Counted from the first letter of the stretch, positions 1-64,000 are shown. The stretch is DNA of 64,000 nucleotides from Gemmatimonadota bacterium (GCA_963666735.1 OY762926.1:2400001-2464000), one strand, 5' to 3'. Notes: a model not told the origin generated them from the sequence alone. A program made the numbers and translations.

Positions 1-1
1 C

Positions 2-304
2 GTGAAGGTCCGCTACAAGGACCCGGACGGCTCCGAGAGCAGGATCCTGGCGCATGCGGTCGCGGACCGCTCCCGGTCGCCTTCGCGAAGCTTCCGGTTC
101 GCCGCGGCCGTGGCGGGGTTCGGCATGCTGCTGCGGAACTCGCCCCACGCCGGACGGTTCACGCCGGATGATGTCATCTTGCTGGCGGAAGGAGGCCGGG
201 GTGACGATCCGCGGGGATATCGGGGAGAGTTCATCCGCCTCGTGGAGGCCGCGCGCGACCTGGATCTTCTCGGGACGGCAGCGGAGGAGGGCGACCAGCG
301 TTAA
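2..304 (+). CDS. C-terminal part of a VWA/YfbK-like (DUF3520) protein, 5'-truncated by window edge
   Basis: FRFAAAVAGFGMLLR...D.RGYRGEFIRLV resembles the YfbK C-terminal domain. Confidence 0.75.
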   Translation: MKVRYKDPDGSESRILAHAVADRSRSPSRSFRFAAAVAGFGMLLRNSPHAGRFTPDDVILLAEGGRGDDPRGYRGEFIRLVEAARDLDLLGTAAEEGDQR

Positions 305-388
305 CGTGGCGCCTCGTCCCCGGGCCGCGGCGCCGACGAGTGCGGTCGCGGCGGCCCGCACCGGGAGGGCGCCCCCGTTGAAGCTCAG

Positions 389-1129
389 TTGAAGCTCAAT
401 CGACGCATCTCCGGCCGGATCGAACGGCCGGCGGACAAGCGACGCTACGTGCGCCGGCTGTTCGCCGGCGTGGCCGGTCGCTACGACCTCACCAACGATG
501 TCATGTCGCTGGGTCTCCACCGCCGCTGGAAGCGTCGGCTGCTCGCCAGGGCCGACCTGCGCCCGGGCCACCGCGTCCTCGATCTCGCGGCCGGCACGGG
601 GGACCTCGCCCGGGGAGCGCTGGACCGGGCCGCGCGTGGAGCGTTCGAGATCCAGGTCGTTGCCGCCGATCTCACGCTGGAGATGATGCGGGTCGGGCGC
701 GGAAGACCGGGTCCCGACCTCGCCGGCTGGATCGGAGCCGACGCGCTTCGTCTGCCCTTCCCCGATGGCGCGTTCGACCGCGTCGTCATCGGCTACGGGC
801 TGAGGAACTTCGCCGGCCTGGACTCCGCGCTGGCCGAGAGCTTCCGCTGCCTGCGCCCGGACGGCCGGTTGATCTCACTCGATTTCGGGCACCCGCGCCC
901 TGAGGCGCTGCGCCGCATCTACCTCGGATACCTCGACGTCTCGACCCGCGTCGCGGGTTGGGCGCTTCACCGCGATCCGGAGTCCTACGTGTACATCCCC
1001 GAGTCGCTGAGGAGGTTCCCGGATCAGCGGGAGATGGTCCGCAGGATGGAAGCGGCCGGGTTCGTGGAGTGCGGCTACGAAGACCTGATGAGGGGCGCCA
1101 TGGCCGTCAATTACGGAGACCGCCGCTAG
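389..1129 (+). CDS. ubiE: UbiE/MenG ubiquinone/menaquinone C-methyltransferase
   Basis: YDLTNDVMSLGLHRRWK, SAM motif VLDLAAGTGD, DALRLPFPD, YGLRN, Y.YIPESLRRFP. Confidence 0.9.
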   Translation: MKLNRRISGRIERPADKRRYVRRLFAGVAGRYDLTNDVMSLGLHRRWKRRLLARADLRPGHRVLDLAAGTGDLARGALDRAARGAFEIQVVAADLTLEMMRVGRGRPGPDLAGWIGADALRLPFPDGAFDRVVIGYGLRNFAGLDSALAESFRCLRPDGRLISLDFGHPRPEALRRIYLGYLDVSTRVAGWALHRDPESYVYIPESLRRFPDQREMVRRMEAAGFVECGYEDLMRGAMAVNYGDRR

Positions 1130-1150
1130 TGTCGCGGCCGGATTTTCGAG

Positions 1151-1342
1151 CTAGATGTTCGGGTTGGATTCCGTCTTCCAGACGGTGAACTGGCGCTGGC
1201 CGGATTCGCTTTCCTCGAGGCGAACCTTCAACGCATCGCCATCAGCCAGTCGCATGTGGTCGCGCATCTCCAAGGGAATCGTGATACGGCCACCGCTTCC
1301 TACGGTGATGTCGCGGTAATACAGGACGCGGAAGATCGCCAT
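1151..1342 (-). CDS. AbrB/MazE/SpoVT-family small DNA-binding protein
   Basis: GRITIP.EMR..M.L..GD.L.V motif; GGAGG RBS upstream. Confidence 0.75.
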   Translation of the reverse strand: MAIFRVLYYRDITVGSGGRITIPLEMRDHMRLADGDALKVRLEESESGQRQFTVWKTESNPNI

Positions 1343-1485
1343 CTAACCTCCCATGGAGGGTGGATTCGGCAAAGCGAGGGGAATCCTCAATATGGGGATT
1401 CAGCGGCCCCGGCGGTAGACCGGTCCGCCGCACGCCCGCGGCTGCTGCTTGGCGAGGGGTGCGGGCAGTCCGTATCATCGGGGCC

Positions 1486-2436
1486 GTGAATACACCCGCC
1501 ATTCGCCTCCAGGGCGTCACGAAGCGCTTCGACAGGAAGGTCGCGGTCCGCGATCTCGACCTCGAGATCCCACGCGGATCGATCTACGGCCTTATCGGCC
1601 CGAACGGCGCCGGAAAGACCACGACACTCCGGATCATCCTCGACGTCATCGGGCCTGACGCCGGTTCGGTCGAAGTCTTCGGGTCCCCCAACGTCGAATC
1701 CATGCGCACCCGCATCGGGTATCTGCCGGAGGAGCGCGGGCTGTACCAGAAGATGACGGCGGCCGATCACCTCGCGTTCTTCGGCCAGCTCAAGGGGCTG
1801 CGCCGGAAGGAGGCGCTCGCGCGGGCCCGGGCCGGGCTGGATGCGGTCGGTCTTGGTGACCGGGCGGACGACAAGGTGGAGACCTTCTCGAAGGGGATGG
1901 CCCAGAAGGCCCAGTTTCTCGGGGTCATCCTTCACGAGCCCGACCTGCTGGTGCTCGACGAGCCCTTCAGCGGCCTCGACCCGCTGAACGTCGAACTGTT
2001 CAAGCAACTGCTGCAGGAACGACAGCGGGCCGGAGCCACGATTCTGCTCTCGACGCACCTCATCGAGGACGCCGAGCGCCTGTGCGAGCGCGTGTGCATG
2101 ATCGCCGGAGCGACCAAGGTGCTCGACGGACGGGTCCGCGACATCAAGGCCGCGGCGGGGCGGCGCGACATCGCGCTGTCCTTCGAGGGGAACCCCACGT
2201 TCCTCGATGCGCCGGATCTCATCGAGGACATCTCGGCGCACGGCACGTACGTGGAGGTCCGCATGGTGGAGGGGGCGGACCCCCAGGCCCTGCTGCGGCA
2301 GGCCGTGGAGAGCGGCGCCCTGATCTCGCGCTTCGAACTGATCGAACCGTCGCTGCGCCAGATATTCATCGAGAAGGCCACGGAGGCCGGGCTCTCGCAC
2401 GAGGACGAGAGTGACGATGACGAGGCGGCGGCATGA
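1486..2436 (+). CDS. ABC exporter ATP-binding subunit (NatA/YhaQ-like)
   Basis: Walker A GPNGAGKT, FSKGM signature, LLVLDEP; GTG start at 1486 chosen over the longer ORF start. Confidence 0.9.
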   Translation: MNTPAIRLQGVTKRFDRKVAVRDLDLEIPRGSIYGLIGPNGAGKTTTLRIILDVIGPDAGSVEVFGSPNVESMRTRIGYLPEERGLYQKMTAADHLAFFGQLKGLRRKEALARARAGLDAVGLGDRADDKVETFSKGMAQKAQFLGVILHEPDLLVLDEPFSGLDPLNVELFKQLLQERQRAGATILLSTHLIEDAERLCERVCMIAGATKVLDGRVRDIKAAAGRRDIALSFEGNPTFLDAPDLIEDISAHGTYVEVRMVEGADPQALLRQAVESGALISRFELIEPSLRQIFIEKATEAGLSHEDESDDDEAAA

Positions 2437-3758
2437 ATCCGTTCACGCCGAGGGTGGCGACGGTGGTCCGCCGCGAGTTCATGATGCGCGTGAAGTCCAA
2501 GTGGTTTCTCATATCCACGCTGGGCCTCCCCGTTCTGATCGTCGGGCTCGGCGCGCTCTCCGCTTTCCTCGCGGTGAGGGGGGCGACGGATGCGGGCGAG
2601 GAGCGCAGGGTCATCGGGGTCGCCGATCCCGCCGGGCTGATCGGCGACCTCGTCGTTGAAGAGTTTCTCGCCGACGGGCTCGACGCCGTGCGCGCCGAGG
2701 ACATGGAGGAGTTCTCGATCGACGAGGCGCGGGCGCGGCTCTCCGACACCTCGTACGACCTGCTGCTGATGATCCCGAGGAGTGCGGGCCGGCGCTCTGC
2801 GGAGATGCCGGGGGAGACGCCGGACGCGGACGGGGGGGACCAGGAGGAGACGACGCTGCTCGCGCGGGCCAGCGTTCCGTCCGTCATCGAAGGTTCGGTC
2901 CGGGGGGCACTTCAGAGGGCATCGGTACGGGCGCGCCTGCGCTCCATCGGCGTGCAGAGCATCGATCCGGGCGCGCTGCTCCAACGGACTTCCTTCGAGG
3001 TCGTGAACGTGACGGAATCCGGAGAGGCGCGATCCCAGGACGTCTACCGGATGCTGAGCTTCGCCATCGCCTTCTTCTTCTACTTCATCCTGCTCATCTA
3101 CGGGCAGATGATCGTGCGGGCGATCCTGGAGGAGAAGCAGTCGGACATCGTCGAGATCATGGTCTCGTCCCTTCGCCCGTGGGAACTGATGCTGGGGAAG
3201 ATCGTCGGCGTCGGGGCGGTGGGCGTTGCGCAGATGGCCGTCTGGGCGCTGATCTTCGCGCTCGCGGCGGTCTACGGCCTCACGGCCGGAGCAACCACGC
3301 TTGCCGAGGCGGGGATCGACATCGCGAACATCCCGATCCCGTGGGGCACGCTCGTGCTGATGCTCTGCTTCCTCGTTTTCGGGTATCTGCTCTACGCGGG
3401 GATGTTCGCGGGCGCCGGCGCGACAATCAGCAACGAACACGATGCCCAGCAGGCGATACTCCCCGTCATGATGCTGATCATCCTTCCCTTCATCGCGACG
3501 CAGGGCGTGATCCAGAGCCCGAACGCCGGTTGGGGCGTCATCCTCTCCCTCGTGCCGTTCTTCAGTCCGCTGGTGATGCCGGCGCGACTGTTCGCCACTT
3601 CGGTCCCGGTGTGGCAGTGGCTCGTGTCGCTGGTGCTGCTGGGAGTGTTCGTCCTCGGGGCGGCGTGGGTCGCGGGCCGCATCTTCCGGGTCGGGATTCT
3701 GATGAAGGGCCAGCGCGCCAACCTGCCGCAGGTGCTGCGGTGGATACGCCACGGCTAG
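2433..3758 (+). CDS. ABC-2 type permease (NatB/YhaP-like)
   Basis: EEKQSDIVEIMVSS, LM.GKI.G, SLVPFFSP; ATGA overlap with ATPase gene. Confidence 0.9.
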   Translation: MNPFTPRVATVVRREFMMRVKSKWFLISTLGLPVLIVGLGALSAFLAVRGATDAGEERRVIGVADPAGLIGDLVVEEFLADGLDAVRAEDMEEFSIDEARARLSDTSYDLLLMIPRSAGRRSAEMPGETPDADGGDQEETTLLARASVPSVIEGSVRGALQRASVRARLRSIGVQSIDPGALLQRTSFEVVNVTESGEARSQDVYRMLSFAIAFFFYFILLIYGQMIVRAILEEKQSDIVEIMVSSLRPWELMLGKIVGVGAVGVAQMAVWALIFALAAVYGLTAGATTLAEAGIDIANIPIPWGTLVLMLCFLVFGYLLYAGMFAGAGATISNEHDAQQAILPVMMLIILPFIATQGVIQSPNAGWGVILSLVPFFSPLVMPARLFATSVPVWQWLVSLVLLGVFVLGAAWVAGRIFRVGILMKGQRANLPQVLRWIRHG

Positions 3759-4597
3759 CCGGCCGTGACAGAAGCGCGCGGCGAACCTCCTTCGCCGTCC
3801 TCTTGGCCCTCGGCGGCGGACTGTGCGCCGGGGCGTGCGGGACCGACGCGGACGCCTTCGTGCTCGGCGCCACGACGTCCACCTACGATTCGGGTCTGCT
3901 CGAACACCTGATCGCCCGCTTCAACGAAGACCACCCCGGACTCCGGGTGCGCACGGTCATCGCCGGGAGCGGCGAAGCGCTGGAACTCGGTCGCACGGGA
4001 GACGTGGATCTCCTGCTCGTGCACGCTCCCGAAGCCGAGGCCCGCTTCATCGAGGCGGGGCACGCGCCACGGCGGCATCCCGTCCTCTTCAACGAATACG
4101 TGGTCGCCGGCCCGCCCTCGGATCCGGCGCGGATTCGGGGATCCGCATCCCCGTCCGAGGCGTTCGCGACCCTCGCGCGGGGGGGGCACGGCTTCGTCTC
4201 GCGCGGCGACAGTTCGGGCACGCACTACCGCGAGATCGCCCTGTGGCGCGAGGCGGGCGTGGCCGGCGGCGGCACGGGGTACGTCGAGTCCGGGCAGGGA
4301 CAGGCCACGACGCTGCACGTGGCCAGCGAACGCGGCGCCTACGTCCTCACGGACGACGCGACGCTCGCGATGCTGTCGGAGGTGCTCGGCCTGGCCGCGC
4401 TCGTCGAGGATCACCCGTCGCTGCGCAACGTCTACTCGCTGCTGGCGCCACGAGCCGCGATCCGGCCCGAGCGCGCCGTGGTCTTCGCGGACTGGCTGCG
4501 CTCCGGCGACGGACGCCGCGCCATCGGGGAATTCCGGGTGCGCGGCGGCCCCGAGGCGCTGTTCGCCCCGTGGCCCGGCGACGATCCGCCAAACTAG
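3740..4597 (+). CDS. tupA: Tungstate ABC transporter substrate-binding lipoprotein
   Basis: ATTSTYDSGLL, DLLLVHAP, FVSRGDSSGTH TupA motifs; lipobox-like AGAC; start codon inferred. Confidence 0.85.
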   Translation: MDTPRLAGRDRSARRTSFAVLLALGGGLCAGACGTDADAFVLGATTSTYDSGLLEHLIARFNEDHPGLRVRTVIAGSGEALELGRTGDVDLLLVHAPEAEARFIEAGHAPRRHPVLFNEYVVAGPPSDPARIRGSASPSEAFATLARGGHGFVSRGDSSGTHYREIALWREAGVAGGGTGYVESGQGQATTLHVASERGAYVLTDDATLAMLSEVLGLAALVEDHPSLRNVYSLLAPRAAIRPERAVVFADWLRSGDGRRAIGEFRVRGGPEALFAPWPGDDPPN

Positions 4598-4606
4598 ATT
4601 CGGCGC

Positions 4607-5305
4607 GTGGATCCGCTGCTCGAGGCTCTCCGGCTCATCACGTCGGGTGACCTGTACGTCTGGAACGTCATCTTCCGCTCTCTGCAGATCAGCGGATCGG
4701 CGCTCCTCCTGGCGATGGTCATCGGACTCCCCATCGGGATCGCGGTCGGGCTGACGCGATTCCGGCTTCGCCTGCCCGTGGTCGCGGTCATCAACGCGGG
4801 TCTCGCCTTCCCGCCCGTCGTGGTCGGCCTCGGAGTCTTCCTCTTTCTGTCGCGGGCCGGCCCGCTCGGCGACCTGCAACTGCTCTACACGCCGGCCGCC
4901 ATGATCGGCGCCCAGGCGATCCTCGCCGGCCCCTACATCGCGGCGGTGAGCCTCGCCGCGGTGGAGAACATCCCCCGGGACATCTCGCTTCAGGCGCGGG
5001 CGCTCGGCGCGAGCCGGCGGCGGGCCATCCTCCTGCAGCTGAGGGAGGTGCGGACGTCGCTCGTGGCCGCGGTGGCGGCGGGGTTCGGGGCCATCATCAG
5101 CGAGGTGGGCGCGGTGATGATGGTGGGGGGCAACATCCTCGGAGAAACCCGGGTGATGACGACCGCGATCGTGCTGGAGACGCGGCGCGGCAACTTCGAC
5201 GTCGCGATCGCCATGGGGATCGTACTCATGCTCCTCGCCCTCTGTGTGAACGCGGCGCTCCTCCTGCTCGGCCGGCGCACGATCCGCCGCGGCCAGGTCG
5301 CGTGA
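4607..5305 (+). CDS. tupB: Tungstate ABC transporter permease
   Basis: PPVVVGL, SRAGPLG, ISEVGAVMMVGGNI.GETRVMTTAIVLET. Confidence 0.9.
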   Translation: MDPLLEALRLITSGDLYVWNVIFRSLQISGSALLLAMVIGLPIGIAVGLTRFRLRLPVVAVINAGLAFPPVVVGLGVFLFLSRAGPLGDLQLLYTPAAMIGAQAILAGPYIAAVSLAAVENIPRDISLQARALGASRRRAILLQLREVRTSLVAAVAAGFGAIISEVGAVMMVGGNILGETRVMTTAIVLETRRGNFDVAIAMGIVLMLLALCVNAALLLLGRRTIRRGQVA

Positions 5306-6429
5306 ACGCCCAAGCCGGACCGCTGCTCGGCGGCGCCGGCCTGCGCCGGGTCTACGGCGGGAGGACGGCCGTCGAGGTGGACCGCATCGAACTGCGCGAG
5401 GGCGAGATGCTCGCGGTGTTCGGGCCGAACGGGGCCGGGAAGTCCACGCTGCTGCGCCTGCTCGCCATGCTGGAGAAGCCCGACGCCGGAGAGGTCACGT
5501 TCCGCGGCGGGTCGGGGCGGGCGGCCGAGCGAGCGCTCCGGGCCGCGTCCGCCGTCGTGTTCCAACGCCCTCACTTCTGGAGCGATTCCGTCGAGTACAA
5601 CGTCGGGCTCGGCCTGGCCCTGCGCGGCGTGCCCCGCCCCGAAGCTCGCGCGCGCTCGCGCGCCGTGTGCGAGCAACTCGCGATCTCGCACCTGCTGGGA
5701 GCCCCGATATCGCGGTTGTCCGGAGGAGAGGCACAGCGCGTGGCACTCGCGCGGGCGCTGGTGCTCGACCCCGAGATCCTCTTCCTCGACGAGCCGACGG
5801 CGAACCTGGACACCGATTCGCGGCTCGACCTCCGTCACGACCTGGAGCGGGTGGCCCGGGAACGGGCGACGAGCGTCTTTCTCATCACTCACGACCGGGG
5901 CGAGGCCTTCCACCTCGCGGATCGGGTCGCCGTGATCCGGGACGGGAAGCTGGTCCAGACGGGTACGCCGAAGGAAATCTACGAGAACCCCGCCGATGTC
6001 TACACGGCGCGCGTCACCGGGGCGGAGTTCACGATCTCCGGCGTCGTGACGCGGGCGCACGAGCGCATGGTCACCGCCGACATCGGGGGCGCTTCGCTCG
6101 TGGCCCAGGGCGAAGCGGTCCCGGGCACGCCGGTGAAGATCGCCTATCGGCCGGAAGATCTCGTTCTCGGACCCCCGGACGTCCCCCCGGCGGACCTGAG
6201 TACGCGCAACCTCGTCGTGGCGACCGTGGAGGAACGGCGCGACATGGGCGGGCTCGTGCGGCTGCGGCTCCGCGGCCCCGTCGAACTCGTGGCCCTCGTC
6301 ACGCTCGACGCCGCGGAGGAACTCGGCGTCGACCCCGGAGTGCGCGTGGCCGTGCGCGCGAAGGCCACCGCGCTGCATGCGTTCGCGGCGGCCCCGCCGG
6401 CCCCGACGCTCTCCGACCCGGACGGCTAG
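5302..6429 (+). CDS. tupC: Tungstate ABC transporter ATPase with C-terminal TOBE domain
   Basis: GPNGAGKST, LSGGEAQR, LFLDEPTANLD; TOBE-like tail; operon with tupAB. Confidence 0.85.
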   Translation: MNAQAGPLLGGAGLRRVYGGRTAVEVDRIELREGEMLAVFGPNGAGKSTLLRLLAMLEKPDAGEVTFRGGSGRAAERALRAASAVVFQRPHFWSDSVEYNVGLGLALRGVPRPEARARSRAVCEQLAISHLLGAPISRLSGGEAQRVALARALVLDPEILFLDEPTANLDTDSRLDLRHDLERVARERATSVFLITHDRGEAFHLADRVAVIRDGKLVQTGTPKEIYENPADVYTARVTGAEFTISGVVTRAHERMVTADIGGASLVAQGEAVPGTPVKIAYRPEDLVLGPPDVPPADLSTRNLVVATVEERRDMGGLVRLRLRGPVELVALVTLDAAEELGVDPGVRVAVRAKATALHAFAAAPPAPTLSDPDG

Positions 6430-7658
6430 CCCGAACGCCGCCGGATTCCGGGGCCCGTCCAGATGACGATGGCTCCGCAGCGCCCCACGGCCCCGCCGAA
6501 CTCGGCCGGCAGCTCACTCGGACCGCGATAGACTTCGATCCCGGCGATCTCGGACGTCGAGACGAAGTTGTCGATCGATTCGCCGCCCCCGCCGTCGCGG
6601 ATCACGCGCACGCCGTCCAGGTAGACGTTCGCATTCCGGCACCCGTATTCGGCGCGGTTCCTCAGGCTGGGCACGCCCCGCGTCATGCGGATGATGCAGT
6701 TGTTGTTGGCGCCTCCGGTGCACTCGGTGCGCACCCCCGGAATCCGTCCCAGGTAGTGCGTCACGCGGATCGCGCCGGCGTCGTGGATGTCGTCCCGCGT
6801 GAGGAATACTCCGGCGCCGATCGCCTCGCCCAGTTCGCGCCGGTCGTAGAACCCCTGCAACTCCAGTCGTTTCTCACGCAACGCCGTGACGACGATCGGC
6901 GCGAGTTCGATCGGGTCCGCGCTGAGTTCGAAATCCACCTGCACCGTTCGGTCGCTCGGGAGGTGCACCAACTGGTCCAGGGGATCGAAGGTGATGTGAT
7001 CCACGGCCACCCGGTACATGCCCGGATCGAGGTCGGTGAACATGAAGCGGCCGCTGCCATCGGTCATTCTCTGCCGGTCCTCCGCCAACAGCGTGTCCGA
7101 GAGCATGATGCTCGCCGCTTCGACGGGACGACGGGAACGCCGATCGACCACCCGACCCACGATTCGGCCGGGCACGGTGAGCAGACTGGCGAGCGCGCCT
7201 TCCTCCACGCCCACGAGGATGTCCCACCCGGCGGGGGGGCCGGGTGCGATGTTCACCTGCGCCGGCTCCGTGCGGAAGGACGGAAACCTCGCGCTCACCG
7301 TGACATCCTTCAGGGGCGGAAGGCCGCAGAGGACGTACACGCCCGCGTTGTCCGCCTCCACGGAGATGGTGCGCCGCTGTCCTTCGTCTTCGGTCCAGGT
7401 CGCGGAGACGGTGGCCCCGGGAATGAGGATGCCTTGGAGCGTATCGCGGACGATGCCCGCAAGACCCGTGAGGGACGGATCCATATCCGCCGGACACGTC
7501 ACGATGCTACGGGAGGGGGTGAGGGGCGGGCCCTGAGCGGCCAGGCGAGATCCGGCCGACAGCAGGATGGCGGCTCCCGCCAGAGCGAAGGACGCGGCCC
7601 GGTAAACGGCCCTGCTCCGCGCCCGCGCCTCCGAACGATCCTCTCGATGTGTTCGCAT
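6426..7658 (-). CDS. Exported carboxypeptidase-regulatory-like domain protein with TonB-plug-like C-terminus, no beta-barrel
   Basis: Signal peptide ending AAQ; two G.VRD/G.VVD...PGATV/PVEAA domains; GFYDRR; VYLDG...IAGIEVYRGPSELP...CGAIVIWT. Confidence 0.75.
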   Translation of the reverse strand: MRTHREDRSEARARSRAVYRAASFALAGAAILLSAGSRLAAQGPPLTPSRSIVTCPADMDPSLTGLAGIVRDTLQGILIPGATVSATWTEDEGQRRTISVEADNAGVYVLCGLPPLKDVTVSARFPSFRTEPAQVNIAPGPPAGWDILVGVEEGALASLLTVPGRIVGRVVDRRSRRPVEAASIMLSDTLLAEDRQRMTDGSGRFMFTDLDPGMYRVAVDHITFDPLDQLVHLPSDRTVQVDFELSADPIELAPIVVTALREKRLELQGFYDRRELGEAIGAGVFLTRDDIHDAGAIRVTHYLGRIPGVRTECTGGANNNCIIRMTRGVPSLRNRAEYGCRNANVYLDGVRVIRDGGGGESIDNFVSTSEIAGIEVYRGPSELPAEFGGAVGRCGAIVIWTGPGIRRRSG

Positions 7659-7845
7659 CCTGCGGTCTCCGCCGCTACGTCGCCAAGCCACGCATGGAAA
7701 GTAATGCCAGCGCGCAGCGCGCACACGACGCGCGCCGGACCGCCGCCGCGAAGAACCTGCGGGGATTAGCGACGGGCGATGGTATTGCGAGACCCTACCG
7801 GACGCTGTCACTCTTTCGAAGGTTCTTCGGCTGCGGAGTCTCATC

Positions 7846-8298
7846 TTGCAAATCGTGCGAAACCGGCAAGCTCGCTGCGCAATTGGCGTCGTTGGTGTCC
7901 TTCTCGGACTGTCCGGCTGCCTGAATCTGGGGGTCGGACTCTCCCCGACCGTCGGGAACATGCTCTCGTCCGTCGTCAGCGAGGGATCCGCCCTGCCCGA
8001 GTTCGCGCGCGCCGCCGGGGGGCCCGGGTCCATGCGAGTCTCGGGCCAGATCGTGGGCCGGCTGCGGTGCGATTACGTGTCCCCCGACCTGCGGGAGGTC
8101 GACGGAGGACTGGAACTGTCCATCACGATCGTGTCGGGCCGGCAGGGCTGCAACAGTCTGACGCCTTCGACGCTGTCCTACGTGGCGAACATCTACAACG
8201 TCGAGCCCGGATCCTGGTCGATTCTCGTGGAGCATCGCTACGAAGGCGTGGAGGGCATACCCGGCGAGCGTCTGTACGACGTCGTCACGGTAAACTAG
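7846..8298 (+). CDS. Hypothetical lipoprotein
   Basis: Lipobox LSGC after hydrophobic stretch; GC3-biased codons. Confidence 0.65.
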   Translation: MQIVRNRQARCAIGVVGVLLGLSGCLNLGVGLSPTVGNMLSSVVSEGSALPEFARAAGGPGSMRVSGQIVGRLRCDYVSPDLREVDGGLELSITIVSGRQGCNSLTPSTLSYVANIYNVEPGSWSILVEHRYEGVEGIPGERLYDVVTVN

Positions 8299-8323
8299 CT
8301 GCCGAAAGCTCCCCTCCGAGGCA

Positions 8324-8593
8324 TCACTCCAGGGGAGCGGAGCGGGAATGGAGCCCGAGAAGATCCGCGTCGCTCATGCCGGCCAGGGCGCGCGTCGCCT
8401 CGGCCACGCTGCGGCTCTCGTGCGACAGCCAGCGCGGCGGCTCGAAGGGGTCCTCAAGGCAGACGAAATAGATGCGGGCCGCTTGGGGCGTATTCGGCTG
8501 GCCACCCGAGACATAGGCTTCCCAGCGAACCATCCCTCCGTCGAGGAACGTGCGGGAGAGCGCCTTCTTCGGATCCACCCTCGCGGCGCTCAC
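8324..8593 (-). CDS. Small hypothetical protein
   Basis: 3' part of the 271-aa ORF; GTG start overlaps upstream stop (GTGA); resembles neighbour 8590-8880. Confidence 0.6.
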   Translation of the reverse strand: MSAARVDPKKALSRTFLDGGMVRWEAYVSGGQPNTPQAARIYFVCLEDPFEPPRWLSHESRSVAEATRALAGMSDADLLGLHSRSAPLE

Positions 8594-8880
8594 ACCTTCA
8601 CCGAGCGTGCGAGCAGTTCGCGGAGTCCCACCTCGTTCATTTCGGCCACGGCCTCCTTCGGCACCTTGGAGATGCCCGGCGGCGCCTGGTTGTAGCGCTG
8701 CGGAATGGTGATGTCGTCCTGGTTCCGGAACATCACGAGCAGCCGGGGCGACTGTTGCGTGGTGCCGGAGAAGATGGAGAACTCGGCCTCCCAGGTGGCC
8801 CCGGATTCGCTCTTGAACCGGGTTCGGGCGCTGTCCGCGGCCCCATCCATCCGGAAGATCAGTTTCTTCAGAAGCGACAT
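8590..8880 (-). CDS. Small hypothetical protein
   Basis: 96-aa ORF with host-like codon usage, coupled to the next gene. Confidence 0.65.
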   Translation of the reverse strand: MSLLKKLIFRMDGAADSARTRFKSESGATWEAEFSIFSGTTQQSPRLLVMFRNQDDITIPQRYNQAPPGISKVPKEAVAEMNEVGLRELLARSVKV

Positions 8881-9062
8881 GTGTGCGCCGGTTGGTGCGT
8901 TTGCGTGAAACCGTTGGACGTCGGCGCCGGGACACTAGGCGAGTCGGGCGCGACCCGCCAGCCTGAAGGGTTCCGATGCGGACGCGAAGCTGCGAGTTTG
9001 CATCGGATTCGATGCCCGGCTGGTGGTTTTTCCGCCCCCGCCGGCCACGCAAGGAGAACGTC

Positions 9063-10241
9063 ATGCCGGCCCACCATCGCTCGTCCCGCGTCTCGGCGCC
9101 GCGCCGCCCGTACCCCGCGACGATCGTCTTCCTTCTCACCGTCCTCCTCCTTCCGTCCGCGGCGGCCGGTCAGGACGCGGACGTCATCGATGCCTTTTCC
9201 CGGCAGATCGCATCGGATGTCGCAGCGGACGGCATCGGCGGGATCACGGCGGCGGTCTTCAAGGGAGATCAGGTGCTGTGGGCGCAGGGGTTCGGCTGGG
9301 CCGATCCGGCCAACCGCGTGCCCGCGGGCGTGCGAACGATCTACCGCACCGGGTCGATCTCGAAGTCGGTGACGGCGATCCTGATGGCGGATCTGGCGGA
9401 GGAGGGGAAGGTCGCGCTCGATGACGCCGTCGTGGACCACCTGCCCGAGGCCGCCGGCTTCGGGGACCCGCCGGACGGCATGGCGCCGGTCACGTTCCGG
9501 CAGTTGGCCAGCCACACCGCCGGCCTCATCCGGGAGCCCGAACTCGAAGGAGCCGCGGCCGGGCCGATCGAGGACTGGGGATACAAGATCCTCGCTTCGA
9601 TCCCCCACACCCGGTTCTACACGATGCCCGGAACCCGGTATCAATACTCCAACATCGGGTACGGCGTGCTCGGTTACGCCCTGCAGCGGGCCGCCGGGAC
9701 GTCCTTCATGGACCTCGTCGAGGACCGCCTCTTCGAGCCGCTGGGGATGCGCTCCTCGACCTTCATCGTCGGCCCGGAGCTGTGGCGGCGCGTCGCGGTC
9801 GGCTTCGCGAACGGGGCCGACGGCGCCGCGGACTCCGACTTCCCGGCGCTCGAGCACGAGGGGCGCGGATACAAGGTGCCGAACGGCGGCGTTTACGCGA
9901 CCGTCGGAGATCTCGCCACGTTCGCGGCCGCGGTCATGGGGATGACCGAACACCAGCTCCTGGAGCCGGCCACCCGGCGGGAGGTCATGACGGTGCAGAC
10001 GCCCGAGGATCCCGACGCGGGGTACGGACTCGGTTTCTCGATTCGGCCTGTCGCGCTCGAAAGCGGCGCCGTGCGGTTCGTCGGCCACGGCGGTTCCGTC
10101 GCCGGGTACAACATGTACCTCGTGTTCGAACCCGAGAGCGGCTACGGCGTCGCGCTCGGCCGCAACTACAATCGCGGCGCCACCAACCTTGGCGAGGCTG
10201 GGAACGGGCTCCTCGAGGCGCTGCTCGAGGCCGGCAATTGA
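9063..10241 (+). CDS. Exported serine hydrolase, beta-lactamase-related family
   Basis: SxxK (GSISK), LASHTAG, YSN, GHGG; signal peptide; AAGGAG RBS. Confidence 0.9.
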   Translation: MPAHHRSSRVSAPRRPYPATIVFLLTVLLLPSAAAGQDADVIDAFSRQIASDVAADGIGGITAAVFKGDQVLWAQGFGWADPANRVPAGVRTIYRTGSISKSVTAILMADLAEEGKVALDDAVVDHLPEAAGFGDPPDGMAPVTFRQLASHTAGLIREPELEGAAAGPIEDWGYKILASIPHTRFYTMPGTRYQYSNIGYGVLGYALQRAAGTSFMDLVEDRLFEPLGMRSSTFIVGPELWRRVAVGFANGADGAADSDFPALEHEGRGYKVPNGGVYATVGDLATFAAAVMGMTEHQLLEPATRREVMTVQTPEDPDAGYGLGFSIRPVALESGAVRFVGHGGSVAGYNMYLVFEPESGYGVALGRNYNRGATNLGEAGNGLLEALLEAGN

Positions 10242-11293
10242 ACCCCGCGTCCCGGCGATTCCGCCACGGTATCGCGCCGCTCCTCGCGCTGGCGGCCGTC
10301 GTGCTCGCGCCGTCCCCCGCCGCGGGTCAGGACGAGGAGGAAGAGCGGGTCCTCCGCATCTGCCGGCAGCTCGGACAGGCTGAACTCGAGGTCGGCATCG
10401 AGGGCACGATCCGGGACGATGAGAGCCAGGTCCCCCTGCCGGGGGCGACGGTCGTGATCCGCTACGAAGCCGAACGCGGGCTGGCGACGCCGGAGGATGT
10501 ACGGGTCGAAGCGGATGAGCGAGGGCGATACCAGGCCTGCGGCCTTGAAGCGTTTCGGGAGATCCGGGTGCGACCGAACTATCGGTCCCGGCGCGGGAAG
10601 GAGCGCAAGGTCGAACTCGACCGGTCGCAGTTCGTCGACCTCGAGGTGGACATGGGGGACGCGGCGTTCGTCGTCTTTTCCGTCGTGAACGCCGCGGACG
10701 GGCGCCCGGTGGCGAGCGCGCAGCTCGACTTCTCTCCGCTGCCCATCTCCGGGATCACGGATACGCTCGGACGCGTGGCGTTCCGCTCCATTCCGCCGCT
10801 CACCTACGGCCTGCGCGTCGCGCACATCGGTTACGCGCCCGTGGAGACCGAGATCAACATCCTCACGGACCAGAGCGCGGAATTCCGCGTCGAACTCAAC
10901 ACCCGGGCGATCGCGCTCGCGCCGATCGAGGTGCGGGTGACCGGCCGTGACCCGTTCCTGCTCACGTCGGGGTTCTACGACCGCCGGCAGTCCATCGACG
11001 AGGGCTACTTCGCGACCTATCCGGAGATCGACCAGTTCATCCACCTCGGGCAGGTGTTTCAGTTCAAGCGGGAACTCTCCATCCGGTACCGCCGGAACCA
11101 GCTCATCCTCCTCAACGGCAGGCCGGCCAGCCGCCTCGGATTCAACCGGAGAAACCTGGGCGAACTGAAATTCGACACCGTTCGGGGAATCGAGGCGTAC
11201 AGGTGCAGTGAGGCGCCGCCGGAGATCATGAACCAGGTACCGAACACCATGCTCCTGACCGACTGCAATCTGATCGCGATCTGGACATACTGA
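10238..11293 (+). CDS. Exported carboxypeptidase-regulatory-like domain protein with plug-like C-terminus
   Basis: Signal peptide; GTIRD...PLPGATV; GFYDRR; VRGIEAY...CNLIAIWTY; TTG start overlaps upstream stop. Confidence 0.7.
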   Translation: MNPASRRFRHGIAPLLALAAVVLAPSPAAGQDEEEERVLRICRQLGQAELEVGIEGTIRDDESQVPLPGATVVIRYEAERGLATPEDVRVEADERGRYQACGLEAFREIRVRPNYRSRRGKERKVELDRSQFVDLEVDMGDAAFVVFSVVNAADGRPVASAQLDFSPLPISGITDTLGRVAFRSIPPLTYGLRVAHIGYAPVETEINILTDQSAEFRVELNTRAIALAPIEVRVTGRDPFLLTSGFYDRRQSIDEGYFATYPEIDQFIHLGQVFQFKRELSIRYRRNQLILLNGRPASRLGFNRRNLGELKFDTVRGIEAYRCSEAPPEIMNQVPNTMLLTDCNLIAIWTY

Positions 11294-11391
11294 GACGCCT
11301 CCGGCGTGCCGTCCGCGATGTCCTGTGGGGCACGCAGGAGGACTTCACCTCCGGGAGCCTGAACCGCGGGGTCCTGCTCCTCGCCATCCCG

Positions 11392-12672
11392 ATGGTACTG
11401 GAGATGGCGGGGGAATCGCTCTTCTTCCTCGTCGACATGGCCGTCGTGAGCCGGCTCGGGGCCGGCGCCCTGGCCGCGATCGCCCTCACGGAAGCGATGC
11501 TGGCGGTCATCTACTCGGTCGCGATGGGGCTCGCGATGTCCACGACCGCGATGGTCGCGCGCCGGACGGGGGAGAAGGACGAGCGCGGCGCCGCGACGGC
11601 CGCCGTGCAGGCGATCGTGCTGAGCGTCGGCATCGCCGCCGTTCTCGGCCTTGCCGGGGCGATGCTGGCCCCGTGGCTGCTCCGGGCCATGGGAGGGTCC
11701 CCCGAAGTCGTCGCCCAGGGCACGACCTTCGCCCGCATCCAGTTGGGCGGGATGGTCGTGATCATCCTCCTCTTCGTGAACAACGCGATCTACCGGGGGG
11801 CGGGCGACCCCTCGATGGCCATGCGTTCCGTGTGGCTGGCGAACGGCATCAACATCGTGCTCGACCCCGTGCTCGTGTTCGGCCTCTGGATCTTCCCGGA
11901 ACTCGGGCTCCCGGGCGCCGCCGTGGCCACGACGACCGGACGCGGCATCGGGGCCCTGTACCAGTTGTGGCACATGTCTCGCGGCGAGCGCATCCGTGTG
12001 CGGCGCGACGACCTCCGGGTCCGTTGGCCCGTGATCCAGCGGCTCGCGCGGGTGTCGGTGGGCGGCGTGGGGCAGATGCTCGTGACCCAGGTCAGCTACA
12101 TTCTCTCGATCCGCATCCTGTCCGAGTTCGGGACGATCGCTCTCGCGGGCTACACGATGGCGATCCGCGTCGTCATCTTCATCATCCTCCCCGCCTGGGG
12201 CCTCGCGAACGCCGCCGCCACGCTCGTGGGCCAGAATCTCGGCGCCGAGAGACCCGGCCGCGCCGAGCGGGCCGTCTACCTCACGGGCTTCTGGAACATG
12301 CTGTTCATGGCCGTGGTGACGGTGGTCTTCGTGGCTTTCTCGGAGCCGATCCTGGCCCCGTTCGCCCCGGACCCGGAGACGCTGGACGTGGGCGTGCGCG
12401 CGCTCCGGATCATCAGCTACGGGTACATCTTCTACGCCTGGGGCATGGTGACGATGCAGGCCTTCAACGGAGCCGGGGACACGGCGACGCCGACCTGGAT
12501 CAACATCGGCGTGTTCTGGTTCTTCCAGTTGCCGCTTGCCGCGCTCCTCGCCTTCGGCGCCGGGTGGGGCGAGACCGGCGTGTTCTGGTCGTTCGCGGTC
12601 GCCTACTCGCTGTCGGCCGTCGTCGGCCTCTGGATATTCCGCCGCGGCCGCTGGAAGCAGAAGGTCGTCTAG
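11392..12672 (+). CDS. MATE family efflux transporter; true start probably upstream near 11281
   Basis: Many TM helices, RGAGD, NIVLDP, GAAVAT, GQNLGA; family-like N-terminus DFTSGSLNRGVLLLAIP lies in frame before the first ATG. Confidence 0.9.
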   Translation: MVLEMAGESLFFLVDMAVVSRLGAGALAAIALTEAMLAVIYSVAMGLAMSTTAMVARRTGEKDERGAATAAVQAIVLSVGIAAVLGLAGAMLAPWLLRAMGGSPEVVAQGTTFARIQLGGMVVIILLFVNNAIYRGAGDPSMAMRSVWLANGINIVLDPVLVFGLWIFPELGLPGAAVATTTGRGIGALYQLWHMSRGERIRVRRDDLRVRWPVIQRLARVSVGGVGQMLVTQVSYILSIRILSEFGTIALAGYTMAIRVVIFIILPAWGLANAAATLVGQNLGAERPGRAERAVYLTGFWNMLFMAVVTVVFVAFSEPILAPFAPDPETLDVGVRALRIISYGYIFYAWGMVTMQAFNGAGDTATPTWINIGVFWFFQLPLAALLAFGAGWGETGVFWSFAVAYSLSAVVGLWIFRRGRWKQKVV

Positions 12673-12682
12673 ACGAACCGCG

Positions 12683-14138
12683 CTAGGCGGAACACTGGGC
12701 CCGGCGCGCGAACCCCTTGGACCGAAGCGCGAGCACGACGCGAAGCTGTGCCCCCTCGGAGATTTCCGCAGTCTGTGCGGAACTATCGAAGCCTCCGCAC
12801 AGGGCTCGGATCCGGTGGGAGCCCAGGGGGAGGCCGTCCAGCGAGAATGCGCCCGTGCGGTCCGTTACGGCGCGGAAATCCGTACCGTCCACGGTGATAC
12901 GTACGGCCTCGAGCGGCTGGCGCGTGACCTCGTTGACCACAAGACCTGTGACCGATCCCGGAGGAGTAACCGGCACGCTGAGCCTCACTTCGGCGCGCGC
13001 AATGGCCGACACCAGGGAAGGGCCGCTCGAGTGGGGGCCGTAAGCGGCCGAGAGTTCCACTTCCGCTCCGACAGGGAGGTCGCACAGCCGATACCGTCCC
13101 AACGAGTCCGTTCGCACGACAGTCTCCACGCGCTCGAGGCTCCCGGAAGCCGGGAACGAGGCGATCACATGCGCCGCCGGCAGTCTCACCTCCGTGACCT
13201 CGTCGTCCACAAACCCCTCCAGCGCCACTTCATCCGGGCGCCCGGCAGGCTCGCACAGGTTGACCTCGATCACCGGTATCTCCGCCTCCGCCGCCGTCCA
13301 GTTGGACCAGAGGATGATCGCGCCGCAGGTCATGGAGGACGCGTCCCAGGCGAAGAACGGGACTCTCGCGCCAGGTTGGTACAACTCCGCCGCGCCGATC
13401 TCGTACACGGACAGTTCTTCCAGCAGCGTCGGGGGCGGCCCCACCGGAGAACGGAAGGTTCCCGCCGGATTCAGGGAGTACGACCGGCTCGTTCCCCAGC
13501 CGTCTGTCGCCCCGATCGGCCTCCGGTCGAGGTATACCGGAATCTTCTCACAGCGCGACAACGGGGCACGGCCCTGGAGGGTCGACATGAAGTCGGAGAG
13601 CCGCACGAAACCGGCCTTGTTGGCCTCGATCCACTCAGGCTCGAGGAACACGCCCCAGCCCTCCTCCATCCGGTCGTAGAAGCCGGACTCGACCAACCGC
13701 GACGGACGCCCTTCCACGCCGACTTCCAGCGGATCCAGCGGGATCGCCCGCGGGGTTAGCCGAACATCCAGCCGTGGCGGAGTCCGCAGTCCGATTTCCA
13801 GCGGGACACTGAGTACGTCATAGCCGATGCGTCGTGCTCCGAGTACGTATTCGCCGGGCGCAATCTGAGCGAAGGTGAACGCACCGGTCCGGTCCCGTGA
13901 TCGTTTCCCGGGCTGAACCGGACGCGTCGGCGAGCCGGACCGTAGCGCCCTCGACCGGCGCTCCCGTTCCGTCGTCGATGACGGTCCCGGCGACCTCCAC
14001 GCCCTCCTGAGCCGCTACCTCCCGAGGCGCGAAACCGCTCGCCGCCCACACTGCCGCCGCCGCGAGCATCGACGCCGTTACGCTTCGCAACCACAAGTCG
14101 CTTCGAGTCAAAGCACGGTTCCCCGTTAGATCGAGCAC
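12683..14138 (-). pseudogene. Carboxypeptidase-regulatory-like/plug-domain protein with a single +1 frameshift
   Basis: Removing one base at about 13886 joins ...ETITGPD to GAFTFAQIAPGEYVLGARRIGY and on into the 344-aa ORF; could be a sequencing error. Confidence 0.75.
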
Positions 14139-14470
14139 TCGGCCCGCGACGCCAAAGCGGTCCGGCGGAGCTTGAGAACCACCGCCGAGCTTCCGCCTTC
14201 GGAAACTCCACGTCCTGCGCCGGACCCGAATATCCCCGGCACGTTGCCCGGATCCGGTAGGACCCCGGCGGAAGGTCCGCGAGAGAGAATCTGCCCGCAG
14301 CGTTGGTCACCGCACGGAACTCCGTATCGACCAGCACGATTCGTGCGCCCTCGATGAGTTCCGATGTCGCCCCGTTCAGGACGAGTCCGGTGATCGAAGC
14401 GGCAAACGCCTGGACGAGGAGAATAGACCATGGCGCCGCTCGTCAGTAGACCCCGCAATCCCCGCTCGCG
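14126..14470 (-). pseudogene. 3' remnant of a tandem paralogue of the 12683-14138 gene
   Basis: TEFRAVTNAAGRFSLADLPPGSYRIRATC and VSEGG..VVLKLR...RAECSI (split across frames) match the tail TDFRAVTDRTGAFSLDGLPLGSHRIRALC...RAQCSA. Confidence 0.7.
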
Positions 14471-14672
14471 TCACTTCCACGGAGAAACCGGCGTTGCGCT
14501 GAGTGCCGCCGTACAGCCTCCATCGGCGGCCACCCGGGTGCCTCGAGACCGACCACGACGACGAGGCCAACGGCACCGACCCCGCCACGTCACCCCAACC
14601 ACCGGTCATAAACCCGCCTTCGGTCGGTCGACTTATGCGGCAACGCAGGACCCGGGCTTAAGCAGTCACCGA

Positions 14673-14876
14673 TCAGGAAATATCGTAATAATAATAGTAC
14701 TCATCACAACACTCGCTGCCTCCTGGACACATCACCTCGCATACGCTGAGGCAAAGGGGGCCCCCATAATTACCACATGCCTGAGCTCTCGCCGTTTGCG
14801 GCGTCGCTCCGTGCATAACACCGAGCGCAACAACGGCTGTCAATATCGACCGCAGCATCAACTTCTTCCACGTCAT
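14673..14876 (-). CDS. Secreted cysteine-rich miniprotein P1 (67 aa, 6 Cys)
   Basis: AAGGAG RBS; signal peptide ending ARA|Q; mature QACGNYGGPLCLSVCEVMCPGGSECCDEYYYYYDIS; paralogue of P2. Confidence 0.8.
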   Translation of the reverse strand: MTWKKLMLRSILTAVVALGVMHGATPQTARAQACGNYGGPLCLSVCEVMCPGGSECCDEYYYYYDIS

Positions 14877-14965
14877 CGTCGACTCCTTCCCCTTTTTTCG
14901 TTTCGTCCGGACTTCCCAAACAGCGCGTTTGACAAGAACCCTTTCGCTACCTGTCCCGTGATATA

Positions 14966-16138
14966 TTATCCCTTCATCGCTTCGGCGTTTGGCCTCCACA
15001 CCTCTACACGCTCGACGCCGAAATCGTCTATCGTTTTTATCAGTAAGATCTCTGGTTCGATCTGCCATAACTTCGCTTCGACCGGGAGCGACGTTCTGCC
15101 AACCGCCCGGCCGGCCCGATCAACAACCGTCCAAGTGCGAGTCTCGTCATTGCGGAATCCAGCGTCTCCCACCCAAAGGTGTTCGCCGCTGGCGCTCCAT
15201 TGCAGCTGCGCATAAAACCGGCCCCGCTCGTTGGCGTCGTCAAGCGACTGTACGTCGCGGGCTCCATTCCACTCACCACGAGGGTGATCCGGGTCCTCCC
15301 ACGTCGCAAGCAGCTCGCCCTTCGCATCCCGAATTTCGATTGCCGGCCGGTCATTAGAACTCGTCGCAAATACTCCATCTCGCGAAGTTATCGCCGCCAC
15401 CGGACCTTCCGGCGCCGCTCGAAGCCGAAAACCCGTCGTTCCTGCGGAACTCTCCCACCACATGTCACCAACCGAAAACATCAACTCTGGATCTGCTCGC
15501 CCCCCTCCAACCCGCAGCACCCGTACGGAATCCCGTGCGATCCTCATCTCCCGCGGATCCAATCCGCTCGAAACCGCAATGAACATCTCCGAACCCGATC
15601 CCGCCCACATCTCGCTAGCTTGTTGGTGTGCGTCCGCCAGCCGAACAGACATTGATTGGTTATAGACTCCTGCTCCATCGAAAACCGATATGCGAGCTCC
15701 CAGCGCATCCAAGGCCAGAACCGAACCTCCATCACCAATCTCGATCGATCGCAGGTTTCTGAACTCTCCCGGTCCTTCACCCCCTTTACCAAACGAGTAC
15801 AGAAACTGCCCGGCGCCGGAATACACACGAATCTCGCTCGTGCCCGAATTCGCAACGAACAATGTTCCATCTTGAGTCCGGAAGCCATCTAGCGCTCGAA
15901 ACAACAGATACTCAGCCGGCCCTTCCGCTAGCCCGATCCGCATCGACGGCGCCCAAGATGTTACCGCATCAACGCGACGATCAATAGTGACAGTCGCCGG
16001 CTCAATCGTGGTCAATCTCTCCGACGTCGGTTCAGCACATGACGCAACCGCCATCGCTACGACAATGACGGTACAGCGACACATCATCGACATCCGCAGG
16101 GACGACGACGATCGGGCCAATCTTGTTAATTCATCCAT
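14966..16138 (-). CDS. 6-bladed beta-propeller (NHL-like) lipoprotein
   Basis: Lipobox VASC; FGKGGEGPGEF; C-terminal DDFGVERVEVWR; start overlaps DsbA stop (alternative start near 16093). Confidence 0.75.
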   Translation of the reverse strand: MDELTRLARSSSSLRMSMMCRCTVIVVAMAVASCAEPTSERLTTIEPATVTIDRRVDAVTSWAPSMRIGLAEGPAEYLLFRALDGFRTQDGTLFVANSGTSEIRVYSGAGQFLYSFGKGGEGPGEFRNLRSIEIGDGGSVLALDALGARISVFDGAGVYNQSMSVRLADAHQQASEMWAGSGSEMFIAVSSGLDPREMRIARDSVRVLRVGGGRADPELMFSVGDMWWESSAGTTGFRLRAAPEGPVAAITSRDGVFATSSNDRPAIEIRDAKGELLATWEDPDHPRGEWNGARDVQSLDDANERGRFYAQLQWSASGEHLWVGDAGFRNDETRTWTVVDRAGRAVGRTSLPVEAKLWQIEPEILLIKTIDDFGVERVEVWRPNAEAMKG

Positions 16139-16815
16139 GCAGTTTGGCTTCCTGGCGATAGGAGTTCGCGGAGCTCCAGCAGCCCTGGCGTACCGGTAAT
16201 GAGTCGCTGATCCACCACCATCGCAGGGGTGCCGATCAGAGATAGATACTGTGCTTCGATCAAAGTCGCAGCGATGCGGGACTTGTGAACCTCGCCATTG
16301 ACGCACGCACTGAAGCGAGGCAAGTCAGGGATGTCCGCTTGCCTCGCAAGTTCGTCGATTGACACAGTGGAAAGATGATCCTGAGATGCAAGAGCAATCC
16401 GGTGGAAGGTGCTGAAGCGCCCTTGGTCGCCGGCACACTCGGCGCCAAGTGCGGCCAAATAGGCGGGGTTACCGCGTATGGGGCGAACCAAGTGGCGCAG
16501 ATTTATGGTTAATGATGTCGAATCGTCGCGGATGACCGTATCGAGATTATTCCACAGTTCTCGACAAAAGGGACACAGGTAATTTGAGTAAAGGACGACC
16601 GCGATCGGACCAGTCCCGTGGGTTTGTGCGGCAGAATTGTTGCCGTAGATCTCCTGCGCCAAATCGAACTCTATATGTTCAACTGCATAAGTGGCCTCAT
16701 TGCCGGTGCGGAAAAACCCATACCAAATGACGACCGCCGCCAGCAGGAGTACCCAAAGGATTTTCGCGATGGTATTGAGAACTGTACGGCTTAGCCGCCG
16801 TATTGAGATGGGCAC
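16126..16815 (-). CDS. Membrane-anchored DsbA/thioredoxin-fold oxidoreductase
   Basis: N-terminal TM; YSNYLCPFC; AECAGDQGRF; cis-Pro loop GTP. Confidence 0.85.
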   Translation of the reverse strand: MPISIRRLSRTVLNTIAKILWVLLLAAVVIWYGFFRTGNEATYAVEHIEFDLAQEIYGNNSAAQTHGTGPIAVVLYSNYLCPFCRELWNNLDTVIRDDSTSLTINLRHLVRPIRGNPAYLAALGAECAGDQGRFSTFHRIALASQDHLSTVSIDELARQADIPDLPRFSACVNGEVHKSRIAATLIEAQYLSLIGTPAMVVDQRLITGTPGLLELRELLSPGSQTAWMN

Positions 16816-16909
16816 AGAACCCGCTACCGGCAGCTCGCGCTGGCTTCGTCGTACACCGATGGATCTACTCCTCGTTGAGGGGCGTGTCGGTAATGCTGGA
16901 CGTTGACAG

Positions 16910-17131
16910 TTAGTCGTCTATCTTTGGAAAGTAACTGTAATGCGACGTGCAGCACTTATCTTCGTAAGGTGGCGAGCACATCAGCAGGCACGTCTTGCGA
17001 CACATCTTACCGTCGTTGGCACCGCAAGATGCCGCTGCCGTGACGTTCTGCGCACCAAAGCCTAGGGCCACCATGGTCAGGACTGCGACAGTGAGAGTTG
17101 TGGGGATGAGGTGGCTCCACTTGATCCGCAT
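16910..17131 (-). CDS. Secreted cysteine-rich miniprotein P2 (73 aa, 6 Cys)
   Basis: AGGAG upstream; signal peptide; SCGANDGKMCRKTCLLMCSPPYEDKCCTSHYSYF shares the Cys framework of P1. Confidence 0.8.
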   Translation of the reverse strand: MRIKWSHLIPTTLTVAVLTMVALGFGAQNVTAAASCGANDGKMCRKTCLLMCSPPYEDKCCTSHYSYFPKIDD

Positions 17132-17199
17132 TGAGCATTTCTCCTGTCTTAGGGTTGACTTCAGCCGGCGACCGGCGACGGCGAGGAACTGAGGGTACT

Positions 17200-17229
17200 A
17201 TCCTAAGCAGGTGTGGCTACGGTTGTCAA
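17200..17229 (-). promoter_or_regulatory. Putative sigma70 promoter of the P2-DsbA-propeller-P1 operon
   Basis: TTGACA (17229-17224), 18 nt, TAGGAT (17205-17200). Confidence 0.55.
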
Positions 17230-17248
17230 GGGCTGCCGGGACTCGACG

Positions 17249-18720
17249 TGTCAAACCGCAATAGAAATGTCCGGGGTTAGAGCGCAGTAGAAATGTCCTC
17301 CCCCGGCGGTTCGGTTTTGCCCCGCTCCCGGGCCGGTTCGGTCGTGCGGGGCGGTTCCTTCTCGTTGGATATCTCTTCTCTCTCGCGGCGGAGGTCTCGG
17401 CGGGCGACGGCCTGCTGGACCGAGGCTTGGAAGTGCCTGCGCCACGGGTGGTCCGGAGCCGGCTTCGGGGGCGCGGGCCTCGGCTTCGCCGACTTGGCGG
17501 GCGCGTCGCCGGGGGAGGCGGGGGGGGCTCGGCATAAGGGTTCGAGCTCCAGGTAGCGCTCGCCGAAGCGGACCTCGCCGCCGAGGCGGCGCTCGACGAC
17601 GACCTAGTCGCCGGGGGCGATGCCGGCGGCGTCGCTCTCCGGGATCTGCCAGTGGTGGTTCCGGAACCGGACCGGGAGGTCGCGGGCCACGACGCGCCTC
17701 TCCGTCTCGGCGAAGAGCGCCTCGAGGTCCGCACCGGCCGGTAGCGGGCGGTGCGCGTCGCGGGGATCGGCGGGCTCCACGGCGAAGCGTTCGTTTCAGA
17801 ACGGGACCCAGTAGTCGGCGAGGAAGCGGTTGGCCCCCTCCAGCGTGGCGATCCCCTCCACCCGCATCTCCCTGACCAGCCGGTCCTGTGCCGTGCCGAA
17901 GCTGCGCTCGACCCGGCCCTTGGCCTGAGGCGAGCCCGCGAGGATCACCTCGACGTCCAGCTCGCCCAGTGCCCGGGCGATGATCGTGTCCGTGCGCTCC
18001 TCCTTCTTCGACAGCCACTGCCCGAAGTGTCCGGCGTGGTCGGTGTACACCGCCACCGGGCGGCCGTGGCGGCGCAGGTAGCCGATGATCGCCCGCCGGT
18101 TCTCCGCCCCGTCGTCGCGCGCCGCGAAGCGGGCCATGAGCAGCCGGCTCGTCGCGTCGTCGTGGATCGAGATCAGCGTCTGGCTCCCCGGCAACCTCTC
18201 CTCCAGCCACGGATGCACCGAGCTGTCCCACTGCCCCGGCTCGCCCAGCGCCGCCCGCCTCGGACGCCGGCGGCGGTGCTTCGCGCGCTTGCGGCGACGC
18301 TCCCACAGCCCGGCCTCCAGCATCCAGCACCGCAGCGTCTCCGCGCTCAGACGCAGCCCGAAGCGTCTTTCCAGGTGTTCCGCAAGCAGCGTCGGCCCGA
18401 AGTCCCGGTACAGCGGATCCCTCGCAACCTCCAGCGCCCGCTCCCGATCTTCCGCGCGCAGCGCCCGGTTCGACCGCCGTCCCCGCAGGCCGTGTACCGC
18501 CGCCGCATCGCCCTCCGCCTCGAACCTCCGGCGCAACCGGCGAAAATGCCGCCGAGTCACGCCGATCCGCTCCGCTCCCGCAGCGACCGTCAGCACTCCC
18601 TCGCTCACCTGTCTCAGCACCGAGATGCGATCCCGCTCCCTCAGACTCAGGTCCATCCGCTCCCCTCCCGGATCCCGTTCCGCCGTTGACCGAACATGGA
18701 CCGTAAGAGGACATTTCTAC
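17249..18720 (-). mobile_element. ISNCY/IS1202-type insertion sequence, inactivated
   Basis: End TGTCAAACCGCAATAGAAATGTCC with repeated TAGAAATGTCC; inverted GGACATTTCTAC at the other end, cut by the IS1380 element. Confidence 0.8.
17277..18656 (-). pseudogene. ISNCY-family DDE transposase with two in-frame stops
   Basis: HTH, QWDSS, DDATSR, YTDH, SPQAKGRVER; TGA at 17796-17798 and TAG at 17604-17606; frame continues to TAA at 17277. Confidence 0.85.
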
Positions 18721-20457
18721 CTCGGATCCTGCGTTGGTGCATAATCGGACGGCCGGAGGCGCGATTATGACCTGCGGCTGTGGCGATTTGGCGCGGGTGG
18801 TGGCGTTTTCGGGGCCGGACCGGGCCTCGGTGGGGGGCCGGCGGGGTTCGGGAGGGACCCCGGGCGGCGCGCGGAGACACGGGAACGGGGCGCCGCCGCG
18901 CGGCGCCTTCGCAAGGCCGGGTCCGGGGTCGGTCAGGCGGGCGCGGGCGGCGGGAGGCCGTTCTCGATGGTGCGGAGCGCCCGCCGCGGGAGGCCGAGGG
19001 CCGACTCGCCGCGCGCGAACCCGAGCGAGGTTCGGCGGGCGTGGGAGGTGATCCTGGCCGGGGCGCGCAGCAGGCGCAGCCGGATGCCGCGCGGCTGCGC
19101 GGTGCCCCAGCGGCCGCCGAGGCAGTTCGCGCGCAGGATGTGGAGGAGTTGGTAGGCGAGCGCGGCGAGGCCCCACAGGAGGGCGTTGCCGCCGAGGTCG
19201 TCGACCGCGGTGCGCCCGGCCGAGAGCGGGCCCAGCTCCTCGATCCGCTGTTCGACGACCGCGCCCGCGTTGTAGGCGCGCCACGCGTCGACGGGGCCGA
19301 CGCCCTCGATGTTGGTGAGAACGTCGGCGCTCATCGCGGTCTCCCACGCCGCGAGGTCGAGCTCCCCCTCCTCCGGCCCGATCCGTCTCCGCCTCTCGAC
19401 CGAGAGAAGCCGCGTCCCCCACAGCTCGCCGGAGGCGGTCCTCAACTCCCGGTCCCCGGCCCCGTCGGCGGCGGCCGTCTCCCAGGCGCCCCGGAAGCCG
19501 TCGAGCCAGCCGTGCCGCGGCACCTTGAGCAGATAGGAGACGCCGAGCTCCTCCATGCTCGCCGCGATGCGCTTGGAGAAGAACCCCTTGTCCAGCCGCA
19601 CGGTGATGTCCCGCACCCCCGCCTCCCTCAGGCGGGCCACCAGCCCGGCCAGCCACGCCTCGGCTCCCCCGGCCGTGTGCGCGTTGCCCGGCCGCCAGCG
19701 CACCCCGAGGCAGTCGCCCGTCTCCAGGACGTAGGCCAGCAGCGGATGGTGCGAGGGACGGCCCGGCTTCTTCGGATTGTAGCCCTTCTCCGCCCCGGCC
19801 TGTCTCAGCCCGTAGCGCACCACCACGGTCGAGTCCATGACGACCGTCGCCGACCGGGGCGCCCCGCCCGCCATCTCCCAGCGCCGCCGCACCATCCGCC
19901 ACGGCAGCTCGTCCAGAAGCGGCGACAGCACGGCCGCCGAGCGCCGCAGCCAGCGCCCGAACGTGGCCGGGTGCGGCACCCGCCTCCAGCCGAAGATGCG
20001 GCGTACCCCCCGCCGCTCGAGAAACGGCAGGTCGTCCATCACCCCGCCGCCGTACAGGAGCAGCGCCACCCACAACTCGACCATCAGCGACGGCCGGTAG
20101 CGGCCGGGGACGTTCCCGGTCCGGTCGTCGATCCAACGGCCCAGCCCCAGCGCGTCCCACAGCCTCCGGACCACGACCAGGCCGCCCGCGTCGGTGATCC
20201 GTACGCCGCCGCCGCGGACCCCCGGCGCCGCCGCCGATCCTTGCACGTGCGGGCGCGATCCGGTATAGTCGTTTCCGCGCACCATTCGGGTGTCCTCCGT
20301 TCCGGGGTGAACTCTTGTCCAGTCCCTCTGAACGTAGGGCCCCGGGCGGTGCGTTTCCATAGTCCGACACTATGCTCTCACTATCGTCAAGGCTTCCGCG
20401 GCCCGGCTACGGCCGCCCTCCCGGACGAGCCCCGCGCCAACGATCGCAGGATCCGGG
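18721..20457 (-). mobile_element. IS1380-family insertion sequence (1737 bp)
   Basis: Terminal inverted repeats CTCGGATCCTGCGTTGGT / CCCGGATCCTGCGATCGT (15/18 match) flanking a single transposase. Confidence 0.85.
18933..20360 (-). CDS. IS1380-family transposase
   Basis: MDSTV..YG, GYNPKKPGRPSHHPLL, RPGN, VRLDKGF, YN..A.VEQRIEEL; start uncertain. Confidence 0.85.
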   Translation of the reverse strand: METHRPGPYVQRDWTRVHPGTEDTRMVRGNDYTGSRPHVQGSAAAPGVRGGGVRITDAGGLVVVRRLWDALGLGRWIDDRTGNVPGRYRPSLMVELWVALLLYGGGVMDDLPFLERRGVRRIFGWRRVPHPATFGRWLRRSAAVLSPLLDELPWRMVRRRWEMAGGAPRSATVVMDSTVVVRYGLRQAGAEKGYNPKKPGRPSHHPLLAYVLETGDCLGVRWRPGNAHTAGGAEAWLAGLVARLREAGVRDITVRLDKGFFSKRIAASMEELGVSYLLKVPRHGWLDGFRGAWETAAADGAGDRELRTASGELWGTRLLSVERRRRIGPEEGELDLAAWETAMSADVLTNIEGVGPVDAWRAYNAGAVVEQRIEELGPLSAGRTAVDDLGGNALLWGLAALAYQLLHILRANCLGGRWGTAQPRGIRLRLLRAPARITSHARRTSLGFARGESALGLPRRALRTIENGLPPPAPA

Positions 20458-20486
20458 TTGACAGCTCTGGCCCGCTTCCGTAGAAT
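20458..20486 (+). promoter_or_regulatory. Near-consensus sigma70 promoter upstream of P3
   Basis: TTGACA, 17 nt, TAGAAT, directly abutting the IS1380 end. Confidence 0.7.
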
Positions 20487-20531
20487 TGTCGTCGCTATTC
20501 AACTTAGTTTGTCTCGCCAATTCCGTGGAGA

Positions 20532-20765
20532 ATGCAGATGAACAAGGTCGCCTTCCGTTGGAATCGCCTGCTTCAGCTCTTGGGCCTGCTCCTGATCGCC
20601 GTGTTGTCAGTTGGCCCCGAAGCCGCGCGAGCTCAAGAAGCAGGCGACGACGACTGCTTTCAGTTATACGGTTGCGAAGTCTGTCCCGCTCAAGACCCGG
20701 ACTGCATCACATATGTCTGCCCGGTCGGTGACCCCAGGGGTGTGGGGATCCTCTGCATAGGATGA
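20532..20765 (+). CDS. Secreted cysteine-rich miniprotein P3 (75-77 aa, 6 Cys)
   Basis: GGAG RBS; signal peptide ending ARA|Q; C-x5-C-x2-C-x6-C-x4-C-x11-C; ATGA overlap with next gene. Confidence 0.8.
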   Translation: MQMNKVAFRWNRLLQLLGLLLIAVLSVGPEAARAQEAGDDDCFQLYGCEVCPAQDPDCITYVCPVGDPRGVGILCIG

Positions 20766-22561
20766 CTGCTGGATCGCGCAGTCCAGGGGATAAAGGGGAT
20801 GGTCGGTGGAACCGGGTCGTCAACATTGCGATCTTGGGAGTGCTCGCCATCCTGCTGTTCAATCCGTCGGGTGTGGTGGGAAGCTGGATCATCGCAGAGT
20901 ACAAAGAATGGCAGGAGCAGCGGCGAATCGCCCTGAACTGGCCGGAGTTGACAAGCGCATCGAGTTATCTTGGTCCGTCGCCTCTACAGGATGGTGCCGT
21001 CATAGTGGAGTTTGTGGACTATGACTGTCCCGCTTGTAAGGCGGTGGCTCCCGATGTCCTGGAGGGTGCTCGCGGCCGCGGCGTTACGGTGATTATGCGC
21101 CACGTCCCCTCTGAACGCGGTGGTCCGGCTGCAACGGAAGCGGCTCTCGCGGCGATCTGCGCAGAGCAGTACGGTCTGTTCCCGGAGGCGCATGGCGCGC
21201 TGATCTCGGAGGAGATGTGGCTGGAGACTCGAGATTGGGCGGGCTTCGCCGTCAACTTGGGAATTGGCGACCCAGAGTCGTTCGGCAATTGTGTGAGCGA
21301 GGAAGAAGCACCGCGGCGCCGTCTCGCCCGCGACGTGGAGTTGGCGGAAGTTCTGCGGATTCCCGGGACGCCGACCTTTGTCTCAGCCGAAGAGTTGCAC
21401 TTGGGGGCGCCGGGACTGGCGTCGGCGTTGGCCGCGGCTGCCCCGACGCGGCAGCACGCCCCGCGTCGTCCCTCGACCGACCCGGTCTTCGATTCGTCGG
21501 AGCACGGGGATCTTTCCGAGCGGCTGCTGTCCGTCAGAGCTGGCTTCTTCACGCCGGACGGTGGTCTCGTTGTGGTGGACCGCACCGAGATCCACATCAT
21601 CGACATGGCGTCCGGGGAGCATCGAGTGGTGGGGCGCAAGGGAGGGGGGCCGGAGGAATTCAGCCACATATCGCGGGCGGTTCGCACGTCGGAGGGTGTC
21701 GCCGTTAGCGACTACCTCAGACGTCGTATCGTGTCGATTGGGCGCGATGGCGGTTTTGGCCACTCCCAAAGCTACTCGGATGTTCCGCTCAACAGCCTTC
21801 AACCGCAGCTGGTAGCCCGTCATCCAGACGGCAGCACGGTCTTCCGCGACGTCGCGCCGCGCGTGCGGCAATCCGAGGGTCGATACTGGCGGCCAGCTCG
21901 GTACGTGGCGGTGGATGCCGACGGCGGACTTCGGGTGGTCGCGGAGACACCAGGCAACGAACGGTACTCCGACACGAGAGACAACAGTCCCGTGTTGTTT
22001 GGTCACCGGACATTGGAAGCGGCGACCGCAGACCGTCTCGTCGTCGCCGAAACTGACCGGGGATCCATCTCGGTACTCGACTGGAGCGGCGTGCCGGTCG
22101 CCGGTATTCCGATGCCGGCCAGCGTTAGGCTGTCCGCGGACCAGGTGCGGATGGGGCGAGAGTCCGCGGCGTCGCAGCGGCGGCAGGAAAGGGGGTGGCT
22201 CGTGGAAGCCGCGTTGGACGGCAGGTTCCCGTTCCCGCCGTCGGCCGTAGAGGAGCGACTCCTCTCCTTTTCGCCGGACTGGCCGGCAAACGAAGTGGCG
22301 CCCCCGATCGATGCGATGCTGACGGACTTCGATTCGAGACTCTGGGTGAGAGATTATCGGCTTCCCGGCCAGGATAGCGTAACGTGGCGAGTGTGGGACA
22401 TCGACCGGGAGCGGCTGCTGTTCACGGCGAGCATGGATGGTGAGGACACGTTGCTCGACGCGCGAGGCGACGTAGTGCTGCTGCGCCGATTGGATCCATT
22501 CGACGCTCACCAGGTTGTGGTTACTCCGCTTGGCCCCGAGCAGGCCAATGGGGGGACTTAG
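20762..22561 (+). CDS. Fusion of membrane-anchored DsbA-like domain and 6-bladed beta-propeller
   Basis: TM; EFVDYDCPAC; AICAEQYG; GTPTF; then GRKGGGPEEF, LWVRDY, DPFDAHQVVV. Confidence 0.8.
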   Translation: MTAGSRSPGDKGDGRWNRVVNIAILGVLAILLFNPSGVVGSWIIAEYKEWQEQRRIALNWPELTSASSYLGPSPLQDGAVIVEFVDYDCPACKAVAPDVLEGARGRGVTVIMRHVPSERGGPAATEAALAAICAEQYGLFPEAHGALISEEMWLETRDWAGFAVNLGIGDPESFGNCVSEEEAPRRRLARDVELAEVLRIPGTPTFVSAEELHLGAPGLASALAAAAPTRQHAPRRPSTDPVFDSSEHGDLSERLLSVRAGFFTPDGGLVVVDRTEIHIIDMASGEHRVVGRKGGGPEEFSHISRAVRTSEGVAVSDYLRRRIVSIGRDGGFGHSQSYSDVPLNSLQPQLVARHPDGSTVFRDVAPRVRQSEGRYWRPARYVAVDADGGLRVVAETPGNERYSDTRDNSPVLFGHRTLEAATADRLVVAETDRGSISVLDWSGVPVAGIPMPASVRLSADQVRMGRESAASQRRQERGWLVEAALDGRFPFPPSAVEERLLSFSPDWPANEVAPPIDAMLTDFDSRLWVRDYRLPGQDSVTWRVWDIDRERLLFTASMDGEDTLLDARGDVVLLRRLDPFDAHQVVVTPLGPEQANGGT

Positions 22562-22569
22562 CTAGCTAG

Positions 22570-24813
22570 TTAGATCACCTGGAACGTCACCCACTGGGAG
22601 ACCCAAACTGCAGTCAGCTCATCGCTGTTGCTCGCGGGCCGGAAGCGCATCTGCTCGACGACTTCCGCGGCGGCGCGGTCCAGCGCCTCGTTGCCGCTGC
22701 TCGTCTTCACTCTGTGGTTGACAACGGCACCCGACAGGTCGACGTAGAGCCACATCTCGACCCGGCCACCAATGCCCGCTTGCTTCAGGTCGCTCGGATA
22801 AGCTCTCTCGATCGCCTGCTGTATCTCGCCCCCATTCTGAAGAGCCGGGGGCGTGTCGTACCCGACGAAGGTCGGCTGGTCCGCCGGGGCATCGCTGTCT
22901 GCGGCGCCGCCCTTGGTCGTGATTGCAACCACGCCATTCCTGGCACGCTCACCGTACATCTCGACAGCCCGCTCGCCCTTGACGACGTCGACATGGTCGA
23001 TATCGAGAGCCTGGAGGTCTGCCAAGCTCGTGCCCTCGGATAGCATGACTCCGTCGACGATGATGAGCGGCGCCTCGTCCATTGCCGGCGTGACGAAAAT
23101 ATCCGGGGCCCCATCCTGGTCGAAATCCGCGATCAAGTTCTCACTCTCGTGGTCCGTGCTGTCCATCGCGCCGGTCTTGGTCGTGATTTCGACCACGCCA
23201 TTCCTGGCGCGCTCGCCGTACAGATCGACCGCCCGCTCGCCCTTGACGATCTCGACGTGGCCGATGTCGAGGGCCTGTATGTCTCCCAGGCTCGCGCCCT
23301 CGGATAGCATGACTCCGTCGACGATGATCAACGGATTCAGCGCCTGTCGGACCGTTGGGTGCAGCCACAGATCCGCATCGTCCCCGTCAACGGGCCGGCC
23401 GTTGAGAAGGATGTCGCGCAACTCCAAGGGTTCCTCGGTCTGAGGAGGACCGCCGTCAACTGGGATCATGTCCCCAACCTCGAAGGTGACCCACTGGGAG
23501 ACCCAGACGTCGGTCGGCTGGTCACGGTTCATCGCGGGCTCGAAGCGCATCGTCGCGACCACATCGGCGGCGGCGGCGTCCAGAGCATCGTGGCCGCTGC
23601 TCATCTTGAGTTCGGAGTTCCGGACCACCCCGGACGCGTCGAGGTACAGCCACACTTCGACTCGGCCGCCGATTCCCGCCGTCATGAGGTCCCGCGGGTA
23701 GGCGTCCTGGAGGGCTAGCATCACAGCCCCGGCGTTCTGCAGAACCGGCGGCCTGTCGTACGCGATGAAGGACGGCCGGTCACCGCGCGCCATGACCTCC
23801 TCGCCGGGCACCAGCGGAGGCGCCCATTCGCTGGATTCGGACGGCGGTGTCACCGTCGCGGCGGGCGGTTCCGGCGCGTTCACGGAAGTCTCGGGTCCGG
23901 GGCAGCCGAGCACGAAGAGGACGGCGACCATGACCACCCCCGAAGCCCCCAGCGTTCGGAGCGGACGCATGCTGGCCGCCGGCTCGGTCATGCGGCGCAG
24001 GCGTCGTTCCACGGCCGGCTTGCGTTCGGCGAAGGCGGCGGCCGCGAGCAGCGGGCCGGAGACGCGGCTGCCCACGGTGAGGAGGGCGTCCGCGTAGTCG
24101 CGCGGCGACTCCCCCCGCCGGAGCACGCGACGGTCGCAGTCGAACTCGATCGCGAGCCGCAGCCGGGACAGCTGCCACCACACGAGCAGGTTCCAGGGCA
24201 TCAGCACGAGGGCGGTGACCGCCGCGGCGAAGAGCCGATGGTCGCCGGCGCGCTGATGCTCCCGCTCGTGGAGAAAGACGAGGCGGAGCAGCCTGTCCTC
24301 GAGTTCGGGGATCCACTTCGGCATCACGACGATCGAGCGGCGGATGCCGACGACGGCCGGTCCCCGCTCGTCGGAGATCATGACCGGCGATCCCGCGACG
24401 CGGCCCGGCGTCCATGTCCGCATCTCCGACCGCAGCCGACCGTAGATCCGGCCCAGGTAGCCGACCATGGCGACGGCCAGGAGCACCCAGCCCCACCCCA
24501 GCACCGTGCCGACGGCCGCCCCATCGAAACCCCCACCGGCCTCCGCGGCCATCGCGGGCAGTTCCGGCGCCGCGGCGACGATCGCCGGACCGCTCAACCC
24601 GACCGCCGGCGCGGCGGACGACACCCCGAAGCCGGGGAGGAGTCCGGGAGCGAGGAAGGCGACGACGGGCACCGTCACGGATCCGGCGACCGCCGCGAAC
24701 CACGCCCAGCGCACGGGCTTGCGGAAGTGGCCCAGCGCCCGCTCCGAGGCGAGGGCGGCCAGGGCGAGGAGTCCCGAAATCAACAGGCAGTATCCGATCC
24801 AGGCGATGACCAT
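22570..24813 (-). CDS. BlaR1/MecR1 (M56) metallopeptidase fused to two TonB C-terminal and two plug-like repeats
   Basis: HEREH, PWN, EFDCD; two GIGGRVE.WLY...SSG..ALD.AA domains; two PLIIVDGV...YGERARNGVV.ITTK repeats. Confidence 0.9.
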   Translation of the reverse strand: MVIAWIGYCLLISGLLALAALASERALGHFRKPVRWAWFAAVAGSVTVPVVAFLAPGLLPGFGVSSAAPAVGLSGPAIVAAAPELPAMAAEAGGGFDGAAVGTVLGWGWVLLAVAMVGYLGRIYGRLRSEMRTWTPGRVAGSPVMISDERGPAVVGIRRSIVVMPKWIPELEDRLLRLVFLHEREHQRAGDHRLFAAAVTALVLMPWNLLVWWQLSRLRLAIEFDCDRRVLRRGESPRDYADALLTVGSRVSGPLLAAAAFAERKPAVERRLRRMTEPAASMRPLRTLGASGVVMVAVLFVLGCPGPETSVNAPEPPAATVTPPSESSEWAPPLVPGEEVMARGDRPSFIAYDRPPVLQNAGAVMLALQDAYPRDLMTAGIGGRVEVWLYLDASGVVRNSELKMSSGHDALDAAAADVVATMRFEPAMNRDQPTDVWVSQWVTFEVGDMIPVDGGPPQTEEPLELRDILLNGRPVDGDDADLWLHPTVRQALNPLIIVDGVMLSEGASLGDIQALDIGHVEIVKGERAVDLYGERARNGVVEITTKTGAMDSTDHESENLIADFDQDGAPDIFVTPAMDEAPLIIVDGVMLSEGTSLADLQALDIDHVDVVKGERAVEMYGERARNGVVAITTKGGAADSDAPADQPTFVGYDTPPALQNGGEIQQAIERAYPSDLKQAGIGGRVEMWLYVDLSGAVVNHRVKTSSGNEALDRAAAEVVEQMRFRPASNSDELTAVWVSQWVTFQVI

Positions 24814-24817
24814 GTCC

Positions 24818-25189
24818 CTACTCCTTCGAGCTGAGGCGTTCGTCCACCAGGCCGCGCAGGTTCTCGAGGTCCTCCTTCGAGAGCGCCCGGTCGGAGACGA
24901 GATGCGTGAGCAGCAGTTCCGGCGACCCCTGGAACATCTTCTGAACCAGCCGGCGCACCGCGCTCGCCCCGGCGCATTCCCGCCCGACGAGCGTGTGATA
25001 GCGGTAGGCCTTCCCCTCCTGGGTGTGCCCCACGTACCCCTTCTCCTCCAGCGTCCGGAGGATCGTGAGCACGGTCGTGTAGGCCAACTCATCGCCGAGG
25101 CGGTCCTGCACCTCCGCCACGGTCGAGGCCCCTCTCTCCCAGAGCACCGCCATGAGGTCGAGTTCCCGAGTCGTGAACTTGATCTCCAC
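24818..25189 (-). CDS. BlaI/MecI/CopY-family repressor
   Basis: RELDLMAVLW, LAYTTVLTILRTLEEKGYV; upstream of BlaR1-like gene. Confidence 0.92.
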   Translation of the reverse strand: MEIKFTTRELDLMAVLWERGASTVAEVQDRLGDELAYTTVLTILRTLEEKGYVGHTQEGKAYRYHTLVGRECAGASAVRRLVQKMFQGSPELLLTHLVSDRALSKEDLENLRGLVDERLSSKE

Positions 25190-25289
25190 GAGACCCGTCC
25201 TTTCGTCCCGAACCGTCAGCGTCGCCACCCGCGGCGGCCGGCCGTCGTCGAAGCGGCGGCGGGCCGAGCTGCGGCGTCGTTCCCGAGTG

Positions 25290-25332
25290 AGCGTAAACGC
25301 GCCGGGGCGCCGCTGTCAACTAGGTACGTAGT
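25290..25332 (-). promoter_or_regulatory. Promoter and putative BlaI operator
   Basis: TTGACA (25319-25314), 18 nt, TACGCT; imperfect palindrome ACTAGGTACGTAGT (25319-25332) abuts the -35. Confidence 0.55.
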
Positions 25333-25381
25333 AGAAACGTCCGAAGGACCCCGATCGGGACATGGGGCGGGACGCGCGGGT

Positions 25382-28300
25382 TTACGCGCGCAACCAGTTG
25401 TGTGCGAAACGCACGAACCAGGAGGCGCCGGCGGACCGCAGGAAGCCGCAGGCCTCGCGTTGATCGCCGGGCCGGTTGGGTGGGGAGTACGTGCCGGCCA
25501 GCACTCTCAGCTTCTCGGCGCTCAGCCTGTCCAGCTCGGCTGTATGATCCGCGGCTTCGATGAGACCGTCGACCGTGGCCCGGCGGTCGCGAGTCCCCAT
25601 CGCCGCGGCGCGAAACCAATTCACCAGGTAGAGGTCGTTCTCCCCCACCCCATCGGAACCATCCCCTATCCGTTCGAGGCAGGCCTCCACCTCGCTCTGA
25701 TTGTCATCGGTCATCGCCAGCAGGCCGGTGAGTGCTTGCGCCTGCGCTCCGAACGGATGTTGACCCATGTGCCCGGGACACCGGAGCAGCCGCTCCATGT
25801 ACCGTCGACAAAGAGCGTAGTCCCCCTTGAAGAAGACGCACTCTGCCTGATTCAGCAGGGCGCAGGCTCGGGCTTCGGGTGGACTCTCGAGCGCCTCGTC
25901 CATCTTGCGGCAGCGACCGAGTTCATCGAGCGCCCGCTCGAAGTTGCCGAGTTCCAGCAGCACCGCGCCCAGGTTGTTGAGGTTCACCGACTCGTGGCGG
26001 TTCCCGTTGAGGATCCCGGAGGCATCTTCGAGCAGCCGGAGGGCATCGTGGAGACGCGCGCCTCGCATCGCCACCCAGAACTCGGCGGCAGTGGCGGCCC
26101 TGAAGCCCTCGTAGCCGAGCCAGTTGAGCTTGTGGCGGCAAGTCTCGAGCACCAGGCGAGCCTCCGTGAGACCGCTTTGACCTCCGACCTGCTGGAAGAG
26201 GAGCCGAAATGCATCGCACCAGACGCCCGCGTGGCGGGCATCCTCCTGGACGATCCCTCGGAGATGCGTGCGGATCCTCTCGACACCGGGCTTCCCGGTC
26301 CGCCGGAGCGTAGCATCCGTTGCCTCGAGTACGACCATCTGCACGGTCAGCGCGCGGATGAGCGCCGGGTCGGTCGCGTGCCCGCGAGCCTCCTTCAGAT
26401 TCCGTCGGTGCAGACCCGTCGCGAGTCGGTCTCCCGACGCCACCGCCGCCCGCGCCAGCGCCAATTGGACGCGGCTCAGGTCGTTCCCGGTGTCCGCGAC
26501 AGCGGCAATCTGGTGCAGCACGCCCGCGGCCCGTCGAAACCGGCCTCGCTGAAACTCGGCTTCCGACAGGAGGAAGCCGGAGCGCAGACGCTCGGCTCCG
26601 GCCGTGGCATGCTCGAACGCCAATGCCGCCGCCCGACCCGCGACCGGCGATCGGCCTTCCCGCAAAGCCCGCTTCGCCACCTTGCAGGCCAGACCGAAAG
26701 CACGGGAGGACTCTCCGGCCGCGGCCAGTTCGGAGGCGGCCGCCGCACGCGCGCCGAGACCAGCGTTCTCAAGGGCTCGAGCCGCTGCCAGGTGCACCTT
26801 CGTTCTCTCGTCCGGCTGCAGATTCCACGCGAGCACGGCACCGGCCAGCGGACGGCTCAGCGTCCATTGGTCGGTCTCGGAGTGTAACCAGCCCTTGGCC
26901 CGGAGCCCTTCAAGAGCCTCCCCGCTCGAATGTCCGGCCACGATCACATCGCCGTGGGCGCGCGCCGCGCGCGTGAGCAGCGCCAACGTCGTCGCCAGCC
27001 GTCCTTCACGGCGCGAGAGCGCGGCCAGTTGATCGCCGACGAGCGACCGAACCTCGGCGGACCGCTCATACGCCAATCGTCCGCCCGATTCCCGGTCGCT
27101 GGCTGTCGCAGGGCTGAAGTTGTGGCGCATCCACGCCCTGAGGATCGCCCGAGCCAGAGCCGGATTGCCTCCGGAGAGCCTCGCGCTCTCGACCGCCTGG
27201 TGAGGACCGCAGCCCGTCTCGGTCGCCGCAAGCGACACCGCGCACGCTTCGGTGGTGAGTGGATCGAAGTTGATTACGAAGTCCACCAGACGGGCGGCTT
27301 CCGCCTGCCGAGCCACGTCCGGGTCCGAGAAACCGACGACCATGGCGCCTGATGGATCTGCTGGATCTGCGGTCCGCATGACCTCCTCCACGGCGGCCCA
27401 ATCCCGAACATCGGCTCTGATCACGATGAGCCGCGTCTTTCGGGGGTAGCGGCGCAACTCCGAGGCCAGCTTCTCTCGCGTCCCTGCCAGGTCCGGCGGA
27501 AGCCACTGCACCAGCCCTCCACCGCCGCATACGAGCGCGGCGAAGTTCCGCACGACGTTTTCCCTCCCGGAACCGCGCTCGCCGGCCAGGACCAACCGTA
27601 CGGGCGCGGCGCCGGATGCACGGCGAGCGACCCTCAGTTGGCGGAACTCTCCTCCTCGATCCGACATCCGCGGTTCGTGGCGCTCGCGGACGACCGGAGG
27701 CGCGGCGTCCAGCTGGCTTCGAGCCCACGCCGCCGTTTCCGTCAGCTTCGTGGCGCTGGCGACCCATCCGCATTTCTCCAGTGCTCCGTAGTATGCAAGG
27801 GCGGAGGCGTAGTCGCCCTTCATGCCCAATGCACGCATGAGAGTGCTGTGCGCGTGCTCGTCGAACTCGTTTTGCCTCACGAGCCGGAGCGCGGCCAGAC
27901 ACGTCCGGTCCCAGTCGCCGCTCTCCTCGGCGGCTTGCTGTACGTTCTTGAGCGCCATGGCGACCAGAACGCGGCAACGCTCCCGTTCGCCGTCCAGCCA
28001 GCGCTCGAACTCGTCGGCTCCCAGGTTGAGCAGGCCGGTGGCGAAGTCTCCCCGGCACAGATCGATGACGGTCTCGTGATCCCCGTCCTCGAACGCCCGT
28101 TCGAAAGCATCGAGTTCGTACGTAACCCGCCGCGGTATGAGCCGGACCGTGTTGACGTCCACCGTGATCACCGGACCCATGGACGACCGGATGTCGTATA
28201 GTGCCTGGCTGAGCGAATGTCGCGCCTTCTTGTCGCGGCTGTCCCAGAGCAGATCGGCGAGCGTCTCCCGCATGTGAACGGCGCGGGGGTGCGCAACGAG

Positions 28301-28399
28301 ATAGAGCAGGAGGCCCATGTGCTTCCTTGACCGCAGCGAGATTCTTGCCCCCCGTGCGTCCGAGGCCGTGACCTCGCCGAAGCAGCGCAGCGTGAACAT
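25382..28399 (-). CDS. Large SARP/BTAD-domain regulator with degenerate NTPase region and TPR-like C-terminus
   Basis: RETLADLLW...ARHSLSQALY, FERWLDGER, DEHAHSTLMRAL; GERGSGRE in place of Walker A; LNNLG repeats. Confidence 0.8.
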   Translation of the reverse strand: MFTLRCFGEVTASDARGARISLRSRKHMGLLLYLVAHPRAVHMRETLADLLWDSRDKKARHSLSQALYDIRSSMGPVITVDVNTVRLIPRRVTYELDAFERAFEDGDHETVIDLCRGDFATGLLNLGADEFERWLDGERERCRVLVAMALKNVQQAAEESGDWDRTCLAALRLVRQNEFDEHAHSTLMRALGMKGDYASALAYYGALEKCGWVASATKLTETAAWARSQLDAAPPVVRERHEPRMSDRGGEFRQLRVARRASGAAPVRLVLAGERGSGRENVVRNFAALVCGGGGLVQWLPPDLAGTREKLASELRRYPRKTRLIVIRADVRDWAAVEEVMRTADPADPSGAMVVGFSDPDVARQAEAARLVDFVINFDPLTTEACAVSLAATETGCGPHQAVESARLSGGNPALARAILRAWMRHNFSPATASDRESGGRLAYERSAEVRSLVGDQLAALSRREGRLATTLALLTRAARAHGDVIVAGHSSGEALEGLRAKGWLHSETDQWTLSRPLAGAVLAWNLQPDERTKVHLAAARALENAGLGARAAAASELAAAGESSRAFGLACKVAKRALREGRSPVAGRAAALAFEHATAGAERLRSGFLLSEAEFQRGRFRRAAGVLHQIAAVADTGNDLSRVQLALARAAVASGDRLATGLHRRNLKEARGHATDPALIRALTVQMVVLEATDATLRRTGKPGVERIRTHLRGIVQEDARHAGVWCDAFRLLFQQVGGQSGLTEARLVLETCRHKLNWLGYEGFRAATAAEFWVAMRGARLHDALRLLEDASGILNGNRHESVNLNNLGAVLLELGNFERALDELGRCRKMDEALESPPEARACALLNQAECVFFKGDYALCRRYMERLLRCPGHMGQHPFGAQAQALTGLLAMTDDNQSEVEACLERIGDGSDGVGENDLYLVNWFRAAAMGTRDRRATVDGLIEAADHTAELDRLSAEKLRVLAGTYSPPNRPGDQREACGFLRSAGASWFVRFAHNWLRA

Positions 28400-28622
28400 G
28401 TTCTTCTCCCCTTGAAGATTGACGTGGCGCCAGAGGCTCCGGCGCCCGGAATCTACTTACGGGGGAGATATGTACTGGGTATCAACACGTTGCGCCACAA
28501 GAAGATATCAGGCGTTGGACAGGCTGTTCCGAGCCGACGCAGCTCCCCCAATAGGGGGAGTGGAGGGCCAGCCGTCGGCTACTTCGTCCAGATCACGGCG
28601 GGGCGAGGGTTCACGGGAGGGG

Positions 28623-28928
28623 CTACAGGGGGGGCTGGATTTCGTCCGGGGCCGCGAGACCCTCGTGGATCGCCTCCTCGATCTCGTCGAGGAGGTCCGG
28701 CCACTCGAGCGCGGGGTTCTTCGTCACGGTGATGAAGTTCTCGACGATGAGCAGGGCGCGAACCCCGTCCACCTCGAACAGGCGGGCGGCCAGCGGGTCC
28801 TCGGCGGCGGATTCGGGATCGAAATAGCTTCGGCTCCCCTCGCCCGGGATGTCGCGGTCGAGCACGAACTTCGCCGCGTGCGGATTCGGGGTTCCCTCGA
28901 CGGTGATCTGGATGCCGGGGTCTGTCAT
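28623..28928 (-). CDS. NifU/Nfu N-terminal (scaffold-like) domain protein, copy A
   Basis: EGTPNPHAAKF, PLAARLFEVDGV, NFITVTK...W. Confidence 0.85.
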   Translation of the reverse strand: MTDPGIQITVEGTPNPHAAKFVLDRDIPGEGSRSYFDPESAAEDPLAARLFEVDGVRALLIVENFITVTKNPALEWPDLLDEIEEAIHEGLAAPDEIQPPL

Positions 28929-29062
28929 CGGGTCCGGAGTTGGTGGCGGTGGATGCGATCCGTTTGAGTATCGGCAGGCTGGGCTTGCTCGCAAGGCCTC
29001 CTTGCCCGGACATCCTCCCGCGGGCACGATGCGAACGCGGACCCACCGACCCTGGATGATCC

Positions 29063-29535
29063 ATGATCGCTCACAGGCAACGCGGACTCGGCGCCGTCGT
29101 TCCGGTGGCGGCGCTGGCGGGCCTCGCGGGGGCCACCGCGGCGGCGGCGCAATCGGGCCCCGCCGGGCGGGCGCCGGATCGCGTCCTCGCCTTCCCCGCC
29201 CCGGTCGGAGAGGAACGGCTGGACGTGGACCGCGGAGCCGTGGGGGCCTGGCACCGGATCCGCAAGCTCGCCACGACGGCCAGCCTGCTCCACGTCACCG
29301 CCCACCCGGACGACGAGCACGCCGGCATGCTTACGCTGGCCAGCCGGGGGTGGGGCGCCCGGACGGCGCTGCTCAGCCTCAACCGCGGCGAGGCCGGGGC
29401 GAACGCGACCGGCCCGGAACTCTTCGACGCCCTCGGCCTCATCCGGACCCGCGAACTCGTCCTCTCCGGCCGCTACTACGGTCTGGACGACCTCTACTTC
29501 ACGACGGCGGTCGACTACGGCTACTCGAAGTCGGT
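29063..29535 (+). pseudogene. 5' fragment of the PIG-L deacetylase, truncated by IS remnant
   Basis: Near-identical to 34944-35416 up to DYGYSKSV, then runs into transposase sequence. Confidence 0.9.
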
Positions 29536-30673
29536 ACGAGGCGGAGGGGCCGGAGGGTCTGCGTGACGGGCGAGTGGCGGGAGGCTCGCACCGTCGCGCA
29601 CCGGGTTCGGAGGTGGCGGCGCTGGAGGCGCTGTACCGGCAGGGGTACGAGGGCTGGAGCGCGCGGCACTTCCACGAGCGGTACGTGGAGGATCACGGCG
29701 GGAGGCGGTCGTACACGTGGGTGAAGAACCGCCTGCGGGCGGCCGGTCTTGTGAAGCGTGGCCGGCGTCGCGGCCGAAACCGGCTGAGGCGGCCGCGGAA
29801 GCCCCTGGAGGGGCTGATGGTGCACCGGGACGGCTCGACGCACGAGTGGGTGCCGGGGCGGGCGTGGGATCTCATCGTGACGTCGGACGACGCGACGGGG
29901 CGGGTGTACTCCGGGTTCTGCGTGGAGGAGGAGGGGACTTGGTCGAGCTTCCGGGGCGTGCGCGAGACGGTGGAGGCGAAGGGGGTGTTCGCGAGCCTGT
30001 ACACGGACCGGGGGTCTCACTACCGGCACACGCCGAAGGCCGGGGGGAAGGTGGACAAGGGGAAGCCGACCCAGTTCGGGCGGGCGATGGGGGAGCTGGG
30101 GATCGAGATGATTCCGTGGTACTCGCCGCGGGCGCGGGGGCGGTGCGAGCGCCTGTTCCGGACGCTTCAGGGACTGTCTGCCCAACGAGCTGGCCCGCGA
30201 GGGGATCGCGGACGTGGAGGGGGCCAACGAGTACCTGAACGGGTACTGGCCGCGGTTCAACGCGGCGTTCGGGGTGGAGGCGGCCGGGGACGGGACGGCG
30301 TTCGTGCCGCTGCCGGAGGTGGGGCTGGACGACATCCCGTGCCTGCGGGAGACGCGGACGGTCGGCAACGACAACTGCGCGTCGTACGATGGCGGGCGGC
30401 TCCGGGATCGAGCCCCAACCGCACCGGATCCACTACGTCCGGGCGAAGGTTCGGGTGCACGAGTACGAGGACGGGAGTCTGGCGGTGTTCCACGAGACGC
30501 TCCGCCTGGGCCGCTACGACCGGGAGGGATGTCCGCCGGGTGCCCTCAACGGGGCGAAGGGGCATCGTCGTGAGGCGGCCCATGGCACCCGCTCCGGCTC
30601 GTCTCCGCAGCCACGATGTTCAAACCGGACATGTTACGTGCTACAAAACCGGACAACTTCATTGCTCCTTACA
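29536..30673 (+). mobile_element. 5'-truncated, frameshifted ISNCY/IS1202-type element, distinct from the 17.2 kb element
   Basis: DGSTHEW, DDATG, EEEGTWSS, YTDRGSHY, TQFGRAM; frameshifts near 30175 and 30400; end with repeated AAACCGGACA finishing ...CCTTACA. Confidence 0.8.
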
Positions 30674-30843
30674 CTGATCCTAGCGGCGGTGCTGACGCCT
30701 GGGTTAGCGTAGTAGATAGGTAACTGCCACGTTTGAATTTGCGTATCTGCTGCGATGCGACGCGAGTCGGCAGAGCGGAACCGCCGGGCGGTCCATCGGG
30801 TGTCCGCAACGCGATTGAAGGTCCTAACAGGAGGGAATCGCTC

Positions 30844-31080
30844 ATGAGTGTGAGAACCAAGCTGTCGTTTCTTGGAGTTGTTCTCGCGGCGCTACTCTGG
30901 GGCGGAGGCGTCGTTGCAGGTCAAATTCGGGCACCGGTGGCCGAGCTGGATCGGACAGATGACGCGGCTAGACCGCTATGCTGTGCACTGGCACATCGGC
31001 CAGATTGTTGCACGGTCGCGATCAGATGCCTGCCGGGCGACACGTGCTGCACGTGTGGGTCTCCTTGCCGTCCAGGCTAG
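30844..31080 (+). CDS. Secreted cysteine-rich miniprotein P4 (78 aa, 9 Cys)
   Basis: AGGAGG RBS; signal peptide; spacer; CC-x7-CC-x5-C-x5-CC-x-C-x3-C. Confidence 0.75.
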   Translation: MSVRTKLSFLGVVLAALLWGGGVVAGQIRAPVAELDRTDDAARPLCCALAHRPDCCTVAIRCLPGDTCCTCGSPCRPG

Positions 31081-32348
31081 TCGCGCTAACCGCCTGCGCC
31101 TTCCTTGCCGGAGGCGCCGTCGCAGTAGCGGGCTGCGACCCCGGCGGCCGTGGCGAATGGGCGGGAACGGAGTACGACAGCGTCGGCGTCAGGGTCGTGG
31201 CCAATCCCCTGGTTGCCCTCTGGACCCGAAGCACTGCCTGGCGCGTCGAGCGCGACCTCACAATTGGGACGGACACTGGTCTGCCGGAATACGAGTTCGG
31301 TCGGGTTGTGGATGTGGATGTGGGTCGCGATGGGATGATCTACGCGCTGGACCAGATGTCAGCTCAGGTGCGGGTCTTTGATTCAAGGGGTGAACATCTC
31401 TTCTCCTTTGGCGGCTTGGGGGAAGGCCCTGGGGAACTGAGCAATCACGACCCGCTCGGTGCCCTGGCGGTGCTTGCCGATTCCGGGGGCGACTTGCTCG
31501 TCGTTGATCGCGTAAACAACCGACTGAATCGGTTCACGGGCGATGGCGAGTTTCTGGGATATGTGGACTTGGGTGTCCAGAGCGGCGAGGTCGAGCCCAT
31601 CGCTTCGGGGATCCTGCCGAATGGCGACTATCTCGTGCATCGCGTGGTCCGCGATCGGTGGAACGGAATCCTGCGGGTCGACCCACATGAAGGTCCAACC
31701 CTGGACACGCTATTGGCGTTCTCCCTCCAGCCGAGTGCGTGGGGACTCACACGGAGGAACGAGCAGGGACGCACGGAGGCCCTCATGCACTCACCGCTTT
31801 GGTCGATATTACCGGACGGCCGGCTGGTAGCCGGACGATCCGATCAGTCGTCCTTTCAGGTGTGGGGACCCGGCAAGCGGCTGAAAATGGTGGTAAGGAG
31901 ACATGAGCCCAACCCCATTCTCTCCGAATCGGGCCAGGAACGCTATCTGGATCGCCTGATGGAGATCTGGGAGACGATGTTCAGAGACGAGGGGGAGTCG
32001 GAGGAATGGATAGCTCAGCAAGTCCGGCGCGGACGGCAAGTCTACATACCTCCAGTGCGACTACCGGCGGTTACGGGCTTCGCGGGGGGACCCGAGGGGA
32101 CGATCTGGGTGAGGGCGGCGAGACCGGTCGAACTGATGACCTCACACGTCCTCTACGCACGTCCTCCCGTGCGCGAGTTCTGGTCACGGAATTGGGAGGT
32201 CTTCTCCGCCGACGGTCGGCTCCTGGGTACTGTTGTGCTGCCCCCGAGATTCACTCTTTTCAGGATTCGGGGGGATTACATCTACGGCGTGGAAGAGGAC
32301 GATTTCGATGTTCAGCGTGTTGTACGCTTACGGCTCCAGACTCACTGA
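31053..32348 (+). CDS. 6-bladed beta-propeller lipoprotein
   Basis: Lipobox VAGC; DSVGVRVVAN; FGGLGEGPGEL; W.VFSADGRLLG.V.LP; EDDFDVQRVVRLR; start uncertain, overlaps P4 end. Confidence 0.8.
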   Translation: MWVSLPSRLVALTACAFLAGGAVAVAGCDPGGRGEWAGTEYDSVGVRVVANPLVALWTRSTAWRVERDLTIGTDTGLPEYEFGRVVDVDVGRDGMIYALDQMSAQVRVFDSRGEHLFSFGGLGEGPGELSNHDPLGALAVLADSGGDLLVVDRVNNRLNRFTGDGEFLGYVDLGVQSGEVEPIASGILPNGDYLVHRVVRDRWNGILRVDPHEGPTLDTLLAFSLQPSAWGLTRRNEQGRTEALMHSPLWSILPDGRLVAGRSDQSSFQVWGPGKRLKMVVRRHEPNPILSESGQERYLDRLMEIWETMFRDEGESEEWIAQQVRRGRQVYIPPVRLPAVTGFAGGPEGTIWVRAARPVELMTSHVLYARPPVREFWSRNWEVFSADGRLLGTVVLPPRFTLFRIRGDYIYGVEEDDFDVQRVVRLRLQTH

Positions 32349-32489
32349 CTCGCGAAGATTGCGACCGGTGCTTCTCACCATCACGAGCCATGAGCAGGCG
32401 CAAGCCCACAACGGCTTGGTCGATACCGGCATGGATGAAGATGACCGGAGGTCGGGCTGGACGTACTCGCGAACGCGAGTTGCCTTCAC

Positions 32490-33420
32490 CCGCTGCCGGG
32501 CCCAGGCGGTCGCGAATCTCACGAACCACGCGGCACCGGCCGAGCGCAGCAGGCCCCGGGCCTCGCGCTGGGCCGCCGGAGCGGCGGAGGGCGAGAGCGT
32601 TCCGGGCAGCAGCAGCGGTCCGGTGTACGTTCGGCAGCGATAGAGATCGCCCTTGAAGAAGGCGCATTGCGCCTGGTTCAGGAGCGCGCAGGCCTCGTCC
32701 GCCTCCGAACTCTCGAGCACCTCGTCCAGCTCCCGGCAACTGCGCAGACGTTCGAGGGCGGCATCGAAGTCGCCGAGTTCGAGCAGGACCGCGCCGTGGT
32801 TGTTGAGGCTGGCCGATCCGTACCGGTTTTCCTCCGGTGGTCCGGCGGCGGCCGGAACAGCCAGGGCGTCCCGGAGACGGGGCCCGCGCATCGCGGACCC
32901 AGAACTCGGCGGCCGCGCTGGTCCTGCCGCCCTCATAGCCCAGAAGGACGAGGCGGCGGCGGCACTTCTCGAGCAACAGCCTTGCCTCGCTCCGGGTCCC
33001 CCGCCGGGCGAATTCGCCGAAGACGAGTCGAAAGGCGCGGCACCATGTGCCTGCGAAGAGGACGTCTTCGGGGGAGAGGGAGAGCAGCATCCGGCGGAGG
33101 GTCTCGAACGCCGCCGCGCGGCGGGGCCCGGATTCGTTCCCACCGCCCGGAGGACCTGGAGCTGCAGCGCGACCGCGTGGCGTAGCGGATCCTCGGTAGC
33201 GTGCTCGCGTGCCTCCTCCAGCCAGCGATACTGAAGGTCGCGCGCAAAGGCGTCTCCAGAGGCGGTCGCGGCCCTCGCCAACGCGAGGTGGACCCGGCCC
33301 AGGTCGCTCCCGGCTTCGACGATGGCCGCGATCTGGTGGCGCACGGCGGTCGCCCGGCGATGGCGTCCCCGCTGCAGTTCGGCGTCGGCGAGCAGGAGGC
33401 CGGAGCGCAAGCGGCCCGCG
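32490..33420 (-). pseudogene. Degenerate 3' copy of the BTAD/TPR regulator
   Basis: RSGLLLADAELQRGR, ACALLNQAQCAFFKGD, REARGLLRSAGAAWFVRFA match the 25382-28399 C-terminus across shifting frames; N-terminal half missing. Confidence 0.85.
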
Positions 33421-33462
33421 ACACAGGTGGCGTGCTCGGGGGAGTGGAAGGCCAGCCGTTGG

Positions 33463-34430
33463 CTACTTCGTCTAGATCACGACGGCGCCGCAGCGGGAAT
33501 CGGAGCCGGAGAACTCGGCCGGGAGTCCCGCCGCCCCCACGTAGACCTCCAGCCCGGCGTTCTTCGCTTCCGCGACCATGTGCGTGATGCGGAGGGGTGC
33601 CCAGCGCTCGATGTCCGCCGCCGTGAAGTACGTGCCGTTACCGGTCAAGTCCCCCCAGTACTTGCGTTCGTAGAAGCCGTTGACCTCCAGGCGGCGCGGT
33701 CTCGTCGCGGTCGCGACCAGCGGCTCCAACTCCACGGGGTCCGGCGACAGGCCGATGTCGACCTCTGTGGTGAGGCCTCGTGTCACGGTGACCGGGTACG
33801 TCAGCGCAGCGTATCCGAGGTGCCGCACCGAGAGTTCGTGCGCGCCGACGGGGAGCCCACTGAGGGCAAAGCGGCCCCGTCGGTCGCTGGCGACCACCTC
33901 CGGGCGACCCGTGATGGAGACCGCTGCCGTGGCGACGGGCTGATCGGTCCGTGCATCTCGAACCTGGCCTGCGAGCCGCCCGGTTCTCGTCTCTCCGAAC
34001 AGGAGCCGGAGTTGGACCTCGTGCGCCACGCCGGGTTCGAACGTGACGACCGCCTCCTCGCTCGATGCGTCGCCGACTCGGCCCACAGAGTGGCCTGCCT
34101 GGCGTCTCCGGGGACACGGAGGAAGAAGCGCCCATCTGAATCGGCGGCTTCGCGCACGGGTCTTCGAACCGCGTCCGCCCAACGCAAGACGACCGTGGCG
34201 CGGGGGACCCGAATAAGCTCGGGCTCGTCGCTGACCGTGACGACAAGCGCGGCTCGGTCACCGCAGTCCTCCGCCTCCTGTTGCACAACTTGCGAAGAGA
34301 CGGCGGAATCCGCGCCGATCGCGAGCGCCAGGGCGGTCGATGCCGCCATCGGCAACGAGCGCGCTACCGACCGTCGCAGGCCCCGGGAATGGCGTGACGG
34401 ACAGCTTCGCCGTTCGTCGTGAATGGGCAT
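33463..34430 (-). pseudogene. Carboxypeptidase-regulatory-like/plug protein pseudogene
   Basis: Frameshift near 34080; GFYER; shortened plug; CGAVVI*TK with TAG where copy A (28579-28599) has TGG. Confidence 0.8.
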
Positions 34431-34503
34431 TCCTGCCTCCTGTCGCACTCGTACTCGCTCATACGTCCATACGCCACGAAGCGGCGAGAGTTCACGGGAA
34501 GGG

Positions 34504-34809
34504 CTACAGGGGGGGCTGGATTTCGTCCGGAGCCGCGAGACCCTCGTGGATCGCCTCCTCGATCTCGTCGAGCATGTCCGGCCACTCGAGCGCGGGGTTC
34601 TTCGTCACGGTGATGAAGTTCTCGACGATGAGCAGGGCGCGAACCCCGTCCACCTCGAACAGGCGGGCGGCCAACGGGTCCCCGGCGGCGGATTCGGGGT
34701 CAAAATAGCTTCGGCTCCCCTCGCCCGGAATGTCGCGGTCGAGCACGAACTTCGCCGCGTGCGGATTCGGGGTTCCCTCGACGGTGATCTGGATGCCGGG
34801 GTCTGTCAT
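34504..34809 (-). CDS. NifU/Nfu N-terminal domain protein, copy B
   Basis: Two amino-acid differences from copy A. Confidence 0.85.
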   Translation of the reverse strand: MTDPGIQITVEGTPNPHAAKFVLDRDIPGEGSRSYFDPESAAGDPLAARLFEVDGVRALLIVENFITVTKNPALEWPDMLDEIEEAIHEGLAAPDEIQPPL

Positions 34810-34943
34810 CGGGTCCGGAGTTGGTGGCGGTGGATGCGATCCGTTTGAGTATCGGCAGGCTGGGCTTGCTCGCAAGGCCTCCTTGCCCGGACATCCTCCC
34901 GCGGGCACGATGCGAACGCGGACCCACCGACCCTGGATGATCC

Positions 34944-37751
34944 ATGATCGCTCACAGGCAACGCGGACTCGGCGCCGTCCTTCCGGTGGCGGCGCTGGCG
35001 GGCCTCGCGGGGGCCACCGCGGCGGCGGCGCAATCGGGCCCCGCCGGGCGGGCGCCGGATCGCGTCCTCGCCTTCCCCGCCCCGGTCGGAGAGGAACGGC
35101 TGGACGTGGACCGCGGAGCCGTGGGGGCCTGGCACCGGATCCGCAAGCTCGCCACGACGGCCAGCCTGCTCCACGTCACCGCCCACCCGGACGACGAGCA
35201 CGCCGGCATGCTCGCCCTGGCCAGCCGGGGGTGGGGCGCCCGGACGGCGCTGCTCAGCCTCAACCGCGGCGAGGCCGGCGCGAACGCGATCGGCCCGGAA
35301 CTCTTCGACGCCCTCGGCCTCATCCGGACCCGCGAACTCGTCCTTTCCGGCCGCTACTACGGTCTGGACGACCTCTACTTCACGACGGCGGTCGACTACG
35401 GCTACTCGAAGTCGGTGGACGAAGCCTTTCGGAGCTGGGACCGCGAGGCGGTGCTCGAGGACATGGTCCGCGTCATCCGCATCAACCGCCCGCTCGTCGT
35501 CGTGAGCCGCTTCCACGGATCGACGCGAGACGGGCACGGCCACCACCACGCGGCGGGGCTGCTCACGCCGGAAGCCGTGGCCGCGGCCGCGGACCCGACG
35601 CGCTTTCCGCACCAGATCACGGAAGAGGGGCTCCGGCCCTGGCGGGTCCTCCGCACGTTTCGGGGAGGGGTTCGAATCGGCGAGCCCTACGATGTGGAGG
35701 TGGATGCGTCCGGGATGAGCCCGTGGCTCGGTGACACCTGGCAACGCTGGGCCAGCCGGGGTCTCGGCCTGCAGCGCTCCCAGACGGCGGGGCGCGTGCG
35801 AACGGGCGGCGGCCGCTATCTCTACGAGCACCTCGACGGAACCGGCGGCGGGGCCGCGGCGACGGCCGAGACCGGGGATTCGTTCTTCGCGGGGCTCGAC
35901 ACGACGCTGAGGGGGCTCCCGGCGCTCCTGGCCGAAGCGGCCTCTCCGGAGGCGGATTCGCTGCTCGCCGAACTGGACGGCCTCGTCGGCGCCGTGGCGG
36001 CGGCCTTCGACTTCCGGGACCCGGAGCGCGCCGTTGCCGACATGGCTCGCGGGCTGGGATGGATCCGGGCGGCGATCGCCGCGCTGCCGGACGCTCCGGA
36101 GACCCGGTTTCACCTCTCGCTGAAGGAACGGCAGTTCGAGGACGCCCTTCTGGCGGCGAGCGGAACCACCGTGTCCGCGGAACTTGCGGGCGGCCCGGCC
36201 GGCAGTGGCCCGGCCGGCAGCGGCGAGGCCGTCCTGACGCCGGGCCAGCGCGCCGCGATCCGCCTTCGGATCGAGCCGCCGGAATCCGTGGAGGGCGCCG
36301 GGGTCGCGGCCCGGATCGTGAGCCGCGGCGAGGTTTTGACGCCGTCGAACCGCGTCGCCCTCCAGCCGGATGGCTCGACGGAGCCGCTCGAGGTGCGGGT
36401 TCCGGCTACGCCCGCCGCACCGTACTTCGGGCGCGGGGACGTGTCGGAGAACCACTACCAGGTGTCCGACTCGGCGGACCTTCACCTCCCGTGGCGGCGG
36501 CCGGCGCTGGCGGCGGAGCTCGAACTCGCCATCGGGGAACACGTCATGGCGCGCACGGTGCCGGTGACGGCCCCCGTCTCGCGTCTTCCCTACGGCTCCG
36601 TGACGCGGACGGTGGAGACGCTGCCCGCCCTCTCCGTTTCCCTGGCGCCGGGCGTGGGCATCGTCCCCGTCGAGGCCGCGGGTAGCGGCAGCGGCTCGCC
36701 CGGGGAACCGGCCGCGACGCCGCTGGAAGTGCGAGCGCGGGTCGTGGCGAACGCGGCGCCGCTCTCCGCCACCGTGCGCCTCGAGTTGCCGGAGGGGTGG
36801 AGCCTGATTTCCGGCGCTCCCGGCACTCCCGGCACTCCTGGCACGGTCGAGCACGAGTTCCGCAGTCCGGGCGAGACCATGGACGCGGCGTTCCTCATCG
36901 CGCCTCCAGCCGGCTGGCGAGGCGAAGCGGAGATCGCGGCCGTGGCCCGCGCGCTGGGAGTGGACTATCGCCGAGGGTACCGGACCATCGAGCACCGGGA
37001 CCTGCCGCTCGCGCGGCTGTGGCGCCCCGCGCGGTCCACGGTGCGGTCCGTGGGCGTCGCCCGGCTCGACGGCGTCCGGGTCGGCTACGTGATGGGGGTC
37101 GGCGATGAAGTCCCGGCCGGGATCGAGGCGCTCGGCGCCACGGTCGAACTCCTGGACGAAGCCGCTCTCGCGGAGCTGGATCCGGCCGTCGGCACGGGTT
37201 CCGGCGGGGAGGCGGGGTTCCACGCGATCGTCGTGGGCACCCGCGCCTACGCCGTGCGCGAAGACCTCGTCGAGCACAACCAGCGTCTCCTGGAGTACGC
37301 CCGCCGGGGCGGGCACCTCGTCGTCCTCTACCAGACTCAGGAGTACGTGCCCTCCGAGATGGCGCCGTATCCGGCTTCCCTCCCGCGGGGAGCGGAAGAA
37401 GTGTCGGAGGAGGACGCGCCCGTCCGCCTGCTCCGGCCCGGCCACCCGTTGATGGCGGCGCCCAACCGCATCGCCGAAACCGATTTCGACGGGTGGATCG
37501 AGCAGCGCGGCTCCAAGTTCTTCTCCGCCTGGGATCCGGCCTACACGCCGCTCGTGGAGACGCACGACACGGGCCAGGCTCCGCAGGAAGGCGTGTGGCT
37601 CACGGCCCCCGTGGGCGAGGGGCGCTACACCTATCTCGCGCTCGCCCTCCACCGGCAGTTGCCGTACGGCGTGCCTGGCAGCTACCGCATCCTCTCCAAC
37701 GTCCTCACGCCTCGCGCGGCATCGACGCCCGCGCCCGATGGGGACCGCTGA
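34944..37751 (+). CDS. Exported PIG-L/LmbE-family deacetylase with long C-terminal extension
   Basis: AHPDDE, RGEAGAN, RTREL, DYGYSKS, HGHH; VGYVMGVGDEVP; FDGWIEQRG; RQLP.GVPG.YR. Confidence 0.9.
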   Translation: MIAHRQRGLGAVLPVAALAGLAGATAAAAQSGPAGRAPDRVLAFPAPVGEERLDVDRGAVGAWHRIRKLATTASLLHVTAHPDDEHAGMLALASRGWGARTALLSLNRGEAGANAIGPELFDALGLIRTRELVLSGRYYGLDDLYFTTAVDYGYSKSVDEAFRSWDREAVLEDMVRVIRINRPLVVVSRFHGSTRDGHGHHHAAGLLTPEAVAAAADPTRFPHQITEEGLRPWRVLRTFRGGVRIGEPYDVEVDASGMSPWLGDTWQRWASRGLGLQRSQTAGRVRTGGGRYLYEHLDGTGGGAAATAETGDSFFAGLDTTLRGLPALLAEAASPEADSLLAELDGLVGAVAAAFDFRDPERAVADMARGLGWIRAAIAALPDAPETRFHLSLKERQFEDALLAASGTTVSAELAGGPAGSGPAGSGEAVLTPGQRAAIRLRIEPPESVEGAGVAARIVSRGEVLTPSNRVALQPDGSTEPLEVRVPATPAAPYFGRGDVSENHYQVSDSADLHLPWRRPALAAELELAIGEHVMARTVPVTAPVSRLPYGSVTRTVETLPALSVSLAPGVGIVPVEAAGSGSGSPGEPAATPLEVRARVVANAAPLSATVRLELPEGWSLISGAPGTPGTPGTVEHEFRSPGETMDAAFLIAPPAGWRGEAEIAAVARALGVDYRRGYRTIEHRDLPLARLWRPARSTVRSVGVARLDGVRVGYVMGVGDEVPAGIEALGATVELLDEAALAELDPAVGTGSGGEAGFHAIVVGTRAYAVREDLVEHNQRLLEYARRGGHLVVLYQTQEYVPSEMAPYPASLPRGAEEVSEEDAPVRLLRPGHPLMAAPNRIAETDFDGWIEQRGSKFFSAWDPAYTPLVETHDTGQAPQEGVWLTAPVGEGRYTYLALALHRQLPYGVPGSYRILSNVLTPRAASTPAPDGDR

Positions 37752-37754
37752 CGG

Positions 37755-39566
37755 GTGGCGCTGACCACGCTCGACTGGATCGTCGTCTGCGTGTACGGCG
37801 CGATCGTCCTCGCCATCGGGTTCGGCTTCGCCAGGCGGGCGAGCGGCAGCATCGAGGATTACTTCATCGCCGGCCGCTCGCTTCCCTGGTGGCTCGCCGG
37901 CACGTCCATCGCGGCCACGTGGTTCGCGACGGACGCCCCGCTCGCGACGGCCGCCCTCGTGCGCCGTCAGGGCGTGTACGGCAACTGGCTGTGGTGGTAC
38001 GAGGCGGCGGGGATCCTCATGCTCACCTTCTTCTACGCGCGCCTGTGGCGGCGGGCGGGCGTCCTCACGGACGCGGAGGTCATCGAGATCCGCTACGGCG
38101 GCGCCCCGGCCCGCGCCCTGCGCTGCTTTTCCGCGGTGTACCAGGGACTCCTCAAGAACGCCGTCGTCATGGGCTGGGTCATGCTGGCGATGGTGAAGTT
38201 CAGCCAGGTGCTCCTGGGGTGGGACCCCGCGCTGACCCTGACTGTCTGCATCGGACTCGCGCTGGCCTACACGGTCGCGTCGGGACTTTGGGGCGTCGTC
38301 GTGACCGACCTCCTCCAGTTCGTCGCCGGCATGCTCGGGGCGATGACCCTGGCCGGGATCGTGCTCACGCGCTTCGGCGGCCCGGCGGCGATGGCCGAGG
38401 CCGTGCGCAACGTTCCGGAGGCGCCGCCGGGCGCCCTCGATCTCGTGCCGTCGGCCGCGACCGCGTCCTCGCTCGAGATCGTCTCCTTCCTGTGCCTCAT
38501 CGGCGTCCTCTGGCTGAGAAGCGGACAGGGCGACGGCTACGTGGCCCAGCGCCTGTTCGCCACGCGGGACGAGCGGCAGGCCGTGAAGGCCTCGCTGTGG
38601 TTCGCCTTCGCGGGAACGGTGCTCCTCACCTGGCCCTGGATCGTGGTGGGACTCGGGTCGCTCCTCGTCTTCCCGCCGGGGACGATGGAGCCGGCGCTCG
38701 CCGCCGACCCCGAACTCGCCTATCCGATGATGATCCGGGAACTCATGCCGGCCGGGCTCAGGGGGCTGATGGTCGCCACCTTCCTGGCCGCGTTCATGAG
38801 CACGATGGACACGCACCTGTGCTGGGGGGCGTCGTACATGGTGAACGACGTCTACCGCCGCTTTCTGAGGAAGGACCGCTCCGAGCGGCACTACGTCGCG
38901 GCGTCGCGGATCATGGTCGTGCTGCTCGCGGTGGTCGCCGCGGGCGTGGCGTGGCAGATGGATTCGATCCAGCGAGGGTGGATCTACATCATCGAACTCA
39001 CGGCGGGGGTCGCGCTCGTCTGGCTCCTGCGCTGGTACTGGTGGCGGGTGAACGCGTGGGCCGAGATCGCCGCCATGGCCGGTTCGGTGCTCCTGGCCAA
39101 CGGGCGCCTCCTGCTCGGCGCGCTCGAGCCGGTCCTTCCCGCTGCGGCGATCCGCGCCGTCGACGGCTTCTACGCGCCGGAGATGGACCTCATCCGGGGG
39201 GTGATCATCCTCGTCGCGTGCACCGCGCTCTGGCTGGGCGTCGTGCTTGCCACCCGGCCCGAGTCGGACGAAGTGCTGGACCGCTTCTACCGGCGGGTGC
39301 ACCCGGGCGGCTGGTGGGACCGTGTCGCGGAGCGCACCGGCGTCCGCTCCTCCGACCCGCCCGCGAGCCGCATGTGGCCGGGCTTCCTGCTCGGCGCGCT
39401 CTTCGTCTACGCCAGCCTCCTCGGCATCGGACACCTGCTCACGGGCCGGGCCGGCACGGGCTCGCTCCTGCTCGTCGTGTCGCTGGCGGCGGGCGCCATC
39501 ACCGTCCGGATCGCGCACGCCGACACACCCGCAGCGCCCCCGGGGGCCTCGGGGACGTCACCGTGA
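37755..39566 (+). CDS. Sodium:solute symporter family protein
   Basis: DYFIAGRSLPWWLAGTS, GLWGVVVTD..Q, AQR, AAFMST. Confidence 0.92.
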   Translation: MALTTLDWIVVCVYGAIVLAIGFGFARRASGSIEDYFIAGRSLPWWLAGTSIAATWFATDAPLATAALVRRQGVYGNWLWWYEAAGILMLTFFYARLWRRAGVLTDAEVIEIRYGGAPARALRCFSAVYQGLLKNAVVMGWVMLAMVKFSQVLLGWDPALTLTVCIGLALAYTVASGLWGVVVTDLLQFVAGMLGAMTLAGIVLTRFGGPAAMAEAVRNVPEAPPGALDLVPSAATASSLEIVSFLCLIGVLWLRSGQGDGYVAQRLFATRDERQAVKASLWFAFAGTVLLTWPWIVVGLGSLLVFPPGTMEPALAADPELAYPMMIRELMPAGLRGLMVATFLAAFMSTMDTHLCWGASYMVNDVYRRFLRKDRSERHYVAASRIMVVLLAVVAAGVAWQMDSIQRGWIYIIELTAGVALVWLLRWYWWRVNAWAEIAAMAGSVLLANGRLLLGALEPVLPAAAIRAVDGFYAPEMDLIRGVIILVACTALWLGVVLATRPESDEVLDRFYRRVHPGGWWDRVAERTGVRSSDPPASRMWPGFLLGALFVYASLLGIGHLLTGRAGTGSLLLVVSLAAGAITVRIAHADTPAAPPGASGTSP

Positions 39567-48006: not shown

Positions 48007-48543
48007 ATGACCTCGAGAGACGGCGGCGACGACTGGGGAGCGGAGGTATTCGAAGCGCTCCGAAGACTCGGGATCCGGCATGTCGCGACGGTGCCGGACG
48101 CCGGTCTCGGGAGGTTTCTCGAGCTGTGCGAGGCGGACCCCGGGATCCGGCTCATCACGCTCACGACGGAGGAGGAGGGGATCGCCCTCGCGTGCGGCAC
48201 GTGGCTCGGAGGCGAACTCGCGGCCGTGGCCATGCAGTCGAGCGGGGTCGGCAACATCGTGAACATGCTTGCACTCCCGAACGTGTGCCGGATTCCGTGT
48301 CTCCTCCTCGTGTCCATGCGCGGCGAAGCCGAGGAGCGGAACCCGTGGCAGGTCCCCGTGGGGCGCGCCGTGCCCGGTCTCCTCGCCGCCCTCGACGTGG
48401 ACGTGTTCCGTCCGGAGTCCGCCGCCGGGGTGGCGCCGGCGTTCGCGGAAGCCGCCGCGCGGGCGCGGGAGACGGGACGCCCCGCCGCCGTGCTCGTCAG
48501 CCAGCACATCATCGGAGCGAAGTCGTTCGTGGGCGGAGACTGA
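48007..48543 (+). CDS. comD: Sulfopyruvate/phosphonopyruvate decarboxylase alpha subunit
   Basis: VPD, TTEEEGIA, MQSSGVGN, MRGE..E.NPWQVP.G. Confidence 0.75.
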   Translation: MTSRDGGDDWGAEVFEALRRLGIRHVATVPDAGLGRFLELCEADPGIRLITLTTEEEGIALACGTWLGGELAAVAMQSSGVGNIVNMLALPNVCRIPCLLLVSMRGEAEERNPWQVPVGRAVPGLLAALDVDVFRPESAAGVAPAFAEAAARARETGRPAAVLVSQHIIGAKSFVGGD

Positions 48544-49178
48544 TGCGGGAGACGAGGCTGGACACGGGGCTGGACACGGGGCTGGACACGGGGCTGGACC
48601 GGCGCGCGCTCGTCGCCGGGATCCTGGACCGGCGCGGCAATGCGGCCGTGGTGGCGGGACTCGGTTCTCCGGCGTGGGACTGCCACGCGGCGGGCGACTC
48701 GCCGCTGAACTTCTACTTCTGGGGCGGAATGGGCGGGGCCGCGATGCTGGGGCTCGGCGTCGCCCTCGCGCAGCCGAACCGGCGAGTGCTTGTGGTCACC
48801 GGGGACGCGGAGATGCTGATGGGGGTGGGGAGCCTGGCCACGATCGCGGCCCAGGCCCCCTCCAACCTCGCCCTCCTGGTGCTCGACAACGAGGCCTTCG
48901 GCGAGACGGGGCGTCAGGCCGGGCTCACCGGGAAGAACACGGATATCGCCGCGGTCGCGCGCGGGGCCGGCATGGAAGTCGCCTTCACGGTCGGCGGCGA
49001 CGTCGAGGAGGGGCCTGCCAGGCTGGACGCCGGCGCGCTGGCGGGCACGCTGTTCGAGGAAGAAGGGCCGGTGCTGTGCGTCGCGAAGGTCGCTCTCGGC
49101 GCCGAACCGGGCTCATATCCGCCGCGGGACGGGGTCCTGCTCCGGGACCGTTTTCGGGCCGCGCTTGCCGGTGACTGA
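48543..49178 (+). CDS. comE: Sulfopyruvate/phosphonopyruvate decarboxylase beta (TPP-binding) subunit
   Basis: NFY.WGGMG, TPP motif GDAEMLM...LDNE; TGATG coupling. Confidence 0.75.
   Translation: MRETRLDTGLDTGLDTGLDRRALVAGILDRRGNAAVVAGLGSPAWDCHAAGDSPLNFYFWGGMGGAAMLGLGVALAQPNRRVLVVTGDAEMLMGVGSLATIAAQAPSNLALLVLDNEAFGETGRQAGLTGKNTDIAAVARGAGMEVAFTVGGDVEEGPARLDAGALAGTLFEEEGPVLCVAKVALGAEPGSYPPRDGVLLRDRFRAALAGD
48556..48599 (+). repeat. 12-bp tandem repeat GGCTGGACACGG x3.7 (LDTG)
   Basis: Read directly from sequence. Confidence 0.9.
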
Positions 49179-49193
49179 GCGCCGTGGCGCCGC

Positions 49194-50447
49194 TCAGGGC
49201 TTCAGGAGGCCGGAAGGGTCGTAGCCCGCACCCCGCACGATGCGCTCCACCGCCTCCCCGAGCTTCGAGTTCGGCGTGGAGGCGCCCGCCGTGATGCCGA
49301 TGCTGATGTTCCCGTCCGGCAGCCACGCGTCCTCCGTCACCGTTTCATCGGTTCCCAGCGGCTTGTGCGTGATGCGCCCCCGCACGGTATCGATGCAGGC
49401 GGCGTCCTCGATGTGATACGTCGTCGTGTACAGTCCGCAGAGGTACGCGAGCTGGTTCGTGTTCGACGAATTGTAGCCTCCGATCACGACCATGAGGTCC
49501 GGCGGGTCCTCCATCATTTCCTTCACGGCGTCCTGCCGCTTCTGCGTGGCCGAGCAGATCGTGTCGAAGCTGCGAAACCGGTCCGGCATCTCCTCGGAGC
49601 CCCAGCGATCCGCGATCGCCTCGCCGAGTTTCGCGGCGATGGCCAGCGACTCGGAAGCCAGCATCGTCGTCTGGTTGGCGACGCCGATCTTCTCCAGGTG
49701 GAGGTCGGGATCGAACCCGTCGGACACCGATTCCGCGAACAACTGCATGAAGGAAGCCCGCTCCCCTTCTCCGCGGATATACGAGCAGACGAGTTGGGCC
49801 TGCTCCATGTCGCGGACGATGAGGAACTTCCCGTCTTCGTGTTTCAGAACCTGCGAGCTTGTCGCCCGCGTCTCCTCGTGCCAGTGCTTGCCGTGGATGA
49901 TCGAAGCGAAACCATCGCGGGCGTAGCCCTCCACGCGTTTCCACACGTTGAGCACCGAGCCGCAGGTGGTGTCGACGAGAATGCAGTCGAGGGCCCGCAA
50001 CGCTTCGAAGTCGTGCAGCGTCACGCCGAAGGCCGGGATGATGACGACGTCGTCCACGGTGACGTCGCTGAAGTCGAACTCCCCCGCGTCGGAAGGATAG
50101 AGGAACTCGATCTCCATCTCCCGGAGCCGGCGGTTCACGTGCGGGTTGTGGATGATCTCGCCCACGAGCAGGATCCGCCGGTCCGGGAACTTGCGGCGCG
50201 ACTCGTACGCATAGTCCACCGCACGGTCCACGCCGTAGCAGAACCCGGAACTCTTCGCGAGGCGCAGGAGGATCCGCCCCGCCTTAAGCTCGAAGTCGCG
50301 CTCCCTGATGAGGGAGACGATCGCGCTCCCGTACTCGAAATCGATCACCGGCTGGATCTCCTTCTTCAGACCCAGCCCGCGCCGGAAATAACGTTCGTCC
50401 GCGGTCGACGCCTTGCGACCGCCCGATCTCAGCGTCTGTTTCATCAT
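49194..50447 (-). CDS. ispH: 4-hydroxy-3-methylbut-2-enyl diphosphate reductase
   Basis: GFCYGVDRA, IIHNP, DTTC, H.ET, NQTT, DTICSATQ.RQ, SSNT, TAGASTP. Confidence 0.95.
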   Translation of the reverse strand: MMKQTLRSGGRKASTADERYFRRGLGLKKEIQPVIDFEYGSAIVSLIRERDFELKAGRILLRLAKSSGFCYGVDRAVDYAYESRRKFPDRRILLVGEIIHNPHVNRRLREMEIEFLYPSDAGEFDFSDVTVDDVVIIPAFGVTLHDFEALRALDCILVDTTCGSVLNVWKRVEGYARDGFASIIHGKHWHEETRATSSQVLKHEDGKFLIVRDMEQAQLVCSYIRGEGERASFMQLFAESVSDGFDPDLHLEKIGVANQTTMLASESLAIAAKLGEAIADRWGSEEMPDRFRSFDTICSATQKRQDAVKEMMEDPPDLMVVIGGYNSSNTNQLAYLCGLYTTTYHIEDAACIDTVRGRITHKPLGTDETVTEDAWLPDGNISIGITAGASTPNSKLGEAVERIVRGAGYDPSGLLKP

Positions 50448-50667
50448 ACCCTGAAGGTGGCGAAATCCCGTGCGGCTGCCAAGCAAGCGCCGATCCTGCC
50501 GTCTTGACGCACACCGCCCGCATCGGCAGACCTCTACACGCGTCGTTGCGCCAAATCGACGGATGCGGGGGTCCGGCGACCCAAACCGGCGGGCCCGAAA
50601 CCTGCACCGGAAGACGCGACTCTCACAGGCGCGCACGTTTGCGCGAGGACATAGAAGCTACGCGAGT

Positions 50668-53409
50668 ATGAGCGAAGAAAACGGACGCAAGGATCAGGCT
50701 GAAGCGCCGCCAGCCCAAGACGGCGGGGTCCTGCTCGAGATGAGGGTGGCCGAGGTGGAGGGCGCCGAAGCAGCCGCCCCCGGCGAAGAGACGGAACCCG
50801 GGACCGGGACCGACTCCAAGCGCGTGCGGCTGCCGGTACTCCCCCTCCGCGGCACGGTCGTGTTCCCCGCCGTGGCGGCGCCGATTGCGGCGGGTCGGGA
50901 AAAGACGATGAAGGCCATCGACCGGGCGATCGCGGGGGAGAAGCTGCTCTTTGCGGTCGCCCAGCTCGATGCCGAGGTCGAGAGGCCGGATCCGGAGCAC
51001 CTGTACCGCATCGGGACCGTGTGCCGAATCGCGCAGATGCAGAAGGTGCCCGGCGGCATCCAGATGGTCATCCAGGGCGACACGCGCGCCGCCGCCCTCG
51101 AATACACCGAGCGCGACGGGTACCTGGAGGTCGTCGCGCGAGAGATGGAAGACATGGACCCGCTCGACCCCGAAGAGCGGGCCTTCGCGGCTCTCTACAA
51201 GGAGGTCCACGAGAGAGCGGCGGAGGTCAGCCGCCTGCGCGGCGTCCCGAAGGAAATCGTCGATCATCTCCTGGGCGGCGTGTCGACGCCCGGCGAACTG
51301 GCCGATCTCGTCGCCTTCTACACCGAACTCGAGGTCGAGCAGAAGCAGGAACTCCTTGAGACCCTCCCGGTCGAGGCGCGGCTGCGCTCGCTGCTCGTGC
51401 ACCTGCAGAAGCAGATCGGCCTGCTCGAGGCGCAGGAGGAAATCCGCGAGCAGGTGCAGGAGGAGTTGGGGGAGCGGCAGCGCGAGATCTTTCTGCGCGA
51501 GCAGATGAAGGCGATCCAGAAGGAGTTGGGCGAGGACATCGACTTCCAGGAGACGAACGATCTCCGCGAGCGCATCGCGGCGCTCGAGTTGCCCCAGGAG
51601 GCGCGCCAGGAAGTCGACCGCGAGCTTCGGCGCCTCGAGCGCATCCCGCGCGAGTCCGCGGAGGCTCAGGTCGTGCGAACGTATCTGGAAATCGTCGCGG
51701 ACCTCCCCTGGTCGGAGACGACCGAGGAACAGCTGGACATCGCGCGCGCCGAAGAGATTCTGGAACGGGACCACTACGGACTTCGCGACGTGAAGGACCG
51801 GGTCCTCGATTTCCTCGCGGTCCGCAAGCTCCAGGAAGAGACGAGGTTGCGCGAGGCGCGCGAATCGGGAGGCGGCGACGCGCAGGCGGACGGCGGCGCC
51901 AACGAATCGGAGGCGGACGGCAGCTGCGGCGACGCGGAGGCGGAGGACGACGGCGCGGAGGCCGAGGCGCCGGGGGACGGCGACGCGCCGAGCGAGGCGG
52001 ATGCCACGGCCGACGACGGGGAAGAATCCGACGAGGCGGAGCCCGAGCCGGTACCGGGATACGAGGACGACCGCGCGGGGGAGACGCTGCTCTTCGTCGG
52101 GCCGCCGGGCGTGGGCAAGACGTCCATCGCCCGTTCCATCGCCGACGCCATGGGCCGCAAGTACGTCCGCGTGTCGCTGGGCGGTGCGCGCGACGAGGCG
52201 GATATCCGCGGACATCGACGCACCTATGTGGGCGCGATGGCGGGCCGCATCATCGAGGGACTGAAACGGGCCGGAACGAAGAATCCCGTATTTCTCCTGG
52301 ACGAGATCGACAAGCTGGGGGTGTCGTTCCAGGGCGATCCTTCGGCAGCGCTCATGGAGGTGCTGGATCCGGCGCAGAACGAGGCGTTCGTGGACCACTA
52401 CCTCGGGGTGCCCTTCGATCTCTCGCAGGTGCTCTTCATCGCCACGGCGAACGTCTTCGAGCAGATCCCCGGACCCCTGCGCGACCGGATGGAGGCGATC
52501 GAGTTCCGCGGCTACACGGAAGCCGAGAAGCTCGAGATCGCGCGCCGGTTCCTCCTGCCCCGGCAGAAGCGGCGGAACGGCCTGCTTCCGGAGCACCTCG
52601 AGGTCGAGGAGGGGGCGATCCGCGCGATCATCACGCGCTACACCCGCGAGGCCGGCGTGCGGCAGCTCGAACGCGAACTCGGTTCCGTGTGCCGAAAGTT
52701 CGCGCGGAAGATTGCGACAGGATCCCCGGAGGCCGCGGTGGGCGCGGACGACCTGCGTGAGCTGCTGGGCCGGCCGAAGGTGCATGCGGCCGAAAAGATG
52801 GAGGCGGACACGGTCGGCGTGGCGACGGGCATGTTCTACACGCCCGTGGGCGGCGACATCATGCTCGTCGAGACGAGGGTCCTGAAGGGCAAGGAGGGGC
52901 TCGTCCTCACGGGGCAACTCGGCGACGTCATGAAGGAGAGCGCGCAGGCCGCCCTCACCTTCGCGCGCAGCCACGCGAACGGGCTCGATCTCACGGAGGA
53001 GCGGCTACGGGATCACGAGATCCACATTCACGTCCCGGCCGGCGCCATCCCCAAGGAAGGGCCGTCGGCGGGCATCGCCATGGCGGTGGCGCTGGTGAGT
53101 GCCCTGGGCGACCACCCCGTGCGGCACGATGTCGCCATGACGGGCGAGATCACCCTGTCGGGACGCGTGCTCCCCATCGGCGGCGTGAAGGAGAAGGTGC
53201 TCGGGGCCGCCCGCGCCGGGATCGGCGAGATCATTCTCCCGGCGGTCAACGAGGGGGACCTCGAGGATCTCCCGGATCACGTGTGCGAGCAGCTCGAATT
53301 CCACCTGGTGGAGACCCTCGACCAGGCGCTCGCGGCGGCGCTGGCCAACGGCTCGATCGAGGGAGGGACGCTCGCCTTCTCGGAGAACGGGACGGACGCC
53401 GGGGACTGA
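50668..53409 (+). CDS. lon: ATP-dependent Lon protease
   Basis: LPVLPLR, DHYGL, GPPGVGKTS, IRGHRRTY, LLDEIDK, PKEGPSAG, IGGVKEK. Confidence 0.97.
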   Translation: MSEENGRKDQAEAPPAQDGGVLLEMRVAEVEGAEAAAPGEETEPGTGTDSKRVRLPVLPLRGTVVFPAVAAPIAAGREKTMKAIDRAIAGEKLLFAVAQLDAEVERPDPEHLYRIGTVCRIAQMQKVPGGIQMVIQGDTRAAALEYTERDGYLEVVAREMEDMDPLDPEERAFAALYKEVHERAAEVSRLRGVPKEIVDHLLGGVSTPGELADLVAFYTELEVEQKQELLETLPVEARLRSLLVHLQKQIGLLEAQEEIREQVQEELGERQREIFLREQMKAIQKELGEDIDFQETNDLRERIAALELPQEARQEVDRELRRLERIPRESAEAQVVRTYLEIVADLPWSETTEEQLDIARAEEILERDHYGLRDVKDRVLDFLAVRKLQEETRLREARESGGGDAQADGGANESEADGSCGDAEAEDDGAEAEAPGDGDAPSEADATADDGEESDEAEPEPVPGYEDDRAGETLLFVGPPGVGKTSIARSIADAMGRKYVRVSLGGARDEADIRGHRRTYVGAMAGRIIEGLKRAGTKNPVFLLDEIDKLGVSFQGDPSAALMEVLDPAQNEAFVDHYLGVPFDLSQVLFIATANVFEQIPGPLRDRMEAIEFRGYTEAEKLEIARRFLLPRQKRRNGLLPEHLEVEEGAIRAIITRYTREAGVRQLERELGSVCRKFARKIATGSPEAAVGADDLRELLGRPKVHAAEKMEADTVGVATGMFYTPVGGDIMLVETRVLKGKEGLVLTGQLGDVMKESAQAALTFARSHANGLDLTEERLRDHEIHIHVPAGAIPKEGPSAGIAMAVALVSALGDHPVRHDVAMTGEITLSGRVLPIGGVKEKVLGAARAGIGEIILPAVNEGDLEDLPDHVCEQLEFHLVETLDQALAAALANGSIEGGTLAFSENGTDAGD

Positions 53410-53422
53410 GGCGCGCGATCCG

Positions 53423-54106
53423 TCAGGCAGGCGGCCGCGACGGGTCGGGCGCCGCGACGTAGCGGAGGAGATCCTCGAGCGCGTCGAGCATGATGTGGGG
53501 ACGCTCGATGACCAGTTCCCGCTCCGAAAACGGGCCCCACAGGGCGGCGATCGTCGTCACGCCGGCCGCGTGTCCCGCCCGCATGTCCCACACCGAGTCG
53601 CCCACGTAGGCGGCGGTCTCGGCGGCGGCCTCCAGGCGTTCGAGCGCGAGGCGGACGGGGGCCGGGTCGGGCTTGTGCGGCACGGGCTCATCGGACGTGA
53701 CGATCACGTCGAAGAGCGCTTCGTCCAGCCCGCACGCCGCCAGGCTTCGGGCCGTTCCGGCACTCGCCTTGCTCGTGACGACGCCGACCCGCACCCCTTT
53801 CCCGCGGAGTCGCTCGAGCGTCTCGGCGACGTGCGGAAATGAGCGGATGAGCCGTTCGTGTTCCCGGAAGTTGTGGTCGATGTAGGTGTCGACCATGGCC
53901 TGGACTTCCTCGGCCGTGTCCACGAGGTAGCCGAGTTGGGTCCGCAGCGGCTGGCCCAGCGTCCGCAGCCACACCTCGTCGGGAGGGGGGTCCTCGAAAT
54001 GCGCCCTCATCGTATGCCGCCAGGACTCGGCGATGAGATGGGTCGAGTCCACGAGCGTGCCATCGAGGTCGAACAGGATCGTTTGCAACGGGCGGCGGGG
54101 CGACAT
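53423..54106 (-). CDS. HAD-superfamily hydrolase (PpaX-like)
   Basis: FDLDGTLVDS, VTSK, HKPDP, YVGDS..D. Confidence 0.9.
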   Translation of the reverse strand: MSPRRPLQTILFDLDGTLVDSTHLIAESWRHTMRAHFEDPPPDEVWLRTLGQPLRTQLGYLVDTAEEVQAMVDTYIDHNFREHERLIRSFPHVAETLERLRGKGVRVGVVTSKASAGTARSLAACGLDEALFDVIVTSDEPVPHKPDPAPVRLALERLEAAAETAAYVGDSVWDMRAGHAAGVTTIAALWGPFSERELVIERPHIMLDALEDLLRYVAAPDPSRPPA

Positions 54107-54197
54107 GGGGAGCGAGGGTGCCGGCCCGCGGGCGCAGCGTCAACCCCCGCTGTCTCCGGTAGTGGCGTCAACCTCCACTCTCGCCGATAATCGGGCC

Positions 54198-55364
54198 ATG
54201 AACGAGAAGAAGACGATACCCGGCGACGAGGATCTCGCGACGGCCGCACCGCGCGCGGACCGGGCGGGAAAGATCCGGAAGATCGCGATCAACACCGGCG
54301 GAGGCGACGCGCCGGGGCTGAACGCGGTGATCCGGGCCATCGTGTTGAGCGCCCTCCACCGCGGCTGGAGCGTGGTGGGCGTCGAGAACGGCTACGGGGG
54401 GCTGCTGCCGGATGATCCGGGGCGGGTGATTCCGCTGGGGAGCGATGAAGTGCGGGGGATCACACACCGCGGCGGGACGATCCTGGGGACGACCAACAGC
54501 TTCGACCCGTTCGCGTGGCCGGTACGCCTGCCGGACGGTTCGATCGAGGAGCGCGACCGGTCCGGCGAGGTTATCGAGGGCCTTCGGCGGCATGGCATCG
54601 ACGCGTTGATCGCGATCGGCGGCGACGGCAGTCTCGATCTCGCGCACCGGCTGTCGAAGCGGGGGCTCCCGGTGGTGGGCGTGCCGAAGACGATCGACAA
54701 CGACCTCTGCGGAACGAGTCTCACGTTCGGGTTTCTCACGGCGGTCGCGACGGCGACCGACGCGATCGGGAAGCTCCACTCCACGGCGGAGAGCCACCGC
54801 CGCGTCATGGTGGTGGAGGTCATGGGACGGCACGCCGGCTGGATCGCGCTCTACAGCGGGCTGGCAGGCTCGGCCGATGTCATCCTCATCCCCGAGATTC
54901 CCTTCGATATCGAGAGAGTGTGCGACAAGATTCGGGACCGTGAGGCGGCGGGGCGCGACTTCAGCATCGTCTGCGTGGCGGAGGGCGCAACGCCCGCCGG
55001 GGGCGAGCTGGTGATGAAGACCGTCCACGGCGGCGCGGACGACCAGGAGCGTCTGGGCGGGCTGGGCGAGGTGGTGGCGCGCGAAATCGCCCGGCGCACG
55101 GGGAAGGAGACGCGATCGCTGACGCTGGGTCACCTGCAGCGCGGCGGTACGCCGAACTCCTACGACCGCGTCATCTCGCTGCGCTTCGGCGCCGCCGCCG
55201 TGCGTTGCGTGGCCCGCGGCCGCTTCGGGACGATGGTCGCGCTCGATCCGCCGCACGTCCGGGCGATCCCGCTCGCCGAGGCGCTCGCCAATCTCAAGGT
55301 GGTGCCGGTGGACGGCGACATTGTGATGACCGCCCAGGCGCTCGGGGTCAGCCTCGGCGACTGA
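54198..55364 (+). CDS. pfkA: 6-phosphofructokinase
   Basis: TGGGDAPGLN, GGTILGT, GGDGS, PKTIDND, EVMGRHAGW, LGHLQRGG. Confidence 0.95.
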   Translation: MNEKKTIPGDEDLATAAPRADRAGKIRKIAINTGGGDAPGLNAVIRAIVLSALHRGWSVVGVENGYGGLLPDDPGRVIPLGSDEVRGITHRGGTILGTTNSFDPFAWPVRLPDGSIEERDRSGEVIEGLRRHGIDALIAIGGDGSLDLAHRLSKRGLPVVGVPKTIDNDLCGTSLTFGFLTAVATATDAIGKLHSTAESHRRVMVVEVMGRHAGWIALYSGLAGSADVILIPEIPFDIERVCDKIRDREAAGRDFSIVCVAEGATPAGGELVMKTVHGGADDQERLGGLGEVVAREIARRTGKETRSLTLGHLQRGGTPNSYDRVISLRFGAAAVRCVARGRFGTMVALDPPHVRAIPLAEALANLKVVPVDGDIVMTAQALGVSLGD

Positions 55365-55397
55365 CCCCGCGCCCGGGTCGCGCGCGATTCGGCGTGG

Positions 55398-56009
55398 TCA
55401 GCCGGTGGCGGCGGCGTAGCGGGCGGCCACGGCGGCCCAGTCCACGACGTCCCAGAACGCGGCGAGGTAGTCGGCCCGGCGGTTCTGGTAGTTCAGGTAG
55501 TACGCGTGCTCCCACACGTCCACGCCCAGGAGCGGCGTGTCTCCCTGCATGAGCGGGCTGTCCTGGTTCGCGGTGGAGTACACGGACAGATCTCCGCCGC
55601 CGCCAGCGACGAGCCACGCCCAGCCGCTGCCGAAGCGGGTGAGTCCGGCCTGCTGGAACGCCGCCTTGAAGTCGTCGAAGGAGCCGCAGGCGCCGTCGAT
55701 GGCGGCCGCGAGATCGCCCGATGGACTCCCGCCCCCGTTCGGAGACATCGAAGTCCAGAACATCGAGTGGTTCGCGTGTCCGCCGCCATGGTTCCGCACC
55801 GCGCCGCGGATCGACTCGGGCACGTCGGCGATGCCGCGCAGGAGAGCCTCCAGCGAGAGACCCGCAAGGGCGTCGTGACCCTCGAGCGCGCCGTTCAGCA
55901 TGTTCACGTATACCTGGTGATGCTTGCCGTGGTGAATCTCCATCGTGCGCGCGTCGATCGTCGGTTCGAGCGCATCGTGGGCGTACGGCAGGTCGGGCAA
56001 GGCGTGCAT
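55398..56009 (-). CDS. sodA: Superoxide dismutase, Mn-type signature
   Basis: [44 protein letters not shown]. Confidence 0.93.
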
Positions 56010-56225
56010 CCTACCTCCTCGGAATCAAGAGCCCCCGGTCGGGGGGTCTTCGTGGCGAATGTCGGTTTCCTGAACGGTTCGCCAAGGTATGCGCGGGGTG
56101 GGGACCGGGACCAGCCGCCGCCACCTCCCGTGACCCGCTTCCCGCCTGCCTCGTCTTTCTCCTGTCCAATCGAATGATCCGTGTGAAGCATGACGGGAAG
56201 CCTGAGGGGAAGCACGAGGCGGAGC

Positions 56226-57371
56226 ATGAGGGGAAGGATCGCAGTGACGGGAAGATGTCGTGCGCTGGTGGCGGGGCTGCTCTTGCTGGCGGCCGCGGGT
56301 TGCGCGGAAGAACGGGGCATCGTCGGACCGCCGCTGCCCGATCCTCCCTTCGATCCCGAGTTGGCGGCGAACTCCATCTACTCGCTCCGCTTCGCCGCGG
56401 ACAACGCGGTCGTGGCGCAGGTGCGGACAATCGCCGAGGTGCTCGGGCTGGCCGCACCCCGGGCGAATCGGGTCGCCCACTCGCAGCTTCGCGGCTCATC
56501 CGACCGGGTCGATCTCCTCCGCGCCCTCGAGCCGCGTTCGCTCGAACGCGCGGTGGCGAACGTCGCCGCGAGCCGGGCACAGGGCGCGAAGATCCCGCTC
56601 TTCCCCATCAACGTCCTCGGCAAGGAGTTCATCTTCGATGCGTCCATCGACGCGTATGTCGAATACGGCGAGGGCGGTCCGGAAAACGGCGTCCGGTTCG
56701 AGTTGTATGCGGTCGACCTTTCCTCCGGGCTCCCCGCGCTTCCGCTGCGGCCGTACGGGTTCGTGGATCTCACCGACGAGAGCGACGCGGTGTCCGCGCG
56801 GCTGGCGGTGCGGGCCTTCGACGGGAGCGGCGGCGGCGCCCGGCGCGTGGCCGACTACCTGCTGGACGGCGCCTTCGCATCCGACGCGAACGGGGTATCG
56901 GTGAGCCTGCTCGCCGAGGGCTTCGTGGAGGACCACAACGGACGCTTCGACTTCGAACTCGACGAGTTGCTGGAGTCGGATGACGCGGCCCGCATGACGC
57001 GGGTCACGTCGACGCACCGCGTGCTCTCTGCCGAGGGAACCGAGGTCCGATTGCGGGTCGGCGGCAATCTGTCGGCTGATGGATCCTTCGCCGATCTCCT
57101 CTTCCGGATGGACATCGATGGCTCGGCGGGGCTGACGCTCGTCGACCTCGCCGTCGTGAACGGGGCGCAGGAGGGAGAGATCCGCCAGGCGGGACGCGTG
57201 GAGGCACTGGTGGAGGGCACCGTTGAGGCGCCGGTCTTCATCGATGCCGCCGGACGGGGATTCAACGACTCCGAACTCGTGGCCCTCGACGAGATCCTGT
57301 TCGGTATCGACGACGTTCTCGCGTTCGCCGGCGAGGCCTACGTCCCGCTCGCCGACCTCTTCGCCTACTGA
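56226..57371 (+). CDS. Hypothetical lipoprotein
   Basis: Lipobox AAGC; host-like codon usage; start 56190 or 56226. Confidence 0.7.
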   Translation: MRGRIAVTGRCRALVAGLLLLAAAGCAEERGIVGPPLPDPPFDPELAANSIYSLRFAADNAVVAQVRTIAEVLGLAAPRANRVAHSQLRGSSDRVDLLRALEPRSLERAVANVAASRAQGAKIPLFPINVLGKEFIFDASIDAYVEYGEGGPENGVRFELYAVDLSSGLPALPLRPYGFVDLTDESDAVSARLAVRAFDGSGGGARRVADYLLDGAFASDANGVSVSLLAEGFVEDHNGRFDFELDELLESDDAARMTRVTSTHRVLSAEGTEVRLRVGGNLSADGSFADLLFRMDIDGSAGLTLVDLAVVNGAQEGEIRQAGRVEALVEGTVEAPVFIDAAGRGFNDSELVALDEILFGIDDVLAFAGEAYVPLADLFAY

Positions 57372-57416
57372 GCCCCGCCTACCGAGCCCGGGGAGCGACC
57401 GCGTGGCCACAGTTCT

Positions 57417-58412
57417 TCAGGCGGCGGCGATCTCGTTGAGGGCGCGACGGACGAGGACGGGGATCATGGCCCGGCGCCATTCCGGGTCGACCGTGATGTT
57501 GGAGAGCGGGTGACACTGGCGGAACGCCTGCTCGGCGACGGCTTCGATCACGCTCGGGCCGAGGCGGTTGCCCAGAGCGGCGTCCTCGACCTTCCCCACG
57601 TGGCGGGGATAGGCGCCCATCGCTGACACGACGAGGCGAAAGTCGGACACCCGGCCGTCGTCTTCGCGCCCGACCCGCACCGCGAGGTTGGCCAGCGGGA
57701 AGTCGATCGCCGCGCGGGACCGGAGTTTCTGGAACGCGACCTGCGTACCCGGCGGCGGCCGCGGAATCCGGATCGCGACGACGAGTTCGCTGCTCCCGAT
57801 GGACCGGTTCCAGATCCCGTCGGATGTGAAAAACTGCCGTATCGGCACGTCGCGGGTCCGATCCCCGTCCGCCCCGTCCGCGACCTCGAGGACCGCATCG
57901 AGCACGGCGAGCACGGGAGGCGTATCCGCCGAGTGCGCCGCGACGCAGCGGGTGCCGCCCTTCACGACGTGGCAGACATCGCCGTCCTTCTTCAGGCAGT
58001 AGCCGAGCGCCTTCCGCCAGAACTTCGTCTGGTTGTAGTACGCGCACCGCGTGTCCAGACAGACGTTGCCGCCGATGGTGCCGACGCGCCGCAGCTGCGG
58101 CCCCGACACGAGTTCGGCGGCCCGGGCCAGACCGGGGACCTGCGCGAGGACTTCCGGGTGGGTCGCGACCGAAGTCAGCGTCTCGGCCGCCCCGATGCGG
58201 ATCTCGTCCCCTGTGGAAGCGATCCCGCGCATCTCCCGTACCCGGCCGAGGGCGACGAGGTGGCCGGGCGTGAACAGCCCGTGCTTCATGTTGGGGACGA
58301 GGTCGGTTCCGCCGGCGATGGGCATCGCGTCGTCGCCGTGGGTGGCGAGCAACGACAGCGCCTCGTCGAGCGCGCGCGGCATGTGGTATTCGTACGGATG
58401 AAGCCTGAGCAT
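57417..58412 (-). CDS. FAD-binding subunit of xanthine-dehydrogenase family with Fe-S insertion (HcrB-like)
   Basis: IAGGTDL, PQLR..GTIGGN, C.YYNQ..FWR.ALGYCLKKDGDVC...C.A. Confidence 0.88.
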   Translation of the reverse strand: MLRLHPYEYHMPRALDEALSLLATHGDDAMPIAGGTDLVPNMKHGLFTPGHLVALGRVREMRGIASTGDEIRIGAAETLTSVATHPEVLAQVPGLARAAELVSGPQLRRVGTIGGNVCLDTRCAYYNQTKFWRKALGYCLKKDGDVCHVVKGGTRCVAAHSADTPPVLAVLDAVLEVADGADGDRTRDVPIRQFFTSDGIWNRSIGSSELVVAIRIPRPPPGTQVAFQKLRSRAAIDFPLANLAVRVGREDDGRVSDFRLVVSAMGAYPRHVGKVEDAALGNRLGPSVIEAVAEQAFRQCHPLSNITVDPEWRRAMIPVLVRRALNEIAAA

Positions 58413-58475
58413 GTCCGGCAACCTATCCTGTGGGCCGGATTGCGCTCAAACTCGAACCCCGAAACCGGAGGAGAG

Positions 58476-64000: not shown

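Follow-up and report, generated by a model that had tools for sequence, protein, structure and literature searches.

The large subunit of methylamine dehydrogenase is a propeller; the enzyme has a Trp-derived cofactor in its small subunit and is accompanied by cofactor-forming genes. According to a preprint, the thioredoxin-fold protein MauD is needed for the six disulfides of this enzyme (bioRxiv 10.64898/2026.03.05.709764).

The locus described here, in a window of 64,000 nucleotides of a Gemmatimonadota genome, contains four genes encoding two six-cysteine peptides (P1 and P2), a DsbA-like protein and a propeller. Like the mau system, it encodes a small disulfide-rich chain that is probably exported, together with a thioredoxin-fold partner of its own and a propeller predicted to bind this chain. 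It differs in that the core of the small chain has about 35 residues with probably three disulfides and lacks a conserved Trp pair, and in that there is neither MauE nor a cofactor-forming gene. Here a six-bladed lipoprotein is predicted as the propeller, and the same layout is used by many unrelated peptide families. Membership in the methylamine dehydrogenase group was rejected, since neither core contains Trp and cofactor-forming genes are absent from the flanks scanned.

The thermophilin 13 cluster, which specifies a two-peptide class IIb bacteriocin, has its own thiol-disulfide oxidoreductase (PMC10059821). Such bacteriocin clusters share with the cassette small peptide genes next to a CxxC oxidoreductase and possibly an immunity partner. 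They also have a C39 ABC transporter, a kinase/regulator pair, double-glycine leaders and GxxxG helices, all absent from the cassette, whose peptides have Sec-type leaders, a predicted hairpin and neutral or acidic cores. Assignment to class IIb, in which the two peptides always occur together, was rejected because one peptide is enough in half of the cassettes (12 of 23), and because no transporter is conserved among 73 flanking ORFs.

A thioredoxin-like domain is paired with a six-bladed NHL propeller in NHLRC2/SOQ1 as well. There the two are fused and carry a CC(I/V)NC motif, whereas the cassette has separate genes, a DsbA-type domain and a plain CxxC. The seven bacterial NHLRC2 homologues covered by one study had no conserved neighbours (PMC6107167), unlike the oxidoreductase-propeller pair of the cassette, which always accompanies a peptide gene. 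With separate genes and no CCINC motif, the cassette does not belong to this group. A fused thioredoxin-like/NHL-propeller version is encoded 3.6 kb from the cassette, in the same window.

The propellers of the Bacteroides DUF5128/DUF4221 type are of the same fold class and match PF17170; they are exported and of unknown function. Fold matches of the cassette propeller include 3s9j (Z 19.3, rmsd 4.0, 301 residues aligned) and 4raa (Z 17.9, rmsd 4.4, 297 aligned). The Bacteroides entries name no ligand, whereas a co-encoded peptide ligand and its binding mode are predicted here.

Organization of the cassette

The window genome (G000) is a 3.98-Mb, 94%-complete assembly in one contig, and the region 13500-17275 has no differences from short-read contigs of two runs, possibly of the source sample. 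All four genes lie on the minus strand, in the order P2 (16910-17131), DsbA-like protein (16126-16815), propeller (14966-16138) and P1 (14673-14876), and this order is kept in two congeneric genomes, G003 and G017. Pfam matches for both inner genes confirmed the original prediction that P1 and P2 bracket one DsbA-propeller pair, and the cysteine pattern ascribed to the peptides was found, exactly as described, in both sequences on the minus strand of the window. An M56 peptidase-TonB gene lies upstream of the cassette in both G000 and G003.

P2 has 73 residues. A signal-peptide-like part extends from residue 1 to about 33, and the six-Cys core, which starts at Cys36, is predicted to be a beta-hairpin with strands 43-51 and 60-68. 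Its orthologues are 71% identical in G003 and 49% in G017, where a second copy is 42% identical. P1, of 67 residues, starts with the ATG at 14876 and consists of a signal-peptide-like part (1 to about 31), a six-Cys core from Cys33 and an aromatic C-terminal strand; orthologues are present in G003 (76% identical) and G017. Each gene is preceded on the minus strand by a Shine-Dalgarno-like AGGAG, 6 nt upstream of P1 (14883-14887) and 9 nt upstream of P2 (17141-17145); relatives are also purine-rich at the first of these sites and have a similar stretch at the second. A weak sigma-70-like promoter candidate lies before the cassette on the same strand (17200-17229, 10 of 12 matches), one such site being found against 1.2 expected by chance, and promoter and terminator scans of the cassette region remained at chance level.

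P1 and P2 are real genes, in agreement with the original prediction. As read from the sequence, both combine ATG, AGGAG and a basic-hydrophobic-Ala-x-Ala-like N-terminus, and the signal-peptide-like stretch of about 30 residues before each core makes export likely. A regular expression with strict Cys/Gly spacing matched P1 and P2 alone among the 57,050 ORFs that six-frame translation of the genome gives; a looser one matched three, the third resembling a GC-rich shadow frame. Beyond its conservation in G003 and G017, the cassette has dN/dS values of about 0.2 in the one genome pair compared, G000 and G003: 0.20 for P2, 0.19 for P1, 0.23 for DsbA and 0.21 for the propeller.

Conotoxin superfamilies have a conserved signal, a hypervariable core and dN/dS above 1. 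Diversification of this kind had been suggested for P1 and P2; it does not agree with their dN/dS of 0.19-0.20, which is like that of their neighbours, or with cores scarcely more variable than the signal regions (66-74% against 76-78% identity, in the same genome pair). P1 and P2 are just 25-27% identical to each other, with saturated synonymous sites. The peptide tree neither favours nor rejects their origin by a single local duplication: the P2-types form one clade (99/95) with the P1-types outside it, and a constraint joining P1- and P2-types stays acceptable (p-AU 0.21). The two are old paralogues under ordinary purifying selection, with no fast venom-like diversification in the genome pair available.

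The peptide family

Single-sequence searching with P2 returned only P2 itself, and its relatives surfaced by profile alone. A 7-row profile searched against 1.84 billion representative proteins matched 46, of which 40 were new and distant; a word-based profile search gave eight, one of them new. The original prediction had called for a pattern search, and these 40 proteins, together with members in 26 genomes of the phylum, show that the family extends well beyond the window. Organism-named family records (2 clusters of 30 looked up) are from Gemmatimonadaceae and Longimicrobium only. Scans of the 50 family rows against Pfam, NCBIfam and PDB sequences gave no real match to a characterised domain, and none of the rows matched the NVEALA small proteins (PF14055) at E 0.05. 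An Atlas look-up gave sub-threshold leads only (0.78-0.80, small secreted proteins), the second core giving nothing, and no RNA data set with the peptide sequence turned up. The family is unnamed, and the full-text literature searched gave no description of it or of the cassette, although a genome-mining table may mention it.

Six cysteines are present in 40 of the 46 proteins, four in 4, five in one and eight in one. The six-Cys spacing is C-x7-C-x3-C-x3-C-x(2-8)-CC with small variants, the CC end being common to all 40. Cys1 and Cys2 are present in every row of the 50-row alignment and both glycines in 45-46 rows; towards the C-terminus, the strand has Tyr at 67 in 44 rows and an aromatic residue at 68 in 44. 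The proposal of one conserved scaffold with an aromatic strand therefore stands. The Met before the fourth Cys, part of the proposed pattern, is present in P1 and P2 but in only 4 of the 50 rows. Cores are net-negative in 31 of 50 rows, none exceeds +2, and the median core charge is -1.

In the four-Cys members with the same inner spacing, Cys4 and Cys6 are both missing (3 of 3), and their joint loss suggests a Cys4-Cys6 disulfide in the six-Cys members, probably alongside Cys1-Cys2 and Cys3-Cys5. The export signal and the neighbouring DsbA make a three-disulfide fold, as originally proposed, likely. The model of P2 is a hairpin with pLDDT 73-88 over residues 41-70. A fold search against solved knottins, made with the model including the signal helix (pLDDT 65 overall), gave a best Z of 3.0 and none of 5 or more.

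Knottins, beta-defensins and conotoxins share with the family a signal peptide and a six-Cys core, and beta-defensins also the terminal CC. The family differs from all three in its spacing and its probable Cys4-Cys6 bond; its surface is not cationic, its selection is purifying, and its genes lie in a bacterial operon together with that of a putative cognate binder. In knottins the adjacent pair is Cys3-Cys4 and the bonds are 1-4, 2-5 and 3-6; here the adjacent pair is Cys5-Cys6, and Cys4 and Cys6 are lost together. Beta-defensins are cationic, with about nine residues between Cys3 and Cys4 and bonds 1-5, 2-4 and 3-6. The CC end is found here too, but the Cys3-Cys4 gap is three or four residues, and neither the loss of Cys4 with Cys6 nor the median charge agrees. 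In CS-alpha-beta defensins a helix CxxxC is bonded to a strand CxC. The present family has CC in place of CxC and a strand in the model, and only two of the 50 rows hit the actinodefensin model (NF038042), with a best E of 0.002. The suggested likeness to knottins or defensins was abandoned, as spacing and cysteine co-loss do not fit.

Distribution and partner genes

For the phylum survey a larger profile was searched against 401 genomes, with 15 candidates scored per genome, so the counts are lower bounds. Matches were found in at least 30 genomes, and 26 hold true members on inspection. The other four were dropped, G407, G444 and G476 as chance matches and G120 because the match fell on the signal region of another peptide family; a match in G098 from an earlier profile search was a shadow frame. 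The cassette includes a thioredoxin-fold gene in all 26 genomes and a six-bladed propeller gene in 24. In G089 the peptide and a thioredoxin-like gene occur with no propeller in 13 kb, and in G078 there is no propeller within 1.5 kb. Scanning 73 flanking ORFs at 21 loci revealed no conserved fourth gene, whether exporter, protease or regulator; the flanking genes differ and are unrelated from locus to locus.

Two versions of the cassette exist. Six of the 26 genomes have six-Cys peptides and a DsbA-type gene. The other 20 have a four-Cys core, some with extra tail cysteines, and a small single-Cys thioredoxin-like partner, called by a profile built from 11 of the same loci. The DsbA-like protein of the window passes the Pfam cut-offs for PF13462 and PF01323 and has a hydrophobic N-terminal anchor, a CxxC motif at 81-84, a Thr-Pro loop and further cysteines at 127 and 171. 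The partner of the four-Cys peptides has one invariant Cys, a Thr-Pro motif and no Pfam match, and its profile matches TlpA/DsbE-like structures weakly (E 0.0025-0.005). From gene order, we infer that the DsbA-like protein oxidises P1 and P2. The genome has one VKOR gene, whose product could recycle DsbA, and no DsbB match was found in the 94%-complete assembly. DsbA variants are a CxxS form in G457 and a broken gene in G198.

Peptide number was counted in 23 genomes with wider flanks (20 regions plus G000, G003 and G017), although the contig of some breaks off close to the cassette. Two family peptides are present in 11 and a single one in 12. The second peptide may lie upstream, downstream or in tandem; the bracketing order occurs in 7 of the 23 cassettes, in two genera only, and tandem peptides occur in four. 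These counts bear on the original proposal that P1 and P2 are a two-component pair, acting together and attracted by opposite charge. Retention of both genes in all three cassette-bearing genomes of the genus (3 of 36), the two-peptide cassettes and the recurrence of the bracketing order in a second, distant genus speak for it. It is nevertheless highly improbable, as single-peptide cassettes are so common, the position of the second peptide is free, and in G017 a third copy, of P2 type, stands alone 4 kb off, amid transposase genes. The charges do not complement each other either. An acidic P1 was correctly predicted (core -5), but P2 is not Lys/Arg-rich, with 4 basic and 3 acidic residues in the quoted core and a mature net charge of 0, and the three syntenic cassettes have P2/P1 core charges of 0/-5, 0/-6 and -1/-2. 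Because the second peptide is optional, its position free and opposite charges are not conserved, P1 and P2 are better regarded as alternative ligands than as an obligate pair.

The propeller and its predicted complex with P2

The propeller scores 29.7 bits against PF17170 (DUF5128; cut-off 22.9), and its model (pLDDT 83.9) is six-bladed and NHL-like, with a protruding hairpin at 218-241. A lipobox-like Cys34 marks it as a predicted lipoprotein; the true start is possibly Met16 or Met18. The best fold match is the NHL domain of Mei-P26 (Z 22.6, rmsd 3.1, 264 aligned).

The original prediction did not propose the propeller as the main partner of the peptides. Complex prediction with mature P2 and the propeller gave 0.82, 0.82 and 0.80 in three runs, which agree in at least 97% of contacts with a partner pLDDT of at least 82. 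The best of three controls, which were unrelated proteins with no paralogous propeller among them, gave 0.28. In a benchmark, 116 of 157 solved pairs scored this high, as did 2 of 215 mismatched ones; these counts are only a rough guide here, because our own alignments were used. Structure searches gave no comparable complex, and the model's memory is for that reason an unlikely source of the result.

In the model P2 docks by strand addition. Residues 61-67 of P2 pair with 236-241 of the propeller in the tightest contacts, Tyr65 and Tyr67 meet Pro195/Arg196 and His171, and all of residues 51-67, the variable Cys4-Cys5 loop included, contact the propeller. The contacted strand is the conserved Y-x-Y strand of the family. 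On the propeller side the predicted interface includes Arg81, 130, 196, 238 and 240 and Lys356 and 368, and an Arg/Lys-rich top face opposite mostly acidic or neutral peptides counts in favour of docking. Pro195 is found in 9 of 10 propeller rows near the query or beside family peptides, six of them close kin, and in none of four more distant ones. Interface positions are not more conserved overall than the rest of the propeller; interface identity in distant loci is 19-23%, and top-face residues diverge among cognate propellers. The model supports binding of P2 to its propeller, and we infer that P1 binds the same site. That the peptide is the ligand and the propeller its binder is, on balance, probable.

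The same complex could instead belong to an enzyme, either a propeller that modifies the peptide or a cofactor-bearing pair like methylamine dehydrogenase. Six-bladed propeller enzymes have this fold, as seen in the amidating lyase 3fw0 (Z 17.4, rmsd 4.1, 270 aligned), and the part played by MauD offers a parallel. This is a decidedly improbable reading, given that the closest folds are those of non-enzymatic NHL domains, the top faces of cognate propellers diverge, no redox-cofactor or modifying gene is conserved in the flanks, and the cores of P1 and P2 have no Trp and no C-terminal Gly.

The same complex would also be expected if the peptide stayed bound as the small subunit of a two-chain envelope protein for recognition or adhesion, capping it as an exchangeable disulfide-locked piece of which P1 and P2 are two versions. 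Exporter and regulator are indeed absent from the cassette, peptide and propeller evolve at an equal rate, and the inter-blade insert of family-linked propellers is short, 38-59 residues in 15 of 16 and 69 in one. In many of the genome's other propellers the insert is long; genome-wide, however, its length is not related to the presence of a peptide (p = 0.82), so the idea that the peptide substitutes for a built-in helical lid found no support. In the model, moreover, the variable loop contacts the propeller instead of facing outward, and two genomes have the peptide and no nearby propeller. A permanent cap is accordingly rather unlikely.

Returning to the peptide as a ligand, in a quick tree of 102 propellers those linked to four-Cys peptides form one clade (11 of 11, SH-aLRT 99), and five of six linked to six-Cys peptides fall in another (98), beside which four peptide-less propellers of the window genome branch. 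This match between peptide subfamilies and propeller clades could alternatively be due to shared descent of linked genes.

Genome-wide layout and mobility

The window genome contains 95 propeller ORFs, a few of which are fragments, and about 22 of these have an upstream cysteine-rich signal-peptide ORF, from many unrelated sequence families. Of 26 strictly defined signal-plus-cysteine ORFs, 17 have a propeller gene at most 1 kb away, against a mean of 0.9 and a maximum of 5 in 2000 random placements. The cassette is one instance of this genome-wide peptide-propeller layout. Its G+C content is low (56% vs 68%), and transposase genes and insertion sequences adjoin it.

Numerous peptide-less propellers, together with peptide subfamilies that track propeller clades, would be expected if the peptide were a disulfide-stabilised pheromone and the propeller its receptor lipoprotein, the peptide-less copies sensing other strains. 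The M56 peptidase-TonB gene upstream in two genomes and the sigma factors or LuxR-type regulator near a few other loci point in the same direction. Such a sensor is improbable all the same, as the 21 loci have no regulator or membrane transducer in common and signalling domains are absent from the propeller.

Proposed role of the cassette

In the explanation favoured here, P1 and P2 would be exported and then folded by the DsbA-like protein whose gene lies between theirs, each into a beta-hairpin with three disulfides. Their binding site, as modelled for P2 only, would be the top face of the propeller lipoprotein of the same cassette, with the Y-x-Y strand as the docking strand that extends the protruding hairpin and the Cys4-Cys5 loop also in contact. 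The two peptides would be alternative ligands of one site, not halves of a heterodimer, and the propeller would most likely hold or neutralise the peptide as its cognate carrier or immunity protein.

The gene order, the mobility, the burial of the variable loop and an excess of propellers without a peptide favour an effector with an immunity or carrier partner. Patchy presence, low G+C, transposases, unrelated flanks and the many propellers are signs of a mobile, competition-type cargo. Against an effector count the purifying selection, which in the two genomes compared gives no hint of an arms race, and the neutral or acidic cores, unlike those of cationic membrane-active peptides. An essential immunity gene fits poorly with the peptides of G089 and G078, which have no nearby propeller. 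No exporter that could take the peptide out of the periplasm is conserved in the flanks, and the CxxS and broken DsbA genes of G457 and G198 count against the favoured explanation as a whole. The ligand-binder core joined to an effector with an immunity or carrier role therefore has a little less than an even chance.

On a wider reading, which we consider evenly balanced, the cassette would be part of a large modular lock-and-key system of Gemmatimonadota, in which many unrelated families of exported disulfide mini-proteins each have an oxidoreductase and a clade of six-bladed propeller lipoproteins and are gripped by strand addition. There would be about 25 keys and 95 locks in one genome, serving recognition, competition or host interaction. 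Such a layout was not found in the literature searched.

Implications

Propellers of the DUF5128 type are a large expansion (95 ORFs in a 4-Mb genome) with no known function. A synthesisable ligand of 35-40 residues and a predicted residue-level interface mean that two purified components would suffice to test their role. The family also provides a new bacterial three-disulfide hairpin scaffold and a natural two-disulfide version with a matching change of oxidoreductase, from a CxxC DsbA to a single-Cys thioredoxin-like protein, and is relevant to the folding and use of disulfide-rich peptides in bacteria. Should they turn out to be effectors or signals, the peptides would belong to an abundant interaction system of a little-studied phylum. 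If the lock-and-key reading is true, it would supply a ligand class for DUF5128 propellers and a repertoire of natural disulfide-rich binders with matched receptors.

Genes surrounding the P1/P2 cassette

The gene immediately downstream of P1 (window 12683-14138, minus strand) encodes a carboxypeptidase-regulatory-like domain, and its coding sequence appears to be divided between reading frames. Both G000, the genome containing the window (window 22570-25092, minus strand), and the congeneric genome G003 (L026 4037-7214, plus strand) have an M56 peptidase-TonB gene that is co-oriented with the cassette and positioned upstream of it. The interval between the cassette and this gene is occupied in G000 by a second, fusion cassette and by insertion sequences. 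The stretch from one cassette to the other (window about 17250-20400) contains at least two of these elements, represented by an HTH transposase fragment and a DDE transposase; the first has its start about 110 nt 5' of P2, and the read data show it in multiple copies.

The fusion cassette (window 20532-22561, plus strand) consists of a 77-aa signal-peptide ORF with six cysteines, which is located immediately 5' of a 599-aa DsbA-propeller fusion. A single chain can therefore hold both the oxidoreductase and the propeller. The 77-aa ORF is the third six-Cys peptide after P1 and P2, and is unrelated to both.

DsbA variants and further members of the peptide family

The DsbA in the P1/P2-family cassette of G457 has a CxxS motif (L095 9122-10000) and that of G198 is without the active-site part (L096 8324-8725). 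The peptides at both loci retain six cysteines despite the altered DsbA. Two database proteins of the family, P0026 and P0028, have six cysteines in one and four in the other; because the longest contig is 7713 bases in both cases, they may be a paralogue pair sharing one contig.

Other propeller genes and their peptides

A 78-aa signal-peptide ORF with nine cysteines sits 5' of another propeller gene in the window (30844-32348, plus strand), and no accompanying peptide was found for the propeller ORF at 42548-43834 (minus strand). A tandem array of seven propeller ORFs, in which no peptide gene was found, is located 9-18 kb before the window (G000 C1:2382504-2391171), and in the propeller tree three of the seven group as sisters of the cognate propeller's clade. 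Three acidic signal-peptide ORFs (G000 C1:353667-353891, 515918-516181 and 2744456-2744722), which are related to one another and share an aromatic strand and a terminal Cys, each lie 5' of a propeller gene, and the adjacent propellers form one clade. At G000 C1:2901680-2903379, one propeller is preceded by two tandem cysteine-rich peptides of a family other than P1/P2; the layout of two peptides per propeller therefore extends beyond the P1/P2 family.
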